A DNA stretch of 64,000 nt from the IMG/VR virus record IMGVR_UViG_3300042559_001930, one strand, 5' to 3'. Numbering within the stretch: position 1 is the first letter of the stretch; each line of letters starts with the position of its first letter. The DNA comes from an uncultured virus (IMG/VR IMGVR_UViG_3300042559_001930). Its lineage: Duplodnaviria; Heunggongvirae; Uroviricota; Caudoviricetes. The translations under genes and the position numbers were made by a program. The notes under the pieces are model-generated. The model was not told the origin of the DNA and did not search any database. It saw only the letters and a list, made by a program, of their open reading frames with translations. This document shows positions 1-64,000 of the stretch, one piece after another.

Positions 1-498
1 GTTCCTCAGCCCCAGGACAAACCCAAAGCTCCTGCCAAGTCCAAGGCTGGTGGTGATGTAGGTGCATTCATCCAGCAATGCATCTCTCTGTGTGCTTACC
101 TCAAGGAGCTGGAGACACAGTCACATCTTATCCACCTGAACTACGAGGGCGGTAACTTCCTTGGCGTCCACGCATTCCTGAAAGATCAATATGAAACGCA
201 CCTTGAACAGTTTGATACCCTTGCTGAGTTTATTCGCAGCATGGATTATTTACTTCCTATGTGTGGTAGTGGGCTTAAAGATGCAGCTCCTCCTATCCAA
301 ACTGTAACTTCCTACAAGGGCACTGACATGCTTGGTGTGTACTACAAGAACCTTGAGGAGCTTGGCATGAAAGCCAAGAAGCTTGAGCCTATTGCCGCCA
401 AGGTAGGGGCCATTGATATTCAAAACTATATGGCTGAGCTGTGTGGTCAAGCTTTTAAGGCTGCTTGGTTTGTTAAAGCTACATTGCGGAACGGTTAA
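1..498 (+). CDS. dps: Dps/ferritin-like DNA-binding protein (5'-truncated by window edge)
   Basis: Frame open from base 1; HLIHLNYEGGNFLGVHAFLKDQYETHLEQFDTLAEFIR matches the Dps ferroxidase signature HWNxxGxxFxxxH...DxxAE. Confidence 0.85.
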   Translation, partial: VPQPQDKPKAPAKSKAGGDVGAFIQQCISLCAYLKELETQSHLIHLNYEGGNFLGVHAFLKDQYETHLEQFDTLAEFIRSMDYLLPMCGSGLKDAAPPIQTVTSYKGTDMLGVYYKNLEELGMKAKKLEPIAAKVGAIDIQNYMAELCGQAFKAAWFVKATLRNG

Positions 499-2570
499 TG
501 GCTGATAAAAAATTAACAGAAGAACAGAAACAGGCACTACAAACACTTGGCGGCGTAGGTGCTTTTGGTTTGGCTGCGCCTGCTGGAGCCTTTCTCCCTT
601 TCCAAAACCTGCTTGAAGACACGGCAAAAATTAAACAACAAGAAGCGCAACGGATGTTTCCCGGTGCTGGCCCAGGTTTGTTTGATACTTCTCGTGGTGG
701 AGTGCTTGCAAATAAAACACTTGTTCCTATTATTCCCTTAAGCCAAAGTATTGCAACCAGTCGCGTATTTGATAAAAACATTAAAAACGAAAATCTATAT
801 CAAACTGAAAAGTTTTATCCGGAGTATTTAACTTCAAAACCAGGTGTACCTAGTTCAGAGCTAGGCTCTTACCAACAGGCTGTTGCAAACAAAACAATCT
901 TCCCCGAGGGTGATATACAAGCCCTCACAGTTACACCTGGTCCAAACTCTGCGCGTTTTGCACAAGATTATGCAGAAATCTTGGGAGATAAGCTAGGCAA
1001 AACAATCAATCAATTTGAAAGCTCAGAAGGATGGAACGCTGAAACAGCTAGACTTGGACGTAAAATAGATACATTATCTGCAAAAATACCAGGGCAAACT
1101 GCTGGTTATATTTGGGGAAACACAGGCGCGCCACAATATACTTATGCAGAAGGCAACTGGGGGCAAGGGCAAAGACTGGCCGGGACTAATCCTTCAATCT
1201 ATGTGTCCCGCATTAATGCAGATCCTTCTAAAGAAGCAGAGTATTTATATACAGGAAGTATTAAAATAGATAACCCGGCTGACACTGAAAAAGATTATTT
1301 AACAGTAGACCCAAGGGCGCGGTTTAAACAATATGAAGAGTTGGGACCTGGCACCGGTCCTTCTTGGGGTCTTAGAAGTAGCGGAGATATGCATTTTAGA
1401 AAAGACTTGATTGGCGCAAGAGGAGAACTGACTACTGGCGATTTGCAAGCGTTACTTGCGGAACGTGGTTTGCCTTTTGTCTATCAAAGCAAGAAAGAAA
1501 CACCTACAAAAGAAAGGTTTAGTTCAAATAAAAAACCAGGAGACATTCTACAAGAAAACTTAGAGGCACTTGCAAAAGCGGAAAACATAACAACGTCTCA
1601 AGCAATTGAACGTTTTGCGCGTCTTGTTCCAAATGTTGGAGAGCCTTCTACGCCTCCGACCGAAGCCATTGCAGGAAAAGTAAGTCGATTCCCTGCACAA
1701 GGACAAGGCATAAGCCCATCTGGTTCTTTTGCAAGTAAAACGGACTTGCGTCAGTTAGGTATTTTACCTCCTTCTGATAAAGCAAGTTACTCACCTTTTA
1801 AAGTAGACGAGTTTGATAAACTATTTAAATATGTATATCCTCGCTATAACGCAAGTAATATTCAAGAACTTGACACGTATTCAACACCAGTAGATCCTTT
1901 GGATCCTTTTGGAAAATCACAAGAAGGTGTAAGTAAACTCATTATTAATAGAGATAAATTGCGGCCACAAGCCGCAAACAAACTATTAGATAAAAGAGTT
2001 GCAAATTTAGTTGAACAATCAAAACCAATTCAAGGGTTAGGTTTAGGTGGCTTAGCTGCAGGTGCTATTGGAACCGCTATGGACCCTGCGGTAATTGACG
2101 CTTTAGCTCGTGGTGATTACCAGCAAGCAGGAACTACTGCTGCGGTTAACACAGCAGTTGGTTCTGCTGTTGGTGGAGGTACCGCTAAAGCATTGCAAGG
2201 TTTACGCGCGGCTGGATACGCCAGGCCTGCAGCTATTGTTGGTGGCGGACTACCTGTTGCTGCTGGAGCTCTTGCTGGACTTGGTATTATTGAAACCAGT
2301 GAGGCCTTGAACCGTGCATATAAAGGTCAAACAGGAAAGGATTGGATTACTCGTAACCAGCCCGCCAGTCCTAATTCAACTTATACAGGGCCTACACCAA
2401 CTATTCAACCACGCATGGGAACGGCTATTCTCAACGGTAAGCCTGTTCAAGTACCCTATGGATCAGTGGCTGGTACTCGTACTGTAGGTCGCCCTTGGTG
2501 GGATAAAGCTGGATCTGGTTTCCAAAACTTACTAAACCGTTTCAACGCTGGCAGTATTATTGGACGTTAA
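498..2570 (+). CDS. Hypothetical 690-aa protein with Gly/Ala-rich hydrophobic segments, possibly a virion protein
   Basis: Long ORF coupled to the dps stop (TAATG); hydrophobic N- and C-terminal stretches. Confidence 0.7.
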   Translation: MADKKLTEEQKQALQTLGGVGAFGLAAPAGAFLPFQNLLEDTAKIKQQEAQRMFPGAGPGLFDTSRGGVLANKTLVPIIPLSQSIATSRVFDKNIKNENLYQTEKFYPEYLTSKPGVPSSELGSYQQAVANKTIFPEGDIQALTVTPGPNSARFAQDYAEILGDKLGKTINQFESSEGWNAETARLGRKIDTLSAKIPGQTAGYIWGNTGAPQYTYAEGNWGQGQRLAGTNPSIYVSRINADPSKEAEYLYTGSIKIDNPADTEKDYLTVDPRARFKQYEELGPGTGPSWGLRSSGDMHFRKDLIGARGELTTGDLQALLAERGLPFVYQSKKETPTKERFSSNKKPGDILQENLEALAKAENITTSQAIERFARLVPNVGEPSTPPTEAIAGKVSRFPAQGQGISPSGSFASKTDLRQLGILPPSDKASYSPFKVDEFDKLFKYVYPRYNASNIQELDTYSTPVDPLDPFGKSQEGVSKLIINRDKLRPQAANKLLDKRVANLVEQSKPIQGLGLGGLAAGAIGTAMDPAVIDALARGDYQQAGTTAAVNTAVGSAVGGGTAKALQGLRAAGYARPAAIVGGGLPVAAGALAGLGIIETSEALNRAYKGQTGKDWITRNQPASPNSTYTGPTPTIQPRMGTAILNGKPVQVPYGSVAGTRTVGRPWWDKAGSGFQNLLNRFNAGSIIGR

Positions 2571-2818
2571 TTAACCCAGTGTTCTAACCTATGGCAGTTG
2601 CAGCATAGAGGAATACATTTCTTTATTTCCTCTTCGATGCGGCGCCAGCCGTATCCGTGATTAACCATATTTGATATGTTATGGTCCTTATCACCAACGT
2701 GGTGGAACTCAAGGACACGATGATCATTCAACCCACAGTGCTGGCAATTTAAAGTCTTCTTGTACTCAAGAAACTTTTGCCGATTGCGCTGGAGTTTTTC
2801 TTTGGAAGTTGGCACCAA
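2567..2818 (-). CDS. Small HNH endonuclease
   Basis: CQHC...LEFHH...CIPLCCNCHRLEH. Confidence 0.8.
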   Translation of the reverse strand: MVPTSKEKLQRNRQKFLEYKKTLNCQHCGLNDHRVLEFHHVGDKDHNISNMVNHGYGWRRIEEEIKKCIPLCCNCHRLEHWVN

Positions 2819-2830
2819 AGCCAGGTACTA

Positions 2831-3487
2831 CTATTCCAAAACTAACTGTAAATCCTGTTCACCTGTGGCTGTTGTCTCGTATATAAAATGGTTGGACGTC
2901 TCAATCATCCGTGAGTTCTCTACGCTGTACTCAGTCAAGTCAATCTCGTAGCCAGGGTTTTTTTCAATACGGTTCTTAAGCCAGGCGTCGTCGTACCAAA
3001 TGACTCGGTTATTGGGATATGCATAGAAGTTGCCATCATCCATCCGGAAGAAATGCGCACACTTGTGCTCAGGTGTTTCGCTGAAGTTTGTATTAAGAGT
3101 TGATTTAGATTCCCATGACCAGTCAAGGGTGAACATGTAGATGCCGCCTTTCTTCTCCCCTTTGAAGTTGATCAGCTGCGCACGTAAATTTGAGAGGCGT
3201 GACCTAACCTGCACATCGATATACGGAGAGAAACAATCCCACCACATGCACTCATTTAATTCGGGCTTAGGGGCACCTGGCTTCCAGCAGAGAGCGTGGA
3301 TTGGACGCCTTGTCCAGTTGACACCATTCTCCAGGAAGACTTCAAATAAAGGGACGCGCTTCTCCAGAGAGGCCACTGAGTGGACATCGCACAACGTCAC
3401 CTCGCCATGGCCTTGTTTGTGGTTGTATAGGAACTCGTTTCGGATGTAACACGTAAACGTAGGCAGGTTGTGATTGAGGTAACTCAT
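2831..3487 (-). CDS. Phage hypothetical protein (218 aa)
   Basis: Clean ORF; Trp/Cys/His-rich with PEHKCAHF and GNFYAYPNNR motifs. Confidence 0.75.
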   Translation of the reverse strand: MSYLNHNLPTFTCYIRNEFLYNHKQGHGEVTLCDVHSVASLEKRVPLFEVFLENGVNWTRRPIHALCWKPGAPKPELNECMWWDCFSPYIDVQVRSRLSNLRAQLINFKGEKKGGIYMFTLDWSWESKSTLNTNFSETPEHKCAHFFRMDDGNFYAYPNNRVIWYDDAWLKNRIEKNPGYEIDLTEYSVENSRMIETSNHFIYETTATGEQDLQLVLE

Positions 3488-3516
3488 TTGATTTGCTTGA
3501 GTCTGCTCACTCTAAA

Positions 3517-3591
3517 GCACCTGGGTAGGATTCGAACCTACATCGCCCTGCAGCGCAGCAGCCGTACTATCCAATTGTCTCGGACCAGGCG
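3517..3591 (-). tRNA. Degenerate tRNA-like element (Arg-like D loop, non-canonical anticodon arm)
   Basis: Acceptor CGCCTGG/CCAGGTG, T arm GTAGG-TTCGAAT-CCTAC, D loop AATTGGATA; anticodon arm CTGC-TGCGCT-GCAG has a 6-nt loop; no encoded CCA. Confidence 0.6.
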
Positions 3592-3592
3592 A

Positions 3593-3663
3593 GCAACCGC
3601 GTTGGAATCGAACCAACTATCTAACTCCCTTGTCGGGGTGTCCTGCCACTGGACTACCGGTTG
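3593..3663 (-). tRNA. Degenerate tRNA-like element (no assignable anticodon)
   Basis: Acceptor CAACCG/CGGTTG, D arm GTCC-AGTGGCA-GGAC, T arm GTTGG-TTCGATT-CCAAC; weak anticodon arm CCC-CGACAA-GGG. Confidence 0.6.
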
Positions 3664-3910
3664 AGTGACCCCTCGGTTTGTGCGTCATTGATAACTGAGT
3701 GAGGATGCCTGCAAGCCCGTGCGCCCGGTGTAAAGCCGTCCTCGTTATCAAGCTAGGCATGAGGGGTGTTGTACGCAAACGCAACGACTGGAAATTTCCG
3801 GTCCATGCGCTGCGCCATACCAACAAAGCAGTATGGGTTGTGTGATGGACCAGGTGTGTCGCCTTCTAGGCTATGTGCCTAACGCGCACAGGGACCTGGC
3901 CTCTATCACT
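3664..3910 (-). ncRNA. Highly structured non-coding RNA (~245 nt) with crossing helices
   Basis: Multiple 5-8 bp complementary segment pairs including pseudoknots; lies directly downstream of an extended -10 box; no credible ORF. Confidence 0.6.
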
Positions 3911-3914
3911 CAGA

Positions 3915-3923
3915 ATTATAACA
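3915..3923 (-). promoter_or_regulatory. Extended -10 promoter TGTTATAAT upstream of the ncRNA/tRNA-like cluster
   Basis: Perfect TGnTATAAT about 6 nt before the first helix. Confidence 0.6.
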
Positions 3924-3951
3924 AAAAAATCTCGGTTGCTCAAGCCGAGAT
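3923..3951 (-). terminator. Intrinsic terminator
   Basis: ATCTCGG-CTTGAGCAA-CCGAGAT followed by a T run. Confidence 0.7.
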
Positions 3952-4006
3952 CTGAGACTAACTACTTACCGCCAATACCTACGGGACGAGACGTGTGTAT
4001 TGAGCA
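3923..4006 (-). ncRNA. Candidate ~80-nt small RNA or attenuator
   Basis: TATACT at 4012-4017, hairpin CAATAC/GTATTG, ends in a terminator, no ORF. Confidence 0.4.
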
Positions 4007-4027
4007 CTGAAAGTATAGCGCGATACC

Positions 4028-4222
4028 TTATTTCTTTTTGGCAGCGTCCGCTTTTTTCTTGGCGATCATCTCTTTAAACTTTTCGCGGGCTTCCGCTTGC
4101 TTATCAGTTGCGCCACCTTTGCCTTTGACAGGGGGAGCAGGCTTGCCTTTCACGGGAGGAGCGGCTTTACCTTTTGCGGGAGGCACAGCTTTCTTGGGGG
4201 GAATAGCTTTTTTCTTTTCCAT
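4028..4222 (-). CDS. Small Lys/Pro/Ala-rich basic protein (histone H1-like composition)
   Basis: PPKK/PPAKGK/PPVKGK repeats. Confidence 0.7.
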   Translation of the reverse strand: MEKKKAIPPKKAVPPAKGKAAPPVKGKPAPPVKGKGGATDKQAEAREKFKEMIAKKKADAAKKK

Positions 4223-4255
4223 GATGATCACGAATCTTTATTAAGTATACGTGAG

Positions 4256-4462
4256 TTATTTATCTTTATAACGTTTGGATGCACGGGCTGCTTTACCAGC
4301 TTTCTTTGCTGTTTCAGTGTTGGGTACAAATTGTTTTCCTTCTCTACTGCCAGCGCGTTTCTTACGGTCAGTCTCCTCACGTTCTTCTTTAGACAATGAG
4401 GCCCATGCTTTCTCTGGCAGGTAACGCTTGGTATATCCAGATTGAATTGCTTTGTCAGCCAT
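4256..4462 (-). CDS. Basic protein, C-terminal half of a DUF5872-like family
   Basis: RYLPEKAW...ETDRKKRAGSREGKQFV motif. Confidence 0.65.
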   Translation of the reverse strand: MADKAIQSGYTKRYLPEKAWASLSKEEREETDRKKRAGSREGKQFVPNTETAKKAGKAARASKRYKDK

Positions 4463-4736
4463 CTTTATATCTCTTGGCTGCAGCTTTAGCCTTACCGCGT
4501 TTCTCGTACTCGTCTTTGGTCTGCCATTTTTCTTTGCCCCATTTCTCTAAAGATTTTTGGCTATCACCTTTACCGCCCTTGTACCCACCACCTGCATCTT
4601 CATACTTCTGAGCAACAAGCTGAGCCTTGCGTGCACTCCATTGGCCCGGCTTACCACCTTTAGATCCAGCCATTACACGATCTTTAATACTCTCGCGCAA
4701 TTCCGGCTTGGAGTATTTGCTATCATCTTGTGCCAT
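4455..4736 (-). CDS. Basic protein, N-terminal half of a DUF5872-like family
   Basis: KGGKPGQWSARKAQL...GGGY...W..EKWQTK motif. Confidence 0.7.
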   Translation of the reverse strand: MAQDDSKYSKPELRESIKDRVMAGSKGGKPGQWSARKAQLVAQKYEDAGGGYKGGKGDSQKSLEKWGKEKWQTKDEYEKRGKAKAAAKRYKDG

Positions 4737-4914
4737 CAGAGGCTTTACTATTTCTTTCTTTTATTAGTTTAAGCCACTTACATGGTTTTGCATTAACAGC
4801 CCAATTGCTTGGAGGCTGGGGCATTACACTTTCCAGCTTCCAAAAGTAATCGGCAAGTCGATCTTCCTCTGAGTATTTAGCCAAAGGAAGTAGGAATGTC
4901 TTTGGGTTTACCAA
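4723..4914 (-). CDS. Hypothetical protein
   Basis: ORF overlaps both neighbours like an operon member. Confidence 0.45.
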   Translation of the reverse strand: MVNPKTFLLPLAKYSEEDRLADYFWKLESVMPQPPSNWAVNAKPCKWLKLIKERNSKASDGTR

Positions 4915-5083
4915 ATTTATCCATCAGCTCTTCCATTTGCTCCAGGGAGTCTAAGCGAATGAGAATTTCAGTCAAGCTGCTGATTACAACAGGATGTTCC
5001 GTGCGTGCAGCAAAGGCTAATGCCTCTCGCAAATTAACGGATGCATCATCAATAGCTTGCTTAACTTGATTAGATAAAGCCAT
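4877..5083 (-). CDS. Small helical hypothetical protein
   Basis: MALSNQVKQAIDDA...LREALAFAARTEHP; TATACT about 20 nt upstream. Confidence 0.65.
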   Translation of the reverse strand: MALSNQVKQAIDDASVNLREALAFAARTEHPVVISSLTEILIRLDSLEQMEELMDKFGKPKDIPTSFG

Positions 5084-5140
5084 TTGGGATTCGGTTGGTG
5101 CTTTAAGTATAAAGGTAATGGGCATTGGCTTTTAAATAAA

Positions 5141-6397
5141 CTACATAACAAAAGCAGAGCTGTATCCATCGAGACCAATAGGGGCAGTTGCCATGAAGTC
5201 TTGAAGGATTTTCTTAATGTAATTCAAGTCGCTATCAATCAAGGTAGGGGAAGTACCAAGGAAAAATACGCGTTTCAGTACTTCGTATGCATTTGGATAA
5301 TCTTTGGGATTGCCAAGATGCTTGTAAGCTGGATGCAGTAGTAGATTACCAGCAAAATAATTGCGCGTTTGAATACCATTCTTTTCGAGATACTGCTGAA
5401 GTGCATGCTTCACTTTAGGATTGTCACATACAATTGGCACACCAAACCATGACGTTTCAGCTTGTGGCTTTTCGTCAATCACACGTACTTCAGAAGGGAA
5501 GCCTTCAAAACATTCTTTGATAAAAGAATAATTATCACGACGTAAGTCGTGGATTTCATCAAACTTGCGTAATTGAACTTGACCAACTGCACCTTGCAGA
5601 TCCAAAGGCTTTAGGTTGTAACCAATCTGGCTGAACACATACTTGTGGTCGACCACGCAATCGTAATCCTCGAGCCACTTATCAAACCGCTTGTTGCAAC
5701 TGCCGTTGGCAAGCATGTTGCAAGCACCAACGCAATAGCAGTCGCGTCCCCACCAGGCAAACTGGCGAGCTAAACGAATGAGCTCTGGATTACCAGAAGA
5801 CACCATGCCACCTTCAAGGGTAGTGATGTGGTGTGCAGGATAAAAAGAACAAGATGCAGCTACTGCATACTCTGTTAGGTACAGATCATTCCAGCGGGAA
5901 CCTAGTGAATCGCAGTTATCAGCAATGAGCTTGACTTGACGGCGTTCACAAATATCGACCAGACGATCCATGTCATAGCTGTTCCCCAAAACAGGACTAC
6001 TAAATACAGCCACCGTTTTGTCTGTGATTGCATCTTCAACCTCATCAAGGTCCCAGTTTAGATCACTCCAGGTGATGTCGACAAACTTGGGGGTCAGTCC
6101 ATTTTGAATGATGGGGTTGACAGTAGTGGGGAAGCCAACAACACTGACAATAATTTCAGCGCCATCAGGCCATTCATAGTACGCCTTAAGGGCAGCAACC
6201 ATGACAAGGTTAGCGGAACTACCGCTGTTGACCATCAAAGATTCTTTGAAGTTGAATCGTTTTGAAAACTGACGTTCAAACTTTTCAACCTCTTTACCGG
6301 CTGGGTACCAGACACCTTTCTCAAGCGTCTTGATAGCAGCCTCTACTTCTGCTCCATCAAAGTAGGGTCCGGAGTACAGAACTTTCGATTTAGACAT
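5141..6397 (-). CDS. rfbH: DegT/DnrJ-family PMP enzyme, CDP-4-keto-6-deoxyglucose 3-dehydrase (E1) type
   Basis: NSGSSAN, DNCDSLG, SFYPAHHITTLEGG (His at the usual Schiff-base Lys position), Cys cluster RDCYC..C......C, GYNLKP, TRNYFAGN. Confidence 0.85.
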   Translation of the reverse strand: MSKSKVLYSGPYFDGAEVEAAIKTLEKGVWYPAGKEVEKFERQFSKRFNFKESLMVNSGSSANLVMVAALKAYYEWPDGAEIIVSVVGFPTTVNPIIQNGLTPKFVDITWSDLNWDLDEVEDAITDKTVAVFSSPVLGNSYDMDRLVDICERRQVKLIADNCDSLGSRWNDLYLTEYAVAASCSFYPAHHITTLEGGMVSSGNPELIRLARQFAWWGRDCYCVGACNMLANGSCNKRFDKWLEDYDCVVDHKYVFSQIGYNLKPLDLQGAVGQVQLRKFDEIHDLRRDNYSFIKECFEGFPSEVRVIDEKPQAETSWFGVPIVCDNPKVKHALQQYLEKNGIQTRNYFAGNLLLHPAYKHLGNPKDYPNAYEVLKRVFFLGTSPTLIDSDLNYIKKILQDFMATAPIGLDGYSSAFVM

Positions 6398-7188
6398 AAA
6401 TCTGTGATGCCTTGTTGGATGGCAATCTGTGGTTCAAATCCTAACCTAAAAAGACGGCCACAGTCCAAAGAAAATCTAATTGCTTGGTCATAGTCACAAG
6501 GAACATTGGAACGAAGGACACACGCTTTGGATTTAAGTAAGTCTTTGGCTTGGTCCAGGCAATCGCCTAGGCGTGTTGCAATGCCTGTGCCAATGTTGTA
6601 CGTGGAGTTAAGGATGCCTTGCCTGCAGATCAAGTCAATGGCACGACAGGTATCCAAGATATGGATGTAGTCGCGAGATAAATTGATGTAAACATTAATA
6701 TCCCGGTCCCACTTCAGTTGCCTAATCAGGTAATGCAAAGCATGGCGCCTGTAATCACCGTAACCATCATGGCCATAAACATTGCCTAGACGCAGGATGC
6801 GGTAGTTGATTCCATGGGCAGTGCAGTATGTGCGGCAAAGCTTCTCTGCGGCATACTTGGTGACGGAATAAAACCCTTTGGGATCGCAGATGGCTTCTTC
6901 ATTGGGGCAGTTGTAACTAGAGCCGTAAACAAACCAACTGCTTACAAAGTTAAATGTCTTGATTCCAACACGACGGCATGCTTCCAGCCTGTGCAAAAGC
7001 TGCACAAGATTAGTATCTACGTCAACAAACGGATTTTCTTTGAACGTAGTGTTATCTGTTGTACTGATTAAGTACAGTACCTCGTCACCCAGGGGTTCAA
7101 GCTGGTTGCGTGGGATGTTATTGCAAGCGTACAAACCGTTGAAATAAGTGCCGATAATACCCGTCCCGCCGTAAAGACTCAAATCCAT
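6343..7188 (-). CDS. NAD-dependent epimerase/dehydratase (extended SDR)
   Basis: GGTGIIG, SSWFVYG, YSVTK (YxxxK), RLGNVYG, RDYIHILD. Confidence 0.85.
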   Translation of the reverse strand: MDLSLYGGTGIIGTYFNGLYACNNIPRNQLEPLGDEVLYLISTTDNTTFKENPFVDVDTNLVQLLHRLEACRRVGIKTFNFVSSWFVYGSSYNCPNEEAICDPKGFYSVTKYAAEKLCRTYCTAHGINYRILRLGNVYGHDGYGDYRRHALHYLIRQLKWDRDINVYINLSRDYIHILDTCRAIDLICRQGILNSTYNIGTGIATRLGDCLDQAKDLLKSKACVLRSNVPCDYDQAIRFSLDCGRLFRLGFEPQIAIQQGITDLCLNRKFCTPDPTLMEQK

Positions 7189-7925
7189 CGCTGTTGCTCG
7201 CTTCGTTTTGGATCATAGCTCCAGTGGGAGACTGGGGCTTTGCTGTTGAAAGGATGTTTGTATCGTTCGTTTCCAGGGAATCCTCCCCATTTTTCAAGGT
7301 AATACATTCCGTTGTTGTGGTATGTGACATTGTTTCGGTTTTTGAATTGCTCATTGCTGTGCAAGGTGCTGCTAACTTTGTGGTCAAAGGCCATCTGAAA
7401 GTAATCCCATGAGAGCCCAGTAAGTTCCATGCGATACCGATGATCATTGTCCTCGAAGTATGCGGGAAAAAAGTTTTCGTCCATTAGCCCAACCTTTTGA
7501 ATTAGTTGGGGCTTAAATACCATAGCCGAATATCCACTCATTGTTTCGTCGCATAGAAACTGAGTGAATGGTTTGGTAAGACGCTCTGCCAGTTTGGCTA
7601 GCTCACCTGGGCGTGGATGCCAATCCACCGAAAAGATGCACCAATATGAACAGTCGGTATTCTGACGAACAATTTGATTGACGCTACCAGAGAAACCGAC
7701 GTTCAAATTGTTTTGAAGTATTACAACTTCATCAATATGCTCAGGTTTGTCCTGTTTGATTTGTTCGATGGTGCCCCGCACTGCGGGGTACTTGCCCATA
7801 GAGTTATCAATGATGACATAACGTTTGAGGGGATGATCAATACTTGCAAAATGATTCCACAGATCATCGGCCCCGTTAAGGACCATGGTACCGATCATCT
7901 CAATGGGTGGTGCTTTGGACATCAC
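7179..7925 (-). CDS. Glycosyltransferase family 2-like protein
   Basis: IIDNS, NVGFSGSVN, VGLMDENFFPAYFEDND. Confidence 0.8.
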   Translation of the reverse strand: MMSKAPPIEMIGTMVLNGADDLWNHFASIDHPLKRYVIIDNSMGKYPAVRGTIEQIKQDKPEHIDEVVILQNNLNVGFSGSVNQIVRQNTDCSYWCIFSVDWHPRPGELAKLAERLTKPFTQFLCDETMSGYSAMVFKPQLIQKVGLMDENFFPAYFEDNDHRYRMELTGLSWDYFQMAFDHKVSSTLHSNEQFKNRNNVTYHNNGMYYLEKWGGFPGNERYKHPFNSKAPVSHWSYDPKRSEQQRWI

Positions 7926-8071
7926 AAGTCAACGCGTGTATAAATAATATCTTGATCTTTGAGCTTTTGCTCAACCTCGTCAGCTTCCGTAGTTTCTACG
8001 TCGATGACGGGAGCCTTGGCGACGTACTCAAACTCCTCTTCTAGGTAGAACCGGGTGAGGTTGCTGGTCAT
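7922..8071 (-). CDS. Small acidic hypothetical protein (49 aa, not in ORF track)
   Basis: MTSNLTRFYLEEEFEYV...; stop overlaps the GT2 start. Confidence 0.55.
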   Translation of the reverse strand: MTSNLTRFYLEEEFEYVAKAPVIDVETTEADEVEQKLKDQDIIYTRVDL

Positions 8072-8248
8072 CAGTGAGAGCCAAAGATGATGTAGATATC
8101 AACAATGGTTAGCACGAGGATTGCGCCAAGGACTGTGCCAATAGAGATTTCAAACCCTTTCATGGGGAATTACACGCAGAACTATTTGAAATCTACAGCC
8201 AAACGGTTGGCAAATGCGCTATCTTATAAACAATATACAAAACCGTTA

Positions 8249-9103
8249 ATGGTTGCTAAACTGGAATCAAGCGACCCATGGTCGCTGAAATATCAAGAGC
8301 AACCAGAGTTGATGCGGGAGCTGAACAGCCGCCCCGCCCGTATTACAATCAACGGAAAGCGACACTACCATACCCCGTTTGTAACAGGGCCGGCGCCCAG
8401 TGTAACTACAATTATTTCAGAGACAGCATCCGAAGCAAACAAACGGAAGCTGGAGATGTGGAGTAAGAACAATCCAGGCGTAAAGGAAGCTGCTGCCGAA
8501 CGTGGAACTGCTATCCACTATGGCATGGAGTGCTACCTAAAAGGGGACAAGAACCCTGACATTGCTGAGGAGTACCAAGAATTTTGGGCTGGGATGCCAG
8601 GTATCCTCGATCAGTTTGACGAGGTGCTATGGGCAGAGACTCCTCTGCTGGACAAACATCAATTCACATTATCAGAAGATGGTATCGGCAGGGTGTGGGC
8701 CCACGATGATGAGGGCAGGGCTTGGGTTGGTTCGCCTGACATCATTGGTGTCGTAGGAAATAAACTGACGCTTGCCGACTTGAAGACCAGTGTCAAGCCA
8801 TACAGTCGCAAGTGGCCCAAAGACCTGGAGAAAGGGTCGGTTGAATGGCGCGATCTCTTGGGAGGTCACATGAAATTCAAAAAGACCTGTAAGCAACTCG
8901 CTGCTTATGACCTAGGTATTGAGCAGACTCTTGGTATGCGGGTTCAGCAAGCAGCCATCTTGGTGTCGACACCTGTACGTACACAAGTCTTTAAGATCTC
9001 CAGGAAGTTTCTGGATTCCTTGAGGGGAGACTGGTTGAAAGTAGTAGAAGAGTACTACAAACAGATCGAACATTGCAATGTGTACGACCCTGATCTGATC
9101 TGA
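8249..9103 (+). CDS. PD-(D/E)XK exonuclease (Cas4/RecB-like phage exonuclease)
   Basis: PSVTTII, RGTAIH, GSPDII...LADLKTS, QLAAY; ATG at 8249 preferred over 8105. Confidence 0.85.
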   Translation: MVAKLESSDPWSLKYQEQPELMRELNSRPARITINGKRHYHTPFVTGPAPSVTTIISETASEANKRKLEMWSKNNPGVKEAAAERGTAIHYGMECYLKGDKNPDIAEEYQEFWAGMPGILDQFDEVLWAETPLLDKHQFTLSEDGIGRVWAHDDEGRAWVGSPDIIGVVGNKLTLADLKTSVKPYSRKWPKDLEKGSVEWRDLLGGHMKFKKTCKQLAAYDLGIEQTLGMRVQQAAILVSTPVRTQVFKISRKFLDSLRGDWLKVVEEYYKQIEHCNVYDPDLI

Positions 9104-9106
9104 GCC

Positions 9107-9280
9107 ATGCCCTGGAATACTGATAATCCCTTAGAACGACGCAAGCGCATCGCCTGGTCTGTTGCAACCTCGTCTTGTATTGAGACTGGTAGGGATCCAG
9201 TGGATTCCTACAATCAGATCATGAAAGAATGGGATGAAGAAATTAAGAAATCCCAGTCTGGGACTGAAGAGTCCAAGTAA
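9107..9280 (+). CDS. Hypothetical protein (57 aa, not in ORF track)
   Basis: MPWNTDNPLERRKRIAW...; starts 3 nt after the exonuclease stop. Confidence 0.55.
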   Translation: MPWNTDNPLERRKRIAWSVATSSCIETGRDPVDSYNQIMKEWDEEIKKSQSGTEESK

Positions 9281-9349
9281 TCTATAGGATTATTTGAGGG
9301 CAGCGTGGATTGGTGCCCGTAGGATAATAAAAGTCTCATCTCCAACCCA

Positions 9350-9535
9350 ATGGACATTCCCGTGGCCATTGGTGAGTGGATAAATACGCTCCGTAGCCTC
9401 ATGGATAATGCGGCGGACGGGGACTGTTTTTGTCTGCCCACCGTTATGCATCTTCATGCATTTGTTGTGACAAAAGAAACGTACTACCCCACGCGAGACT
9501 TTAAAGTAGAACTCAAGGAACAGAAGCGAGCATGA
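9350..9535 (+). CDS. Hypothetical protein
   Basis: ATGA overlap with the primase start. Confidence 0.6.
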   Translation: MDIPVAIGEWINTLRSLMDNAADGDCFCLPTVMHLHAFVVTKETYYPTRDFKVELKEQKRA

Positions 9536-12180
9536 CCAGCAAGAACCAGCAGGCCCTCAAACCGGGCGAAATCAAGCTCGAATACATTCCTATCGACTGG
9601 CCGCTCACCCCCCTGGGCGCCAACAAAGACCCTTACACGACCGGCTGGCAAAACAAACCATTCAGCGTCCGTGAAATTGAAGAAGAAATCTTAAATGGAA
9701 CTTGCAAAGCGATTGGCCTTCTTGGTGGGCCCGCCTATAACAATCCTTACGGCTTCGTATGGGTTGACGTTGACGGGCCAACTGTTTACGACCTCATCAC
9801 TTCTATCTCCTCTCTGGAGTTCAATGAAGCTTTACCAAAAACGCTGACCATTCAAAGTGGTAAGCCTGGGCGCGAACGCAAACTGTACAAGTTGCCCCGC
9901 GACAAACAGAAGCATTTCATCCGTAACAAATACACTTGGCACGCTGAAGGAAATAAAGAGAAGCTTGAGATCCTTTGGTGTAAGCACCAAGGCGTGTTAA
10001 TGGGTCTGCACCCTGAGACGGATGGGTACTTTACTGCGCCTGATCAAGGGTTTGAGTGGGTGGATAGCCTGCCTGATTTCCCTGACTGGTTACTGACTGA
10101 GATCATTAATAAAAATGTCAAGCAGGGAGTTCCGGCCCAGGAAACTACTAGGGTTGTTGGTCCTGGTTTTGTGGTGCAGTCCAAGGTTGACCTGGAACGC
10201 GACATGCAGCTGGCTGTGGAGGCAACATGGGGGATGCCTCCGGAAGCTGCAGATGATTACGACATCTGGATTACGGTCGGCCAGACGCTCCATTCATTGG
10301 ATGAATCCCTGTTGGATGAATGGGACGAATGGTCTAAGCAATCAGAAAAATACCGTGATGGTGAGTGCCAAAAACGGTGGCGCTCCTTCAGTAAAGGGGG
10401 TGGTCGTGGTCTTGGCTCTCTGATTCATGTGGCTCGTGAGCAGGGTTGGAAGCCTTCTCAGGACTATAAGGCGATGAATGTTGATGATGCGACACTTGAA
10501 CATGTGTCCACTCTGTTGGAATCGATTGAACCGGACTTGGAAGTAATGGCACTACTTGAAGAAACTGCTCCTGCTGTAGGTAAGAAGCCGACTCGGAAAC
10601 CGAGGCAGCAGCGTCAACTGGAGACTGAAAAAACGGAAAAACAAGGCAAAGACCAACAAGTACGGAACGCATCATCTGATGTGATTGCGGATATGCTCTT
10701 GCAAATGTACCAGGGGAACCTGCTGTATAGCTTGGTGCACGGGCAATTTTTCATGTATCAGCACGAAGGGCCTGGTCTTTGGTCACCGTTAAGCAAGATT
10801 GAAATGTATGGCGATATCCGTGCCAAGTTGAAGGCAATGCCTGATCTGGTCAAAACTGGTTTCAACTCTAAAATGATGGGTGACATGTATGAGCACCTAC
10901 AATCCACGCTTTACTTCAAAGATTGGTACGACGGCGGCAGCTACTTGCTGTTCTTAAATGGTGTCCTGGACGTGGACACAAAAGAACTGTTGCCTTTTAC
11001 AAGGGATTTTTATCTGACCCAGCAGATGCCCTATGAGTACAACCCTGCCGCCACATGTGAAGATATTATTAAATGGCTGAAGCATACGCAGCACGATAGC
11101 TGGGAGCGTACGCAAGTCCTGCGGGCATGGCTGCGGGCAACACTTCTGGGACGTTACGAAATTCAAAAGTTTGTTGAGATCGTCGGCCCAGGTAAATCTG
11201 GTAAATCAACTTATGCAAACCTGGCCGTGGCATTAGTTGGACGCAAGAACGTTTATTCAACAGACTTTGAAAATCTGGAGAAAAACCGTTTTGAAGCCGC
11301 AAGCTACATGGGCAAAAAGCTGCTGCTGTTCCAAGATGCAGACCGTTGGGGTGGCTCCGTATCACGGCTAAAGGCAATCACTGGTAATGACTGGATTCGT
11401 TCTGAGCGCAAGTATCAAAATGAGAATCAAGAGCCATTCCAGTTCAAGGGTGTTGTCATCGTTACTGCCAACGAGGCAATTCAAACCACCGACTACACAT
11501 CTGGTTTGTCACGTCGTCGTCTCACCATTCCTTTTGACCGCCCCTTCCAGGGCGGGCCTAATGAACAAAAAGAATTGATTAAGTTCAATTCCAAAGGTGA
11601 TCCGCAGGGTGAGTTTGCTCACTTGCTGCCCGGATTGGTGAACTGGCTGCTGGATATGAATGAAGAAGATATGCGTGACTACTTGATGGATACGTCAAAC
11701 AAGGTGCCGTTCTTCAAAAAGTTCAGCAAGATGCAGACCCTACGGTCTAACCCAATCCTGGACTGGATGGAACATAAAGTTGTGTTTGATGTAAACGTCA
11801 GTACTGCTGTTGGATTTACCAGGAGTGCACCGGCGGGGCTTACTAATTTTTATGCCAACAAAGACAAATGGTTGTATGCCAGCTATGCAGAGTTCTGTCG
11901 TAACTGCAACGTTGGCATCATGTCGCGCTGTCGTTTTGAACCCCTATTTATTGACATCTGCACTCACCAATTGGGAATCAATGTATACTGCAAACGCAAT
12001 ACCAGGGGCATGCGTGTAATCAATGTGGCAGTGCGAGAGTCCAGCTCGAAATACGAAAGCTGGCCTTCCATTGTAGAAGTCGCATCTGATAAAGAAAAGT
12101 ACAAAGAATTCTACGGTGTAGATCTAAAGGCAGATGGTAGTGCGACAATGGAGGATGAGCTTGAATTAGAAGATGTCTAA
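9532..12180 (+). CDS. Primase-polymerase / PriCT-2 / D5-type SF3 helicase (P4-family primase-helicase)
   Basis: N-terminal VDVDG, YDIWITVGQTLH...WDEWSKQSEKY (PriCT-2), FLNGVLD (D5_N), Walker A GPGKSGKST, KAITGND, RRRLTIPF. Confidence 0.9.
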   Translation: MTSKNQQALKPGEIKLEYIPIDWPLTPLGANKDPYTTGWQNKPFSVREIEEEILNGTCKAIGLLGGPAYNNPYGFVWVDVDGPTVYDLITSISSLEFNEALPKTLTIQSGKPGRERKLYKLPRDKQKHFIRNKYTWHAEGNKEKLEILWCKHQGVLMGLHPETDGYFTAPDQGFEWVDSLPDFPDWLLTEIINKNVKQGVPAQETTRVVGPGFVVQSKVDLERDMQLAVEATWGMPPEAADDYDIWITVGQTLHSLDESLLDEWDEWSKQSEKYRDGECQKRWRSFSKGGGRGLGSLIHVAREQGWKPSQDYKAMNVDDATLEHVSTLLESIEPDLEVMALLEETAPAVGKKPTRKPRQQRQLETEKTEKQGKDQQVRNASSDVIADMLLQMYQGNLLYSLVHGQFFMYQHEGPGLWSPLSKIEMYGDIRAKLKAMPDLVKTGFNSKMMGDMYEHLQSTLYFKDWYDGGSYLLFLNGVLDVDTKELLPFTRDFYLTQQMPYEYNPAATCEDIIKWLKHTQHDSWERTQVLRAWLRATLLGRYEIQKFVEIVGPGKSGKSTYANLAVALVGRKNVYSTDFENLEKNRFEAASYMGKKLLLFQDADRWGGSVSRLKAITGNDWIRSERKYQNENQEPFQFKGVVIVTANEAIQTTDYTSGLSRRRLTIPFDRPFQGGPNEQKELIKFNSKGDPQGEFAHLLPGLVNWLLDMNEEDMRDYLMDTSNKVPFFKKFSKMQTLRSNPILDWMEHKVVFDVNVSTAVGFTRSAPAGLTNFYANKDKWLYASYAEFCRNCNVGIMSRCRFEPLFIDICTHQLGINVYCKRNTRGMRVINVAVRESSSKYESWPSIVEVASDKEKYKEFYGVDLKADGSATMEDELELEDV

Positions 12181-12532
12181 TGGCCGCCACTTAATCCTGG
12201 ATCTCTACGACTGTGACGCGGAGATCCTGGATGATTACGCCCAACTACAGGAGTTGTTAGAAACAGCGCTCCGAATGTCTAATGCGACAATTCTTAGGAT
12301 TATTGGCGAACAATTTAAACCACAAGGTGTAACGCTACTAGCATTGCTGGCAGAGTCACATGCATCTATCCATACATGGCCCGAAATTGGATATGCAGCA
12401 ATTGATTTGTATACCTGCGGGGATACAACTAATACGCATAAAGCGGCTGAATTTTTAAAAACAAAACTCAAAGCAAAAACTGCGGAAAAACGTGAGCTTT
12501 GCAGGTCAATAACTCCTTCAACTTCTGTATAG
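12173..12532 (+). CDS. speD: S-adenosylmethionine decarboxylase proenzyme
   Basis: GRHLILDLY, FKPQGVT...LAESHASIHTWPE...DLYTCG. Confidence 0.95.
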   Translation: MSNGRHLILDLYDCDAEILDDYAQLQELLETALRMSNATILRIIGEQFKPQGVTLLALLAESHASIHTWPEIGYAAIDLYTCGDTTNTHKAAEFLKTKLKAKTAEKRELCRSITPSTSV

Positions 12533-12555
12533 TTATTTGAGAGTATCTCAAATTA

Positions 12556-13812
12556 ATGAGTAAAAAACCTAAGCTTCTTTGGTGTGGTGACATTGTTGCT
12601 ATGACGGGATTTGCCCGTGTCACAGAAAATGTCCTTAGTCGACTAAAAGATAAGTACGAAATTGTGGTCTTGGGTCACAACTGGTGGGGTGATCCAACAC
12701 CCCTGCAAGACGACTACAAAATGTATCCGTCTTCTAATCGGTTCCAACAAGCACCGTTTGGAGAAGAGCGCATTTGCGAAGTTGTAGAGCGCGAACGTCC
12801 GGATATTGTTTTCACAATGAATGACATTTGGATTATCAATGAACAATACAAACGTATTGCCGATTTAAAAAAAAATATTGGCTTTAAGTTTGTGGGGTAT
12901 TTCCCCATGGATAGCTACGGCTGGCATGGTGCTCTAGCAGATACTGCTAATGAATGGGATAGTGCAATCTGCTACACGGAATTTGGTGCACTTGAAGCAA
13001 TTAAAGGGGGCGTTGAACGTCCAATCACTGTGATTCCCCACGGTGTCACCACGGGTCAATTCGCACCCAAGTCAAAAGCAGAAGCGCGTAAACGGCTGGG
13101 CCTGCGCGAGGATATCTTTATTGTGTTTAACGGAAATCGAAATCAATTCCGCAAGCGCATTGATATCACGATTGCTGCTTTCGCACGGTTTGCGGTGGGT
13201 CGTCCAGATGTTCAACTGTATCTCCACATGGGATTGAAAGATCAAGGGTGGGATGTAATGCCAGTCTTTGGTCGGGAAATGATGCGTAATGGGTTAGATC
13301 CAAACGGTCGCATTATTATGACCACAAACACGCAATCGCCGCCAAACGTAAACGTTGAGATGCTAAATGACATCTATAACGCAGTTGATGTAGGCGTCAA
13401 CACTTGCAAAGGCGAAGGCTGGGGACTTGTTAACTTTGAACATGCCGCATGCAAAGTGGCTCAAGTAGTGCCAGACCACACGTCTTGTAAAGAAATTTTT
13501 GATGGCTACGGCAAATTGATCCGTTGCGATCACGTAGACGTAGATACAAACTACGGTCGGGAGATGCCATGCCCCTCCGTAGAGCATCTAACTGAAATCC
13601 TGGTGGAGCTGTACGAGAACCGTAACGAGCTGGATGCCGTGGCGCAAGCCTGTTACGAGAGGGCTACTGACGAAGCATTTGACTGGGATACGGTCGCCTC
13701 TCAATTTGATGAGGCGTTCCAAGAGGTGCTGGGAGAAGAAGCCGCAGACAAAGAAAACGTCAAGAAAAAAAACAAAAAGAAAAAAGGGTCCAAAGCGTTT
13801 ACTCCCGTTTGA
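12556..13812 (+). CDS. Glycosyltransferase family 4 (GT-B)
   Basis: TGFARV, NRNQFRKRID, GEGWGLVNFEHAA (EX7E). Confidence 0.85.
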   Translation: MSKKPKLLWCGDIVAMTGFARVTENVLSRLKDKYEIVVLGHNWWGDPTPLQDDYKMYPSSNRFQQAPFGEERICEVVERERPDIVFTMNDIWIINEQYKRIADLKKNIGFKFVGYFPMDSYGWHGALADTANEWDSAICYTEFGALEAIKGGVERPITVIPHGVTTGQFAPKSKAEARKRLGLREDIFIVFNGNRNQFRKRIDITIAAFARFAVGRPDVQLYLHMGLKDQGWDVMPVFGREMMRNGLDPNGRIIMTTNTQSPPNVNVEMLNDIYNAVDVGVNTCKGEGWGLVNFEHAACKVAQVVPDHTSCKEIFDGYGKLIRCDHVDVDTNYGREMPCPSVEHLTEILVELYENRNELDAVAQACYERATDEAFDWDTVASQFDEAFQEVLGEEAADKENVKKKNKKKKGSKAFTPV

Positions 13813-13830
13813 GACTCAAGGTGAGTTAAA

Positions 13831-13859
13831 AGGCCCTGCTTTGGCGGGGCTTTCTTTTT
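13831..13859 (+). terminator. Intrinsic terminator
   Basis: GGCCCTGC-TTTG-GCGGGGCT then TTCTTTTT. Confidence 0.7.
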
Positions 13860-14010
13860 GTGACAACAATCTCAAGATGAGACCAGGGTAAGACGGAGTA
13901 ACTCTGCAGGGTATATTTGTACTACAGCAAATACTGAAGGCTAAAAAGCATTGGTACAACTGGTGTCTCAAGGCGAGACCAAGGTGTCGGTGCAGAGATT
14001 GCGGGAAAAA

Positions 14011-14112
14011 CAGACAATACCCCCCACTTTCAAACCCTTCTAGGACAAATCACAAAACCAGGAATCTTTGTGATTTAACCTATATAAAGATTAAAGTAGG
14101 GGGTATTGTCTG
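14011..14112. repeat. Long nested inverted repeat (candidate origin/cruciform)
   Basis: 20-bp arms 14011-14030 / 14093-14112 (1 mismatch) enclosing 10-bp perfect arms 14047-14056 / 14067-14076. Confidence 0.75.
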
Positions 14113-14133
14113 AAAAAGGCCCAAAGTCTGCAC

Positions 14134-14505
14134 ATGGCACGGAATTACAAGCCCTTTCCCGAGCTTTGGTGGCTCCGCAAACGTCTCAAGCTCTCTTCCA
14201 AGACTCCTTCTGGACTGGAATGGTGCATGGCCCACAGGCATCGGAGGGTTGGAGACCCTGCTGGCACCTATGACCCCATCACAGGCTTCTACAAGGTTTG
14301 CGTTAACGGAGATCGATACCTGGCCCACAGGCTCGTCTGGTACCTCCAGACGGGCAAGGAACCCACTGGTGGGGACGTGATCCATGCGGAGTCAAACCCA
14401 GAGAAAGACAACCGCCTGGAACTGACCTTGTCTACTGCGTATCAAAAGAAACGCACACCAGGACCGACTGTTTACAACTACTGTCCCAAATCTGAACTCT
14501 TCTGA
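14134..14505 (+). CDS. HNH homing-endonuclease-like protein (degenerate)
   Basis: YLAHRLVWYLQTG...VIH...DNRLEL resembles the HNH_3 family. Confidence 0.65.
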   Translation: MARNYKPFPELWWLRKRLKLSSKTPSGLEWCMAHRHRRVGDPAGTYDPITGFYKVCVNGDRYLAHRLVWYLQTGKEPTGGDVIHAESNPEKDNRLELTLSTAYQKKRTPGPTVYNYCPKSELF

Positions 14506-14507
14506 CC

Positions 14508-15182
14508 ATGGCCCGTCTTATTGCAAGCACCACTGAGATTCCTCAGTTTCGTTATTTGGAAAATATTCACAATCTCAGTAATGAGATTCTTGAGTCTCAC
14601 GGTTACTATCGGGGCTACCCCTGTGCTCACGGTCATCTCATCCGAGACTCATCCAAACACTGGTGTTACGAATGTGTTCACAAAATCCTCAGTAATGTTT
14701 GCGGCTTTGACGTGAGCTACCTACATGCGGACTACAAAGCCAAGTACGCAAACCTTTGGAACACAGTCACGGTCAACTCTCCCCAGGAATGCTGGCCGAT
14801 CACTGGCAGCGGCGACAAAACGCCCAAGCGCATTTGCTTGCCCTCCTATCGTTCAGGTTATAGCAAGCAAAAATCTGAAAATCTAAACATGCATAAAGCT
14901 GTATACCAATGTGCATGGGGAGATGTTGGGTCTATGCCCGTTACCAGACTGTGTGGAAACAAAGCTTGTTGTAACCCACTTCACTTGGTTTCCAGCTGGA
15001 ATCGCAACATGCCACCACAAACTATCTCACCGTTTGAAACCAAATTCAACGCAGAGCGTTTGATGCTTTTTAATCGTCGTCTTCTAAACCATAAAACAAT
15101 TGATCCAGTCTTAAAACAAAATTACAAAATGGCCATAACAGACCCTTTGTATGTTAAAGAACCCCCCGAGTACAATGAATAA
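14508..15182 (+). CDS. Zn-binding HNH-like protein
   Basis: CAHGH...CYEC Zn ribbon; ECW; HKAVY...RLCGNKACCNPLHL. Confidence 0.65.
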   Translation: MARLIASTTEIPQFRYLENIHNLSNEILESHGYYRGYPCAHGHLIRDSSKHWCYECVHKILSNVCGFDVSYLHADYKAKYANLWNTVTVNSPQECWPITGSGDKTPKRICLPSYRSGYSKQKSENLNMHKAVYQCAWGDVGSMPVTRLCGNKACCNPLHLVSSWNRNMPPQTISPFETKFNAERLMLFNRRLLNHKTIDPVLKQNYKMAITDPLYVKEPPEYNE

Positions 15183-15202
15183 AACGATAATATTTATATT
15201 GA

Positions 15203-16126
15203 ATGACACGCTCATCTCAGTCTCAACGGCAAAGAACGCGTCAGAATCCATTACTTCTTGGAAGTTTTAACCAAACTTCACTTCGTTATTTGACAGGCTC
15301 ATTAGGGCCTGTCAATAAAGTTGTCGGCCGTGCAGATACAAATCAATATTCAAACGGTGGCTTTGGTGGAGGGACGTACAACCACTGGTTTCAAATAAAC
15401 TTGGAAGTTCCTGCGTGGATTGTTACACGTAAAGGAGATCCTCGTCCTAACTATATCCAAGTTTCTGCGTACGATTTAAATTTAACGCCCATTCAAGGGC
15501 GCATGATTTTCCAAGCGGATAGTGAATTAGCTACCTCATTAGATGGAAATCCATACTATCCCTATCTAGGAAATGTTATGGGTGCAGGTTCTAACCTGTA
15601 CAACGAATTTAACAGATATTCAATCGATAAAGGCAATGATCTTTATTTTGCCTTGCAACCTGGCAGTTATTTAATTTGTGTTTCAAGCACACGCAACGAA
15701 CAACTTGATTACAGTCTTGGAATTGTTGTTGAAATATCAACAACTGAAATGTTTATCCTTTTAGAGGATACTGATGGAGACTTTTTAGTACAAGAAAATC
15801 AAATCAACACAGGAACCACTATTGTTATTGGTCCTCTTTTTGATGTAAACTACACAATACCACCTGGATTCAACGGCTTTACTTTTACAGAAGCTACTAT
15901 TGCTGATGGAGTCACCGTTACAATTTCAGAAAATTCAGTGTGGTTAATTGGCTTCGATACTCCAGAGGCGCCTAAGGATAAATTTATTATTGAACCTTCG
16001 GAGTCTTACGATTATAATTCTGTTCATGAACATTCTCGAATTGAATGGACCGAGGCTTGGCAACGTGAAAGAAGCCCAGGAGATGCTTTGCCCGAAATCT
16101 TTAGTCCTTTAATTACCAGGCCATGA
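15203..16126 (+). CDS. Putative virion structural protein (beta-sandwich plus fibre-type motif)
   Basis: YNHWFQINL, LQPGSYLICVS; TIPPGFNG...TIADGVTVTISENSVWLI resembles phage fibre motifs. Confidence 0.55.
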   Translation: MTRSSQSQRQRTRQNPLLLGSFNQTSLRYLTGSLGPVNKVVGRADTNQYSNGGFGGGTYNHWFQINLEVPAWIVTRKGDPRPNYIQVSAYDLNLTPIQGRMIFQADSELATSLDGNPYYPYLGNVMGAGSNLYNEFNRYSIDKGNDLYFALQPGSYLICVSSTRNEQLDYSLGIVVEISTTEMFILLEDTDGDFLVQENQINTGTTIVIGPLFDVNYTIPPGFNGFTFTEATIADGVTVTISENSVWLIGFDTPEAPKDKFIIEPSESYDYNSVHEHSRIEWTEAWQRERSPGDALPEIFSPLITRP

Positions 16127-16260
16127 TGCGTTTTTATAATTGGCTTATCTGTAAGCTGTTTAAACGTTGTCAAATCAACGTACCTAGCACTCATACAAAT
16201 TTTGAAATATACTGTGAGCAAAATCCCTGGGCTAGGGAATGTCGTATTTACGAGGATTAA
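16123..16260 (+). CDS. cp12: Minimal CP12-like protein (45 aa, not in ORF track)
   Basis: C-terminus FEIYCEQNPWARECRIYED-stop matches the CP12 C-terminal CxxNPxxxECxxYDD motif; start overlaps the upstream stop. Confidence 0.75.
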   Translation: MMRFYNWLICKLFKRCQINVPSTHTNFEIYCEQNPWARECRIYED

Positions 16261-16263
16261 TGA

Positions 16264-16686
16264 ATGATCCCCAAAAGAAAATCAAAGATATTTACGAAAG
16301 CTATAGCAAATGGTTATTGGCTTCAGATGAGACTGACGCCATGGCTAGATATCAACAACGGATACGTGTGGCTTGCAAGCTTAGCAATCAGCAAAAGCCG
16401 CAGGCAACTAAACGACTGGGCCAAGCTTCGCAAAAACAAACGGGTGCGTCAGTTGAATTTATCTATGACAGGTAAAGAAGGACCAAGGACATTAGCTATT
16501 GGCTTACGCAAGGTAAAAGAATGGCTACAAGAAATTGAAATTAACGACGTAATTTGCCTGCGTTGTGCATCAGTCAAACCAGAAAAACAAGCACGTATGT
16601 ATTACGGCTGGTTTTCTAAACACGAAGATTTTGTTTGGAATTACGATCCAAACGAACGTAGCTTTATGCTTATGAGAAAACTATAG
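16264..16686 (+). CDS. Basic hypothetical protein
   Basis: 140-aa ORF; overlapped by an alternative frame at 16260-16475. Confidence 0.6.
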   Translation: MIPKRKSKIFTKAIANGYWLQMRLTPWLDINNGYVWLASLAISKSRRQLNDWAKLRKNKRVRQLNLSMTGKEGPRTLAIGLRKVKEWLQEIEINDVICLRCASVKPEKQARMYYGWFSKHEDFVWNYDPNERSFMLMRKL

Positions 16687-16713
16687 ATAGAATGATAAAA
16701 ATTAGACAGGACC

Positions 16714-16878
16714 ATGGAACACCTTAACAAGTACTTTGAAGTTGCTCTTGCCATCCATGCGGCATGTTCAGCAATTTGCGCTTTAACACCAACTCCTAAA
16801 GATGATCGAGTTGCGCGTAAGTTGTACAAGTTAATTGAAATTGGTGGTTTAGTGATTGGTCGCGCCAAGCAACGCTGA
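16714..16878 (+). CDS. Small holin-like membrane protein (54 aa, not in ORF track)
   Basis: MEHLNKYFEVALAIHAACSAICALTPTPKDD...; hydrophobic helix plus TPTPKDD; convergent with the endolysin. Confidence 0.6.
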   Translation: MEHLNKYFEVALAIHAACSAICALTPTPKDDRVARKLYKLIEIGGLVIGRAKQR

Positions 16879-17061
16879 TCAATTAGGCAACACCTGAGTC
16901 CAGAACACAACACCATTGTTGTCTTCCACCCATTTTTTAGTTGCGTAAGCCTCTTCTTTGCTGAGGGTTACGCATTTTTTTTCGTCGCCAACTTCCCAAC
17001 ACATGTTGACGCGAATTTTTAAATTTTTATTACGTTTCACTTTGATACAATAATTGCCCAA
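16879..17061 (-). CDS. Hypothetical protein
   Basis: Follows the endolysin; start uncertain. Confidence 0.5.
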   Translation of the reverse strand: MGNYCIKVKRNKNLKIRVNMCWEVGDEKKCVTLSKEEAYATKKWVEDNNGVVFWTQVLPN

Positions 17062-18149
17062 CCTGTGTTGTTACCGTCGCACTCCCAACGACGCAGCCAA
17101 TTTTTACGGCTGTATTTTACATCTTTGCCACGCGCAGCAGAGTTACTGACGTACCCTCCATTCACCATATTTGCCTCACCATTTGGATCGTTGTGCACAA
17201 AGTAATCAGCTGCAAAACCAACGCAACAGGTCCAGTGCCCGCCACCAGCAGGATAGTTTACATTGCCCTGATGCAACCAGCCAACAGCCACTGGCTTTCC
17301 GTTGCGAATTTCATTTTCTAGTAATGCGGCATTACCGTTTGTAATAAAAGTCGCTTTAAGTCCCAAGGATCGCAGAGCTGCTAGCTGAGCGTCTTTATCC
17401 GTAGTGTCTCCGTACTTAGCGCGAATTTTATTGTACTCATCATCAGATTTGACTTTGCCGTAGTAAGCCGAAATCATTGCGCAACTCGACGAAAAACATT
17501 CGCGGTATCCTGTACCAGATTGGTTGTCAAGCTGATAAAAATAAGGCACGGACAAAGTTTTAGACGTTGTCGCATCTGCTGTACTGCCACCTGGTGCACC
17601 AAGTTGCTTATCCATGATCTGGATTAATTTTGTTGCATAGCCGGGATCTGTAGCGTAACCTTCGGCAACCAATAAATTGGCGCAATTATTCCTGCTTGTG
17701 GCCCGATTAACACCTTTGTATGTACCGTAGTCTTTGTACCACCGATCAACTAAGTAGCAAGTGCAGGTGTAAAGATCTGGAAAGTCAATAAACCCAGCTT
17801 TAATTGTTACCCATTGACCGTTAATAAATTCCTGAGTATTAACTGTTGTACCAGATCCTTTAAGGCCGTAGTAGTTATACGTGCCCGAAGTATCTTTGCC
17901 CCAGTTTGACTCCAGGGCCCATTGGGCAGCTACACATTCCGGATATTTTGCGCCTGCTTCCTTTGCGGCAGCAAGAACACCTTCCCATGTATTTGCATAT
18001 TTAACAGGTGCCGTTGGCGAAGTCCGGTATTTGATTGCAAATTTTTCTAAAATTTCAGAATCAATTTGTGTTTGCAGCCAGTTCCAAGAGTCAATCTGAT
18101 GTTGCTCTTTTTTGAAATATTCAGCTGCCTCCGTTAATTTGATTGACAT
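17037..18149 (-). CDS. Modular endolysin: helical N-domain, GH73 glucosaminidase and C39-like peptidase
   Basis: AAQWALESNWG, NYYGLKG, GYATDPGY; VPYFYQLDN...CFSSSCAM...GGHW...NDP. Confidence 0.85.
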   Translation of the reverse strand: MSIKLTEAAEYFKKEQHQIDSWNWLQTQIDSEILEKFAIKYRTSPTAPVKYANTWEGVLAAAKEAGAKYPECVAAQWALESNWGKDTSGTYNYYGLKGSGTTVNTQEFINGQWVTIKAGFIDFPDLYTCTCYLVDRWYKDYGTYKGVNRATSRNNCANLLVAEGYATDPGYATKLIQIMDKQLGAPGGSTADATTSKTLSVPYFYQLDNQSGTGYRECFSSSCAMISAYYGKVKSDDEYNKIRAKYGDTTDKDAQLAALRSLGLKATFITNGNAALLENEIRNGKPVAVGWLHQGNVNYPAGGGHWTCCVGFAADYFVHNDPNGEANMVNGGYVSNSAARGKDVKYSRKNWLRRWECDGNNTGWAIIVSK

Positions 18150-18813
18150 TTTCTAACACTTTTTTAAAATCTCCTTTATACACTTTAGGTCCAATGTGCA
18201 TACAAGTAGATGCAGTGCTAACCCAAATCTCGTAACCAAGTCTTTTAATTTTATTGCACAAATACACGTCTTCTCCCATAAAATTCTCATTCATAAAATC
18301 GTATTGACAAATGTTGTACAACGCATTTCCCCGAAACATTGTCTGGTTACTGTTGTTAGCAAGATCTTTTAATACTTTTTTGCTTAACTTCAAACAACTA
18401 GTGCTTACCCAATCGACAGTCAAATACCCATCTTTGATTTCAAAATTTTCTTTTGGTTTAATATCGTAACTTTCAATGTCAGTTTTTTTAACCGTTGGGA
18501 TTGCAACAACGTCAAAAGTATCTGTGACAACTGAGATAAAAGCCTGTGGATCGCAATAAACATCTGAATCAATAAAAACGAGAGAGTCAAAATCTCCTTC
18601 AATAGCCGCCGTTAAAATTTGGTTGCGAGCCATTGGTAAAATGCTTTCATACGACAGCAAAATAATATTTACATCAATGTTGTTTAACAAACTTTGTTTG
18701 CCAATTTCATGTAGAGCGTACGAGTACCAGGCATCAACTCGTCCGTCTAATGCCGGAGTACCAATTAAAACACGTCTTGGTTTGTTTTTATTTTTTTGAG
18801 TAACTGCTGCCAT
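18121..18813 (-). CDS. GT-A fold glycosyltransferase-like protein
   Basis: LIGTP, ARN, FIDSD (DxD), GEDVYLC, CMHIG; start may be 18840. Confidence 0.75.
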   Translation of the reverse strand: MAAVTQKNKNKPRRVLIGTPALDGRVDAWYSYALHEIGKQSLLNNIDVNIILLSYESILPMARNQILTAAIEGDFDSLVFIDSDVYCDPQAFISVVTDTFDVVAIPTVKKTDIESYDIKPKENFEIKDGYLTVDWVSTSCLKLSKKVLKDLANNSNQTMFRGNALYNICQYDFMNENFMGEDVYLCNKIKRLGYEIWVSTASTCMHIGPKVYKGDFKKVLENVNQINGGS

Positions 18814-19691
18814 TGGGATAATCTTTTTTGCCATGTCCAATTCTTGTTGTAAAACGTTGTCTGTTCCGTAAGTATAGCTTGGTTTCCAGGGTACCAGTAA
18901 TTGTCGATCACTCTGCTCAGTACCTTGGCATAATTATGAGCAAGCCTTTCGTGGTTGTTGTCATAAGTTACAAATTCAGCGTATTCACCACACGTTTCAA
19001 ATAAAGCACCATAGTTTGTTACGACTGCTTGACAACCAGCGCACATTGCTTCAATTGCTGAAATACAAGAAGTCTCTTCAAAAACACTTGGATACGCAAA
19101 AATATGCGCATCTTGCAAAGCGGCGCGGATTTTGTCATTTGAAGCATAACCCATGACATTAATCCCAGGCGTATTGCGTAAATTTTCAAATAAAGAATCA
19201 AACTTTCCTTCTACAGATTTTGCAAAAGCTGGGCCATAAATAGTTGTAGATGAATAAACATCTAGTTCAATATCGTTCCGATTTAATATTTGAAAAGCAC
19301 GTAGCAATACATGCAACCCTCGCCATGGAGTAGACGTGTAGATAAGCTTTAGCTTTTCCTTTGGTTTTGGCTTTACCTCAAAAGAAGTGGTTGCATTTTT
19401 GATTACAGTAGATTTCCAAGGCGGCGTATTTAATTTTTCTCTAAATTTTTCATAGCACCAGTGGGAGTCATAAATGAAACAATCAATGGCGTCTACAAAA
19501 GAAGGGCTCCGCATTCCCTGCACATTTTCCTGGTCATAGCTTAACTCTTGTAATAAAATATTCTTTTTGCCAGGTACAATTAATTCAGGCTTGCAAACAG
19601 ATACAATCAAGTTGATTCCAGTGAAATCCAGGTTCTGCCTAAGTGTTTCGACCAGGATTTCTGTTCCGCCTTTAGGTTGCTTAGGTGTCAC
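18765..19691 (-). CDS. Glycosyltransferase family 4 (GT-B)
   Basis: GGTE, YTSTPWRGL, YPSVFEETSCISAIEA; GTG start at 19691 overlaps the upstream gene. Confidence 0.8.
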   Translation of the reverse strand: MTPKQPKGGTEILVETLRQNLDFTGINLIVSVCKPELIVPGKKNILLQELSYDQENVQGMRSPSFVDAIDCFIYDSHWCYEKFREKLNTPPWKSTVIKNATTSFEVKPKPKEKLKLIYTSTPWRGLHVLLRAFQILNRNDIELDVYSSTTIYGPAFAKSVEGKFDSLFENLRNTPGINVMGYASNDKIRAALQDAHIFAYPSVFEETSCISAIEAMCAGCQAVVTNYGALFETCGEYAEFVTYDNNHERLAHNYAKVLSRVIDNYWYPGNQAILTEQTTFYNKNWTWQKRLSQWQQLLKKIKTNQDVF

Positions 19692-20286
19692 ACTCGAACA
19701 GGAAATCAACCTGTAGTAATTGATTGCTTTGATCATAAAGCACATCAATAACATCGCGTAAGTTATAGCCTTTTTTATTAAGGTATGAAATCACTTCTCC
19801 AGCCAGGGGTGCCCCTTGATTGTATTGCTGTACTGATGTTTCAAGAAGTAAATAAGTAGGCTTGGTCTCGGCCAAGTATTTTTTACCTCCTTTTAAAATA
19901 TCAAGCTCGGCTCCTTGTACATCAAGTTTAATTAAATCAAACGAAGGGAAATGCAAATCATCTAATGCATAACACCATTTTTTAATCACCAAGGGTTCTT
20001 GGTAATGAATCGTATTTTCTTTATAGATAGAACTGCCAGTTGTACAACAATTTTCTGGCAGTGTGTAAAAATCTACCTGCTTAGTTTTACGCCCAAGCAG
20101 ATAAAAATCTGTGTCAAATGTTTCAAGAAATGAAGCCTGCCTTTCGTCGCCTTCAATGCATTTAATTTTTGCAGTAGGAAAAACTTCTTGGATTACCCGC
20201 GCGAAATCACCCCTATACGCTCCAACATCTAAAACATTCTTTATCGGACGCTTTAAATGCTGGAGCCTCTGCTTAAATCGATTCAC
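19681..20286 (-). CDS. FkbM-family SAM methyltransferase
   Basis: LDVGAYRG, LIKLDVQGAELDILKG, QVDFLF. Confidence 0.85.
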   Translation of the reverse strand: MNRFKQRLQHLKRPIKNVLDVGAYRGDFARVIQEVFPTAKIKCIEGDERQASFLETFDTDFYLLGRKTKQVDFYTLPENCCTTGSSIYKENTIHYQEPLVIKKWCYALDDLHFPSFDLIKLDVQGAELDILKGGKKYLAETKPTYLLLETSVQQYNQGAPLAGEVISYLNKKGYNLRDVIDVLYDQSNQLLQVDFLFECDT

Positions 20287-20296
20287 CGTAAATACT

Positions 20297-20608
20297 TCAG
20301 CTCAGCGAAGTAATGTCAAAATCAGTAACTTTATTTTCGGTGGGCGCACTGGTCATGCTGCCGTAAAAACTATCAAACACCATATCCAAATGTACGGTAT
20401 TGCAAAGGCCCAGCAACTCAGCTTTTGTAAAATCGCTAGGCTCTTTATCTAAATACTCAACATCAACCTCGCGGCTAAAATCTTTAGTTAAACCACCACA
20501 AGAATAAACAACAGTTAAATCCCATTTTTTAACTTTACCGTTGGTTTTAACAGTGGGGATTGCTTTAGAAAGAGCCTTGGTTGCCCCAATCGCATTAATA
20601 AAAGCCAT
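20297..20608 (-). CDS. Hypothetical protein (fibre-associated)
   Basis: Clean ORF downstream of the fibre; TGTTATAAT upstream. Confidence 0.6.
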   Translation of the reverse strand: MAFINAIGATKALSKAIPTVKTNGKVKKWDLTVVYSCGGLTKDFSREVDVEYLDKEPSDFTKAELLGLCNTVHLDMVFDSFYGSMTSAPTENKVTDFDITSLS

Positions 20609-20650
20609 TGCGAAAAAACTTACTAAATGTATTATAACAGTTTTTTTGTT

Positions 20651-23600
20651 TTACTTTATGTTGTTTTCTAAGAACGCAACACGTTCGGAAAGTTCTTGCA
20701 CGGCCTTGACCAGGATTGGATACGTTTTCATGGGATCAGCCTCCCAGATTTCTGGATTGTCTTTGTGAACAAGCCGTGTATATTCCCTGCAATCAAAAGT
20801 TTCTTCAACTTGATCCAGCTCCTGGGCAATAAAACCAAAGTCTTTTCTTCCTTTTCTTGACCCATCTCTAGTAGCCCAATCAAATTGAACAGGGCGAAGC
20901 GCTTGGATAAACGTTACACCATAAGGCAGGTCTTTAATATTTGTTTTATCACGCCGATCAGACAATGTAGAAATTGTTGTGTCAGCACAACGCAAGTTGA
21001 CAATATCTGCGTTTCCAAGGGTAAATTCACCCGTAACAGTTGCCGCAGAAGCCTGAGCGTTATTTCCTAAACATGTGTTGTTTACACCGGTTGTAAGTGT
21101 GTTACCCGCCAGGCTCCCAACCGCCGTATTTCCAGAAGCAATAGTGTTAGAGCCAAGAGCATCAGAGCCGATGGCAACGTTGCTAATGCCTGTTGTATTA
21201 ACATCAAGGGCCGCGTTACCAATTGCGACATTATTTGTACCAACAGTATTGGCTCCCAATGCATTGACGCCAATACCAATGTTTTGTATGCCTGTTGTAT
21301 TGGCATCAACTGCACTATTACCAAGTGCAATATTGTTGACTCCAATTGTATTGACAAGAAGTGCAGATGGACCAATGCCAATATTACTGCCACCAGTGGT
21401 CACGCCACTAAGCGCATTAGTGCCAATCGCAATATTGTTAATAGCAGTGGTAGCAGTAAATAATGCGCTCTTGCCAATTGCAATATTATCAGTACCGGAT
21501 GAATTAGTGTTTAAAGCCTCAGCGCCTATGGCAATATTATTACTTCCGGTGGTGTTCGAGTCGAGGGTTGTATTGCCTAAGGCAACATTACCACTTCCAA
21601 TAGTATTAGCAAGCAATGTATTATTGCCAAGTGCAATATTATTATTTCCCGTTGTATTAGCACCCAAGGCATTAAGGCCAATGCCAATATTGTTAATGCC
21701 AATGGTATTTGCATCAACTGCACTACTGCCAATCGCAATATTGTTGGTGCCTGTAGTATTGCCAAGTAGTGCGTTACTTCCAATACCTACGTTACCGCTA
21801 CCAATTGAGTTAGCGCCTAAAGCAGAAAATCCAATTCCAATATTAGCGGTACCTGTACTGTTTGCGTCTAAGACAGCCGTGCCGATAGCGATATTGTTAA
21901 CGCCTGTTGTATTAACAAGTAACGCATTTCTTCCAATTCCAATGTTGTCACTAGCAACTGTATTGGCGCTTAACGCATTAAATCCAATAGCAATGTTACT
22001 GGCACCGGTCGTATTAACATTTAACGAGCTGTTTCCAATGGCAACGTTAGTGTTAGCAGTGGTATTTGTTCCAAGGGCATTAGCGCCAATGGCAATATTT
22101 CCGCTACCGATAGTATTACTGGTAAGCGCATTAACGCCCACACCAATATTAAAGTTGCCTGTTGTATTGTCATCTAAAACAAAAGAGCCAATAGCAATGT
22201 TGCCACTGCCTATGGTATTAGCGAACAAACTAGTATGACCAACTGCCGTATTATCATTTGCAGTAGTACTAGTCGTTAAAACCTGGTCGCCTATTCCTAT
22301 ATTTCTAGAGCCTGTCGTATTAAAATACACCGACTCTGTACCGAGGGCAATATTGGATATTCCAGTTGTATTGTTGTTAAGAGCAAAATAGCCAATTGCT
22401 GTATTCCTGCCACTTAGCGCATAAGTTAATGCATACGAACCTATGGCAAGGTTCTTATCTACTGTAACAGAACTTGCTATAGCACCATTACCAATTGCAA
22501 GATTGCCAGCTCCCTCTGTATTGCTAGAGAGGGTATTATGACCAATGGCTATATTTTCAATACCAGTTGAATTATTGACTAACGAACTGTTTCCAATTGC
22601 AATAAGGAATGACGCCGCGTTAAAAGTTAAACTATTGTACCCAATTCCAATTACATCTGTTGTTTGTGTAATACCGCCTACTATGGCACTACATCCAATA
22701 CCAGTATTTCTAGAGCCTGTCGTAATACCGTAACCAGCACTAAGGCCAATTGCAATATTATCAGAGCCCGTAGTATTAAAGTAAAGGGCGTTTGTACCAA
22801 TAGCGGTTATACCAGCTGCTGATGTAGAACTGTAAGCTGCATTAAAACCAATTGCAGTTATAGGACCGCCTGTTGTATGGTTTTCTCCTGCAGTATGTCC
22901 AACCGCAACACTGCCCGCATCAAGTGCATATTTTAAAGCAGCGTGTCCTACTCCAACGTTATAAGCGGTGCCTGCTGCCGCCAACTCCATGGCTAGATGG
23001 CCAACTGCAACACTTTGATAAGACTCTGTTGCGCTTGCAAGGGCGCGATATCCAATAGCGACGTTACCGTCTCCGGTGGTATTTGCGCTAAGTGTTTCGT
23101 GCCCAACTGCAACATTAAAAGAGCCGGATGTACAGCCACTTAAACTACTAATACCAACACCAACACTAGAAGAGCCTGTCGTAATTGCATTTCCAGCGTT
23201 TAATCCAAAAAACACATTATTGGGATTTGTGTTTTTAAAGTTTTGACCTGTAATTGTAGTAAATGTACCGGTTGTAAAAGATGCCGTAGTGCCTTGAGTA
23301 GTGGTCCCAGTTAAAGAAGTAAATGTACCTGTAGTACCTACTACAGTTAAACCGCTGACACGAGTAGAAAATGTGCCAGTAGTAAAGTTTGCGTTTGTAC
23401 CTGTTGTTGTAATACCAGTTAAAGCAGTAAATGTGCCCGTAGTGCCAACTACGGTTAAACCACTGACGCGGGTAGAAAACGTACCTGTTGTGAAGTTTGC
23501 GTTTGTACCTGTTGTTGTGGTTCCGGTTAAAGCAGTAAATGTGCCCGTAGTGCCAACTACGGTTAAACCACTGACGCGGGTAGAAAACGTACCTGTTGTG

Positions 23601-24940
23601 AAGTTTGCGTTTGTACCTGTTGTTGTGGTTCCGGTTAAGGAAGTAAATGTGCCAGTCGTACCTACTACAGTTAAACCACTGACGCGAGTGGAGAATGTAC
23701 CAGTAGTAAAGTTTGCGTTTGTACCTGTTGTTGTAGTACCAGTTAAAGCAGTAAATGTACCTGTGGTACCAAGAACGGTTGTACCGCTTACTTGAGCATC
23801 AAAAGTTCCAGATACACCATTAATATTGCTTCCAAGAATTGTATTTCCGGTAATAGTAGCGCCCGAAAGCTGCGTTGTAAAATTACCGCTTACAAAATTA
23901 GCAGTAATTCCCGTTACGGTTATTCCAGTAACCGTGGTAAATCCTGCGGTGTTACCCGTAATTGCTGCACCAGAAATTTGAGTTGTGAAATTACCGCTTA
24001 CAAAATTGGCAGTAGTTCCTGTTGTTGTAGTCCCTGTTAAAGAAGTGAATGTGCCAGTTGCAAAATTTGCTGTACTGCCTTGAGCGGTAGTTCCTGTTAA
24101 AGAAGTAAATGTACCAGTAGTAAAAGATGCTGTAGTGCCTTGAGTAGTAGTCCCCGTTAAAGAAGTAAATGTACCAGTCGTACCAACTACGGTTAAACCG
24201 CTGACACTGGTAGAAAATGTACCTGTTGTGAAGTTTGCGTTTGTACCTGTTGTCGTAGTCCCCGTTAAAGAAACAAAATTACCGGTTGCAAAATTTGCCG
24301 TAATACCTGTAACGGTTACTCCCGTAATTGTTGTAAAGCCTGCGGTGTTGCCTGTTAAAGTACTGAATTCACCGGCATCACCTGTTATAGTTGCGCCCGA
24401 AAGCCGTGTTGTAAAGTTGCCAGATGCTGCATTAACAGTTATGCCTGTAATGGTAACGCCAGTTACTGTGGTAAAACCTGCGGTATCGCCAGTTATAACT
24501 GCGCCCGAAAGCCGTGTTGCAAAGTTACCAGATACCGCATTAACCGTAGTACCCGTAACGGTTGTTCCTGTAATTGTTGTGAAACCTGCGGTGTTGCCTG
24601 TTAGCGTGTCAAATACACCAGCATTGCCAGTTACAGTTGCACCTGAAAGCCGCGCAGTAAAAACACCGGACTGTGCATTAATAGTTGTACCTGTAACGGT
24701 TGTGCCAGTTATTGTTGTGAAACCTGCGGTGTTTCCTGTTAACGTGCCAAATGCACCGGCGTTGCCAGTAACCAAAGCACCAGAAACAGTTGTAGTGCCA
24801 ACAACAACAGCACCTTGAATCGTGCCGGTAACGGTAATATTACCAGAAATATTTGTGACAATACCGGAAACGGTGATTGTCTTGTCAACACCACTACTGG
24901 TAAATGTGATGTTATCAACCTTAAGAGTTCCGTATGCCAT
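20651..24940 (-). CDS. Long tail fibre with Thr/Gly repeats, NxAIG repeats and a C-terminal S74 intramolecular chaperone
   Basis: MAYGTLKVDNI N-terminus; 36-aa Thr/Gly repeats; ~28-aa N(I/T)AIG repeats; SDRRDKTNI...GFIAQE...LVKAVQEL. Confidence 0.9.
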   Translation of the reverse strand: MAYGTLKVDNITFTSSGVDKTITVSGIVTNISGNITVTGTIQGAVVVGTTTVSGALVTGNAGAFGTLTGNTAGFTTITGTTVTGTTINAQSGVFTARLSGATVTGNAGVFDTLTGNTAGFTTITGTTVTGTTVNAVSGNFATRLSGAVITGDTAGFTTVTGVTITGITVNAASGNFTTRLSGATITGDAGEFSTLTGNTAGFTTITGVTVTGITANFATGNFVSLTGTTTTGTNANFTTGTFSTSVSGLTVVGTTGTFTSLTGTTTQGTTASFTTGTFTSLTGTTAQGSTANFATGTFTSLTGTTTTGTTANFVSGNFTTQISGAAITGNTAGFTTVTGITVTGITANFVSGNFTTQLSGATITGNTILGSNINGVSGTFDAQVSGTTVLGTTGTFTALTGTTTTGTNANFTTGTFSTRVSGLTVVGTTGTFTSLTGTTTTGTNANFTTGTFSTRVSGLTVVGTTGTFTALTGTTTTGTNANFTTGTFSTRVSGLTVVGTTGTFTALTGITTTGTNANFTTGTFSTRVSGLTVVGTTGTFTSLTGTTTQGTTASFTTGTFTTITGQNFKNTNPNNVFFGLNAGNAITTGSSSVGVGISSLSGCTSGSFNVAVGHETLSANTTGDGNVAIGYRALASATESYQSVAVGHLAMELAAAGTAYNVGVGHAALKYALDAGSVAVGHTAGENHTTGGPITAIGFNAAYSSTSAAGITAIGTNALYFNTTGSDNIAIGLSAGYGITTGSRNTGIGCSAIVGGITQTTDVIGIGYNSLTFNAASFLIAIGNSSLVNNSTGIENIAIGHNTLSSNTEGAGNLAIGNGAIASSVTVDKNLAIGSYALTYALSGRNTAIGYFALNNNTTGISNIALGTESVYFNTTGSRNIGIGDQVLTTSTTANDNTAVGHTSLFANTIGSGNIAIGSFVLDDNTTGNFNIGVGVNALTSNTIGSGNIAIGANALGTNTTANTNVAIGNSSLNVNTTGASNIAIGFNALSANTVASDNIGIGRNALLVNTTGVNNIAIGTAVLDANSTGTANIGIGFSALGANSIGSGNVGIGSNALLGNTTGTNNIAIGSSAVDANTIGINNIGIGLNALGANTTGNNNIALGNNTLLANTIGSGNVALGNTTLDSNTTGSNNIAIGAEALNTNSSGTDNIAIGKSALFTATTAINNIAIGTNALSGVTTGGSNIGIGPSALLVNTIGVNNIALGNSAVDANTTGIQNIGIGVNALGANTVGTNNVAIGNAALDVNTTGISNVAIGSDALGSNTIASGNTAVGSLAGNTLTTGVNNTCLGNNAQASAATVTGEFTLGNADIVNLRCADTTISTLSDRRDKTNIKDLPYGVTFIQALRPVQFDWATRDGSRKGRKDFGFIAQELDQVEETFDCREYTRLVHKDNPEIWEADPMKTYPILVKAVQELSERVAFLENNIK
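23310..23760. repeat. 108-bp tandem repeat (about 4 copies) inside the tail fibre
   Basis: 23418-23525 and 23526-23633 appear identical; flanking copies are diverged. Confidence 0.85.
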
Positions 24941-24957
24941 TGTATTTCAGGATTTAT

Positions 24958-25260
24958 TTACCAAGAAGAAAGTCCGGTTCGCTTCCAAGTGTTTGTTGCA
25001 ATACAAACATAAATGTAATTTGCATCCCAGCAAATTTCTCCTTTTGTCCCAGGAGTTGTTGCAGTTGCAATTGTTTTTTCGGCGCCTATGCTCGCCTTGG
25101 CATAGTATTGATTTAAATAGTCCTTTAGTTGTACAAAGGTAATTTTTTTATTGCGTAAAGTTGGGTCCACTTCAAACACATGGACCAAAGTCAGTAAATC
25201 TTGCTCGTTAATGTCTAGTCCATTAATGGCAGGAAGCTCTGTAATGCGTCTATTCGCCAC
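24958..25260 (-). CDS. Short tail/fibre-associated protein
   Basis: RRITELP...NKKITF N-terminus; GTKGEICWDANYIYVCIATNTWKR C-terminus; GTG start. Confidence 0.7.
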   Translation of the reverse strand: MANRRITELPAINGLDINEQDLLTLVHVFEVDPTLRNKKITFVQLKDYLNQYYAKASIGAEKTIATATTPGTKGEICWDANYIYVCIATNTWKRTGLSSW

Positions 25261-25303
25261 CCATTTTTACCGCAATTCCTCATTTAATTATAAGTTGCTT
25301 TAT

Positions 25304-25609
25304 TCAACGCACTTTAATCTCAACGCGAGGCAAAACATTACTTGCAATGTTCCAGGACCACTGGACACCGGTAACAATTCCACAAGCAAGCAAAAGCGTT
25401 AATAGAATTTCAGCAACAGTTAAATTGCGTTTTACATAAACAATTTGAGGTAATTGTTGTTGATCCTGCATGGCGGCGCGTTGGGCAATGGTTTGTTGTA
25501 CAGCAAGCTCCCGGGCCCGTGCTTTCATTTCAGCAATCATCCCTGCTGTGATTTGACCTTCTACTGCCGGTTGACTTGGCACTTGGCTGGGGGGAATTTG
25601 ATCTTCCAT
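25304..25609 (-). CDS. Membrane protein with one C-terminal TM helix
   Basis: ILLTLLLACGIVTGV. Confidence 0.6.
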   Translation of the reverse strand: MEDQIPPSQVPSQPAVEGQITAGMIAEMKARARELAVQQTIAQRAAMQDQQQLPQIVYVKRNLTVAEILLTLLLACGIVTGVQWSWNIASNVLPRVEIKVR

Positions 25610-25661
25610 GATCGCAAATTATTTTCCTATAGATTAGCATTTAAACAGAAGATATGTTGGT

Positions 25662-26072
25662 ATGCAGTACGGACTACGTAAAAGCCTTGAAGACATTGCC
25701 AAAGAATTAAAGGGTATAAGAAATATCCTTGCATCTATGTGGCATGCACGCTATGCCAATGAAGAAACTGACATAGTCAATCCAGAGGCTTTTGCCGATG
25801 AGTACGTATCGACAGAAGAATGTGCCCAACGACTTGGGATCTCTGACCAAACCATTAGAAATTGGATTTCTTCCGGCAAAAAAAACCCAGGTAAAGGCTG
25901 GACTGAGGGCATCCACTATGTCAATGTCACTCCAGATCCTGCCAAAAAAGCGGTTATTCGAATTCCGTGGAATCAATTAGTAGCTTCATTTGCCAAAAAT
26001 AAAGAAGTTACTCAGCTTGATTTCAGAAGAACTGATATGTATACGCTTGTTGATCGGGGGCCGTTACCTTGA
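25662..26072 (+). CDS. Helix-turn-helix DNA-binding protein (excisionase/MerR-like)
   Basis: YVSTEECAQRLGISDQTIRNWI. Confidence 0.75.
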   Translation: MQYGLRKSLEDIAKELKGIRNILASMWHARYANEETDIVNPEAFADEYVSTEECAQRLGISDQTIRNWISSGKKNPGKGWTEGIHYVNVTPDPAKKAVIRIPWNQLVASFAKNKEVTQLDFRRTDMYTLVDRGPLP

Positions 26073-26539
26073 GAACACATCGTTTAGAGGGAGTTGACAT
26101 TGATTCCATCACCATTAAGAACCATGAAGCCTTGCTGCCTTCTTCTGTGGTGTTGCAAGTAAATGATTTTTTACCGCCCAGTGGCTCGTTTGATGATAAA
26201 TGCCTTAGGCGTTACCTGGAAATCATCAGGAACTACGAAGAGGAAGATGCCAATTCCAATATGACATTGGCAAATCGATTGCGTTTGGCATTCAAAAACA
26301 TGCAACCAGATACAATCTGTGGTAAATTTCCGTTAGCAGAATTGCCCCTTAAACGTCGCTTGCGTTGTGTAGCCGAATATTTGATTCGGTCAGGTGAATT
26401 TGATAAGCTAAGGGATGAAAGGGGCAAGCTTGTAAAAAAACGTGGAAACCTTGGTAAGCTTGTAGTCATCTATCAACCCTTACCAAAACTTCTTGATTCG
26501 TTAAACCGACAGCATTTATTAAATCATGAGCAGGCGTGA
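26069..26539 (+). CDS. Hypothetical protein (possible winged helix)
   Basis: Coupled operon member; RLRCVAEYLIRSGEF. Confidence 0.65.
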   Translation: MRTHRLEGVDIDSITIKNHEALLPSSVVLQVNDFLPPSGSFDDKCLRRYLEIIRNYEEEDANSNMTLANRLRLAFKNMQPDTICGKFPLAELPLKRRLRCVAEYLIRSGEFDKLRDERGKLVKKRGNLGKLVVIYQPLPKLLDSLNRQHLLNHEQA

Positions 26540-26912
26540 AAAATTAATTGCGGCAACCATTGGTCCTGATATGGATCAAACCAAGGCACGCATGCTGAAC
26601 GCAACAGTGCGGTTAATCCTTGGCGACATGGGACAACAGTATTGCCAATTCTGGGAGCATGAAGGCCCAGGCGTAATGGTGTTCCAGCCTGACAACAAAG
26701 AACGCTCCATGTTCTTTTGGACACTCAAAGAAATCCACAGTGCCCAAGAAGAGTGTGAGCAAGGTAATAATGGTGACCTTGCAGAAAGTTTTCGGCGTAT
26801 TCTTGAGGCCGCACAAAAAATTGATCCAACGGAAAAAGCTGGTTACGTAATTAATGATCAAGAAGGAATTCGGTATTTTGAAGTGGATTACAACAGTGTC
26901 TCGGAGGACTGA
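26526..26912 (+). CDS. Hypothetical protein
   Basis: Coupled operon member. Confidence 0.7.
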   Translation: MSRREKLIAATIGPDMDQTKARMLNATVRLILGDMGQQYCQFWEHEGPGVMVFQPDNKERSMFFWTLKEIHSAQEECEQGNNGDLAESFRRILEAAQKIDPTEKAGYVINDQEGIRYFEVDYNSVSED

Positions 26913-27499
26913 TGTCAATTCCAGACATTAGAAAAAGTGTTGAAGACATTGAGCTGATCACCAACAAAGACTTGGTGCAGGCTGCTCACGCACTACTTGG
27001 AAACATTGATCTAGATGTTGCCAGTTCCAAGGTGGCAAACGAATATGTCAATGCTGATAAGTATTACACTCCACAGGATGATGCCATCAACTGTCAGGAC
27101 TGGTTCGGCAAGGTCTACTTATTTCCTCCAAGTGGCACCTACTTCTGGGACAAGAAAAATGATAGGTGGAAAAAAACAAGAGCTACGTCTCCCACTTTGA
27201 TTTCTTCTCATGCCCTCTGGTTCAAAAAACTGTACGGCAATTGGTTGAACGGAAGCATTGAACAAGGCTTGTACTTTACAAACTGCTTGGAAATGATCCG
27301 ATATGACCAAAGGATCTTTGACTTTCCTATGTGCATTTTAAAAACACCGCCAAGATTGTTCCGAAATTCAAGCACTGGTGTGACAGTCCACAAAACGTGC
27401 ACATCCTTCTTGGTGTACTTGCAACCAATGAATGATTCCGCTGCGGCCACCCAGAAATTTATTGACATTTACAGCGAAAAAGGACGAGTGCTTGCCTAA
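26912..27499 (+). CDS. DNA N6-adenine methyltransferase-like protein with an altered catalytic motif
   Basis: IDLDVASSKVAN...YYT..DDA...W.GKVYLFPP, where FPPS replaces NPPY. Confidence 0.6.
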   Translation: MSIPDIRKSVEDIELITNKDLVQAAHALLGNIDLDVASSKVANEYVNADKYYTPQDDAINCQDWFGKVYLFPPSGTYFWDKKNDRWKKTRATSPTLISSHALWFKKLYGNWLNGSIEQGLYFTNCLEMIRYDQRIFDFPMCILKTPPRLFRNSSTGVTVHKTCTSFLVYLQPMNDSAAATQKFIDIYSEKGRVLA

Positions 27500-27532
27500 G
27501 TTCGATATACTGATAAACGATTGAAACGACCC

Positions 27533-28120
27533 ATGAGCATTCTTTGCGACCGCGAAATCAAGCACCTGGCAGAAACGGAAGAAATGATTACGCCGTTCCA
27601 GGATCGCCTTGTCAGCGAAGAAGATGGGCGCCGTATCTTGAGCTATGGCCTTAGCTCATATGGTTACGACATCCGCTTGTCGCCCAAGCAATGCTTGATT
27701 TTTGGCCGCATTCAAAAGGGTGATTGCGATCCCAAAGCGTTTGATGAGACAATTCTTACTCCTGCCGAATTACTGGAGGACGAGAAAGGCCAGTACTTCC
27801 TGCTGCCTCCCTACGGTTACTGCCTTGGCGTGGCGCAAGAACGGCTTAAGCTGCCCAGGGATGTGACCGTTGTTGCGGTCGGTAAATCAACCTACGCACG
27901 GTCTGGGATCCTGGTCAACATCACCCCTGCGGAGTCTGGGTGGGAAGGTTACCTGACCTTAGAAATCAGCAACTGCACTGGGTTGTTTAATCGCGTTTAC
28001 GCAGATGAAGGCGTTACGCAACTGCTGTTCTATCGCGGCAACCCCTGCGATGTTACTTATCAAGACCGTAAGGGTAAGTATCAGAACCAACAAAAAGAAG
28101 TTGTGCTTCCTAAGGCTTAG
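27533..28120 (+). CDS. dcd: dCTP deaminase
   Basis: SYGLSSYGYDIRL, GKSTYARSG, TPAESGWEGYLTLE, Y.DRKGKYQNQ. Confidence 0.95.
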   Translation: MSILCDREIKHLAETEEMITPFQDRLVSEEDGRRILSYGLSSYGYDIRLSPKQCLIFGRIQKGDCDPKAFDETILTPAELLEDEKGQYFLLPPYGYCLGVAQERLKLPRDVTVVAVGKSTYARSGILVNITPAESGWEGYLTLEISNCTGLFNRVYADEGVTQLLFYRGNPCDVTYQDRKGKYQNQQKEVVLPKA

Positions 28121-28422
28121 ACAAAATATTTGCCGAATTGATCGGTAGGTTTGTCTGCATAATTAGTGCTCCCACCTCGGCCTATCCTGTCACCTCGATA
28201 GGCTGAAGTGAGTTCATTTATTTGGCTTGATTGTTGAAATTTACCGGCTGCTTTAGCTGCACGAAAATATTTTGCAATCCCAGGCTGTGCTGCGTTTGAA
28301 CGTTCAGCAACTTGACGTTCTTCTGGATCCAGGCGCCGAACGTCAATGTCATAACTGTGCTCAGGGTTAAGATCACTAAGCTCAGCACCAGAGCTGCCAG
28401 TGGTTACTCCACGTCGCTGCAT
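28117..28422 (-). CDS. Hypothetical protein
   Basis: ORF convergent with dcd; start uncertain. Confidence 0.55.
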   Translation of the reverse strand: MQRRGVTTGSSGAELSDLNPEHSYDIDVRRLDPEERQVAERSNAAQPGIAKYFRAAKAAGKFQQSSQINELTSAYRGDRIGRGGSTNYADKPTDQFGKYFV

Positions 28423-28487
28423 TTTAATATTTAGCCCACAATGTCCGTGATAATATTGTACTAGAGCCAACACAAAGGTTTTATATC

Positions 28488-28844
28488 ATGCATCAATACA
28501 TGGACTCCGATCCGTTTTGGGATCAAAACGTTTACGACGAAGTGATGTGTCGTTGCTTGTCTCTTGAGACATTTGGTGCACCTCTCGCCAATGAGGAAAA
28601 TGATGTACCATTGTATGACATGTACAACAGAGGATTAGTTGCATGTCAGGACGACAGGCCGAGGACAAATCTGGCAATCGAGGGCGGACGGCCCGGAACG
28701 ACGGGGCTGATCCCCTCAATGGAGGAAGCACTTTCCCGGTACCCGACCTCTTCTCCCAAGCCGAAAGCGTTGGTGCTGGAGCTGGAAGCAGTGCCCGAGA
28801 AGGAAAAAAATCTATCCCTGCGCCGCAAGGGACTGATGCGCTAA
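28488..28844 (+). CDS. Hypothetical protein
   Basis: 118-aa ORF; 3' half overlaps the DUF3310 ORF. Confidence 0.55.
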   Translation: MHQYMDSDPFWDQNVYDEVMCRCLSLETFGAPLANEENDVPLYDMYNRGLVACQDDRPRTNLAIEGGRPGTTGLIPSMEEALSRYPTSSPKPKALVLELEAVPEKEKNLSLRRKGLMR

Positions 28845-29176
28845 AGGACTGGAAAGATTTCTTCGCTCCAGTAGAAGAAAATACCGGTTGTAAAGATGGG
28901 GTTTGTCCTGTGCCATGGGCAAAACCCACTTTGCTGCAAGTGGAAGAACCGGTTGACTTGGTCAATCATCCCCCTCACTATGCCTCTGGTGCAATCGAAT
29001 GCATCGAAGCAATTGAAGCTCAGCTGACCCCAGAGGAGTACCGTGGCTACCTCAAGGGCAACTGTGTCAAGTATCAATGGCGTGAACGCCAAAAAGGCGG
29101 CGTAGAGTCACTGAAGAAAGCTCAGTGGTATCTAAACCGCCTTATTGAACTTGACGAATCAGCTCAGAAAGGCTGA
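28643..29176 (+). CDS. DUF3310 (SaV-like) protein
   Basis: VNHPPHY..GAIECIEAI...GYLKGNCVKYQWR..KGG.ESLKKAQWYL. Confidence 0.85.
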   Translation: MSGRQAEDKSGNRGRTARNDGADPLNGGSTFPVPDLFSQAESVGAGAGSSAREGKKSIPAPQGTDALKDWKDFFAPVEENTGCKDGVCPVPWAKPTLLQVEEPVDLVNHPPHYASGAIECIEAIEAQLTPEEYRGYLKGNCVKYQWRERQKGGVESLKKAQWYLNRLIELDESAQKG

Positions 29177-29472
29177 AAATATTCGTCTTCATCATCTTCT
29201 TCGTCGTCGTCTGCAATGCAGGCGGCGGCAAGTTGTGCTAACTCGATATCGGTTGGATGTCCAAAGTCAATATCAATGTTTTCATCCGCCAAGATTTCCT
29301 TGACTGCTTGCCATTCCATTAACCGTTGATGGTAAAGATTCAGAAGGGCTGAGTACAACTCATCCCAGGTCATCTCTTCGGCCTGTAATTCGGCCTTACG
29401 CATGGCAAATTGAAGTTCCAATGGAAGCTCAAAATGCTGTGGTTCTACCGAACGTGCCATTGATTCCTTCAT
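29164..29472 (-). CDS. nblA: NblA-like phycobilisome degradation adaptor with an acidic tail
   Basis: ELPLELQFAMRKAELQAEEMTWDELYSALLNLYHQRLMEWQAVKEIL fits the NblA pattern LxLEQxFxxR...QxxxMSxEQ...LxxLYxQ. Confidence 0.75.
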   Translation of the reverse strand: MKESMARSVEPQHFELPLELQFAMRKAELQAEEMTWDELYSALLNLYHQRLMEWQAVKEILADENIDIDFGHPTDIELAQLAAACIADDDEEDDEDEYFQPF

Positions 29473-29496
29473 TGGGTCAATAAAAGTATTCTAAGT

Positions 29497-30156
29497 CTAC
29501 ACATTAAAGATAGCGTCTACCTCTTCATGGGTGGCTTCGCTCCAGGGATTTTGACTAAGCTTAAAATTATTAGCAAACTGAGCAAGGTCGTAGGGACTTG
29601 TGCTTTCTTCCAATTTTCTGATTGCCTTGACTTCGTGGGGCGCAGCAGTGTAGGTACGGAAAGCAGCTAACAAAAGATCAGTAGCCTCGCGGGGAACAGT
29701 TTTAATATCTTTAAGAAACAGATCCACTTCCTCCCGACGGCGCTCTACCATCCCGCCAACAACATTATGGTAGTAGTCATAGATCCACTGATTTATTTCT
29801 TTGACCGCACCAGGCCAGTCTTCAATTTCAACGAGGTCTGGAATTGCACTGTAAAGAAAAGACTCCCAGCCAACCGAATGAATAAACGAAAGCAATGCCT
29901 GTCGCATGTAAGTATCTAAACCAAGATTTAACTTTTCCAGGTTTTGATCAATTACCGCAAGCTCATGGTACAGATATTCCATAGCTTTGTGTTTTGTGCA
30001 GTACTGTCCACGTTTTACCGGTTCTCCGTCTGGGTAAAACTGTGTACCAAAACCAATTGTGTAAGGCTCTGTTTCGGTTACGGGATCTGCATAAGCCTTT
30101 TCATTAAACCCCTCATGCTTGCAAATGAGGCGTACTGCTTCACTAAAATCTGACAT
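29497..30156 (-). CDS. GH24 phage lysozyme with a C-terminal helical domain
   Basis: HEGF...AYADP...TIGFG, W, GMVERRREE. Confidence 0.85.
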   Translation of the reverse strand: MSDFSEAVRLICKHEGFNEKAYADPVTETEPYTIGFGTQFYPDGEPVKRGQYCTKHKAMEYLYHELAVIDQNLEKLNLGLDTYMRQALLSFIHSVGWESFLYSAIPDLVEIEDWPGAVKEINQWIYDYYHNVVGGMVERRREEVDLFLKDIKTVPREATDLLLAAFRTYTAAPHEVKAIRKLEESTSPYDLAQFANNFKLSQNPWSEATHEEVDAIFNV

Positions 30157-30199
30157 GGGAGCAACTATCGTTACTCCCAATCATACACACTAATTTAGA

Positions 30200-30325
30200 T
30201 TACTTGCCCTGACCCCTGCTCAACTTGCGTCCATGGCTGGGCTTGGAGTGCTTGCCATCGCCTTGACGGGTGAGCTTGGGCTTGGCTTCAATTTTTACCA
30301 AAGAGGTTGACTTGGGTTTTGCCAT
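30200..30325 (-). CDS. Small basic peptide ending RGQGK (41 aa, not in ORF track)
   Basis: MAKPKS...TRQGDGKHSK...RGQGK, a type common in cyanophages. Confidence 0.65.
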   Translation of the reverse strand: MAKPKSTSLVKIEAKPKLTRQGDGKHSKPSHGRKLSRGQGK

Positions 30326-30361
30326 GGCGTTGAGGTAACAACGTCAGCAGCCTAGCTCAAA

Positions 30362-30634
30362 TTACCAGGCTTTGCACGACCAGTAGCCAGCCGTTAATTT
30401 GCTCTTGGGCTCGTCGCAGTTGTGTCTTGCGCGAAAGTTCTTGCGGCGCTCTGGGTTGTCTCGTTTAATTTCCATGTTGGCGTCACCAAAGCGCACAATT
30501 TTTTCTTGGCCACCTTCACATGCTTTCACAACAGATTTCTTACCGCCTTGCACGTCGTGTCGGGGCTTGTTGCATTCCATGGAATCTTTGTGTATTTTTG
30601 CTGCAGAAGCAGCTTTACGTGCTTTATCGGACAT
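30362..30634 (-). CDS. Small basic phage protein
   Basis: KIVRFGD...RRKNFRARHNC...AGYWSCKAW. Confidence 0.75.
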   Translation of the reverse strand: MSDKARKAASAAKIHKDSMECNKPRHDVQGGKKSVVKACEGGQEKIVRFGDANMEIKRDNPERRKNFRARHNCDEPKSKLTAGYWSCKAW

Positions 30635-33600
30635 CAGCTAAATCCTTTAAACATTGACGTAAATTCACCAAGGATAGATTGAGCGCTTTTTGATTGAGTT
30701 AAAAACTCGTCTTCATCCCCACTAAACATATTAAAATAAGAAGATTTTGCATTGCTAGTCGATGAACTTTTTGCAGTTGGTTCATCTGGCTCGTCCATTA
30801 AACCTGCAATACTATTAAAGGCACTAAGAGGATCAGAAAGATTTAAAGACGTAAACAAGTTTCCTCCCGACATAGCCTTGCCAAGTAATGCTTGATCCTC
30901 TCTGTCTACATCGGGCATAAAGTTTGTATAAAAATCATCCTCTGTCCCCTTGTAACCAGCAGATTGAAAAATTTGGTACAGCTGAGTTTCGGGTTCTGCA
31001 TTGGCTTCTTTTACGTCATCTTCTCTTTCAATGTAAGTCGCACCAAGGGTCTGTTGATCCAAGGCTTGTTTTTGTTCGTTTAAGTACTTAATGGCTTCTC
31101 GGATTTTAAGTGCTTCTTCTGTTCTAAAAGAATCAATTAAATATTGTTTTACGTTGTCAACAGTAGCCTGTTCTCCCTCAAGCCCAAGTTGCTTAACAAT
31201 CTTTTCCCATTCTTCTTTGTTTTCTTCTGGACTAATAGATCCCAAGACAGAATCTGCAAATTCTTCTGGCGTAACAAATTGCATAAAAGCAGTGTCTCCA
31301 TACAAATCTTGACGTATAACAAGTTCTTTTGTGATTTCTGAAATTTTATTTTGCAGCTCATTGTAATTAAGAATATTTTCCGCTGGGTCTAGAACAATTG
31401 ATTTTCCTTCGGCATCTTTAAGCTGCCCAGTTGAACCAAGGACTTGATAATGTAACTTAGCAAACGCTTTTGCATCTGTTTTGTAGTTACCTTCGTAACC
31501 ATAGCGATAAGCTTCTGTCGCCCAATTTACTCCATTAGAACTGGTTCCTTTTTTGGCAGCTTCAAAATCTGAATCAACAATATCTTTTTGTTTTTCATAA
31601 ACTAATTTTTGCTCTACCGTCAAATCTTTTGTAGATTTACCTACAGGATCCAAATAAAAATCAACGTCAAAACTTTTTTTAGCAGCTTCAGCTGCCTTAT
31701 AAAAACTAAGCAATGCATTACTCCTAAGCTCTGCAACTTGCTTTAATTTATTAATAACAGATTGCGATTGAAAAATATTTTGCTCTTCTTCTTTTACGTC
31801 TAAGTAACTAATAAACTCATCCATGGATTTTGATTGATCAAAACGAGGCTTAAGGTAGCCATTGATAAAACTGGTTACAAATTGTTTTTGCGAATCTTGA
31901 TCAGTTTTCGACAACAATTCTTTAAATTGATCCACATTGTTTATGTCTAAATTGTATTTTTCAGCTTGTTCAATAAGCAAAGGCTTTGTTGCACTGGGAT
32001 CACTTTTGACTTTTTCGTTGTATTCTTCCAGGTCTTTTTTAGCTTGATCTTGGAACTGTTGAATTTCTTCTGGGGTACGCTTGGCCATTTCTAACTCAAA
32101 TTCTTCATACCGTTTGGTCAACGTATCGTCAAACCATTTTTGCCAGTTGTAAATTGTTGAATTAGAGGAGGTGCCAGTAAGGTTTTTAATATCTTGCTCA
32201 AGCCCTTTTTGCATTGTTCTATTAGGATCAATGAAACCAAGCATGCCACCAAAAGAGGCGTCACCTAAAAGTGAATTAGAAAGAGTAGTATGCATGTTTG
32301 CAATTTCGCTATATCCAGGTAGATTGTTTAGCGTCATTAAATCGGCTTCTTTTTGTTTGGCTTTTTTAAGCTCTTTAATCGACTCTTGCAAAACATCTTG
32401 AGCAAGCAATTGAAGTTTCTTTTCTTGCTTAGCTGTTTCTGAGCCAAACAACTGTCCTAGTGCCTGCTCAAATCCAGTATTTATATCTGGTGCATTTATT
32501 AACTTTCCTTCTTCGTCATACTCAGGCATATCAAGGTCAATGACCTCTTTCCCATCTTGCGTGGTAATACCTAAAACTTGATCTCTATATATTTGTTTTT
32601 CGTAATCAGTAAGTGTTTCGGAATAACTAGATACTTGTTGGGATTCCAACGCCTCGTTTCCACGGTATCCAGCGTGCCTGCCTACGTTTGTGTAATGCTG
32701 CAAAAGATAAGTGTTTTGATCGTAACGAGCAGTAATATCTAAGTTTTTAAAAACACGCCCGTTAACATTCACTGCTTGTGCAGCATTCCATTCGCTTAAT
32801 GCGCCTGGGTATTGTGTTTGATAATAAGTCGCATTAAATCCACCAGTAGGAGGCTGAACACCCTGGGAAACCGCGTCCCAAGGAGTCACTTTTTCATTTA
32901 AATAAAAAGTATCAAAAGAACCTTTTGCTGCATTAAATACAGTTGAGATTTCTGCGTCAGTCAATCCGGCACTTCGCAAAGTGCTATCATCTAAAGCTTT
33001 TAGTTTGTTTATATAGTCTCCACCTTGAGTAGTAGACGCTAATGAAATAAGCGAAGAGCTAAAATTATTAATGGCTGTATTTTTGTTTTTTGTTAATTGA
33101 TTTTGAGCATTTAACTGTGCCGCTGCATTGTTGCGATTTGTAAGTTGTGTCGCATTGTACTGAGTTGCTGCAGTTGTGCGATTTGTGATATCTTGAGCAT
33201 TTGCCGAAGCATTGTTGTTGTTTGTAGTGTTGTTAGTATCTAATTGATCTCTTGCAGCTTTTAATGCTTGTTTGCGATTGTCATTATCACCATTTGGAAA
33301 TTCAAAATTATAATCACCTATTTCCTTGCCCGCCCTTAATTCATATTTTTTCCAGTTTTCACCAGGATCCGTGTCTTGAATTTTTATTTCATCGACTTTA
33401 CCGTTATCTTTAAACTTGACAAAGAACTTCTGCGTGGTTGCTAAGTTGGTTGGTCTGTCTGCCGGATAGGTAGACGCAAAATCAGCTGCTGTTTTATCTG
33501 GGTACTGAGATACAAAAGCTTCGGCAGTGTAGTCTGTTTTTTGATTTGTGTCGTAAGAAAAAGGCGTCCAGGTTTTTGTGGTTGTGTTATAAGTTGCCAT
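30634..33600 (-). CDS. Large (988 aa) putative virion protein
   Basis: Long ORF in the late module; two F(N/D)xxxY...HY..(V/L)G motifs; coiled-coil stretches. Confidence 0.7.
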   Translation of the reverse strand: MATYNTTTKTWTPFSYDTNQKTDYTAEAFVSQYPDKTAADFASTYPADRPTNLATTQKFFVKFKDNGKVDEIKIQDTDPGENWKKYELRAGKEIGDYNFEFPNGDNDNRKQALKAARDQLDTNNTTNNNNASANAQDITNRTTAATQYNATQLTNRNNAAAQLNAQNQLTKNKNTAINNFSSSLISLASTTQGGDYINKLKALDDSTLRSAGLTDAEISTVFNAAKGSFDTFYLNEKVTPWDAVSQGVQPPTGGFNATYYQTQYPGALSEWNAAQAVNVNGRVFKNLDITARYDQNTYLLQHYTNVGRHAGYRGNEALESQQVSSYSETLTDYEKQIYRDQVLGITTQDGKEVIDLDMPEYDEEGKLINAPDINTGFEQALGQLFGSETAKQEKKLQLLAQDVLQESIKELKKAKQKEADLMTLNNLPGYSEIANMHTTLSNSLLGDASFGGMLGFIDPNRTMQKGLEQDIKNLTGTSSNSTIYNWQKWFDDTLTKRYEEFELEMAKRTPEEIQQFQDQAKKDLEEYNEKVKSDPSATKPLLIEQAEKYNLDINNVDQFKELLSKTDQDSQKQFVTSFINGYLKPRFDQSKSMDEFISYLDVKEEEQNIFQSQSVINKLKQVAELRSNALLSFYKAAEAAKKSFDVDFYLDPVGKSTKDLTVEQKLVYEKQKDIVDSDFEAAKKGTSSNGVNWATEAYRYGYEGNYKTDAKAFAKLHYQVLGSTGQLKDAEGKSIVLDPAENILNYNELQNKISEITKELVIRQDLYGDTAFMQFVTPEEFADSVLGSISPEENKEEWEKIVKQLGLEGEQATVDNVKQYLIDSFRTEEALKIREAIKYLNEQKQALDQQTLGATYIEREDDVKEANAEPETQLYQIFQSAGYKGTEDDFYTNFMPDVDREDQALLGKAMSGGNLFTSLNLSDPLSAFNSIAGLMDEPDEPTAKSSSTSNAKSSYFNMFSGDEDEFLTQSKSAQSILGEFTSMFKGFS

Positions 33601-33603
33601 TGG

Positions 33604-33972
33604 TTACGCAGCAAAATTTTTATCGTCAAGCCTGGGCTTCCAGGGTAGTAATTCTAGTGTATCTTGCTGCATCCAGTTGGTAATTTTTTCAAGTTTTAAG
33701 GCATCAAAAAAAGACTGCTTTAAATACCATTCTTGCATTTTTTCACTGGCTTTGTTGGTGTTACACCGCCTGCAAGCAGGCAAAAGATTATAGCGATTAG
33801 AAGATCCAGATTTAAACCGGGGCACTATATGATCTAAGCTTGTTGCCGGCTCTCCACAGTAACCACAGCAATGGTTCCAGGATTTATAAATTTCATCTCG
33901 AAAACGTTTCTTGGCAAGTTTTGGCGTTAATTCAACTAGCAAAGCAAGGGGCTCGTGCTCGTTGCAAAACAT
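33604..33972 (-). CDS. HNH endonuclease
   Basis: CGYC...LDHIVP...GS...NLLPACRRCNTNK. Confidence 0.9.
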   Translation of the reverse strand: MFCNEHEPLALLVELTPKLAKKRFRDEIYKSWNHCCGYCGEPATSLDHIVPRFKSGSSNRYNLLPACRRCNTNKASEKMQEWYLKQSFFDALKLEKITNWMQQDTLELLPWKPRLDDKNFAA

Positions 33973-34083
33973 GTATTTAATTGCCGTTATCTTATTTTAA
34001 TTTCACCTATCTGTTAAGCCAAAAATAAAGAGATAAAATTTTTATTAAACTGGTTGACACGGGCTTGACACCAGCTACTGTGG

Positions 34084-34326
34084 ATGAGTAAACGCCCTGT
34101 TCAAGTCATGGCAAAAAACCAAGGATGGGTCTCCGTCCAGCGTGCGGAAGAACTCCTCGGTATCGACCGCAAGACGCTCTTCAAGTACCGCGACAATGGC
34201 ACCCTAAAGCTCGGTCCGCATTTCGCGGCTTTTGCCTGCACTCGTTCACGGGATGGCTACCTATGGAACGTTAACGCAGTACGCAAGCATCTTGCCAAAC
34301 AAGAAAAGCTCGCTATTGCTTCTTGA
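34084..34326 (+). CDS. Small HTH DNA-binding protein
   Basis: WVSVQRAEELLGIDRKTLFKYR. Confidence 0.75.
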   Translation: MSKRPVQVMAKNQGWVSVQRAEELLGIDRKTLFKYRDNGTLKLGPHFAAFACTRSRDGYLWNVNAVRKHLAKQEKLAIAS

Positions 34327-34344
34327 TCTCCTGAAGAGGTAAGC

Positions 34345-34375
34345 AACGGCTCCGGTAATACGGAGTCGTTTTTTT
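34345..34375 (+). terminator. Intrinsic terminator
   Basis: AACGGCTCCG-GTAATA-CGGAGTCGTT then a T run. Confidence 0.75.
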
Positions 34376-34595
34376 ATGCAGGTTCAATACCACTTGCGTA
34401 TGCAGCCCAAGCCAAGCCTACTGCTTCCATTGTCGACAATTCATCAACTGTGTAAGGAAGATTGACTACATCACCTGGAGAATAAACAATAGGGTTGCCG
34501 CTGTAATACACAGTGCTGTTGCCAAAGGCACTGGTATCTAATTGGTTTTCAGACAACACATATTTAGTTTCAATTACATCTCCAAAATCAGCCAC
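34374..34595 (-). CDS. Small hypothetical virion protein
   Basis: GTG start overlapping the upstream stop. Confidence 0.55.
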   Translation of the reverse strand: MADFGDVIETKYVLSENQLDTSAFGNSTVYYSGNPIVYSPGDVVNLPYTVDELSTMEAVGLAWAAYASGIEPA

Positions 34596-36048
34596 TTGTA
34601 AATGCTCCGTCTTTGCGCTGTATTTCAAAATTAGCACGCTTGATAAAACTAGCCGGTACGTTCAAAAGTTTTTGCATCATTGGAAGCATTTGAGGAGACT
34701 GAAAATTACTGGGAGGAAGGTCCATGTACTTAAGGCCATTTATAGAATCCATGTACTCAGAATGTTTCTTCATTACGCTTGACTCATTGACAAGCTTTTG
34801 TTCCCACCTAACCATGCCTTCGTCCATATCAATAGGTACATCGGATGGCTCAGGGAGAATGATTCCTTCTTGAAAACGTAATGCGTAAATATGTTTGCAA
34901 TATCGCATCTCGTCTAACAATGGAGTCCAGTAGTCATCAAAGCTAACGATCTGATTATCTACGGCCTTGTAGTCAACAAATGTACCAGGGCCTTCTGCTG
35001 CACCTACGCTTGGCACATTTCGCAAATATCGTCCGCCAAAATCCCTGAATAAACCAGGATTGTCTACGGATTCAAATGTAAGCTCTAAACGCCTGTTGAC
35101 ATTTATATCGGTATCTGCGTTGTTGTTTATGTTTCCATTTGCATCTGTAATTAACTCATGACGCCCATACTTCAAGGAGGATGGCCTTGTGTAAGGAAAT
35201 CTCTTTGTGGAGCTGCCCAACATGTCACGGAAATAAGCATAACTGCGACGGCTGAAATCCTGGCAAGTACATGCGTATCTAGTGCCAAGTGTCAGGAACC
35301 TGCCGATGGCAGGAGGACGACTTGCTGGAGTAATAAATACGCCATCAGGAGTTGACTCAAAAGATCCTGCTTTTTTTAGCGTAAGAACACCAGACGTACC
35401 ATTCACATCTAGCAGCAATGCTTGAACGTAGCCATATTTTTTATTTGTAGCCAAGTTTAACGTATCACTTGTCAAAGGCGTCCCACCAGCCTCTAGAAGG
35501 CGGTCTTCAATGATCTCGCCGTTCAGAGGTTTGAGTGCCGCATTACTGCCCACAGGAGGCACGTAGAGAGGGGCTGGGAGAGGGTTGCTGACATTCCAGG
35601 TGCCGGCAAGCTGTACGTACCAGTTATCTGCGTCTTCAGTAATAGAAGCAACGCTTGCCCTGGTACCAGTGGAATCAAATACGTTATCAAAACGCAGAAG
35701 TGCACCAACGCGACAACCGGTCCAATGAATACCAAATTCTCTATTCGACGTTGGAAACCCTTGTACAACACCTACGATCAAGGGCTGATTACCAGGGTGC
35801 ACTTCCGTACCTGGTGGTGTTGGCATTGTGTAACGGAACGGGAACGTCAAACCCCGTTGAATGCCTACTGTTACAGCAAGTTCATATCCACGTCGCCATC
35901 TTGCCCAGGCAGATTCCCTATCCATTGCAACAATGGAGTTGGGTACTGCACCACGAGAAAATTCCGTGGTTATGGGCTTAATAGCGGCTGGTTTAAATTC
36001 AATCCTTTGACTAAAGTTGCCAAAGAGATCACCCTGCTTGGGCGACAT
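34588..36048 (-). CDS. Protein with a split SWIM-like Zn finger
   Basis: YACTCQDF ... YCKHIYA. Confidence 0.65.
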   Translation of the reverse strand: MSPKQGDLFGNFSQRIEFKPAAIKPITTEFSRGAVPNSIVAMDRESAWARWRRGYELAVTVGIQRGLTFPFRYTMPTPPGTEVHPGNQPLIVGVVQGFPTSNREFGIHWTGCRVGALLRFDNVFDSTGTRASVASITEDADNWYVQLAGTWNVSNPLPAPLYVPPVGSNAALKPLNGEIIEDRLLEAGGTPLTSDTLNLATNKKYGYVQALLLDVNGTSGVLTLKKAGSFESTPDGVFITPASRPPAIGRFLTLGTRYACTCQDFSRRSYAYFRDMLGSSTKRFPYTRPSSLKYGRHELITDANGNINNNADTDINVNRRLELTFESVDNPGLFRDFGGRYLRNVPSVGAAEGPGTFVDYKAVDNQIVSFDDYWTPLLDEMRYCKHIYALRFQEGIILPEPSDVPIDMDEGMVRWEQKLVNESSVMKKHSEYMDSINGLKYMDLPPSNFQSPQMLPMMQKLLNVPASFIKRANFEIQRKDGAFTSG

Positions 36049-36051
36049 GGT

Positions 36052-36828
36052 TTAGAAGAATCCGCCTTGTGCGTAAATGTGAGCGCCAGGAGTATAACCA
36101 GAGATGTTCGGACCTTCCGCAAAAACACCCACATAAATCCGGTCGCCACGTTCCAGGTAAACCCCTTTGTTGCGGAGGGGTGCTGTGGGACCGAGGCCGG
36201 TAGTATTACCTGCTTGTGCCGTAGGAACGGCAAGGGCAGGCATCACGTCAGAGCAGTCGACTTGACCACTGCCTGCAGGGACTGTTTTAGTGAACAGTAC
36301 ACGGTAATCACCTGAAGCCGGAATAGGCGTAGTGGTATTACGAGTATGGTAAAAAACAAAAGTTACAGCAGGTTGGTTATATGCAACACCGTTGTAAGTG
36401 AAACCACTTGTTGTGCCACCAGAGAAAATTAAACTGGTATTAATACCGGTCAATGTAGCGACGCCGGTATAAGTGTAGTAACCATAGCCACTCATGGCTG
36501 CAGTGCCAAGAACACCCGTGTTCTGAATAAAGACTTGCTGACCACTGGTCAGTGCAATTACAGTGCCAGAAGTGCCGCTACTAATTGTGTAATCAGCGTC
36601 ACGGTACTTGTCGTTTCTGATGATTGTGACAGAATCAACAACGCCACCATTATTGTTATCTTCGCTAAAGGTCGCATCCATATCGACCAAGATCGAAGGA
36701 GATTGGCCCCCTTGAACAAAGACAGTGTTACCGGCCTGACTGCCAACTGTCTGCGTAGTTACGCGAACAGAATCAAATAAAGGACGGTCAACCAACAGGG
36801 GTTGCTTGTTTGTACTAGTAGAGGCCAA
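36052..36828 (-). CDS. Putative virion structural protein (Thr/Gly/Ser-rich)
   Basis: TTG start after AGGAG; beta-rich composition. Confidence 0.65.
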   Translation of the reverse strand: MASTSTNKQPLLVDRPLFDSVRVTTQTVGSQAGNTVFVQGGQSPSILVDMDATFSEDNNNGGVVDSVTIIRNDKYRDADYTISSGTSGTVIALTSGQQVFIQNTGVLGTAAMSGYGYYTYTGVATLTGINTSLIFSGGTTSGFTYNGVAYNQPAVTFVFYHTRNTTTPIPASGDYRVLFTKTVPAGSGQVDCSDVMPALAVPTAQAGNTTGLGPTAPLRNKGVYLERGDRIYVGVFAEGPNISGYTPGAHIYAQGGFF

Positions 36829-36866
36829 TTGTTTTCTCCTAGGCTATTACACTTATTTTAGCGGTA

Positions 36867-37562
36867 TTACTGTCGACCAGTTAATTGTGCCAAGAAAGGA
36901 CTTACTGGCGTGTAATACTCAGCATCAAATAAATCCCTGTCCATTTGACTCGCGGAAGGAGACATAAGGGACAACAATTTTTGATTGATGTTTTGATTAC
37001 CGCCTGCCAGCATTTGTCCCATGAACATACCAAGCAAAGCCTGGGGATCAATAGAACTTTTAGCTGGTGTACCAGAGGTGGATGCAGGAGTAGAAGTTTG
37101 CTGAGTTAGCGGATCTCCTAGGGTTGCTTGCGCAGCCTTGTAAAGAGCACCACCTTCTTTAAACTTCGGCAAAGAACTTGCAACAGAAGTGCCAAACGAA
37201 TCCTTGGCATTAAGATTTACGTTTGGATTTCCACCTAAGATCGTCGCGTATGCACGATCAATGCCCATTTGACCAGGCTTATAACCACGGTCAGTAAGGA
37301 ATCTTTCTACAGCTGGCAGCTGTTCTGCAATTGTGTAATTACCTAGCTTATTTTTATCTAGATATTTTGCACGTTCTGGGCCGCCAAATTGAATTAGGCC
37401 ATAATAGTTACCACCAGCCCCACCGTAAACATTAGGTCTGAACCCAGACTCTTGGTGAATAAGCGCACCAAATTCGTAGGGGTTCAAGCCAAGACGTTGC
37501 GCTGATTGAAATACAGCGGCGCGGTCTTCCGGTTTTAGGGTTCCAATGCGTCCAGTACTCAT
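36867..37562 (-). CDS. Lytic transglycosylase (SLT-like), virion-associated
   Basis: LIHQESGFRP...YYGLIQF. Confidence 0.75.
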   Translation of the reverse strand: MSTGRIGTLKPEDRAAVFQSAQRLGLNPYEFGALIHQESGFRPNVYGGAGGNYYGLIQFGGPERAKYLDKNKLGNYTIAEQLPAVERFLTDRGYKPGQMGIDRAYATILGGNPNVNLNAKDSFGTSVASSLPKFKEGGALYKAAQATLGDPLTQQTSTPASTSGTPAKSSIDPQALLGMFMGQMLAGGNQNINQKLLSLMSPSASQMDRDLFDAEYYTPVSPFLAQLTGRQ

Positions 37563-37572
37563 GGTATTTACC

Positions 37573-37689
37573 TTATTCTCCTACCCAGTTTGAACTTGCT
37601 TTGAGACCAGGGATAAATACGGTTTGCAGCGCAAGGGCCGTAGCCAGATAGGTCAAAGTACGTTTAACAAACTTAGGACAGAGAATCAT
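37573..37689 (-). CDS. 38-aa signal-peptide-like peptide (not in ORF track)
   Basis: MILCPKFVKRTLTYLATALALQTVFIPGLKASSNWVGE. Confidence 0.5.
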   Translation of the reverse strand: MILCPKFVKRTLTYLATALALQTVFIPGLKASSNWVGE

Positions 37690-37696
37690 TGGTTTA

Positions 37697-37770
37697 AAGC
37701 AACTACACTGGCACCCATAGATCAAAGATCTGTGTCCAGTTGGCTGGGCTTACATGCTGTGCAATGCCAG
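37697..37770 (-). promoter_or_regulatory. Candidate structured cis-regulatory RNA (multi-branch junction)
   Basis: CTGGCATT/GGTGCCAG closing stem, CCAG/CTGG, AGATC/GATCT, possible AAGC/GCTT pseudoknot. Confidence 0.45.
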
Positions 37771-37774
37771 ATAT

Positions 37775-38818
37775 TTATTTGGATTGTGCGCTTAACAGTT
37801 TCTTTTTAAACTCTTCAGCTTGTGCTTGGGCTTTATCTGATGCCAGACTTGAAGCGTACGCATTTGCGTCAGGAGTTAAGCTGGTACCAACAGGCGAAAG
37901 ACCTTGAGCGCCTTGGTAAGAAGCCATCGGTGCGGGAACGCTGCCAGGAGCAAGCAATGCATTCATGCCGGTCTGCAGGGGCGTACCGCCAGGGGCTGCA
38001 TCTTGGAACCGAGTAAACATCTTAGCTTGCTGTTGGTTGGCTGCGCCACCAAAGTAGCTGGACTCAGCTCCAAGACCAGTTGCGCCGGTGAATGCAGAAG
38101 GTGCAACCGTTGTGTAATCAACAGGTCCGGTCGGAGGTGCAGTTGCAAGCGGATTAGAGGGGTTAAAAAGCAAACTAGAAGGTTGGGCACCAGCAAATGC
38201 ACCCATCTCAGTAGGTTGCCCCATGGCACCTGCGTTAATAGTGCCTTGAATTGCGTCGTAACCTGACTGACCAGGCTTTACTTTACCTGCAAGACCACCG
38301 TGTTTTTGTGCCCAGATTTGCATGCCAATATCACGGGCGGCATTCATTTCTTCTTGGGTCTTGGCACCGGCACGTGCAAGTTCGTAACGCTGAAGCTCAG
38401 GATCTTGTGCGGTAAGCTGAGCAACGCGTGATGCTTCTTGCTGGTATGCACGTTCGGCGGCAGGGGAGTAGGAACCTTGCTGACCTTGGGTAGGAGCAAC
38501 TGAATAACCGGCATTACCGCCACTGCCACCACGGTTCCCTAAACGCAGCTCAGCGTCACGGTAAGACTCACCTCGCTTATCTTTGGGAGGGATTGCACCC
38601 CACTGTGGTTTTTGTGCTGTATCTCCACCAAGAGATAACGCAGTGCCGAGGGCTCCAAGGATACCGCCACCAGCAAGTTGAGCCGCAGACATGCCTCGAT
38701 TAAGTAAGGCACCGGCAGCAGGTGTAGCCTGTCGTAAGGTAAGCCCTGCAGCACTACCACCAAAACGACTTGCTAATCCTGGAATAGCAGAAATACCGCG
38801 AAGAAGTGCCGGGTTCAT
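37775..38818 (-). CDS. Gly/Ala-rich putative internal virion protein
   Basis: GGAGGT precedes the ATG at 38818; hydrophobic N-terminal segment. Confidence 0.65.
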   Translation of the reverse strand: MNPALLRGISAIPGLASRFGGSAAGLTLRQATPAAGALLNRGMSAAQLAGGGILGALGTALSLGGDTAQKPQWGAIPPKDKRGESYRDAELRLGNRGGSGGNAGYSVAPTQGQQGSYSPAAERAYQQEASRVAQLTAQDPELQRYELARAGAKTQEEMNAARDIGMQIWAQKHGGLAGKVKPGQSGYDAIQGTINAGAMGQPTEMGAFAGAQPSSLLFNPSNPLATAPPTGPVDYTTVAPSAFTGATGLGAESSYFGGAANQQQAKMFTRFQDAAPGGTPLQTGMNALLAPGSVPAPMASYQGAQGLSPVGTSLTPDANAYASSLASDKAQAQAEEFKKKLLSAQSK

Positions 38819-38820
38819 AA

Positions 38821-39282
38821 TTACCTCCAAACCTCATGTAAATAAAGACGTGAGCCAACAGCTGTGTCGGCAGGGCCAGGTAATGCCTGGATAAATTCAG
38901 CACCAGAGCGTTCGTAACGGTAACGAGCCTGGAACGGATCCTTGTAGTTAGGGACGTAAAGAATGCCAGCCAAACGATTTGTTTCGTAGAGATAAATCTC
39001 ATCCCAAACTTTTAACGCTTCCTTGGCATTACTCGACCGAATAGTACGGTCAACGTCGCCAGCAATACTTTCAAGTCGAGTAGAAGGCGAGGTGGCAACC
39101 TCAGTCTTTTTCTCGGCGGTATCACAACGGCCAATTTGAATTGTGATTTTATCGTAGAAGTACGAATCCGGGACAGTGTTCAGGGCCTCTTCCAGACGTG
39201 CGTAATCGCCCGCCGGAACAGAGACCGTGAAATAGCCCAGGTGATACCTGACCCTACTTTTGTCAAAGTCAGATAACTGCAC
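38821..39282 (-). CDS. Putative head-completion/adaptor protein
   Basis: Helical protein (LSDFDKSRVRYHLGY) downstream of the capsid genes. Confidence 0.5.
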   Translation of the reverse strand: MQLSDFDKSRVRYHLGYFTVSVPAGDYARLEEALNTVPDSYFYDKITIQIGRCDTAEKKTEVATSPSTRLESIAGDVDRTIRSSNAKEALKVWDEIYLYETNRLAGILYVPNYKDPFQARYRYERSGAEFIQALPGPADTAVGSRLYLHEVWR

Positions 39283-39331
39283 TTCTAACTTGCGTATCTT
39301 TCAATTATAAATGCAAAGAATCCCTTAAAAC

Positions 39332-40006
39332 TTAACCTTGGTAGGGATTTGAGTTGATGTATTGTTCCAACATTTCTTGAGCCAAGCTACGTCTAGGGGC
39401 CATGGCAGAAGCTGCCATTTGTTCAAACATTGATTGTTGTAAAGTCTTTTGTTTGGGTTGTACCAGGGATGCCCCATACATCATGGCTTGCACAAAAGAA
39501 TCCATATTGGATCCAGTGTTTTGTGCGTTGGACGTTGGCGTTTGATTACTTGCAAATTCGGCAGCCTTGCCAAGGCTTGCCATGTGTCCAATACCAACTT
39601 CGTATTTGTTATCTCCCGTTTTAAATGTTGCCAGATTTCCGTAACCCCCTTGGTTAGCAAGAGGTGTAAATTTGCCTGCACCTTCCATGTATACAGGCGT
39701 TCCTTCGGGAAGGGCCCAGTCTTCCCCTTGGTGGAAAGAAGATGCCCCAGCAGTAGGTGCGGTGCGAGGACCAAATTTAGATGTAACAGCTACGTTGGAA
39801 GCTGGATTTAAAACTAATTGCCCTTTCTCATTTTTGATAATTGCAGGAACCCTTTGCTCGCCAATACGTAAACCAGTTAATGCACTGCGAATAGTACTTG
39901 GGTCAATGTGTTTTCCCGTACCAAGATCTCTTACGTATATATGACCATGGGGACCAGTGGAGGTTCCGGTACTGCCAATATTTCCTAAGAATGAAATGCC
40001 TGCCAT
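39332..40006 (-). CDS. Circularly permuted M23 metallopeptidase
   Basis: GSTGTSTGPHGH at the N-terminus precedes TSKFGPR...HQGED...GTPV...GGYGN...GHM. Confidence 0.8.
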   Translation of the reverse strand: MAGISFLGNIGSTGTSTGPHGHIYVRDLGTGKHIDPSTIRSALTGLRIGEQRVPAIIKNEKGQLVLNPASNVAVTSKFGPRTAPTAGASSFHQGEDWALPEGTPVYMEGAGKFTPLANQGGYGNLATFKTGDNKYEVGIGHMASLGKAAEFASNQTPTSNAQNTGSNMDSFVQAMMYGASLVQPKQKTLQQSMFEQMAASAMAPRRSLAQEMLEQYINSNPYQG

Positions 40007-40033
40007 TATTCTTTTATTTTTAATTTTAAGACT

Positions 40034-40057
40034 AAAAAACCCCTGGTTTCCCAGGGG
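40034..40057 (-). terminator. Intrinsic terminator of the capsid operon
   Basis: CCCCTGG-GAAA-CCAGGGG-TTTTTT. Confidence 0.8.
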
Positions 40058-40072
40058 CTAATAGGAGATAAG

Positions 40073-40486
40073 TTAAACGCGGACTAGGTCGGCAGCAAGT
40101 ACGGAATCCCAGTCAACCCTTTTGATTTGCTTTAACTGCTCGAGGCTGTTAAATCTCTCACCCGATAAGGACATCTGTAGATCTTTGATCTCTCGGGCAG
40201 TCTTCAGTCCAATGCCTTTAATATGATCTGCGATCATTTGGGCGGTGGCCGAGTTGATATTCAAACGGTGGTCTGGGGGGAAGGTCCGTGGCTCTTCTTG
40301 TGCCGCCTTATCTTTGACTTGAAGAGCAGTCACTTTTTTAGTAGCCTGCTCGTCAGGGATAAGTTCGGTTTTGTAAGCAGTGTAAAGGCGACCGTCCTGA
40401 TCTTCGACCATGAACCAATCGCCATTGTCCCATTCACTTACAATCTTGACGCGAGCGCCTGTTTTTTTATGCTGATGAAGAATCAT
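40073..40486 (-). CDS. Helix-hairpin-helix (ComEA/HHH_3-like) DNA-binding protein
   Basis: LNINSATAQMI...KGIGLKTAREI...RFNSLEQLKQI. Confidence 0.75.
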   Translation of the reverse strand: MILHQHKKTGARVKIVSEWDNGDWFMVEDQDGRLYTAYKTELIPDEQATKKVTALQVKDKAAQEEPRTFPPDHRLNINSATAQMIADHIKGIGLKTAREIKDLQMSLSGERFNSLEQLKQIKRVDWDSVLAADLVRV

Positions 40487-40524
40487 AAAGACCAGATTTT
40501 CTCTCTGGTCTTATATTAACCTAA

Positions 40525-41322
40525 TCAGCTAACAGTGCGGCCAGTCAGGTAGCCATCGATGTCCTCATAACCAGGGGCATCATCAGGCTGGATGTAGCAC
40601 ACTTCCACAACCAGATAACCAGTGCGGCCAGCAGCAGCATCAGCGGTCGAGATGTAGAAACCACCGGAAGTAGAGGTGTCGTTAGCAGCACCTTTGGCAA
40701 ACACTTTCAGAGTGACGCCAGTGGTAGCAGCGTAGTAGCACACACCACCGGAGACGCCAGGAGCGCCGGTAGTAGTGATGAACGGATTGGTACCAAAGGC
40801 TTGGTTACCACCAGCGAAGTAAATCTTGGTGGCGGCGTCACCAGACACAGTGGAGGTCAGGTTGGCTTGAATCACGCCTTCGCCAACGCCAGAAGCGGCA
40901 GTGGGGCCGCTGGAGTCGCGACCGAAGGAGATGATGTTACCAGTGGCGGCATACACACCGGAAGCCACGCGACCATCACCCCAGCCAGAAGCAACGGAGA
41001 TGGCGGTGCGATACACAAAAGAAGGCTGGACGGTGGTACCAGAGATCACCATGCCAGTGATGTCGGTACGGGTGTCATCCTGGCGGTAAGGCGAAGGAAT
41101 GATCACGTTGCCGGTAGCAACAGGAGTGCCAGAGGTGGCGGTAACGGCCACGTAACCACGCTGCTGGAAATAACGGTAGCCAGGGGTAGCCAGCACCGAA
41201 GTGGGGCCGCCCTTGGAACCATCATTGACGCCATCAGCAGAAGCATCAATGTTCTTGTACCAACCGTTCAGAGGCTCTGCCCAGTTACCCGGGTAGATTT
41301 TTTTGGAAGATAAATAGGTCAT
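40525..41322 (-). CDS. Putative capsid decoration/minor capsid protein
   Basis: Immediately after the MCP; AGGAG RBS; codon bias like the MCP. Confidence 0.6.
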   Translation of the reverse strand: MTYLSSKKIYPGNWAEPLNGWYKNIDASADGVNDGSKGGPTSVLATPGYRYFQQRGYVAVTATSGTPVATGNVIIPSPYRQDDTRTDITGMVISGTTVQPSFVYRTAISVASGWGDGRVASGVYAATGNIISFGRDSSGPTAASGVGEGVIQANLTSTVSGDAATKIYFAGGNQAFGTNPFITTTGAPGVSGGVCYYAATTGVTLKVFAKGAANDTSTSGGFYISTADAAAGRTGYLVVEVCYIQPDDAPGYEDIDGYLTGRTVS

Positions 41323-41353
41323 TTATTTCTCCTAAGTAATTTATTTATTGTTA

Positions 41354-42523
41354 TCAGATGATGCCGTCGTCTTGCAGGAAGCTGAAGGCGGTGGTCACGA
41401 AATCTTTGTTCAGGATCTCGAAGCCAGCGTACAGTTGCCAAATCAGGATGATAAAACGGCTGAAGTCGTCGTTGTTGTTAATCAGCACCTGAGCATTGGG
41501 GCCGCCGATACCCACGCCAATGGCCTGAGGACCGAAGAAGTAACCCTGAGCAACTTCGTAAGAAGTGTAGTTGGAGCTACCGCCAATGTTAAGGTCAGCA
41601 GTGATGCTCTTGGTCGGGAAGTTGGTCGACTCGAAGAACTTGACGCCTTCAAACTGCACGCCGGTGGGCATGACAGGTTCACCAGCCAGGAAGTAACCTT
41701 GGCCGGCTTGGGGGCCCTGGTAGAAGCTGGCGTTGTTAGGCAGCATGGGGTTGCCCATGTACATGCCTTGGCCGGGGTTACCAGAGTAACGAGCGATCTC
41801 ACGGAAGTCGGGGTCACGACGCAGGTGCATCATGAAAGTAGGATCGCAAATGCAACGATACAGACCATCAGCGAAGGTCGGCACGTTGCGCTTACGCAGA
41901 TCCTTAACAACGGTCAGCAGGTCGGTACGCACCTGGAACTGTTGCACTTGAGCTTCGTACTGAGCCTGGGTGTAGGATACACGACCAGAGGCGTCCTTAA
42001 CTTTACCGCCGGGGAAGTAGTAACCACCTTGGGTAGAGGAAGCAACACCGTTAGCTTCGGCTTTGGCCAGTTCGTCAATAAAGACGCGGTCGCGCCAACG
42101 ACGGTAGTCATCAAGCAGCGTCAGGCTACCGATGGACTGGTGGAACATGTTAAGGTTCCCAGAGTCCAGCAGCAGGCGCTGAGCGGTGATCAACGTCTCC
42201 CGAGCAATTTTAAAAGTGCTGGGCTGGGTGGGATCGCCGGGGTCCGCAGGACCGGTGTATTCCTTAAGCACCACCAGAACTTTTTCCTTGGTGATGTTAC
42301 GGCTATTAGCGGTACCGATGGTTTGGTCGGCAATACGCTCACGGCTGTCCTTAGTACCAGGGGTACCCCAGAACTTGTAGCGGTCTAACTGGACGGTTTG
42401 ACCAGGCTGACGAGTGAAGTCGTGGACAACCACAGGCTCCACTGCCATCTCAGCGATGTACGCAGGGTGGGGACGGTAGAGTTCCGCGCCCAAAATCTTT
42501 GGAAAGTCGTTATCAATGAACAC
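41354..42523 (-). CDS. Major capsid protein (N4-gp56-like)
   Basis: 389 aa; position after portal/scaffold; DF..QPGQTV, GVKFFES, DDFSRFI...W..YAGF; strong codon bias; GGAGG RBS. Confidence 0.85.
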   Translation of the reverse strand: MFIDNDFPKILGAELYRPHPAYIAEMAVEPVVVHDFTRQPGQTVQLDRYKFWGTPGTKDSRERIADQTIGTANSRNITKEKVLVVLKEYTGPADPGDPTQPSTFKIARETLITAQRLLLDSGNLNMFHQSIGSLTLLDDYRRWRDRVFIDELAKAEANGVASSTQGGYYFPGGKVKDASGRVSYTQAQYEAQVQQFQVRTDLLTVVKDLRKRNVPTFADGLYRCICDPTFMMHLRRDPDFREIARYSGNPGQGMYMGNPMLPNNASFYQGPQAGQGYFLAGEPVMPTGVQFEGVKFFESTNFPTKSITADLNIGGSSNYTSYEVAQGYFFGPQAIGVGIGGPNAQVLINNNDDFSRFIILIWQLYAGFEILNKDFVTTAFSFLQDDGII

Positions 42524-42624
42524 TTTACTTTATCCTCCAGTGTCGCAGGAATTTATCGGGTGAAAGATTCAGACATTTATATGTCTTATCTAACACAAAT
42601 TTTAGCAGGCCGTAATTTATTCAA

Positions 42625-43167
42625 TTACATGTACTGCGCTGTAGTCGTGGATGCACGTGCACCCATCGTGTTACTTGAGCCATATTGTTCAGGATCCACG
42701 TACTGTTGTTGCTGGAAACCAGGGATACCCATTGCGCCAGGGATAGCACCAAGCGCAGTGCCACCTAGGCCAGCAGCAAGTGCAGAAGCCGGTACTAAAC
42801 CTGCAGCGGCAATCTTACCTGCCATCCTTTCTTGAGATGGCTTCAAAACAACATTTGCAGCTCTTTCGACAGGAGTGAAAGCTGCCTGCATTAGACCAGA
42901 GCGAATTCCTGATTTACTAGGAATTCGTTCAGCCGCTTGCTCCATTTTTTCAGCCAAAGGAAGCAATGCGGAATCTTGAACCTTGGAAACCAGTCCAGGG
43001 GAATATTTACCAGCTAGACGAGCTCCAAGTAAGCCAGCCGCACCGCCAAGAGCACCGGCACCTGCGGCGAGTACAGCAGAGCCTGGATCTTCACCTTGAG
43101 AAAGGGCGTACCCACCAGTTGCTAAACCAGCAGCGGCAGGCACACCGTACTTAAGAAGAGGGCGCAT
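42625..43167 (-). CDS. Gly/Ala-rich membrane-like protein
   Basis: Several GAxxG hydrophobic segments. Confidence 0.65.
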   Translation of the reverse strand: MRPLLKYGVPAAAGLATGGYALSQGEDPGSAVLAAGAGALGGAAGLLGARLAGKYSPGLVSKVQDSALLPLAEKMEQAAERIPSKSGIRSGLMQAAFTPVERAANVVLKPSQERMAGKIAAAGLVPASALAAGLGGTALGAIPGAMGIPGFQQQQYVDPEQYGSSNTMGARASTTTAQYM

Positions 43168-43171
43168 TGCC

Positions 43172-44176
43172 TCACTCCATCACAAACAGTTTGTTTGCAA
43201 CCACGTTGGGCTGGGCGTAGTTCAGAAGACGCCAAGCATTTTCAGGGCTCGTATCCATTTGTTGCTTAAAGCTGCCCCAGAAGTTTTCAGGTTGCTGAGG
43301 AGCAGCAGCAGAAGGAGGAGCGGGGAAGTTGCCGTAGTTAGCTTGAACCGGAGCGGTGGGATAACCACGGGTTGCCAGTTGAGCTTCATTTTCGTACACG
43401 GGGTACGGACCCTCAGGACCAAAGAACTTCAGCGTGTAATCGCTAAGAACGTCAGGGTTGGTCAGGATTTCGTTGTAAGCCAGATTTTCGGTATGCTCAG
43501 CAACTGCAAAGTCGGCATAACCGGCAAGCAGGTTGTGTGCGTTGACTGCATAGTCGGCATAACCAGCAATCAGATTTTGTGCGCGGTGGCCCCAGGCTAC
43601 GGCGCTATCGAGCATTCCTTCGAGTTGAAGGGCGTACTGGTTTAGCAGGGCCGGAGCTTCCACCCCGTACGCGTCGATCACTACTCGGCTTTCCTGGCTC
43701 AGACCCAGGTAGTCCGCCACGTCCGCTAAGGAAGGACTCGACGAAGTTTGGGAATAGCTGGGCGATGAGGCCGGGCTGGTTAATGAGGTCGGGGCTGCCG
43801 AGTTCCAAGTAGCCGGGCTTTGGGCTTGTCCGTAATTGGCCGGGGTATAGGTCGTCGGAGCTGACGGTTGACCCTGGAACGGGGATTGAACTGGTGCGCT
43901 CAGCAGGTTCACCACCTTGTTGAACGCCGATTCCCAAGGATTCCCCGCCGGTGCTTCCGCCGGTTGGGATTGGGGGGCGTACTGAATAGGGGCGGATTGG
44001 TAGCTGATATTCGCTTGAGGAATCGCTTGGGGGTAAGCGGTCCCCACTTGGTACGCCACCGGAGCCGCTTGGTAGCTGCTGGGCGCCGGAGCCGCTGCTG
44101 TCACGTAGCTGCTCGGGGCTACTGACGGCTGTGCGGGGCTCATCTGTGGGATCGACTGGACGGTAGCGTCCTGCAT
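43172..44176 (-). CDS. Putative scaffolding protein
   Basis: AAGGAG RBS; Pro/Gln/Ser-rich N-terminus and helical core; lies between portal and MCP. Confidence 0.65.
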   Translation of the reverse strand: MQDATVQSIPQMSPAQPSVAPSSYVTAAAPAPSSYQAAPVAYQVGTAYPQAIPQANISYQSAPIQYAPQSQPAEAPAGNPWESAFNKVVNLLSAPVQSPFQGQPSAPTTYTPANYGQAQSPATWNSAAPTSLTSPASSPSYSQTSSSPSLADVADYLGLSQESRVVIDAYGVEAPALLNQYALQLEGMLDSAVAWGHRAQNLIAGYADYAVNAHNLLAGYADFAVAEHTENLAYNEILTNPDVLSDYTLKFFGPEGPYPVYENEAQLATRGYPTAPVQANYGNFPAPPSAAAPQQPENFWGSFKQQMDTSPENAWRLLNYAQPNVVANKLFVME

Positions 44177-45923
44177 AACTCATCTCCTTTTGTAAAGCTT
44201 CTAACGTTCGATACAGATACGGGGTTAAATCCAATCTTGGATCCGCAGCCATCGGAAGATCCGGTGATTGCGGGTGGGGCGTCTGCATCATTCCCCCCAC
44301 TAGCTTGGCAAACTGAGAGTAAGCACTCTGCAATTCGTTAACCATCCTGAACGGGAACCCAGATAACATCTCGGCCCGTTCCTCATCCGTCTTAGACGGG
44401 AAGAGGTATTTCAGTGCTTCAATGCTATCAACACCTAATTCTTGCAGATTTCGTACCACGATGGAGTTGTTGAGAATATCTTGTGTCGAATCTTCGTACA
44501 CAGGACCTAACCAGCGCCACAACATTGTGACATCCCCGTCAGGAATCAAGCCCATAACTCCAGGCGGAATCTGTTGAGCCTGAACACAAGCCATCATTAA
44601 CTGTTTAACTTTATCGTTGTGCTGCTTAAGTGCATCTTCATATGCAGCAACTTCTTCTTCAGATGAGTCTTTGGAAGGTGAAACAGGCTTCTCAAGTCCG
44701 GCTGCTTGTGCCAGGGTGTTTTTGAAAAGTTGCTCTTCTTGATAAATAATTAATTCAAGGCAACGACAAATGCCATGAGTATAAATAGCATTTGCTTTTT
44801 TCTTTGAAGTTGCAGAAACACGTCCAAACAACGACTTGTATTCAGTTGCCGTTACACCAGCAGAAATTGAAAGTTCATCAACACCGCCAAGAGCAGTACG
44901 AATCTCTTCTCGGTACTGACGTGCAAATGCATTTTGGTCACCAGTGATAGCATCTGGGACGATGTACCCAACACGGTCATTTGGCTCCAGGTTGGCAATG
45001 ACGCGTGGTACGCGGATGGTACCGTCAACTCCACGACTAATTGGATCAGACTTAAACGTCGACCGGCTTAATGCACTGGGACTATTGAAGCCAGAGTTTG
45101 CTGCAATAGATGGACGCTGAATAGTGGTATCACCTCCAGCTTCCATAAGGTCCGTCTTAGGACGTGACGAAAGCAATGTTGGGTTACCAAAGAACTGTAC
45201 GTTCTTACGCATCGTACGAACCATTTCATCGTGAATGATGATATGGTTGGCCATTGAATCAAAGTCGCCAACGCCTTCCGTAGAGAAACCTTTTGGGTTA
45301 TTAAAGATCTCAACGCAAGGAATAAAACCTAATGTATTTTTAAACGTTTTAGTTTTCCCTGGTACCGCATAGGAGGGCATGTCAAATGACATTTCACCTT
45401 CCGAATGGGTTTCTTCAATTTCGTCGGCTTTAATGGAAAGTCTAATGTAGCGCTTTGCACCCTGATCGCCTGTTACAGCCGAGCCAGTGATGCTCTTAAT
45501 GTTGATCGTGTCATTCAACCCAAAGCCCTTGCGGACTTTATAGCTGTAGATGATGACCACTTCATCTAGCTCACCATCTACGTTGTAATACGAGCGATAT
45601 TCGTGAGCGCGGAAGTAATAGAGACGGTAGTTAAATTTGGTGGGACGGATGTAAAAAAGACCCTTTCCGTCACACAAAAAGTATTCCCAAATGGAATCCA
45701 GGCGGATATCCATCTTGTTGTACTTCAGTACGCGGTCGATAAAATCTTTGCGTTGTGCACCAAAGTTATCTTGAGATGGGAAAAATTCAACCCCTTGGCG
45801 AATGCCAAAAAGTTTCATCTGCGCAATATGAGAAGCAATGATACCTGTGTCGACGCCAACGCTCCCATCTTTTTCAAGATAAGAATTAATGATTTCCTTA
45901 AGTCGACTTACAGCGTCAGCCAC
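43605..45923 (-). CDS. Portal protein with a long disordered C-terminal extension
   Basis: Size and position between TerL and scaffold; LGFIPCVEIFNNP...GVGDF motif. Confidence 0.75.
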   Translation of the reverse strand: MADAVSRLKEIINSYLEKDGSVGVDTGIIASHIAQMKLFGIRQGVEFFPSQDNFGAQRKDFIDRVLKYNKMDIRLDSIWEYFLCDGKGLFYIRPTKFNYRLYYFRAHEYRSYYNVDGELDEVVIIYSYKVRKGFGLNDTINIKSITGSAVTGDQGAKRYIRLSIKADEIEETHSEGEMSFDMPSYAVPGKTKTFKNTLGFIPCVEIFNNPKGFSTEGVGDFDSMANHIIIHDEMVRTMRKNVQFFGNPTLLSSRPKTDLMEAGGDTTIQRPSIAANSGFNSPSALSRSTFKSDPISRGVDGTIRVPRVIANLEPNDRVGYIVPDAITGDQNAFARQYREEIRTALGGVDELSISAGVTATEYKSLFGRVSATSKKKANAIYTHGICRCLELIIYQEEQLFKNTLAQAAGLEKPVSPSKDSSEEEVAAYEDALKQHNDKVKQLMMACVQAQQIPPGVMGLIPDGDVTMLWRWLGPVYEDSTQDILNNSIVVRNLQELGVDSIEALKYLFPSKTDEERAEMLSGFPFRMVNELQSAYSQFAKLVGGMMQTPHPQSPDLPMAADPRLDLTPYLYRTLEALQKEMSYAGRYRPVDPTDEPRTAVSSPEQLRDSSGSGAQQLPSGSGGVPSGDRLPPSDSSSEYQLPIRPYSVRPPIPTGGSTGGESLGIGVQQGGEPAERTSSIPVPGSTVSSDDLYPGQLRTSPKPGYLELGSPDLINQPGLIAQLFPNFVESFLSGRGGLPGSEPGKPSSDRRVRGGSSGPAKPVRPSTRRNAR

Positions 45924-45958
45924 TATTGCTCCTCTGTTTTAGTAATACTAACAATAAA

Positions 45959-46309
45959 TCAAGAAACTGTTTTGTTCTGGAACCCAGCAGGTGGTGTCAT
46001 TTGCCCAAGCTGAGGGCCCATGTAAAAACCAGCATTACCCATAGGCGTTCCTCCCCCTCCAGGCATGGAAGCACCGGGGACACCTTGCCGCATTATCTCG
46101 TGAAATCGCTGAAGGCCCCGCTGCTCTTGAATGGGTCCCAGAAGACGGTCTAGTTTTACTCCGCCCATATAATGCTGAAAATCTGCCTGGGACATGGGAA
46201 GGCGCGGGTCTTGTCCAACGGGAATACCAGCTGCCAGTAAGCCGCCGGGCCTTAAGTTACCAGCTGCCCCGGGAACGTTACTTTCGCCTTTTACCACTTG
46301 ATAAGACAT
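45959..46309 (-). CDS. Hypothetical Gly/Pro/Met-rich protein
   Basis: Own -10 box upstream. Confidence 0.6.
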   Translation of the reverse strand: MSYQVVKGESNVPGAAGNLRPGGLLAAGIPVGQDPRLPMSQADFQHYMGGVKLDRLLGPIQEQRGLQRFHEIMRQGVPGASMPGGGGTPMGNAGFYMGPQLGQMTPPAGFQNKTVS

Positions 46310-46332
46310 CTGAATCTCTCTTTGCTTCTATT

Positions 46333-46515
46333 TTACTCTTCTATTACTTCGTAACCAGAGCAATCGTTGACTTTATGCAGAATGATTCCATTTCCTTTTA
46401 CGTCCCAGTTGAGAATATCCCCTTCCTGCCAGCCAAGCTCGTCAACAACCTCATCGGGTAGCGTGATGTATTGATCTCCGTTTTCGTCCTCCTGGACCTC
46501 CAAGATGTAACTCAT
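46333..46515 (-). CDS. AbrB/MazE/SpoVT-type DNA-binding protein
   Basis: ITLPDEVVDELGWQEGDIL. Confidence 0.8.
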   Translation of the reverse strand: MSYILEVQEDENGDQYITLPDEVVDELGWQEGDILNWDVKGNGIILHKVNDCSGYEVIEE

Positions 46516-46805
46516 TTTTCCAAAAGCTTTTCCATTAGCTTATCAAGCTTATTGTTGATCTGCTTAAAGTTATCATGCATTTCTTTGATTTCTCTGAGGA
46601 AGTCAACTTTCAATACATACTCCAAAGGCATGCGATTGATTTGATCTTCCAAAATATCAATCCTTCTTTTTTGTGAACCGATATAGTCGTGAGCACCTTG
46701 AAGACGCTCTTGTTGACGGTCTAGTATTTTATTGGCCACCCAGCTACCCCCGGTAAATGCGGAGACAAGAGCTGTTAGGCCAAGGGCGAGATATTCAGGA
46801 CCCAC
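46512..46805 (-). CDS. N-terminal TM plus coiled-coil protein (holin-like)
   Basis: YLALGLTALVSAFTGG...YVLKVDF...INNKLDKL. Confidence 0.6.
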   Translation of the reverse strand: MGPEYLALGLTALVSAFTGGSWVANKILDRQQERLQGAHDYIGSQKRRIDILEDQINRMPLEYVLKVDFLREIKEMHDNFKQINNKLDKLMEKLLEK

Positions 46806-46843
46806 TGGTATAAAGTTTTGATTTTTCTTTATTTATTTTAGAA

Positions 46844-48370
46844 TTAGTAATCAAGTTGCAATTGACCTTTGCGTGCAAGACCTGTGACCAGCCACACTAA
46901 CGCATCAACACAGTCATCGTGACTACTAACGCCAAAGTTAGTTAGCTCTTCAAACATTGCAGTGAAATTACGGTAGCGATTAAAGATAATCTTTCGGTCT
47001 TCAAACATACCAATAATCCCACGGAAACGTGCCAACTTATCTGCGCGGAATCCTTTGACGGGGTGCCAGATTAAGTTATACAGTCCTTCATTGCTTAAGC
47101 AAACACGTTTGAAATCTGCTTCTAGCGATGCTTGGTATTGAACAGCTTCGGACCATATATCGCAAGTTGAATAAGTAGGGAAGTAATTGCCACCGTCATC
47201 ACGACCAAGAATAGACCAATCATTGAGAAGCTCCTTCATAGCATCTAGTTTTTCCAAATTACCCATTACGCGAATACGTCGGTAATCAATAATATGGATG
47301 CGGTCGCCAATGCGACCACCAAGAATCATAACTGTGTAATCGTTCTTTTCCTTGATGCCAGCAGACAAGTCAACGCCAATACCAAGAGCATCAAACTCTG
47401 TAGAGATTTCAGCCTTGACAATCAATTCAGGTGCCAACGACAGTTCGTTTTGCCTGATAATTTGATTCATGTACTGGAAGGAAAAAGCAATAGGTGCCTG
47501 TCGTTTCTTCTCTTTTAGATACTCCAATGACCACATCTCTGGCCAATAGGACATCTCCTCACCAGTCTTGGGATCATTGTGAATTGCAGACAGAATAATC
47601 TGCTGCCAATTGTTTTGTTCGTTGAACGTGGTGGAGTGAATGTCATCATGTCTGAAGCGAGTACCAAGGCAGATGGCGCGTGCCCCTTCAAACATCGTTG
47701 GTGCAATCACCGCGTTCCAGTTGTCCTGCATCATTTTTCTGATGTCAGGGTTTGCAATATCAGCGGCTGATTTGATGGCGTCATCAATCATCACCAGGTG
47801 CGAACGCTTAGAGGTCACTGAACCTTTCAAGCCTGCCGCACAGAGTGTGAATTGCTCGTCACCCGTTACGTCAATACCAGCAAACTTATGGTCAATAGAC
47901 CAATACTCATTACTGGTTACGTTTTTAAGAAGGCGTACTGTTGGAAAAACTTCTTGATATCGCTTACTTTCAATGATTCGTTTGATGGTTGCAGACTTAG
48001 AACGTGCAATATCAACGGTGTAAGAAAGGTAAAGAATCTGAAGAGGAAGCTTGGCAGTTGTATGGATCCCAATGGCCCAGGCTGTCAACAGGCCGAGCAC
48101 TGTACTTTTTGCTGAGCCACGAGGAGCAAGCAGGTCAACGTTAGGGCCAGCAATCTTGATTAGACAGGAGCTATCTTGATCTGTTACAAACTTGCGGTGC
48201 CACTCCTTGTGATGTTCCGCTGGAGGTTTATCGGCTACGTACTCGCAAAAGTAACCGAAGTCATCCCGTGCACGCTGGAGTGAATCCTCGTTCTTATTTT
48301 CTCTTACTTTGTAATTCTTGGAGGCAACACGTGCGTTACGCCTGTAAGCAAGATGAAGATAAGAAGGCAC
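46844..48370 (-). CDS. terL: Terminase large subunit
   Basis: APRGSAKST, MIDD, GTRFRHDD, GVDLS...DYTV, HDDCVDAL. Confidence 0.92.
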   Translation of the reverse strand: MPSYLHLAYRRNARVASKNYKVRENKNEDSLQRARDDFGYFCEYVADKPPAEHHKEWHRKFVTDQDSSCLIKIAGPNVDLLAPRGSAKSTVLGLLTAWAIGIHTTAKLPLQILYLSYTVDIARSKSATIKRIIESKRYQEVFPTVRLLKNVTSNEYWSIDHKFAGIDVTGDEQFTLCAAGLKGSVTSKRSHLVMIDDAIKSAADIANPDIRKMMQDNWNAVIAPTMFEGARAICLGTRFRHDDIHSTTFNEQNNWQQIILSAIHNDPKTGEEMSYWPEMWSLEYLKEKKRQAPIAFSFQYMNQIIRQNELSLAPELIVKAEISTEFDALGIGVDLSAGIKEKNDYTVMILGGRIGDRIHIIDYRRIRVMGNLEKLDAMKELLNDWSILGRDDGGNYFPTYSTCDIWSEAVQYQASLEADFKRVCLSNEGLYNLIWHPVKGFRADKLARFRGIIGMFEDRKIIFNRYRNFTAMFEELTNFGVSSHDDCVDALVWLVTGLARKGQLQLDY

Positions 48371-48399
48371 TCTATGTCTGCAGTTAAGTTAATACTAAC

Positions 48400-48549
48400 T
48401 TATTTATTGGAGCGTGACTCTTTAAACTTACGCGCCTTTTCCAAAGCGGCCTTGTGTTTTTCCTTGTCGTTCATTTGCGAGCCGTCCGCTTTCTTCGCTT
48501 CCGTCTTTTTGAAGTGCGCCAGGAGCTGCGGGGGCATTTTGTTTGCCAT
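48400..48549 (-). CDS. Small basic protein (49 aa, not in ORF track)
   Basis: MANKMPPQLLAHFKK...; GAGGT RBS; overlaps 48428-48721. Confidence 0.6.
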   Translation of the reverse strand: MANKMPPQLLAHFKKTEAKKADGSQMNDKEKHKAALEKARKFKESRSNK

Positions 48550-48721
48550 TTACCTCAGTATTTGGGGGAGTGGTACCAAACATTGCTTTTGCTGTACTGG
48601 CGATATCACTCGCACCAGCAACGTTTTGACTAGGGCCAAGGCCCATGCGGGTACGCTGAAGCTCGCGGACAATGTTTGGCATCCGTCCAGCAAGTTCAGG
48701 GATATCTGTAGAAGCAGACAT
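48428..48721 (-). CDS. Hypothetical protein
   Basis: TAAAAT upstream; C-terminal half overprints the 49-aa ORF. Confidence 0.5.
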   Translation of the reverse strand: MSASTDIPELAGRMPNIVRELQRTRMGLGPSQNVAGASDIASTAKAMFGTTPPNTEVNGKQNAPAAPGALQKDGSEESGRLANERQGKTQGRFGKGA

Positions 48722-48751
48722 TGTTTTGATCTTTTGTTTATTTTATGATTA

Positions 48752-49429
48752 CTATTCTTCTAGCTGCATGCGAGCCCAAACACTCATCGAAGCTTCATGC
48801 AGTGGAATCTCAATAGGATCATCTTTAAAAATGAAAACTAACTCACGAATTGCACGATCAGCTCCAGCCATTAGCAAGCCTTTGCGGTCCCTAGAAGAAG
48901 TGAAAAGATCTAATTGAGCAATAGTTCCACGAAGTTCTTTTTGCATGCTGGCAATCCTGGCGACTCCCGCATCTCGCTTGACGATATCATCCTCGACAGC
49001 TTGGCGTAACTTGCGAATATCTTCCTGCATCTCCTCAATTTCATTGAGAAGAACTTTTCTATGATCAGGTTTTTCAAATTCGCTGTTTACCCATAGGTCA
49101 CACGCCACAATGCTTCCTTCATAACCAAGAAACCTGGCATAAAGGAAACATTCAATAACAGAGTTGTTGTCTTTACAAAAGGAGAGGTAAGCTTCTTCAG
49201 CTGCACTATCCAGATTATCGATCCAGGTTTTAAAAACCTCAATATCGATAAGCTCGCTGGGCCTGGGAGTAATCGCGTGATTCGTCCCTCTCACCGAACT
49301 CCTGGGCCTGCTCTGCGGACTTGCGTTGCTCTTCTGCGCCGAGCGCGATGGTTTCACGTTCTTGTTCTCCTTGCTCTTGCATTTTCTCCTTGGAAGAGCC
49401 AACGGAGACATCTTGATAGATCTTAGCAA
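48752..49429 (-). CDS. Putative terminase small subunit (start uncertain)
   Basis: Helical/coiled-coil protein just upstream of terL. Confidence 0.5.
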   Translation of the reverse strand: MLRSIKMSPLALPRRKCKSKENKNVKPSRSAQKSNASPQSRPRSSVRGTNHAITPRPSELIDIEVFKTWIDNLDSAAEEAYLSFCKDNNSVIECFLYARFLGYEGSIVACDLWVNSEFEKPDHRKVLLNEIEEMQEDIRKLRQAVEDDIVKRDAGVARIASMQKELRGTIAQLDLFTSSRDRKGLLMAGADRAIRELVFIFKDDPIEIPLHEASMSVWARMQLEE

Positions 49430-49520
49430 CTCCAGCGGCTTTCGTGGCTTTATCTTCGTCGAAAAGCCACGAAAACGGATCTTCGGAATAATCCGAATCA
49501 GTGTTAGCAGAATTAGACAT
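49239..49520 (-). CDS. Acidic coiled-coil hypothetical protein
   Basis: Coupled to the upstream ORF. Confidence 0.6.
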   Translation of the reverse strand: MSNSANTDSDYSEDPFSWLFDEDKATKAAGVAKIYQDVSVGSSKEKMQEQGEQERETIALGAEEQRKSAEQAQEFGERDESRDYSQAQRAYRY

Positions 49521-49695
49521 TTAAACTACTGTCCCGGTTCTTTTTTTCATCTGAGCCAAAAGATTCCTCAGTGGTATCAAGTTCTTTTTCGGAACGTTTT
49601 TTGGCAAATTGATAAGCAACTTCTGCCGCTTTTTTATATAAGTTAAGATCTGAACTTTCAGTGGGCTCAGTCTTTGGCGCGGCAGAAGCTTGCAT
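49513..49695 (-). CDS. Hypothetical protein
   Basis: Operon member. Confidence 0.55.
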   Translation of the reverse strand: MQASAAPKTEPTESSDLNLYKKAAEVAYQFAKKRSEKELDTTEESFGSDEKKNRDSSLNV

Positions 49696-49697
49696 TA

Positions 49698-50003
49698 TCA
49701 GAAGTTCGTCATCATGCTAGCAAGACCTTGCGTCATGGTGCCACGGCGACCTTCAACGCTTTCTTGACGCTTTTGACGCATCTTGGAACCTTCCAGGCGG
49801 CTCAGGAGACCTTCGAACTCACCAATATCAAAAGACTTGGGACCATATTGAGATTGATATTGTTCTTTATCAATATCATTTAATTCTTTAATAGCTGCAG
49901 CTTTTACAGCCGGATCTTCAGACTTAGATTGAGTAACTAATTGCTGGTAGTACGCACCAGAGGTATACCCGCTTGTAGGGGTAGCAGTAGGAGTCTTGGA
50001 CAT
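49698..50003 (-). CDS. Hypothetical virion protein
   Basis: GAGGT RBS; TATACT upstream. Confidence 0.65.
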   Translation of the reverse strand: MSKTPTATPTSGYTSGAYYQQLVTQSKSEDPAVKAAAIKELNDIDKEQYQSQYGPKSFDIGEFEGLLSRLEGSKMRQKRQESVEGRRGTMTQGLASMMTNF

Positions 50004-50058
50004 GAGCACCTCAAAGGTTTCTTAAAGTATAGCAAAAGCTATTTTTAAATTATATCAA

Positions 50059-50757
50059 TTAAAAATTAAATGCACCCAGCAAGCCTTGGTAAATACCTGC
50101 TTCACCGCCAATGCGTGCAATGTCACGAGAACCTCGCTGGCGTGTTTCCTCTTGTTTGACGCCAAATTCACCACGTGTTTTTTCTACATCACGTGATGTT
50201 TCGCCTTGGATTTTTGCAACGTCTTGCAGGCCTGCATTAACAATTGCCTGAAGATTGATATTGTTTTGTGCCTGTATATTTGCAACATCTTTTGCGGATT
50301 CACCTGCTTTATCTGCTACGTATTTTTGCGCATTAGCTTGCGTGGTATAACCATACATCTGCGCGTTAGCGGAAATATTTGCAACATTAGCACTGCCTTG
50401 GTTTATTAAAGTTTGTAAATTTGATTGAATTTGTCCGTTGAGTTCGCTAAGGCCATACGCAGCCTTATAATTAAACTCATCCTGTGACATGAACTGGCCG
50501 TCAAAGCTATACAGGCCATCTGTATTTCCACTAGGAGGTGGAGCAGCCGCAGCAGCCGCAGTCGTAGCAGCCCCAGCGGCGCCACCTGCAGAATAATACG
50601 TTTGAGCGTTAGAGTTAAAACTTACGCCACCGGTATTCTTGGCATAGTTTTTTGCTTTATCAATGTCATAGCCGGCGTTTTCAAATTGTTCCAGCTCGTT
50701 TTGGGTAATTGTACCTCCAAAGCTTTGGAGGAGTTGTTGTGCTGTTTTTTTTGGCAT
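50059..50757 (-). CDS. Ala/Gln-rich helical putative ejection/pilot protein
   Basis: DVANI/DVAKI/DIARI repeats. Confidence 0.65.
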   Translation of the reverse strand: MPKKTAQQLLQSFGGTITQNELEQFENAGYDIDKAKNYAKNTGGVSFNSNAQTYYSAGGAAGAATTAAAAAAPPPSGNTDGLYSFDGQFMSQDEFNYKAAYGLSELNGQIQSNLQTLINQGSANVANISANAQMYGYTTQANAQKYVADKAGESAKDVANIQAQNNINLQAIVNAGLQDVAKIQGETSRDVEKTRGEFGVKQEETRQRGSRDIARIGGEAGIYQGLLGAFNF

Positions 50758-50788
50758 GGCTATTTTTTTATATTATAAAATTAAAAAT

Positions 50789-51442
50789 TCACATTGCAAG
50801 ATTCAAATTAGGCGTTCTGTCGAATAGCCCTTTACTCACAACTACTTCACGACTGCGTGCTTCTGGAGTACTCAAAAGCATATTACCAAAAGCAGCAGAA
50901 ACATCTGCAGGCTTGGAAATACCCATGCCACGGAATGCTTCTGTATAAGCATTTAACTCGCCTTCACTCAGGTTGCGTCCCAAAAGCTGTTGGGCATTTA
51001 ACTGCATAAAGGGTTGATACCTTTGATACTTAGAAGGATCAACAAAGCCTTGATCCATTGTGGCAAGTTTTTCCGCTTTGCTAAAAGCGTTTTTAACGTT
51101 GCCAAATCTTGCGGCATTTAAATATTCTTCTGCTGCTAAATCAGTGGAAATGGCACCGCGTCTAATTTGAGACTCTAAGGTTCCAAACAAATCTGCTGCA
51201 TCTTGTTTTCCAAACCGTCCGTATCCTTTTGTGATGTCTTGTAGTGCTTTTCTACCCGCTTGGATTCCAAGCATTGAACCAGCGCCTGCGCTTGAGCCAG
51301 TACCAAAACTACCTCCGTATGGCGAGGATCGGTTTAATAACTGTTCAAATTGATCACTAGATAGGTTTACTCCTGGCCCAGTGTTTTGCCCTGCATTAAG
51401 AATGCTTTCATAAATATTTTTGTCAGGTTTATTTTTTGCCAT
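50789..51442 (-). CDS. Hypothetical virion protein
   Basis: Clean ORF with own -10 box. Confidence 0.65.
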   Translation of the reverse strand: MAKNKPDKNIYESILNAGQNTGPGVNLSSDQFEQLLNRSSPYGGSFGTGSSAGAGSMLGIQAGRKALQDITKGYGRFGKQDAADLFGTLESQIRRGAISTDLAAEEYLNAARFGNVKNAFSKAEKLATMDQGFVDPSKYQRYQPFMQLNAQQLLGRNLSEGELNAYTEAFRGMGISKPADVSAAFGNMLLSTPEARSREVVVSKGLFDRTPNLNLAM

Positions 51443-51471
51443 TCTATTTAGTGCGTTGAATTTATTTTAGA

Positions 51472-51855
51472 TTACACAAACCTGTTAAAGGCGGCTCCAT
51501 AGCCAGGGGTGCGTGCACCAAAAAGTTCTACATTTCGACGCAATGCATCTCTGCGCGCATCAATTGAGCCATAAGAACCTGGGTTTGTTACCAAGGCGCC
51601 TTGCAGTGCGGTATCTTGAGCAAGATTAAAGCGGTCCGCTGGACCACCAAATAAAGTATCAAATTTTTTACCAGCTACATCAAAACCAAAATTAGCAATG
51701 GGCGCCTCACGTCCGGCTTGCTGAACTGCTAAAGCTTGTTCTCGTGCAGCAGCCCTTGCTTGATTACCTGCATTCTTACCGCCAGCCGCGCCGATTCCGC
51801 TACCAAGTAGGGAAGCTCCTCCTGCAATTACTGTAGCTGTTCCGGGATCTATCAT
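51472..51855 (-). CDS. Gly/Ala-rich putative internal virion protein
   Basis: MIDPGTATVIAGGASLLGSGIGA; the true start may lie across a frameshift (see findings). Confidence 0.6.
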   Translation of the reverse strand: MIDPGTATVIAGGASLLGSGIGAAGGKNAGNQARAAAREQALAVQQAGREAPIANFGFDVAGKKFDTLFGGPADRFNLAQDTALQGALVTNPGSYGSIDARRDALRRNVELFGARTPGYGAAFNRFV

Positions 51856-51954
51856 GGCACCTGCGGGTTTAGTGAGCGGCAAAAAAAGAAGACGTGGTCG
51901 GCGTAAGATAATTTGCCGGATTAGAAATTGCCATTGCCTATTCCCTTATTATAC

Positions 51955-52428
51955 CTAGCTGATATATTTTCTACGCGCACCAGCTAGATCTTGGGCGTAG
52001 ATGTTGGCAAGCAAGCCAGGAGTCCTAGATGTGATTTCAACACTAGCCGGATTGTATAAAGTTGTTGCAAGAGCTTGTCCCGTAGACTGAATTGCATTTA
52101 AGCCTTGTCCTAACATTTTCCAGCCAAAGGCTTCACGCGCTTCTTGTTGACGCTGCTTGGAAATCTTGTCATACAAAGTATTGTATTTGAGATCACCACG
52201 CTCTTCGGTATCTCTTTGCATTTTATTCATCATCCACAACATGCTTTCGTTGCTTCCCTGTGGATAAGGATTAGTTGCTCCTGGTTGTGTGCCAGTAAAA
52301 CTCGGAGTCAGTGGTGCCACATTCAACATCCCACCAAAAGCAGAATCAGTGGTTCCTGTAGAGCCAGGGGGATTAAGGCCTGCAATTCCACCTAGGAAAG
52401 GCAGTTTGGGATCGAAGGAATATGCCAT
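51955..52428 (-). CDS. Hypothetical virion protein
   Basis: Operon member. Confidence 0.6.
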   Translation of the reverse strand: MAYSFDPKLPFLGGIAGLNPPGSTGTTDSAFGGMLNVAPLTPSFTGTQPGATNPYPQGSNESMLWMMNKMQRDTEERGDLKYNTLYDKISKQRQQEAREAFGWKMLGQGLNAIQSTGQALATTLYNPASVEITSRTPGLLANIYAQDLAGARRKYIS

Positions 52429-52430
52429 GA

Positions 52431-53276
52431 TCAACCAATCGAAACGTTGGGAGCCGCTAGTACTACGTTGTAGGGGCTAGAAGCGATGTATTGACGGGCA
52501 AGAGCACCACGCTCCCGCTGGGCATCTAAGACAAGGTTGCTGGCCGTCCCAAGGACCATCTGCTGCATGTAAGCATTGTTCTGGGAGTTAAGCATCGACT
52601 GAGAACGAATTAACTCGTCGTTCTTCATTTTTGCAAGAATTGGATATTCAGCTTTTTGTTGTTCAATATCAACTTGATTTAAACGTTGAGTTAAATCAAC
52701 GATATTATTTGTGCGCATTGCAAGTTCATTGCGCCCTAACTCAAGGCCCACACCAGCGAGTTGCTTCATGCGTGCAACTTCGGTCTGAAAGTCACCTTTG
52801 CCTTCCGTTGGACGATCAGTTACTTCTTGACGGATAGCTTCTGCGCCACTAGCGACCATACCAGGGATAACAGTGCCGCCAAGCATTAACGCACCACCAG
52901 CAAGTTTTGCTAGAGGATTATTTGTTTTCAGTAGAGCGGTACCCAGACCAGATGTGAGGGCTCCTGCACCAAGAGCAACGCCTGCTCCTAGTGAACGCCC
53001 TGCGGCGGCTTCAGAAGCAGCGGTCATAGCCCCGGGGACCATACCTCCAATGAAAGCGGCGCGACCAAGGCCAGGGCGATTGGCAAGTCCCTGGAGAAGC
53101 TCGCCACCTTGTTGAACAGCACCTTCTAAAACTTTTTTACCACCACGCATTTTTTCTGTTACTTTTTCGCGTGCCCTGGCGAGAAAATCTTGCGAAGTAG
53201 GCGTAGAAGTATTGTAATTTAACGTACTGTAAGGTGCCTGTACAGGCGACGACCAGGGATCTGAATATACAGCCAT
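52431..53276 (-). CDS. Gly/Ala-rich membrane-like virion protein
   Basis: Central hydrophobic hairpin and coiled-coil C-terminus. Confidence 0.65.
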   Translation of the reverse strand: MAVYSDPWSSPVQAPYSTLNYNTSTPTSQDFLARAREKVTEKMRGGKKVLEGAVQQGGELLQGLANRPGLGRAAFIGGMVPGAMTAASEAAAGRSLGAGVALGAGALTSGLGTALLKTNNPLAKLAGGALMLGGTVIPGMVASGAEAIRQEVTDRPTEGKGDFQTEVARMKQLAGVGLELGRNELAMRTNNIVDLTQRLNQVDIEQQKAEYPILAKMKNDELIRSQSMLNSQNNAYMQQMVLGTASNLVLDAQRERGALARQYIASSPYNVVLAAPNVSIG

Positions 53277-53308
53277 TATTAAAAATGTTTCTTATAAAAT
53301 AGATTCTA

Positions 53309-54214
53309 TCAGTACTGCATACTTTCGTATTCAGCAGTCGTTGGCAGCCTTGGGCGATTACCGGCGGCAACAACTTCGTTGGCTACATTACCTGCAAGAA
53401 TGCCACCAAGAGAACCAGCAAGTCCTGCAATAGCTGATTTACGGAAGCGCCCAGGACCTTGAGTGGAACGTGCTGCTACACCAGCAGCGGCAGCACCACC
53501 AAGAACACCAAGAGCAGAAGGAATAGTAACGGGATAGTTCATCAAACGAACTTCCGGTACTCCTTGGAGATTTTCAGGAGTTGCTTTAATGATGCCAAAA
53601 AGACCGTTGTCTTGATAATAAGAACGCATGTAGTTACCATAACGTTCGGGTGTAAGGCTAGGAATATCTTGTTTGGCAGTTTCGTATTTCAAAGGCTGGC
53701 CTGTGCGCCCCAGGAACAACCGTTCAAATCCTTCTTGTACTGGCTGCTCTGTTTGCCGGCGATCATCAGCTCCTTCTGGTGAATAATTCTGAGCAAAGCC
53801 TTTGGGGCGGAACATTTCACCAACATTAGTCAGGTCATATGCACCAGCAACGGCAATGCCAGGGCCAAGGGCTGCAAGGTTAATAAGACCAGTTTTAAGT
53901 GGTCCCATTTCTTTTGCTGCTTGTTTACCAATAGCAGCGCCGCCTACCATATCAGCAATTGCGTTGGGATGGTTGCTACGCCACAACAGCATCCGCGTGC
54001 CGTCGTTGGTAAGGTCAGTAACTACGCGAGCTGCATAGGCTCCTGCAAATTGAGCCGGAGTTTGACGTGCACTAATTCCTTCTGCTTGAATCCCCTCACG
54101 AAAAGATTTAGCCCCTCTTGTTCCAGGGACAATTGAAAGACTATCTATTTCAAACTCACGCTGAAGACGTTCAGTTGTCTTGGCACCTTTTGCTAACGCC
54201 TGTAATACGTTCAT
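53309..54214 (-). CDS. Membrane-like virion protein
   Basis: Hydrophobic GxxxG segments. Confidence 0.65.
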   Translation of the reverse strand: MNVLQALAKGAKTTERLQREFEIDSLSIVPGTRGAKSFREGIQAEGISARQTPAQFAGAYAARVVTDLTNDGTRMLLWRSNHPNAIADMVGGAAIGKQAAKEMGPLKTGLINLAALGPGIAVAGAYDLTNVGEMFRPKGFAQNYSPEGADDRRQTEQPVQEGFERLFLGRTGQPLKYETAKQDIPSLTPERYGNYMRSYYQDNGLFGIIKATPENLQGVPEVRLMNYPVTIPSALGVLGGAAAAGVAARSTQGPGRFRKSAIAGLAGSLGGILAGNVANEVVAAGNRPRLPTTAEYESMQY

Positions 54215-54798
54215 AGTCCCAGCTCCAGGCCAGTACGTTGTAATGCACGTTTTACAGCATCAGGAAGTTCAACTTCTGTACCCGCTACAGGCGGGTAAAT
54301 GTAGTTGTTGAGAAATTGATTGCGATTAGGTAAGCCGGCGGTTTGATATTGAGTATAAGGAGCAACTTCTTGGGGAACTTCCATGCCATTTACGGCGGCA
54401 CGTTGCATCATTTGATGCATGATCGTTTGATCTTGTGACATGGCCGTAGGTTCTACTTGTCGTGCCATCCCGCCACCCATTACAAGATCAGCAGCAACAG
54501 GAGAAATAATAGAACCAATTAAGTTTGCTGCTCCTTCTAATCTTGAAGGAACATGTTCGGTAACTTGTTTTCCGGTTTCGTTAATTACGGTCCGATATTT
54601 ACCAGGTCTTGCAGCCCTTGCAGCCAGGGTCAATGGATAGGCCAGGGCAAAATCAGTTGCAGCAGATGCAACACCTAAGGCTGGCCCACCTGCCATCAAA
54701 CCAAAACCACCAGCAAGTGCACTGCCAGCACCAACGCTACCGGCAACCGATTTAAGGTCTGCCTTGGTTAACCCTTTAGCAACGCCAGCTAATCTCAC
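54211..54798 (-). CDS. Membrane-like virion protein
   Basis: GTG start; hydrophobic N-terminal segments. Confidence 0.6.
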   Translation of the reverse strand: MRLAGVAKGLTKADLKSVAGSVGAGSALAGGFGLMAGGPALGVASAATDFALAYPLTLAARAARPGKYRTVINETGKQVTEHVPSRLEGAANLIGSIISPVAADLVMGGGMARQVEPTAMSQDQTIMHQMMQRAAVNGMEVPQEVAPYTQYQTAGLPNRNQFLNNYIYPPVAGTEVELPDAVKRALQRTGLELGL

Positions 54799-54828
54799 TG
54801 TATTGTCAAATTCTTTTCTTTATTGTAC

Positions 54829-55392
54829 TCAACCTACGTTTAACTTTCTTACGTCTGAATGTCCAGGCGTTTTTGATTTACTAAGCAATTCCGCAACAGA
54901 AGTATTTCCCTTGACTTCGTTATCTACGCGGCGCTCTGCTGCTTTCATGAGCAAGCCTTTGGGATCTGGGTTAGAAGCACGTGGCATTGGATTTTTTGCT
55001 TTTTTTTCTCCAGGGATGGTAGGACTGAGTTGGTAAACACTCAACCAAAGGGCGTCATAGCCAGGTTGATCTTCTGGGCGTTGCGACGTTAATGCCCTGC
55101 CGTTTTGAAAATCATAGTCTTCAACACGTTTAAATCTACCTATATTGGCAAAGACTTCGTACTCTTCTGCAGTTTCTCCAACAAAATTCAAACCTGGATT
55201 AAGTTGAAGCTTGCGCGTCATCATCTTGCGCAATAGATCGCTTTGTGTAAAGCGCGATGGATTCCAGGGATATTGCCCTTCGCTGGCCTGTGATTGAAAC
55301 AGCTCATCAAAGTTAAGCTGCCGTTTTTTTGTAAACGGGTCTTTTGCGTAATTAATATATCGGCCTAGGTCCAGGCGTGAATCTTTAGCCAT
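54829..55392 (-). CDS. Hypothetical protein
   Basis: Coupled start (TAATG). Confidence 0.65.
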   Translation of the reverse strand: MAKDSRLDLGRYINYAKDPFTKKRQLNFDELFQSQASEGQYPWNPSRFTQSDLLRKMMTRKLQLNPGLNFVGETAEEYEVFANIGRFKRVEDYDFQNGRALTSQRPEDQPGYDALWLSVYQLSPTIPGEKKAKNPMPRASNPDPKGLLMKAAERRVDNEVKGNTSVAELLSKSKTPGHSDVRKLNVG

Positions 55393-55622
55393 TAACCCTC
55401 AGTTTGTTTTTCTTTTTTCTTCTTGTGTAATCCTACCAAGGTTTGACGCAGCCGTGCTTGCTTGACGGTTTTCTCATCGTACTTATCTGGATCAGACAAT
55501 ACGTTTTCTTGAAGCTGAGCAGAGGTAATACCTTTACGCTTAGCTTTGGCAGTGAAGGCGCCTTCTTTAATATCAGCGCCTTGAATCCATTTTTTATCTT
55601 TCTTTTTTTCTTTGGTCATCAC
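55392..55622 (-). CDS. Small basic phage protein
   Basis: KKWIQ...KEGAFTAKAK...ARLRQTL. Confidence 0.7.
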   Translation of the reverse strand: MMTKEKKKDKKWIQGADIKEGAFTAKAKRKGITSAQLQENVLSDPDKYDEKTVKQARLRQTLVGLHKKKKEKQTEG

Positions 55623-57436
55623 AGTAAGTTTTGCTTGAAACGAGTAAGGAAACCTTCTGCTTCCTTAGGTTTATTTGATAATTGTAGCGTTCTCAATTTG
55701 CTTGACACATCTATCGATGCACGTTTGGTAAGTTGCCGTTGTGCATTGTAGGCATCGGTCTCGTTGCCGTACATAGACAACTCTCCGAGTTGTTCGTTGG
55801 ACAGCGTTGAGTACGGATCACGTAAATTTTCTAAGTCTGTTTTACTTACCAACTCGGTAGGGCGACGTTCAGCAGCAGAAGAATATTCGTATCCCAACTC
55901 GCCATATTCAGACTCACCAAACTCACCACGTTTACGCACGGCGCCAGAAGCATATTTAGGTTCTAAGCCATAAACACCTAAACCACCACCTTCTGGTTCA
56001 ATGTCTTCCCGGGTAATGCGTCCCATGCCACGGATACCACCCGAATAACCAGCTTGTTGTGAGGCTGGTTTACTTACACGTTCTGGATCGCCTTGACGCA
56101 GGGGCTCCACAGAACCAATGTTTTCCCGTACCAAGATCTCACTTGGCATTCCCACACGGTTAATGCGTGCAGTTTGTTCTTTTAAAGGTTGCATTACTGC
56201 CTGACCTTCTGGGAAGTTACCGCGCATATTTTGGAGAAGTTGACGTTCTAGTGCTTCTCCTGCAAAGCCTTGTGCGTTGAGTTGAGCGCGTTGATTACTT
56301 GAGACCTCACGTGCCGTGTCAATTAACGAAGGTCCACTTACCTCTTGTTGAAGGATGCGCTCGGCGGTATTTTTTAAAGCTGTTGCACGTGCAATTCGAT
56401 CATTAACTTGTCTTGTTTGCGCCAGGTTCTCAGTTGTGTAGTCGTAATCAAGATCAACTTCCTGAGCGCGCAAGTAACGTTTACCTTGTTCAACTAAAGC
56501 GTCAATCCGTCCGCCACCTTCAGCTTGATCCAAGGGCAAACCATCTGGCATACTAGCGGCAACAGTATTGATTGCATGGTCTGGTACGTAGCCAGCGGCT
56601 TGGGGAGGAGTTGCCTGCTCTAATGGAATACCTTGCCGTACTTTGACTTGGTCTTCTGCAAAATCAATACGACCAATATCAATATCTTCGTTTCGTTGTA
56701 ACGCATTCTTGATGCGTCCTGTCATTTGGTCTTCGCCTGACTGCAAAGCACCTAATGCCTGGTTTGTTAAACCAAAATCTTCTTGTCGTTGTTTGGCAGC
56801 GTTAAGCAAGCGTTGGGTTGCGTCTACACGACGAGCTTCCGCAAGTTCTTGGGATACAGGTCCAAGGATTCTTTCGTTAATATCTTTTGGATCAGGACGA
56901 TATGTTTTACCGTACCCAAAACGTGGAGATCCTTGCGTATAGCGGGAAGGTGCGTTGCTGAAATCAATTTCTTGCGCAGTTGGTTCTGGAATTGCTTGTT
57001 GTAATTGACGATTGAACACTTCAAAAGATTCTTGCTCAGTAGGCATGACGCTACGAGCAACAACTTTGGAAGGAGCAGGTTCGGAAGCGGCAAATTTTAA
57101 AGGTACAGCTGCAGCTTCTCGCACACCCTGCGCCATTTCCGAAAGATCACCTTGGCGGACGCCAGCAGTTGCAGATTTATTAGGACCTTTAGGAATTTGT
57201 GCTCCACGACGCATCAAATTACGCGCGCCCAACACACCACCAGCTAAAGCACCAAGGCCCAGGGCGGCTGTACCAATGGAGGCAAGTAGATTTGACTCTT
57301 GTTGCGGGGCTTTGAGTTGATTGCGGCGAAATTCAAGTACAGCAGGCGCCATCTGCGCCCTTTCTTCAGGATCTTCTGGGACTGGAGTTCCAGTGGCACG
57401 GCTATATGCGTAAAAATCGGCCGGTGCTAACGCCAT
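55619..57436 (-). CDS. 605-aa protein with an N-terminal TM segment, putative virion protein
   Basis: First gene of the - strand late block; TAAAAT upstream. Confidence 0.7.
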   Translation of the reverse strand: MALAPADFYAYSRATGTPVPEDPEERAQMAPAVLEFRRNQLKAPQQESNLLASIGTAALGLGALAGGVLGARNLMRRGAQIPKGPNKSATAGVRQGDLSEMAQGVREAAAVPLKFAASEPAPSKVVARSVMPTEQESFEVFNRQLQQAIPEPTAQEIDFSNAPSRYTQGSPRFGYGKTYRPDPKDINERILGPVSQELAEARRVDATQRLLNAAKQRQEDFGLTNQALGALQSGEDQMTGRIKNALQRNEDIDIGRIDFAEDQVKVRQGIPLEQATPPQAAGYVPDHAINTVAASMPDGLPLDQAEGGGRIDALVEQGKRYLRAQEVDLDYDYTTENLAQTRQVNDRIARATALKNTAERILQQEVSGPSLIDTAREVSSNQRAQLNAQGFAGEALERQLLQNMRGNFPEGQAVMQPLKEQTARINRVGMPSEILVRENIGSVEPLRQGDPERVSKPASQQAGYSGGIRGMGRITREDIEPEGGGLGVYGLEPKYASGAVRKRGEFGESEYGELGYEYSSAAERRPTELVSKTDLENLRDPYSTLSNEQLGELSMYGNETDAYNAQRQLTKRASIDVSSKLRTLQLSNKPKEAEGFLTRFKQNLL

Positions 57437-57565
57437 TAGAAACTATTTGCTTACTAAATTCTTGATATTTGTATTTTACGTGGTGTTATGCGAAAAATAG
57501 ATGCTATAGACTAAGAACATTGCTGAAGTTTAACGTCCAATTAGGGCAAAAACTAATTTTTTACA

Positions 57566-57772
57566 ATGGAAGCAAACGATAGAGCCCAACGAATTGTTGC
57601 TTTAAAGGCAATTAAAGCCAAAGCAGAGGAAATGGTTGACTCGGGAGCCAGTCCAATTGAAGTACGTACTTTTATTCAGGGTTCCAGGGGGGAATTAGCC
57701 CGCCAAAAACCCGATTGGGAGCAATATGCCAAAGCTATTAATGCTGCAGAAGCTGCAAGAAATACTTTTTAA
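57566..57772 (+). CDS. Small helical hypothetical protein
   Basis: Isolated ORF followed by a terminator. Confidence 0.6.
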   Translation: MEANDRAQRIVALKAIKAKAEEMVDSGASPIEVRTFIQGSRGELARQKPDWEQYAKAINAAEAARNTF

Positions 57773-57797
57773 AGCTAAGAAGAACATAAGTTGATAT

Positions 57798-57823
57798 GCC
57801 GAGGATAACACCTCGGCTTTTTT
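57798..57823 (+). terminator. Intrinsic terminator
   Basis: GCCGAGG-ATAACA-CCTCGGC-TTTTTT. Confidence 0.8.
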
Positions 57824-58251
57824 GTGTAAAAACTTGGGCTAACTAGGTAAAACCATCACAAAGATTGAATATTACTTAATTTTTTGCTTCGAAATGGCCC
57901 CTTATAGGACCAAAAAGGTAAATGATTTTCCTGAGCCTTCTCCAATACTCCCTCCGAGATTGATTGTGGGAAGAAAAAAAGAAAGGTGGGGTACCTTGAA
58001 ATTTACCTAGCAATAAGCGAGGAGGATAAGAGTATATTGCGCCAAGAAATTAATGAAACAATCGTAGGTATGTTTACTTATTGTTCTTTTGAACGGAATA
58101 AGGACATTTACCTACTGTTTTATGTGTAAATCCACACATTTCGGGCGCTATTTAGGGTCAAACCCCTTGCTACTACACGGTTCAAATAGGACAGTGATCT
58201 GATTGTGATCAGATAAGACTGTTTAATTCCGATGAATTAGCTCGGGATTAC

Positions 58252-58277
58252 ACGTCAAGCTGGACGTTAAACGTAGC
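58252..58277 (+). promoter_or_regulatory. Leader pseudoknot element, family PK copy 1 (divergent)
   Basis: ACGTC-AAGCTG-GACGT-TAAAC-GTAGC. Confidence 0.45.
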
Positions 58278-58302
58278 ATCAAACCCACATCAACTCAACG
58301 CC

Positions 58303-58494
58303 ATGCGTTATCAATTCCCCAACGTAGCTCCAGTCATCTGTGGCTTTGCAGTCCTCATTGGTATCGGTACGCAAGTAACCGTACACCAATTGGACAAAGC
58401 AACAGCACAGCAATGTGCGAACCACGACTGGCCCAAGGAAGCACACGATGTCCACATGGACTGGTGTGCTGCCAACAGCTACCCAACCAACTGA
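58303..58494 (+). CDS. Small early membrane protein
   Basis: TM segment followed by QCANHDWP...WC. Confidence 0.65.
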   Translation: MRYQFPNVAPVICGFAVLIGIGTQVTVHQLDKATAQQCANHDWPKEAHDVHMDWCAANSYPTN

Positions 58495-58558
58495 GTAACA
58501 GGCGTGATGCCGAGGGATCGAATCCCTCACTCAGTATTGCCTCCAGCGGAGATAGGCA
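58490..58558 (+). ncRNA. tRNA-elbow-like element, family TE copy 1
   Basis: ACTGAGT/ACTCAGT closing stem, GGC-GTGAT-GCC, GAGGG-ATCGAAT-CCCTC, then a TGCC..GGCA hairpin. Confidence 0.6.
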
Positions 58559-58566
58559 CCGCACAC

Positions 58567-58860
58567 ATGGAGATATCCATGGACCTGACAACAGGTTGGC
58601 AGAAGCATTCCAATGTACCTGGTGGTTATCACCTGGTGTACCACGACACCTGGATTGGTGAAGTATCCATTGTCACTGGACCGAAAGGTTCAGGGCTAAT
58701 GGCAGCTAACGATCCAGGTCAAGAACCCACTTACGAAGTGTGGTTCCCAGGAATGGTGAATCCAACCGGTCACTTAACCCTTGATGAGATCAAAGGAATC
58801 ATCAAGTACATGCGTCAACACGAGGAAGAACGCATGATGTATGCCGACGAAGACAACTGA
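58567..58860 (+). CDS. Early hypothetical protein
   Basis: ATG at 58567 (or 58579) after the TE element. Confidence 0.65.
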   Translation: MEISMDLTTGWQKHSNVPGGYHLVYHDTWIGEVSIVTGPKGSGLMAANDPGQEPTYEVWFPGMVNPTGHLTLDEIKGIIKYMRQHEEERMMYADEDN

Positions 58861-58921
58861 TCCGTCTAAGCGGGAGGCAGGGTGCAAACCCCTGCCCAGT
58901 TATTGCCACAATGCCGTGGCA
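58855..58921 (+). ncRNA. tRNA-elbow-like element, family TE copy 2
   Basis: AACTG/CAGTT closing stem, CCG..CGG hairpin, GGCAGGG-TGCAAAC-CCCTGCC, then a TGCCAC..GTGGCA hairpin. Confidence 0.6.
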
Positions 58922-58936
58922 TCTACACTACACAAC

Positions 58937-59110
58937 ATGGGTATCCGCAAAGGACTAGCCAATGCACTCATCTCAACAGCAGCAATGCTGGAGAGTGACA
59001 AATCTAAGGAGTATGTCAGCACCAAGCTGAATGAATACCGTATACGTGCAGCAGCACTGCTGATGCCTAACGATATGGCATTCGTCATTACTCCCAAGAC
59101 TGAACTCTGA
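58937..59110 (+). CDS. Early hypothetical protein
   Basis: ATG after a C/A-rich leader. Confidence 0.6.
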   Translation: MGIRKGLANALISTAAMLESDKSKEYVSTKLNEYRIRAAALLMPNDMAFVITPKTEL

Positions 59111-59160
59111 CTTCTGCACTAAGGGCTTACGGGCCTTTACTGCAGGACTCAACATCCTGT
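59108..59160 (+). promoter_or_regulatory. Bistable UNCG hairpin element, family SW copy 1
   Basis: TGAC-TTCTGCA..AAGGGCT-TACG-GGCCTTT..TGCAGGA-CTCA..TCCTGT. Confidence 0.6.
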
Positions 59161-59184
59161 CATCAACACTACCTCAATTCAACA

Positions 59185-59457
59185 GTGACAACACCTGCAC
59201 TAGTCTACAAACCATCCGCCGAACAACAGTACCGCGTCACATGGTATGGCGGCGAATCAACCCAGTTTCACTTTGAGAAGCTGTGGAATACATTCGACCC
59301 AGACACCGATGCCGAATGGCAAGAGTGGCTAGACCGTGACGTACGTACACTTGGCGGTGGTGTACCAACAAGTATGAAGGAGATGCTCATGGAAATGGAG
59401 GACTACTATCATTACTCCATTGACATGGAACTAGAGCGCAAGCTTCAACACATGTGA
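59185..59457 (+). CDS. Early hypothetical protein
   Basis: GTG start after a C/A-rich leader. Confidence 0.65.
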   Translation: MTTPALVYKPSAEQQYRVTWYGGESTQFHFEKLWNTFDPDTDAEWQEWLDRDVRTLGGGVPTSMKEMLMEMEDYYHYSIDMELERKLQHM

Positions 59458-59492
59458 TCCTTCTCAACACACTCAACTCAACTCAACTGATC

Positions 59493-59693
59493 ATGAAAGA
59501 CAACTACCTCTCTAACGCTGTGCTGGCCATTGTTATGGGCGTAGGAGCAGGCATGCTCTTATCCGTAGGAGCACAGAAGTTACTCAACAACTATCACGTC
59601 AAGCATTGCCCAGCGAAAGCAGGGCATCAACTGATATACATGCATAGCTTTCTAGGCGATGCATACTATTGCCTGGATAAGCGTACACTCTGA
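59493..59693 (+). CDS. Small early membrane protein
   Basis: TM segment plus a Cys pair. Confidence 0.65.
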   Translation: MKDNYLSNAVLAIVMGVGAGMLLSVGAQKLLNNYHVKHCPAKAGHQLIYMHSFLGDAYYCLDKRTL

Positions 59694-59743
59694 CGTTTGC
59701 ACTAAGGGCCTTCGGGCCCTTTCTGCAGACCTCATCGTCTGCA
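59691..59743 (+). promoter_or_regulatory. Bistable UNCG hairpin element, family SW copy 2
   Basis: TGAC-GTTTGCA..AAGGGCC-TTCG-GGCCCTT..TGCAGAC-CTCA..GTCTGCA. Confidence 0.6.
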
Positions 59744-59768
59744 CACACTCAACCTAATTACAGACTGA

Positions 59769-59966
59769 ATGAAACACACGGTCCGATTATCACCAGGGCG
59801 ATTCGTCCACCTAGATTCTTACCATGTGTCTCATGAGACTCGCTTTAGTAAGATCTGCGTGGTAGCCCTATCATTTATCATGTCCGCAATCACAGTATCT
59901 GCTGTGGTCGGCATTGATATCACCAACCCAACTCCTACTCAACACCATGACAACACTCAGCGCTAA
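59769..59966 (+). CDS. Small early membrane protein
   Basis: One TM segment. Confidence 0.55.
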   Translation: MKHTVRLSPGRFVHLDSYHVSHETRFSKICVVALSFIMSAITVSAVVGIDITNPTPTQHHDNTQR

Positions 59967-60288
59967 CACCAAACTTATCGAGGATCGCATTCAACAACTC
60001 TGCGAGACTCTCCAAGATAAGTTCTACAAACAGTACAACAACCCCGTAGCTTTCGAAGTTAAGCGCGGGGTTAAGTACTACAAGATCATCCATGTCTCTA
60101 GTCCTGGTACCAAGTATGAAGGCAGATCAGTCCATGCATTTGTCGCAAGACAGACAGGGACTGTGTATAAGCCTGCATCATGGAAGGCACCAGCGGAACA
60201 TGCACGGTACCAACTACTAGATGACCAATCATTTGAAACCTGCCTACACAATTGTGACTGGGCGGGTTCATACCTTTATATGAGGTAA
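59947..60288 (+). CDS. Conserved cyanophage-type hypothetical protein
   Basis: KYYKI...SVHAFV...TG.VYKPASWKAPA..ARY...DWAGSYLY. Confidence 0.75.
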   Translation: MTTLSANTKLIEDRIQQLCETLQDKFYKQYNNPVAFEVKRGVKYYKIIHVSSPGTKYEGRSVHAFVARQTGTVYKPASWKAPAEHARYQLLDDQSFETCLHNCDWAGSYLYMR

Positions 60289-60399
60289 GTATAGGGGTCA
60301 CCCCCTGACTCCCACCTGAACAGCCAGCACCAAAGTAATGGCTGTTTAGTTATTAAGATTTTTGATAAACAACGGTTATTAAGATTCCAAGTATTAGAT

Positions 60400-60427
60400 G
60401 GACCTGAGTATGTCCTTAAACTACTCA
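60400..60427 (+). promoter_or_regulatory. Leader pseudoknot element, family PK copy 2
   Basis: GGAC-CTGAGTAT-GTCC-TTAAAC-TACTCA. Confidence 0.65.
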
Positions 60428-60449
60428 CCATCCACTCCACTTGACTCCA

Positions 60450-60824
60450 ATGAAATCACGCATCTCCGTCCTTAAAGAAGACCAGATCTGGGAACTGCGT
60501 TGCAAAGGTTATCGCTACGATCTGATCGCTAGCATTGTCAACTGCAGTCCCATATCCATGACTAAGGTCCTCCGCAGGGTGAGGCAACGTCCTCCCCTCA
60601 AGGAAGACCCAATCAAACGTGGACGCTACCGTGGCTTCTTAAGTGATGCCCAGGTAAATGACATTCGTAACCGTGCTAAGTACAATGAATCCATTGGGTT
60701 TATTGCCAGGGCTTACGACATGACGCCAGCGGCCATCTATGCAATCGTAACGAACAAGACCTATAAGGAACCTTGTCGTGATGATGCATTCATCCCCAAC
60801 TTTACCAATAGACTCATGCGTTAG
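60450..60824 (+). CDS. Tandem-HTH DNA-binding protein
   Basis: IWELRCKGYRYDLIASIVNCS and LSDAQVNDIR...IARAYDMTPAAIYAIV. Confidence 0.7.
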   Translation: MKSRISVLKEDQIWELRCKGYRYDLIASIVNCSPISMTKVLRRVRQRPPLKEDPIKRGRYRGFLSDAQVNDIRNRAKYNESIGFIARAYDMTPAAIYAIVTNKTYKEPCRDDAFIPNFTNRLMR

Positions 60825-60842
60825 TACATAAGTACTACGTAT

Positions 60843-60870
60843 GGTCCTGAGTATGACCTTAAACTACTCA
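60843..60870 (+). promoter_or_regulatory. Leader pseudoknot element, family PK copy 3
   Basis: GGTC-CTGAGTAT-GACC-TTAAAC-TACTCA. Confidence 0.65.
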
Positions 60871-60892
60871 CCGTTCCAACTCAATTCAAACC

Positions 60893-61099
60893 ATGAGAGA
60901 CCTTGCATTCATTGATGAGCAACGTAATGCAGACTTGCTTGATGCCATGGCAGACATTGCCTATGAGCAGGAGCAAGCCATGCGTGAGTCCAATCAATCT
61001 GATTGGGATGGCATTGACGAGATCTCTGTAGAGGAACGTTATGCCTGCGATCATTACAATGAAAGGTTTGCTTACCCATCCATTTACCACGGTGACTGA
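60893..61099 (+). CDS. Acidic early protein
   Basis: ATG after the PK element and a C/A-rich leader. Confidence 0.65.
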   Translation: MRDLAFIDEQRNADLLDAMADIAYEQEQAMRESNQSDWDGIDEISVEERYACDHYNERFAYPSIYHGD

Positions 61100-61101
61100 C
61101 C

Positions 61102-61560
61102 ATGACTAAAGCAACTCAACGTACTCAAGTGTGGGATGAGGATCCAGTGATCCTCTTCATCACACTCATTTCAATCTCAATCACACTCATCGGAGATCTC
61201 ATCTCATGTCTCTTCAACCTGAACAACTGCTCATCGCAGACGCACTCGGCTACGAACCCTTCGACCAAGAAGAAGGTGAGCAGCAGTTCCAAGCAGAGAC
61301 AGACTTCCAGGACGCACCCAAAGGCGCCATCGCCTGCACTGGTAACGTCTACAGAACCAAGCGAGGAGTCCTCAGGTGCTACTGGATCCCAGCCGGTGGC
61401 AACTACTCAGCCCAGGACAAGGAGGATCTCGAAGGATGGTACGACATCCCAAGCAACGAAGACATCGAGACGTGGACGTTCGACAGTTGCTGTCCTACCC
61501 CAGCAGGAGATGAAGTCGAACCAGACCACCCAGATTCCTGGCTTAGGATTCTCGGCTTGA
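61102..61560 (+). CDS. TM plus Ser/Thr/Lys-rich disordered protein (overlaps the next gene)
   Basis: Starts 2 nt after the upstream stop. Confidence 0.45.
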   Translation: MTKATQRTQVWDEDPVILFITLISISITLIGDLISCLFNLNNCSSQTHSATNPSTKKKVSSSSKQRQTSRTHPKAPSPALVTSTEPSEESSGATGSQPVATTQPRTRRISKDGTTSQATKTSRRGRSTVAVLPQQEMKSNQTTQIPGLGFSA

Positions 61561-61616
61561 TCCAACCTATCTCACATAACACTAGCGTTATGATGACATT
61601 CGCTATTCGCGAATAG
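61206..61616 (+). CDS. Acidic phage protein
   Basis: TPAGDEVEPDHPDSWLRILGLI motif. Confidence 0.65.
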   Translation: MSLQPEQLLIADALGYEPFDQEEGEQQFQAETDFQDAPKGAIACTGNVYRTKRGVLRCYWIPAGGNYSAQDKEDLEGWYDIPSNEDIETWTFDSCCPTPAGDEVEPDHPDSWLRILGLIQPISHNTSVMMTFAIRE

Positions 61617-61776
61617 AGAATATGATTTCAACCATGTGCACTACACTCCTGTGCCTGGCTCAATACTTTGGGTCGGGCACAACATATACACAGTCATACA
61701 ATGCAGTTGCATTCAAAGTCCAAGATACTTTTTACTTCTGTACCAAGGCATCTGGACTATATAACTGCGTAACTAA

Positions 61777-62208
61777 TCAAGGTCGATACCACTGAGGATT
61801 CGACTGTTGATAATTGTATATAGTCTCTTCTCTTAGCTGTTGCGCAGGTGAGAGAGGAGACATCACATCATAAGTATCCCCGCCAGGCCCAAGGATTGCA
61901 TTACTTTGTTGCATCACTTGAGGCTTGGCACCAAACCTAAATCTTGCTTCGATTGACGGATCGTTTACTCCGACATTCAAGCCAAAGTTATTACCCATTA
62001 CACCAAATTGTCCAGTCATTGGATTCAAGTTGACTGATCCAGTATCATCTTTGAATTCCATTGACCCACGATTAAATAATGAGCCAAATACATTGCCTAA
62101 CTGCTGCACATCCGCAGGTGCAGACGGGTTATTAAACTGCGTTGACAACAACGTATCTTTTAACGCAGGGCCCCAAGCACCTGCTAAGCGTGTACCAAAG
62201 TTAGGCAT
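61777..62208 (-). CDS. Hypothetical protein inverted within the early region
   Basis: Clean 143-aa ORF, Gly/Asn/Pro-rich. Confidence 0.6.
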   Translation of the reverse strand: MPNFGTRLAGAWGPALKDTLLSTQFNNPSAPADVQQLGNVFGSLFNRGSMEFKDDTGSVNLNPMTGQFGVMGNNFGLNVGVNDPSIEARFRFGAKPQVMQQSNAILGPGGDTYDVMSPLSPAQQLREETIYNYQQSNPQWYRP

Positions 62209-62358
62209 CAATCTAAAGTTGTTTTTACAATAATAAGACAGGGGTATTGCCAGATAACTACTGGCCTACCCCCCACACCCCCACTAGAAGTACCAGAGGC
62301 ACACTTTAATCTATAAGAGTTACCTCTGTACTGCACACCATTCACTCACTTACAAACC

Positions 62359-62808
62359 ATGACTAAGCACTACTCCTTCACAGAGACAGACATCACCTTC
62401 ATCCATGATGCTCTCTGCTCACTAGCAGAAGTACTCACTGCAGATGATGTGGTACACCAGCATAAAGACTTGGTTATTGCCAGGCTTGCTGAGGTAACTG
62501 ACATCATTGATTCTCAGATCAATGCTCCGTTTAAACCTACATCATTCCTCAATGAATACTACAAGCTTGCTGAAGTTCTCGAAGAACTGAAAGCTATCTC
62601 TCAACGTGAGAGCAAGCGTCACGAAGTGGATCAACATCTCACTCCCTCCATGCTTGCCATGGTGGATGATGAAATTATCCCCATGCTTGAGAACGAGATG
62701 GACTACGACCCATCAGATGAAGACCTTGGCTATGGCGGTGAGCCGCCTATGACAGCAGACGAAATGCACACAGCTGCATGGCGTCAGCACCAGGAGCTTC
62801 ACAGCTAA
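62359..62808 (+). CDS. Acidic early protein
   Basis: C/A-rich leader; GEPPMTADEMH..AW. Confidence 0.7.
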   Translation: MTKHYSFTETDITFIHDALCSLAEVLTADDVVHQHKDLVIARLAEVTDIIDSQINAPFKPTSFLNEYYKLAEVLEELKAISQRESKRHEVDQHLTPSMLAMVDDEIIPMLENEMDYDPSDEDLGYGGEPPMTADEMHTAAWRQHQELHS

Positions 62809-62913
62809 CAGCCCTACCGCAAGGTTAAGGAAACATTAAGACCATTGGTCATGGCTTGACTGCCCTGGTAGACTTGCCATGACCACACTCAACTCACACT
62901 ACGTACCAATCAA

Positions 62914-63117
62914 ATGTCTGACAGCTTGCGCATCCCAGACTCAATTGATCTTCAACGACTCCAAGCTATGCAGCTTGTAGCCAAGATGAAAGAATCAGCT
63001 GACAAACATGGTATTGGTTTCATCGGGGGCTTTGTTGCCCCCGATGGACAAAAGTTCATCATGACAAATATGGATGATGATGACACTCAAGCACTCCTAC
63101 CTGACAACCTGAAATGA
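62914..63117 (+). CDS. Early hypothetical protein
   Basis: Operon member. Confidence 0.65.
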   Translation: MSDSLRIPDSIDLQRLQAMQLVAKMKESADKHGIGFIGGFVAPDGQKFIMTNMDDDDTQALLPDNLK

Positions 63118-63413
63118 ACACGACTCACAAATTGATGATCGACGGAATCATTGATACCTTCAACTTTGAAAAAGTTCATGTTGCCATGACAGTACTTGAC
63201 TGGCAATGGGCATCAAGAGAAGGTAGGGGTTATGCAGTACCAACAATTGCAGAACTCAAAGCAAAGGCCTATTACTTACTACAAGAATCCATTACAGAAA
63301 CATGTGTTTCATCTGGTGGATTTGAAGCTAAGTATCAGCCTGCAGACAATAGCGATTCGGAGTATTTCGAATTGAAATTCATTCTTTGCCACGAGGATTC
63401 CTACGATGACTGA
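63114..63413 (+). CDS. Phage hypothetical protein
   Basis: FNFEKVH..M..LDWQW...VPT...SSGGF. Confidence 0.7.
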   Translation: MNTTHKLMIDGIIDTFNFEKVHVAMTVLDWQWASREGRGYAVPTIAELKAKAYYLLQESITETCVSSGGFEAKYQPADNSDSEYFELKFILCHEDSYDD

Positions 63414-63603
63414 CAAGTCACCTATCAACTTTGACAAGACAATTGCTGGATTCAATGTCACTGAACATGGAATCAAATCGTTTACTAAGTCGATTAAACT
63501 TGGGCCATTCCGGGTAACACTTAACGCTAGAGAATCTGGTGTACGTGGATCTATCTCATTACCTGGCACAGGCTTGAGTAAACGCAACATCAAGTTGTTC
63601 TGA
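63406..63603 (+). CDS. DUF4236-like protein
   Basis: KSIKLGPFRVTLN...SLPGTGLS. Confidence 0.65.
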   Translation: MTDKSPINFDKTIAGFNVTEHGIKSFTKSIKLGPFRVTLNARESGVRGSISLPGTGLSKRNIKLF

Positions 63604-63608
63604 TCCAA

Positions 63609-63636
63609 GGACCTGGGATGTCCTTAAACTCATCCA
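63609..63636 (+). promoter_or_regulatory. Leader pseudoknot element, family PK copy 4
   Basis: GGAC-CTGGGAT-GTCC-TTAAAC-TCATCCA. Confidence 0.55.
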
Positions 63637-63656
63637 CTCCACCTCAACATAATCTC

Positions 63657-63848
63657 ATGAACAGCACTGAACTACACGCCATGATTGCCCGCATGGACAG
63701 CTATGGCGGATCATTCGTCTCATCTATTGCACAAGCATTGCGCTTTGCTGATCCAACGAATCGGCAGCGTTTGCTTGATGCATTCCCTGACCTCGTCCAA
63801 CAGTATGGACCTGAAGGCCGGTTTGCCAAAGCCAAGCAACTCACATAG
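63657..63848 (+). CDS. Small phage protein
   Basis: YGGSFV..IA.A...AD..N..RL..AFP. Confidence 0.7.
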   Translation: MNSTELHAMIARMDSYGGSFVSSIAQALRFADPTNRQRLLDAFPDLVQQYGPEGRFAKAKQLT

Positions 63849-63857
63849 GTGTAACTC

Positions 63858-64000
63858 ATGATTGTTTTGTTAATCGAAGACACATTCATTGATGGCAACG
63901 ATGTCACAGTTACAGCAGTGGTTGACGACATGCGTCTCATCCATCGGTCAACTTACCTTGACCCTGAAGAATATGCTCCTGCGTTATGCAGGGCTAGCTT
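63858..64000 (+). CDS. Hypothetical protein (3'-truncated)
   Basis: Open from ATG 63858 to the window end. Confidence 0.55.
   Translation, partial: MIVLLIEDTFIDGNDVTVTAVVDDMRLIHRSTYLDPEEYAPALCRAS

Follow-up and report, generated by a model that had tools for sequence, protein, structure and literature searches.

The early region of this S-EIVl-like phage of lake cyanobacteria, contained in the 64,000-nucleotide stretch of DNA analysed here (henceforth the window), carries between its genes three families of elements, TE, PK and SW, that are real, strand-specific RNA structures. We tentatively favour the view that they are portable cis-acting RNA modules which punctuate the early operon and may define and protect segments of its messenger. 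A first-pass annotation had already proposed three interleaved families of structured RNA in these spacers, running PK-gene-TE-gene-TE-gene-SW-gene-gene-SW and then PK at 60400, 60843 and 63609; re-inspection of the window sequence recovered the same order, and relatives of all three families show strong compensatory change. The region (58.25–63.7 kb, plus strand) holds two TE, two SW and three clear PK copies, all on the plus strand. PK and TE were scored with covariance models (R1 and R2, respectively), and SW by a pattern found twice in the window and never in 100 shuffles; R1, run over all 64 kb with filters off, yielded no clear copies beyond the three, and R2 yielded two. The features are as follows.

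58252–58277, plus strand: PK-like element upstream of gene 58303–58494, the first of the early genes; R1 10.6 bits, E 1.1
58490–58535, plus strand: TE1, tRNA-like three-way junction of subtype b, followed by a gene ending at 58860; fold z −3.46, R2 44.5 bits
58536–58581, plus strand: segment after TE1, with linker AUU followed by the conserved element GCCUCCAGCGGAGAUAGGCACCGCAC, in which two helices covary, and next by a hairpin
58855–58901, plus strand: TE2, subtype a, followed by the gene 58937–59110; R2 90.1 bits, family covariation
58904–58921, plus strand: P4 hairpin UGCCAC/GUGGCA, two bases 3' of TE2, then a G-poor leader and ATG 58937
59108–59160, plus strand: SW1, followed by two genes; fold z −3.95, pattern match
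59691–59742, plus strand: SW2; fold z −5.53, pattern match
60293–60398, plus strand: long spacer before PK1 with two hairpins, the second terminator-like without a clean T-run; fold z −4.29
60349–60360 and 60375–60386, plus strand: direct repeat GTTATTAAGATT in that spacer, after the two hairpins
60400–60427, plus strand: PK1, H-type pseudoknot; R1 49.3 bits, family covariation
60843–60870, plus strand: PK2; R1 51.0 bits
61650–61681, plus strand: 14-bp hairpin UGUGCCUGGCUCAA-UACU-UUGGGUCGGGCACA; region fold z −5.34
63609–63636, plus strand: PK3; R1 27.8 bits

In all three families G-U pairs far exceed A-C pairs (102:4, 41:10 and 23:2), which identifies the elements as strand-specific RNA; with compensatory changes and G-U pairs kept on one strand only, selection therefore acts on the RNA fold itself. 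The compensation first noticed between copies in the window is many-fold more abundant among relatives, each family recurring in many uncultured viral contigs. TE, PK and SW match no family described in Rfam 15, contrary to the possibility that all three are RNAs already catalogued there. The surrounding geometry was also as first described. In both TE copies and in both SW copies the upstream TGA stop forms part of the closing helix, so that a terminating ribosome must melt that helix. No T-run follows any element of the window, either on inspection or in the terminator scan, and G makes up 8.7% of the 25-nt stretches preceding 17 putative starts, versus 20.9% in the region. Elements are interchangeable, S-EIVl carrying a PK or a plain hairpin where the window has SW after orthologous genes. 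The hairpin at 61650–61681 (originally reported as 13 bp at 61651–61680; it has 14 pairs including G-U) lies in or after a small ORF (61622–61795) and adjoins a minus-strand ORF; no family was found for it.

The two TE copies represent different subtypes. P1 of TE1 (ACUGAGU/ACUCAGU) contains the stop TGA 58492–58494; a small hairpin, GGC-GUGAU-GCC, accompanies it, as does a T-arm-like GAGGG-AUCGAAU-CCCUC, whose stem is compensated to GGGGG/CCCCC in the orthologue carried by G003. In the segment after TE1 the predicted hairpin CAUGGA/UCCAUG contains GGAG and the ATG at 58579, and viral copies of the GCCUCCAGCGGAGAUAGGCACCGCAC element covary as GCCY/RGGC and as GCGG/CCGC, GUGG/CCAC or GCAG/CUGC. 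TE2 has the stop TGA 58858–58860 within P1 (AACUG/CAGUU), P2 UCCG-UCUAAG-CGGG and a 7-bp P3 with loop UGCAAAC; its P4 hairpin occurs in at least three interchangeable types in the family. Across 60 sequences 98.6% of cells are paired and 12 of 16 pairs show double-sided changes, a count reached by none of 500 shuffles, and RNAalifold recovered the junction independently. R2 retrieved 71 hits (58 distinct), among them four-arm cloverleaf forms, and in some relatives the T-loop reads UUCGAUU or UUCAAUU and is enclosed by GG..CC, the canonical tRNA T-arm motif. The A, U and U following P1 are 90–100% conserved. In 51 of 59 loci the TGA terminates an ORF upstream that spans 40 codons or more (6/59 and 9/59 for the other two frames); it precedes the next ATG by 78–83 nt. 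TE-type elements open early regions in runs of 4–7, spaced about 250–300 nt.

PK is a compact H-type pseudoknot. PK1 consists of S1 GGAC/GUCC, L1 C, S2 UGAGUA/UACUCA, L2 U and L3 UUAAAC, with ATG 60450 lying 22 nt downstream. PK2, with loop and tail identical to those of PK1, has the compensatory S1 GGUC/GACC; a TAG stop lies 18 nt upstream and ATG 60893 22 nt downstream. PK3 retains S1 GGAC/GUCC, forms a covarying stem 2 between its loop UGGGAU and AUCCA, begins 5 nt past the stop TGA 63601–63603 and precedes ATG 63657 by 20 nt; this variant is also present in five other contigs. Over 81 distinct copies S1 is 100% paired (outer pair CG40/GC29/AU6/UA5/GU1, another pair UA52/AU29), and S2, which was left out of the search model, is 90.9% paired with both-sided changes at five of six pairs. 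Within this phage's lineage a start codon follows at 10–35 nt (mode 20–22) in 78 of the 81 copies; a stop lies within 15 nt upstream in 49, its distance from S1 being exactly 5 nt in 29. The copy first placed in the opening spacer is only a marginal, unconfirmed member, given its 10.6 bits and E of 1.1: a 5-bp hairpin (ACGUC/GACGU) is followed by UAAAC with only four possible stem-2 pairs, and shuffled sequences fold equally well (z 0.64). Nor is PK confined to the early genes of this phage; it is a portable module found in phages of many phyla, and in those phages a T-run often lies 3' of it.

SW1 pairs the stop UGA 59108–59110 with UCA and continues in the lower stem UUCUGCA/UGCAGGA, with an upper hairpin on top; its alternative helix is GCAGGA/UCCUGU. 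SW2 does the same with UGA 59691–59693, the lower stem GUUUGCA/UGCAGAC, an upper stem with a UUCG loop and the alternative GCAGAC/GUCUGC. The lower stem and the UGA/UCA pairing are 97% paired in the family, and in all 26 members the UGCAGNN strand can pair with either partner, the two helices being exclusive. Five sequence types occur, each compensated on both partners.

The flanks of these modules are mosaic. TE cores are on average 79% identical whereas their flanks are 27% and 26% identical, and among 1485 pairs of TE loci 14 have only the upstream flank in common, 14 only the downstream flank and eight both. Such unrelated flanking genes and one-sided breaks fit the recombination points suggested originally, and because the same 30–60-nt modules sit between unrelated genes, TE, PK and SW could all act as joints for homologous recombination.

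The enzymatic steps of the favoured model, processing coupled to stabilisation, are ones that we infer from these features. In TE, which would stack an acceptor-like helix on the T-arm (5+7 or 7+5 bp) with UGA in the acceptor 5' strand, host RNase Z and/or RNase P (the tRNA 3'- and 5'-end endonucleases) would cut, most probably after the unpaired A following P1 (A|UU). The upstream message would then end in a stable tRNA-like fold, and the downstream one would start two bases before the P4 hairpin. Neither an RNase Z-like nor a CCA-adding gene is present in the five related genomes examined, and host enzymes would therefore have to act. PK would be a one-way roadblock to machines travelling 5' to 3' (RNase J, 5'-end-dependent RNase E, ribosomes), so that decay begun upstream would halt immediately 5' of the short G-poor leader that precedes the next gene's start codon. 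SW would be a three-strand switch, its middle strand pairing either with the strand 2–3 nt past the stop or with the downstream strand, and a ribosome on the stop codon would have to flip it. This and several further observations count against the model. An RNase P cut 5' of P1 looks harmful, as it would delete the stop of the upstream gene. TE is missed by ARAGORN at default settings and gave, for one relative, only sub-threshold T-arm matches in Rfam (to tmRNA and YrlA). The window PKs appear to lack the second hairpin that coremin needs for protection against Xrn1. T-rich tracts 3' of PK in other phages, and a copy that closes a gene facing a convergent neighbour, likewise tell against 5'-end protection. 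The modular RNA code first envisaged is thus partly supported: the structures, the stop placement and the fit to recombination stand, whereas the 58252 pseudoknot is only marginal and PK is not restricted to early genes.

Another explanation, which we regard as rather unlikely, is that the modules are translational coupling or shunt devices: a ribosome terminating at a stop within the closing helix, or 5 nt upstream of it, would be passed over the fold to a start without Shine-Dalgarno sequence 12–25 nt beyond, and SW would sense upstream translation. The stop positions in TE P1, in the outer SW stem and before PK S1 agree with this, as do the G-poor leaders without SD, the need for one of two exclusive SW helices to break under a terminating ribosome, and the arrest of scanning ribosomes and promotion of frameshifting described for coremin in eukaryotic systems. 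However, no gene lies within 110 nt upstream of PK1, 32 of 81 PKs have no stop within 15 nt, one PK precedes a tRNA gene (L129) and another ends a transcription unit (L174), the TE stop-to-start distance is long for re-initiation, and no conserved re-initiation signal is present.

Other roles seem distinctly improbable. PK might be a binding site, operator or aptamer repressing a set of genes jointly, for example through a phage SSB nucleating on the knot and coating the leader, as at T4 gene 32, or a small ligand held at the junction. In layout PK resembles preQ1-I as well as the knot of T4 gene 32, one PK variant directly precedes the SSB gene in S-EIVl and the close relative G002, the unpaired L1 C, L2 U and AAAC are conserved, and depletion of G in the 3' flank extends to unrelated phages. 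Against this, the 35 downstream genes tested are unrelated (kinase, helicase, HNH nuclease, head scaffolding proteins and many of unknown function), one motif serves phages of many phyla with differing SSB families, no Rfam riboswitch matches, and SW or a plain hairpin replaces PK at orthologous junctions. That the elements are terminators or attenuators setting early-region polarity is an idea to which we give equally little credence. A T-rich tract lies directly 3' of PK at 18 of 58 diverse viral loci (7% at random positions) and one copy ends its gene against a convergent neighbour, which together suggest a 3'-end or terminator role there rather than 5'-end protection; in G004 a PK stands where sister cassettes have an ordinary terminator hairpin plus TTTTATTTTTT, and the exclusive helices of SW are attenuator-like. 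Yet T-runs are absent from all elements of the window and the S-EIVl lineage, the scan shows no terminator at any element, and promoter-like sites number 6 versus 10.8 expected with none accompanying the elements, so that terminating elements would leave downstream genes untranscribed. Finally, it is also quite doubtful that they are chiefly recombination joints, selfish mobile cassettes or decoys for host tRNA- or RNA-directed defences with incidental folds: the mosaic flanks, the spread of PK over unrelated phages and a tandem PK array (L078) resembling RNA antitoxin repeats would suit this, but helices are maintained on one strand and no transposase, integrase or toxin gene lies beside the elements.

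Among known systems, the early region of T7 has RNase III processing hairpins, and intercistronic stabiliser hairpins are also known; they share with the present elements structured spacers between early cistrons, one long transcript and the lack of a T-run. SW, a 16–17-bp hairpin with an internal loop, is like the T7 type but has a second exclusive helix and a stop codon in the stem, and any RNase III role is putative. The PeSL (promoter-early stem-loops) of T4-type phages are shuffling joints, likewise short conserved intergenic modules among small early genes with shuffled flanking genes; the window elements differ in having no recognisable promoter and in being conserved as RNA folds. MALAT1 mascRNA is a further analogue of TE. 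The closest is the plant-mitochondrial t-element or organelle tRNA punctuation: a fold that resembles tRNA in a non-canonical way and includes a T-arm, within polycistronic RNA at mRNA boundaries, signalling to RNase Z/P and found by its tRNA T-arm motif (PMC1920247). The nad6 and ccmC t-elements overlap the end of the reading frame, and RNase P cleavage removes the stop (PMC1920247). TE differs in being phage-borne and repeated 2–7 times per early region, in a conserved sequence peculiar to it (UCCGUCWAAGCGGG, loop UGCAAAC), in a stop codon always in the acceptor-like strand and in the fixed AUU and P4 hairpin 3' of a presumptive cleavage site. The comparison supports TE as a probable tRNA mimic of this kind.

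PK, in turn, differs from the coremin motif in belonging to DNA phages of bacteria, in an 8-nt loop instead of the YGAD tetraloop, in a full 5–6-bp Watson-Crick stem 2, in its intergenic rather than 3' UTR position and in having no conserved second hairpin 3', the window copies running into unstructured leaders. Bacteria, to our knowledge, have no Xrn1. Coremin (xrRNA-C) is known from beny-, cucumo- and other plant RNA viruses, has a Watson-Crick variant, and blocks 5'-to-3' exonuclease and, in eukaryotic systems, both halts scanning ribosomes and promotes frameshifting, Xrn1 resistance requiring a second hairpin after the spacer (PMC6546385, PMC10520033, PMC10321173). Both share the printed motif GUCC...GAC(G)UUAAACUAC, PK2 reading GUCC-loop-GACC-UUAAACUAC against GUCC-GAA-GACG-UUAAACUAC (PMC10520033). 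Common to the two are also a short hairpin whose loop is closed by C-G and begins with a pyrimidine (C), the spacer UUAAACUAC, a loop-to-spacer pseudoknot and tandem copies, and the positions described as essential by mutagenesis (first-loop C, A-run, CUA and the C-G loop-closing pair) are all kept in PK. Judged by this published motif, PK would be a very small pseudoknot that all but matches the coremin roadblock, and by analogy we regard its fold as the Watson-Crick version of coremin.

Compared with 50,697 phage records, the region 57800-64000 matched only Synechococcus phage S-EIVl (72.6% identity over 21% of the query). Together with this match, the terminase, major head protein, tail spike, primase and endolysins encoded in the remainder of the window place it among cyanophages of the S-EIVl lineage. 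From 58.25 kb the + strand carries a series of small genes, with DUF7717, DUF4236 and a weak HTH match as the only known families. Reading and folding the spacers bore out the order of elements given in the first-pass annotation, which had described these early genes as punctuated by three families of structured RNA. The families are a tRNA-like three-way junction (TE), a bistable three-strand hairpin (SW) and an H-type pseudoknot (PK).

TE1, 58490-58535, + strand: three-way junction with the upstream TGA within its closing helix
TE2, 58855-58901, + strand: three-way junction with the upstream TGA within its closing helix
SW1, 59108-59160, + strand: long hairpin, its outermost pairs joining the stop UGA to a conserved UCA
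SW2, 59691-59742, + strand: long hairpin, its outermost pairs joining the stop UGA to a conserved UCA
PK1, 60400, + strand: hairpin whose loop pairs with sequence 3' of a UUAAAC linker
PK2, 60843, + strand: same arrangement as PK1
PK3, 63609, + strand: same arrangement as PK1
14-bp hairpin, 61650-61681: found by folding of the spacers

PK1, PK2 and PK3 stand as first described; a fourth copy placed at 58252 is marginal (10.6 bits, E 1.1) when the PK covariance model is run over all 64 kb with filters off. The TE covariance model finds two copies in the window, and the SW pattern also occurs twice, versus none in 100 shuffles. Other traits noted at first pass were recovered as well: a T-run is absent behind every element (by sequence and by terminator scan), the leaders are poor in G (8.7% over the 25 nt before 17 putative starts versus 20.9% regionally), and the TGA of the upstream gene is inside the closing helix of both TE and both SW copies. 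TE, PK and SW are conserved as RNA and not as DNA; G-U versus A-C pairs number 102:4, 41:10 and 23:2 across the three family alignments, and every copy is on the sense strand.

The region holds several further structures. The only clean intrinsic terminator nearby (57798-57817, GCCGAGG...CCTCGGC then TTTTTTGTGT) lies 3' of a 68-aa + strand ORF and immediately 5' of the non-coding stretch that enters the early genes. Between 60293 and 60398, 5' of PK1, lie two hairpins plus a direct repeat, GTTATTAAGATT, at 60349-60360 and 60375-60386; the stretch may be a boundary between units that holds a promoter or operator. The + strand run is broken within 61560-62360, where an ORF of 144 aa that belongs to no family lies on the minus strand (61777-62211); it has strong hairpins on either side, at 61650-61681 and 62241-62272, and may be an inserted gene. 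A 10-bp hairpin, GGUCAUGGCU...UGCCAUGACC, occupies 62846-62885, 5' of the gene at 62914. Beyond the early region, ARAGORN calls a tRNA of undetermined type with a 2-base 'anticodon' at 3593-3663 (- strand), possibly a further tRNA-like element.

TE makes up a conserved, tRNA-like family. A search with its 17-nt core hit 74 viral stretches, with the full architecture in all distinct copies but two. In an alignment of 60 sequences 98.6% of cells are paired and 12 of the 16 pairs show double-sided changes, a level that none of 500 shuffles and no slid register came near; RNAalifold recovered the same junction unaided. Matches to the covariance model made from this alignment comprise 71 elements (58 distinct) in 25 loci, often four to seven in series at a spacing of about 250-300 nt where an early region opens on its 5' side. 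The lengths of the two helices vary inversely (5+7 bp in subtype a, 7+5 in subtype b), which would keep a 12-bp acceptor/T stack. Some divergent members are four-arm cloverleaves, and several bear a canonical tRNA T-arm, GGGGTTCGATTCCCC or CCGGGTTCAATTCCCGG; L267:17160, L252:365 and L265:232 carry GGGGTTCGA(T/C)TCCCC and L263:1950 carries CCGGGTTCAATTCCCGG. In the window the T-arm-like loops have diverged to AUCGAAU and UGCAAAC. The TGA in the closing helix P1 is the genuine stop of the upstream ORF at 51 of 59 loci (6/59 and 9/59 for the other two frames). On the 3' side of P1 comes a near-invariant A-U-U and then the hairpin P4, for which at least three types can replace one another.

None of the TE copies scores as a tRNA gene: there was no match to Rfam RF00005 at the gathering threshold or at E up to 10, ARAGORN with default settings called no tRNA there, and with lowered thresholds its calls across the TE region amounted to scattered noise. 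Rfam searches with a TE relative returned sub-threshold T-arm matches only. Adjoining TE1 on its 3' side is another conserved element, GCCUCCAGCGGAGAUAGGCACCGCAC (58536-58581), in which the helices GCCY/RGGC and GCGG/CCGC both covary in relatives and are difficult to reconcile in a single classical pseudoknot; a hairpin 3' of it sequesters GGAG and the ATG at 58579, and the whole looks like a separate translational control unit.

The SW pattern occurs in 40 viral stretches, 26 of them genuine members, with 97% of cells paired in the lower stem and UGA/UCA. In all 26 the strand UGCAGNN has two alternative partners, one located 2-3 nt past the stop codon (7 bp) and the other downstream (5-7 bp). 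Its variable bases fall into five types, and for each type both partners carry the compensating changes.

PK is a true H-type pseudoknot. Its covariation was assessed on 92 copies (81 distinct), collected by model from S-EIVl-like contigs and two T4-like cyanophages. Stem 1 (NGWC/GWCN) is fully paired (100% of cells) and its outer position shows four pair types; an invariant C-G top pair followed by C is kept in all 81 distinct copies. Stem 2, which was absent from the search model, is paired in 90.9% of cells and shows double-sided changes at five of its six pairs (UGAGUA/UACUCA, UGAGCA/UGCUCA, UAAGCA/UGCUUA, UGGGCA/UGCCCA, UGGACA/UGUCCA, UGGUCA/UGACCA and CAAGCA/UGCUUG). Conservation is confined to the span from 4 nt 5' of stem 1 through the end of stem 2. 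The core pattern recurs in 76 viral stretches; the phages they represent differ widely, and many are AT-rich and have Shine-Dalgarno leaders. One 4-kb viral contig (L078:340-450) has four PK-like units head to tail 3' of an ORF, one of them with a loop G-to-A change matched by C-to-U in the tail.

In the cyanophage set a start codon follows stem 2 by 10-35 nt (mode 20-22) in 78 of 81 copies, and an upstream stop lies within 15 nt in 49 of 81, exactly 5 nt 5' of stem 1 in 29 of 81. All six copies in S-EIVl occupy 55-60-nt gaps between co-directional genes. Genomes carry one to seven copies, on a single strand throughout in the five genomes compared. In several relatives, among them S-EIVl and G002, PK is directly 5' of the SSB gene, in a variant ending UAAACUGCUUUAACAC (KJ410740 30478-29657, and L153:18045-18910 in G002), a layout that recalls the autoregulatory knot of T4 gene 32. 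In unrelated phages stem 1 starts 4-13 nt past a same-strand ORF at 24 of 59 loci; 11 of the 59 are tight upstream only and 11 downstream only. The genes downstream are of every kind, including late scaffolding genes, while one copy adjoins a tRNA gene and another closes a unit with a convergent neighbour. A T-rich tract follows PK at 18 of 58 loci of other phages versus 7% of control positions. In the low-GC phage G004 (L154:4700-6320), PK stands in for an ordinary terminator hairpin in a repeated cassette that consists of one of these two structures, TTTTATTTTTTCGTGAGAAAT, a TGTTATAGA promoter and an RBS.

Bacterial genomes gave 46 exact-core matches, which are mostly coding coincidence: 40 are without stem 1 and tail, and the stem-less ones inspected fall within coding sequence, several encoding PEYDLK. 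About six are genuine, with both stem 1 and tail, and one more is borderline. A PK-like site with complete stem 1 between nusG and rplK of a Eubacteriales MAG (L164:1497-1530) may be a chance match, about 0.6 such being expected. A site in coliphage Bp7 that keeps loop and tail and not stem 1 was left out of the count.

Several other identities were considered for PK. It contains UUAAACUGCUCACUAUA, which resembles T7-type promoters; this identity was dropped because no polymerase gene was found and the helices covary (PF00940, the T7-type polymerase, had no match in S-EIVl, in four PK-bearing contigs or in the control genomes). As a sigma-70 promoter PK has no conserved -35 upstream, and promoter-like sites are fewer than in shuffles. 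A read-through or frameshift signal agrees poorly with frames past the stop that are inconsistently open and with unbiased types of upstream stop (TGA 21, TAA 21, TAG 7).

A message-punctuation system fits the observed facts best. At TE, host endonucleases that process tRNA ends would gain entry to the message, the most plausible being RNase Z with a cut at A|UU; the upstream product would then finish in a tRNA-like 3' end, and the downstream one would start at a 5' end capped by P4. The enzymes would have to come from the host, since none of five related phage genomes has RNase Z-like or CCA-adding genes. PK would act as a one-way barrier shielding the leader of the next cistron, and SW as a translation-sensitive hairpin, on which a ribosome at the stop codon covers the upstream partner and would therefore favour the downstream helix. 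Against punctuation count the stop codon that RNase P cleavage at TE would delete and the terminator-like contexts of PK in other phages. We give lower odds to translational coupling as the role of the elements. The reading of PK as an operator or aptamer also ranks below punctuation; riboswitch and ribozyme classes (preQ1, SAM-II, pistol, hammerhead and others, Rfam 15) produced nothing above noise up to E 10, also when slices of 71 nt and 466 nt were scanned. Attenuation is likewise the less probable, and no intrinsic terminator (GC-rich hairpin with direct T-run) was found at any window element.

The elements behave as modules. Behind orthologous genes, the slot that S-EIVl fills with PK or a plain hairpin is taken by SW in the window. 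The 57-nt TE core averages 79% identity across 55 loci, and the 120-nt flanks are at background (27% and 26%, by ungapped identity, a crude measure). Among 1485 pairs of loci the upstream flank alone is common to 14, the downstream alone to 14 and both to 8; one pair (L005 and L007) is 97% identical upstream, 98% in the core and 24% downstream. Such modules would also account for the shuffling of small early genes among related phages; pure recombination or decoy roles are rated below message punctuation.

None of the three families is present in Rfam 15, so one outcome that the first-pass annotation had set against its own proposal, a match of all three to described families, did not arise. 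Models built for PK and TE and searched against viral stretches found many relatives with compensatory changes. The searchable part of the supplement of a 2023 catalogue of viral structured RNAs (PMC10690425, ~10,000 candidates) gave no match, and the catalogue may hold the families unnamed. Literature searches with the motif strings returned primers only, no S-EIV1 paper among those listed concerns RNA elements, and the available text of two 2026 preprints on non-coding mining does not mention the motifs. As far as these searches reach, no publication describes PK in phages; TE and SW seem confined to the S-EIVl lineage. If the reading is true, it adds three RNA families to those catalogued, and the dozens to hundreds of natural variants of each already map the bases required to pair; phages would segment and stabilise long messages by tRNA mimics and a 29-nt knot besides RNase III hairpins. 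Being small, portable and host-independent in sequence, the modules are candidates for insulating or stabilising genes of synthetic operons, especially in cyanobacteria.

By its sequence PK is coremin-like, coremin being the xrRNA-C motif of plant RNA viruses, printed as GUCCGAAGACGUUAAACUAC (PMC10520033). Coremin stops Xrn1 and scanning ribosomes and promotes frameshifting; mutagenesis (PMC6546385, PMC10321173) defines four needs: a C-G pair that closes the loop, a pyrimidine at the first loop position, an A-run and CUA. PK keeps all four. It matches coremin's first hairpin of 3-4 bp and also its conserved spacer of about 10 nt, UUAAACUAC, that holds the A-run and CUA (UUAAACUAC in PK1 and PK2, UUAAACUCA in PK3, family consensus UUAAACU(G/A)C). 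Unlike coremin it has no YGAD tetraloop: its loop is C, 6 nt and U (CUGAGUAU), and these 8 nt give a full Watson-Crick stem 2, a variant that the coremin authors also describe; variants with longer loops or Watson-Crick pairing remain resistant according to their papers. It also differs in having no second hairpin after the spacer, which those papers give as needed for Xrn1 stalling and which counts against punctuation; G-poor, unstructured leaders without a conserved hairpin follow stem 2. Our searches found no literature joining the coremin motif with phages, and the link raises a testable question, namely whether bacteria have exonuclease-resistant RNAs, and against which enzyme.

For TE the nearest described system is the plant-mitochondrial t-element, a tRNA-like fold of non-canonical type where mRNA ends are made by RNase Z and RNase P, even within the nad6 and ccmC reading frames (PMC1920247). 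TE family members share its defining trait, an acceptor-like helix that closes on a GGTTCRANYCC-type T-arm. Tentatively, and with the balance tilted against it, the early operon of a bacterial virus may use devices of organelles and eukaryotic RNA viruses, combining t-element-like mimics cut by RNase Z/P with a coremin exonuclease roadblock; the coremin fold would then be a cross-kingdom, enzyme-independent barrier, effective also against bacterial RNase J or 5'-end-dependent RNase E, and SW, flipped by the terminating ribosome, would make the fate of every message segment depend on translation of the preceding gene.

Follow-up and report, generated by a model that had tools for sequence, protein, structure and literature searches.

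The closest described relatives of the element analysed here are found in eukaryotic RNA viruses. As set out in the portions of PMC6546385 and PMC10520033 on which we draw, coremin (xrRNA-C) is carried by BNYVV, cucumoviruses and other eukaryotic RNA viruses, and blocks both Xrn1 and ribosomes. In those portions, its first stem has 3-5 bp with a 5′-pyrimidine/3′-purine closing pair (PMC6546385), stalling requires a C-G closing pair followed by a pyrimidine as first loop base (PMC6546385, PMC10520033), and a second hairpin is a strict need for the Xrn1 resistance of xrRNA-C and xrRNA-WCC alike (PMC10520033, PMC6546385). The second of these classes, xrRNA-WCC (PMC10321173), has a 4-nt loop with a required G at loop position 1, a 3-bp stem 2 and a second hairpin to stop Xrn1. 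In the literature that we searched, xrRNAs are described for eukaryotic viruses only, and the 2023 papers on coremin offer no crystal structure of the fold.

We compared these elements with an H-type RNA pseudoknot of 26-28 nt, consisting of a 4-bp stem, a loop, a UAAAC linker and a second stem, which occurs four times in the window, a 64,000-nt stretch of DNA from an uncultured virus. The DNA is that of a freshwater cyanophage and resembles Synechococcus phage S-EIVl; the four copies sit between early genes. The features referred to below are the following.

58252-58277, plus strand: copy 1, ACGTC-AAGCTG-GACGT-TAAAC-G-TAGC; ATG at 58303, 25 nt on
58278-58302, plus strand: A/C-rich spacer between copy 1 and its ATG, no Shine-Dalgarno motif
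60400-60427, plus strand: copy 2, main class, GGAC-C-TGAGTA-T-GTCC-TTAAAC-TACTCA; stem 1 60400-60403/60412-60415, stem 2 60405-60410/60422-60427, linker 60416-60421; ATG at 60450, 22 nt on
60428-60449, plus strand: A/C-rich spacer between copy 2 and its ATG, no Shine-Dalgarno motif
60450-60824, plus strand: putative HTH gene flanked by copies 2 and 3, weak PHROG 517 match (E 8e-4)
60843-60870, plus strand: copy 3, GGTC...GACC, loop and partner as in copy 2; ATG at 60893, 22 nt on
60871-60892, plus strand: A/C-rich spacer between copy 3 and its ATG, no Shine-Dalgarno motif
63406-63603, plus strand: DUF4236-like gene upstream of copy 4, used in the orthologous-spacer comparison
63609-63636, plus strand: copy 4, GGAC-C-TGGGA-T-GTCC-TTAAAC-TCATCCA; ATG at 63657, 20 nt on
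63637-63656, plus strand: A/C-rich spacer between copy 4 and its ATG, no Shine-Dalgarno motif
63657-63848, plus strand: gene following copy 4, preceded by no pseudoknot in some orthologues

The first-pass annotation of this DNA had reported four copies, all ending 20-25 nt before an ATG, and both points were borne out by reading the sequence and by a scanner for stem, TAAAC and loop-partner pairing, with every copy on the plus strand at the distances given above. The scanner returned four matches with a score of at least 8 in the region 57900-64000 against a chance expectation of 0.025 on average and 1 at most (200 second-order Markov resamples), a significance somewhat overstated by the scanner having been written after the copies were seen; all four copies are real. 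Further matches at 23437 and 23545 (score 8) lie inside a 108-nt repeat, apparently coding on the opposite strand, and one at 45320 has mismatched stems; by eye, these were judged to be chance. A loose pattern run across the window gave no further copy (48 matches vs 48.3 expected), and the motif was matched by no covariance model of Rfam 15, whether in the window or across 32 locus scans. The counts that follow come from pattern searches and from alignments read by eye.

Copies 2 and 3 are 94% identical over 32 nt and both belong to the main class. In copy 3, stem 1 carries the compensatory A-U/U-A swap that had been pointed out before, GGAC/GTCC becoming GGTC/GACC, which can be seen in the letters. 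Copy 4 has a 7-nt loop, and loop and partner have changed together as claimed: the register of its second stem agrees with homologues in which the partners are altered along with loops TGAGA, TGGAA and TGGGA (L166, L183, L221, L168, L217). The earlier pairing needs one amendment, a 2-nt bulge in stem 2. Copy 1 represents a divergent subclass with a 5-bp stem 1, the 6-nt loop AAGCTG, TAAAC and a stem 2 of 3-4 bp. Its first stem, ACGTC/GACGT, stands, whereas the proposed GCTG/TAGC second stem shrinks to a 3-bp invariant core with a variable fourth pair, and copy 1 is therefore the least supported of the four. A single stem-1/linker pattern yielded 76 aligned loci, of which 23 belong to the copy-1 subclass with the same RAGCTG loop and 18 have the YGNNAD six-base loop of coremin, among them one on a 35-kb contig where a tRNA lies 15 nt further on; L470, L502, L503 and L505 were left out as suspected chance matches in coding regions. 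The A/C-rich spacer is separate from the pseudoknot, being found also behind other elements or behind none.

The pseudoknot family is present in hundreds of unrelated phages, recurring in at least 125 viral loci per search pattern and in 91 loci in prokaryote genomes. Cultured carriers include S-EIVl, with four copies, and Lactobacillus phage phig1e. When positions 1-3 of stem 1 were left free in the search, 95.1% of 820 cells were paired vs 78.1% after shuffling, and 136 cells were changed on both sides vs 50.8 (reached in 0 of 500 shuffles). Leaving stem 2 free gave 17 two-sided changes vs 3.8 (again reached in 0 of 500 shuffles), a count that omits 35 matches with other loop lengths, several of them unpaired and chance-like. 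With partners slid out of register as a control, pairing was 20-46%. G-U pairs are tolerated on the plus strand only, and at one stem-2 pair U-G occurs 14 times vs once for C-A, which points to pairing within a single strand. The main class is thus an H-type RNA pseudoknot with two interleaved stems backed by compensatory changes, as the first-pass annotation had it; in the copy-1 subclass, stem 2 changes on one side only. The letters of stem 2 are more conserved than pairing alone would need. Literature searches with the motif letters gave unrelated papers only, among the matches listed; collections of 224 motifs (PMC5737381) and 10,006 viral candidates (PMC10690425) may include it.

Measured against coremin, the family shows both agreement and departure. 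All four copies have a C-G closing pair, and in copies 2-4, copy 1 excepted, the first loop base behind it is a pyrimidine. The AAACUA(C) linker of coremin is exact in copies 2 and 3, reads UAAACU in copy 4 and just UAAAC in copy 1; copies 2 and 3 also contain the nine-letter string UUAAACUAC from the minimal xrRNA-C of PMC10520033. Relative to the Xrn1-resistant 7-nt coremin loop CGAGUAA, the window loop CUGAGUAU has one inserted U and a different last base. Both coremin and this family have an A at the second-last loop position, tolerate loops of 6-8 nt, occur just after stop codons (PMC10520033 for coremin) and form tandem copies, here at some loci (L047, L456; the protein upstream of the motif in L047 has no Pfam match). 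However, neither the loop consensus YG(NN)AD nor the loop-1 G of xrRNA-WCC is found in CUGAGUAU (copies 2 and 3), CUGGGAU or AAGCUG, and the Y...AD part occurs in copies 2-4 only. Loop position 2 is U or A in the window, and coremin loops tested without G at this position failed (PMC10520033). No second hairpin directly follows the linker in any window copy; the A/C-rich spacers come next, with no adjacent stable hairpin. Unlike xrRNA-C, the family has a full Watson-Crick stem 2 of 5-6 bp. With xrRNA-WCC (PMC10321173) it shares stem 1, the linker and a canonical loop-to-linker pseudoknot, but it differs in its loop-1 C (copies 2-4), its loop of 6-8 nt and its longer stem 2. The carriers also differ, dsDNA phages and prophages here and eukaryotic RNA viruses for coremin. 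Judged by this likeness in sequence, the motif is close to coremin, a variant of it and not a member, because it lacks a G as second loop base as well as the second hairpin that coremin requires.

Within the window, copy 1 precedes the first gene of the early cluster and has no annotated-size gene upstream, copy 2 lies 111 nt past the stop of a DUF7717 gene, behind three predicted hairpins, and copies 3 and 4 lie 18 nt past the stop of the putative HTH gene and 5 nt past that of gene 63406-63603, respectively. In a relative (L157), the HTH gene is absent and a single pseudoknot occupies the same place. Where orthologous spacers have a pseudoknot (16 cases, near-duplicates L393 and L394 left out), 5-11 nt separate it from the stop. 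Among 15 aligned orthologues of gene 63657 (near-duplicates L438 and L439 left out), 4 have just a 10-nt A/C-rich spacer and no pseudoknot. In 20 annotated phages, picked by hand and not at random, 12 of 20 copies are within 25 nt of an upstream same-strand stop and 4 of 20 within 35 nt of a start. The earlier description as a 5′ leader element is accordingly too narrow. AGGA-spaced starts occur 3-25 nt past the motif at 53 of 369 loci, vs 16 at +60-82. Other neighbours occur at some loci. In phage Molivia an SSB gene ends 6 nt before the motif, and tRNA-Gly begins about 1 nt after it; a tRNA follows after 2 nt in NMeng1 and after 4-5 nt in L074 and L075; and in S-H35 there is no annotated gene for 400 nt downstream. 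Of 369 loci, 37 have a U5 run immediately after the motif, compared with 5 on its mirror side and 1 at +30-34; the U-run of an intrinsic terminator is absent after all four window copies. With regard to the motif, hammerhead or twister ribozymes, for which 20 likewise hand-picked, non-random loci were scanned, begin immediately after it in L286 (two cases), L301 and L292; no hammerhead lies upstream of the motif in any of the 369 loci. E. coli phages carry degenerate copies with one stem-1 mismatch. Across phages with hosts of many phyla, the motif has no fixed neighbour gene. Frameshifting or read-through into the next gene was rejected: copy 3 contains a stop in the frame of the downstream gene, copy 4 leaves that frame open with no slippery heptamer, and the gaps in S-EIVl differ in frame.

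We tentatively propose that the four copies are coremin-type H-type pseudoknots that would act as 5′-facing roadblocks to RNase J or RNase E in a long early transcript, a reading we place slightly short of an even chance. Among the three functions guessed in the first-pass annotation (exoribonuclease block, translation enhancer, ligand- or protein-binding motif), the exoribonuclease block appears the best supported, through the likeness to coremin. The linker adenosines would dock in the minor groove of stem 1 while stem 2 locks the loop, and RNase J (5′-to-3′) or RNase E, arriving from a cut in the upstream cistron, would stall at the pseudoknot. The RNA behind it would survive as a separate stable piece, here the next cistron with its A/C-rich start region and in other phages a tRNA or leader. 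The long stem 2 of 5-6 bp may replace the second hairpin of coremin. In the excerpted text of PMC5760640, bacterial RNase J1 is blocked in vitro by a flaviviral xrRNA, and cyanobacteria have RNase J, going by the title of PMC12464536. The position of copy 1, with no upstream gene, fits shielding of what follows. In one study, a pseudoknot reportedly blocks RNase E scanning. Against the roadblock stand the missing second hairpin and loop-position-2 G, the U5 runs, and the finding that Xrn1 is not stopped by ordinary frameshift pseudoknots. So do the ribozymes directly behind the motif, with which a 5′ block would protect no more than a few bases. E. coli is not known to have RNase J, which also counts against this proposal given the degenerate copies in its phages.

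The nearness to upstream stops would also suit an element that guards the upstream message from 3′-to-5′ exonucleases after a cut just behind it, made by RNase P at a tRNA, by a ribozyme or by RNase E in the spacer, or that, with a U-run, uses stem 2 as a terminator stem. The tRNAs and ribozymes close behind the motif, the U-run enrichment and the gene-free 400 nt of S-H35 point this way, yet we consider it unlikely: coremin xrRNAs likewise lie just past stop codons, a tRNA or ribozyme stem could act as second hairpin, the window copies lack U-runs, copy 1 has no upstream message, the coremin-specific letters would be left unexplained, and the phages and ribozyme-scanned loci were chosen by hand. 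We also think it unlikely that the pseudoknot, placed at the entry tunnel of a ribosome that terminates on the upstream gene, bars sliding and re-initiation, so that the next gene is uncoupled and starts afresh on its own A/C-rich spacer. Coremin does stall scanning ribosomes (PMC10520033), Watson-Crick coremin without a second hairpin, the state of the window copies, stimulates -1 frameshifting (30%), the gap after the stop is short in the orthologous spacers with the pseudoknot, and orthologues without it have a gap of only 10 nt, suited to coupling. Nevertheless, neither copy 1 nor copy 2 is near a stop, no reading frame lies downstream where a tRNA follows, the ribosome findings were obtained in eukaryotic lysates and in a frameshift screen in E. 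coli, and the short gap may just mirror the ribosome footprint.

A translation enhancer that recruits 30S subunits through ribosomal protein S1 is improbable. H-type pseudoknots are bound by S1 in the available parts of PMC7708055 and PMC3858243, the AGGA-spaced starts are enriched behind the motif, and the window copies lie close to ATGs that have no Shine-Dalgarno motif; but orthologues of gene 63657 manage with the 10-nt A/C-rich spacer alone, few annotated copies are near a start, and tRNAs follow some copies. About as improbable, in our estimate, is a site or decoy that binds a protein or ligand, or a DNA-level site. The conservation of stem 2 beyond pairing and the indel marked by copies 2 and 3 would suit such a site, and precedents exist in the consulted portions of two papers: the T2/T4 gene 32 operator (PMC3014915), likewise a compact H-type pseudoknot of phage that precedes an unstructured start region, and the ToxI repeat (PMC8860590), with a ~25-nt H-type core, a 4-bp stem 1 and A-minor contacts of the second loop. 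The operator, however, belongs to a single gene whose product binds it, while this motif has no fixed gene; and the tandem array before toxN, the U:U:G triplet and the toxin cleavage sites given there for ToxI are absent here. A type III antitoxin was rejected, the window copies being single and dispersed, with no toxN family match among 21 nearby proteins. A DNA promoter or operator was likewise unsupported, since a -10 box is not enriched upstream (7 vs 2 and 5 of 369 loci), and the excess of U-G over C-A also speaks against a DNA-level site.

Returning to the roadblock, near-identical copies may incidentally provide recombination joints through which genes are gained or lost. The PeSL cassettes of T4-like phages, in the part of PMC4122927 consulted, are also repeated intergenic elements and recombination points in variable early regions; they are terminator-promoter composites, whereas no promoter is linked to this motif.

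As roadblocks, the pseudoknots would set the boundaries of stable phage messages. It is possible, if doubtful, that across many bacterial phyla phages employ a protein-free xrRNA of 27 nt, with the coremin fold that plant and fungal RNA viruses turn against Xrn1, to stall RNase J or RNase E and so divide polycistronic transcripts into separately stable pieces. If true, the bacterial world would have an exoribonuclease-resistant RNA of its own, one that does without a second hairpin. The motif and coremin would then belong to a continuum spanning DNA and RNA viruses, with the motif at one end, and the motif would show how phages tune RNA stability gene by gene within one long transcript; bacterial expression would also gain a portable stabiliser or insulator of 27 nt. 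The natural, covarying and fully paired form in hundreds of phage loci would offer a ready structural model for the coremin fold.

The window carries four copies of a 26 to 28 nt H-type RNA pseudoknot, built of stem 1, a loop, a UAAAC linker and stem 2, in which the loop pairs with its partner:

58252..58277, + strand, pseudoknot copy 1
60400..60427, + strand, pseudoknot copy 2
60843..60870, + strand, pseudoknot copy 3
63609..63636, + strand, pseudoknot copy 4

The first-pass annotation had placed four such elements on the + strand, each 20 to 25 nt 5′ of an ATG, and our analysis confirmed this. Using a scanner for the stem, TAAAC and loop-partner pairing, designed only after the copies had been seen, we found four matches scoring at least 8 in 57900–64000; 200 Markov resamples averaged 0.025 such matches and never gave more than 1. 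The loop-partner pairing proposed for copy 4 also holds, with a 2-nt bulge in stem 2, and homologues bear the register out. Copy 1 forms a separate subclass, with a stem-2 core that is invariant over 3 bp. The stretch 57900–64000 is a series of small + strand genes, mostly of unknown function, which we infer to be an early region. Synechococcus phage S-EIVl matches it at 73% over 22% and has four copies of its own, about 5 to 7 nt 3′ of a stop codon (one upstream frame is unannotated). A lone 144-aa ORF lies on the − strand of the otherwise + strand cluster (61777–62211), and a family search with it gave no match.

Other folds lie near the copies. Two T-loop-bearing three-way folds, each followed by a small hairpin, sit on stop codons at 58490–58560 and 58855–58925, and S-EIVl has similar folds. 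Related long hairpins with internal loops at 59108–59150 and 59691–59735 are 81% identical across 53 nt, with folding z-scores of −4.5 and −6.0; the S-EIVl spacer corresponding to 59691 holds a pseudoknot. The region 5′ of copy 2 and of the HTH gene (60450..60824) has three predicted hairpins at 60286–60399 (z −3.7) and a 12-nt direct repeat at ~60350 and ~60376, which may represent a small RNA or an operator.

We compared the pairing with shuffled controls, which take no account of kinship among rows. In 82 distinct rows in which the search left stem 1 positions 1–3 unconstrained, 95.1% of cells pair as opposed to 78.1% when shuffled, and 136 cells have two-sided changes compared with 50.8 (0/500 shuffles). 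With stem 2 left unconstrained, 17 cells have such changes compared with 3.8 (0/500) in a set comprising all 45 8-nt-loop matches of one looser pattern plus the window copy, 28 of them distinct. With a slid partner, pairing is merely 20–46%, and the prokaryote-genome set agrees on the pairing. One stem-2 pair is U-G 14 times and C-A once, which favors + strand RNA over double-stranded DNA.

A strict pattern matched 27 viral loci, two looser patterns at least 125 each (80 listed for each) and the copy-1 pattern at least 120, counts that are not independent events because many loci recur between scans. One pattern matched 91 loci in prokaryote genomes, many of them Saccharibacteria; in some Weissella loci the motif is 5′ of integrase-like genes. 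Cultured phage carriers have Staphylococcus, Lactobacillus, Roseobacter, Mycobacterium, Arthrobacter, Bacillus and Nostoc hosts, and a crAss-like phage also carries the motif. No Rfam 15 match covered it in window and locus scans. One 4.2-kb contig (L047, 473–580) has four tandem pseudoknots immediately 3′ of a stop codon. By eye, CRISPR-like repeats flank the motif in L307 and L355, where it may be a spacer, and in a Saccharibacteria group (L279, L289, L295, L317, L319, L323) a stretch complementary to the motif core lies just 3′, a possible alternative fold or switch.

The closest likeness is to coremin, the xrRNA-C / xrRNA-WCC fold of eukaryotic RNA viruses. As described in PMC10520033, PMC10321173 and PMC6546385, coremin consists of a short stem whose loop reads YG(NN)AD, then a conserved linker, then a second hairpin, and it stalls Xrn1 and scanning ribosomes; it also occurs as a Watson-Crick pseudoknot, which retains ribosome stalling when the second hairpin is absent (PMC10321173). 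Copies 2 and 3 share with coremin the closing pair, a pyrimidine as loop base 1, an A at the penultimate loop position and nine letters of the linker, and their loop is the Xrn1-resistant CGAGUAA with one insertion and one change. An argument against membership is that Xrn1 resistance in those assays depended on a G as the second loop base and on the second hairpin, and the window copies have neither. Among 76 aligned loci of the copy-1 pattern, 18 have a YGNNAD loop (17 on contigs <5.6 kb) and 23 the copy-1 loop. Small contigs also hold tandem copies. One 35-kb contig (L526, 301–410) has the canonical six-base loop and linker 15 nt 5′ of tRNA-Lys. The window element is real and widespread, a variant of the coremin kind with a putative function. 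Literature searches that extended to passages in PMC5737381, PMC10690425 and a 2026 preprint gave no description of it in phages, though supplementary lists may contain it.

In 20 annotated phage regions, hand-picked at about one per group, the motif starts ≤25 nt from an upstream same-strand stop in 12, ends ≤35 nt from an annotated start in 4 and abuts a tRNA in 2. Among 369 loci, a U5 run lies directly 3′ in 37, compared with 5 at the mirror position and 1 at a point farther along. An AGGA-spaced start lies close behind in 53, compared with 16 farther along. The −10 box was not enriched (7, 2, 5). A tRNA lies 4–5 nt 3′ in 2/60 viral and 0/60 prokaryote-genome loci. In a ribozyme scan of 20 loci chosen by eye, type III hammerheads (L286, twice; L301) and a twister-like match (L292) start at the motif 3′ end, one match alone meeting the Rfam cut-off. 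The motif is 5′ of GP20-b RNA in L311 (1242–1300) and of head-scaffold genes in several temperate phages (L376, L382, L385), often with a U-run.

Spacers 3′ of orthologues of gene 63406–63603, which directly precedes copy 4, hold the pseudoknot in 16/40, another hairpin family (CUGGG-CAU, hairpin, UGUAAGU-CCCAG; without an Rfam match) in 14/40 and neither in 10/40. That family was seen at:

L397, L402, L407, L419 and others, 795–860, intergenic
L028, ~14025–14070 and 14715–14780, intergenic

The pseudoknot lies 5′ of gene 63657 (63657..63848) orthologues in 9/15, and a bare 10-nt A/C-rich gap in 4/15. By these counts the pseudoknot is a spacer module that can be left out or swapped for another element, and the A/C-rich stretch is a start region in its own right. 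In relative L157 the HTH gene that copies 2 and 3 bracket is missing and a single pseudoknot stands in that place, which fits recombination between copies.

Given the observed fold and position, the leading reading, which we hold tentatively, is that the pseudoknot faces 5′: RNase J or RNase E would halt at its 5′ side and the RNA 3′ of it would be preserved. We infer the block itself, its direction and the enzyme; a flaviviral xrRNA stopped RNase J1 in vitro, according to PMC5760640. A 3′ cap or terminator is favored by U-run, tRNA and ribozyme neighbors, yet all three are absent at the four window copies, and we consider it unlikely. A ribosome insulator, likewise doubtful, is favored by the ribosome stalling that the Watson-Crick form retains in the absence of a second hairpin. 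An S1 enhancer (PMC7708055, PMC3858243) and a protein, ligand or DNA role (PMC3014915, PMC8860590, PMC12283969) are improbable; both fit more poorly than the 5′ block, cap or insulator. These roles need not be mutually exclusive from phage to phage.
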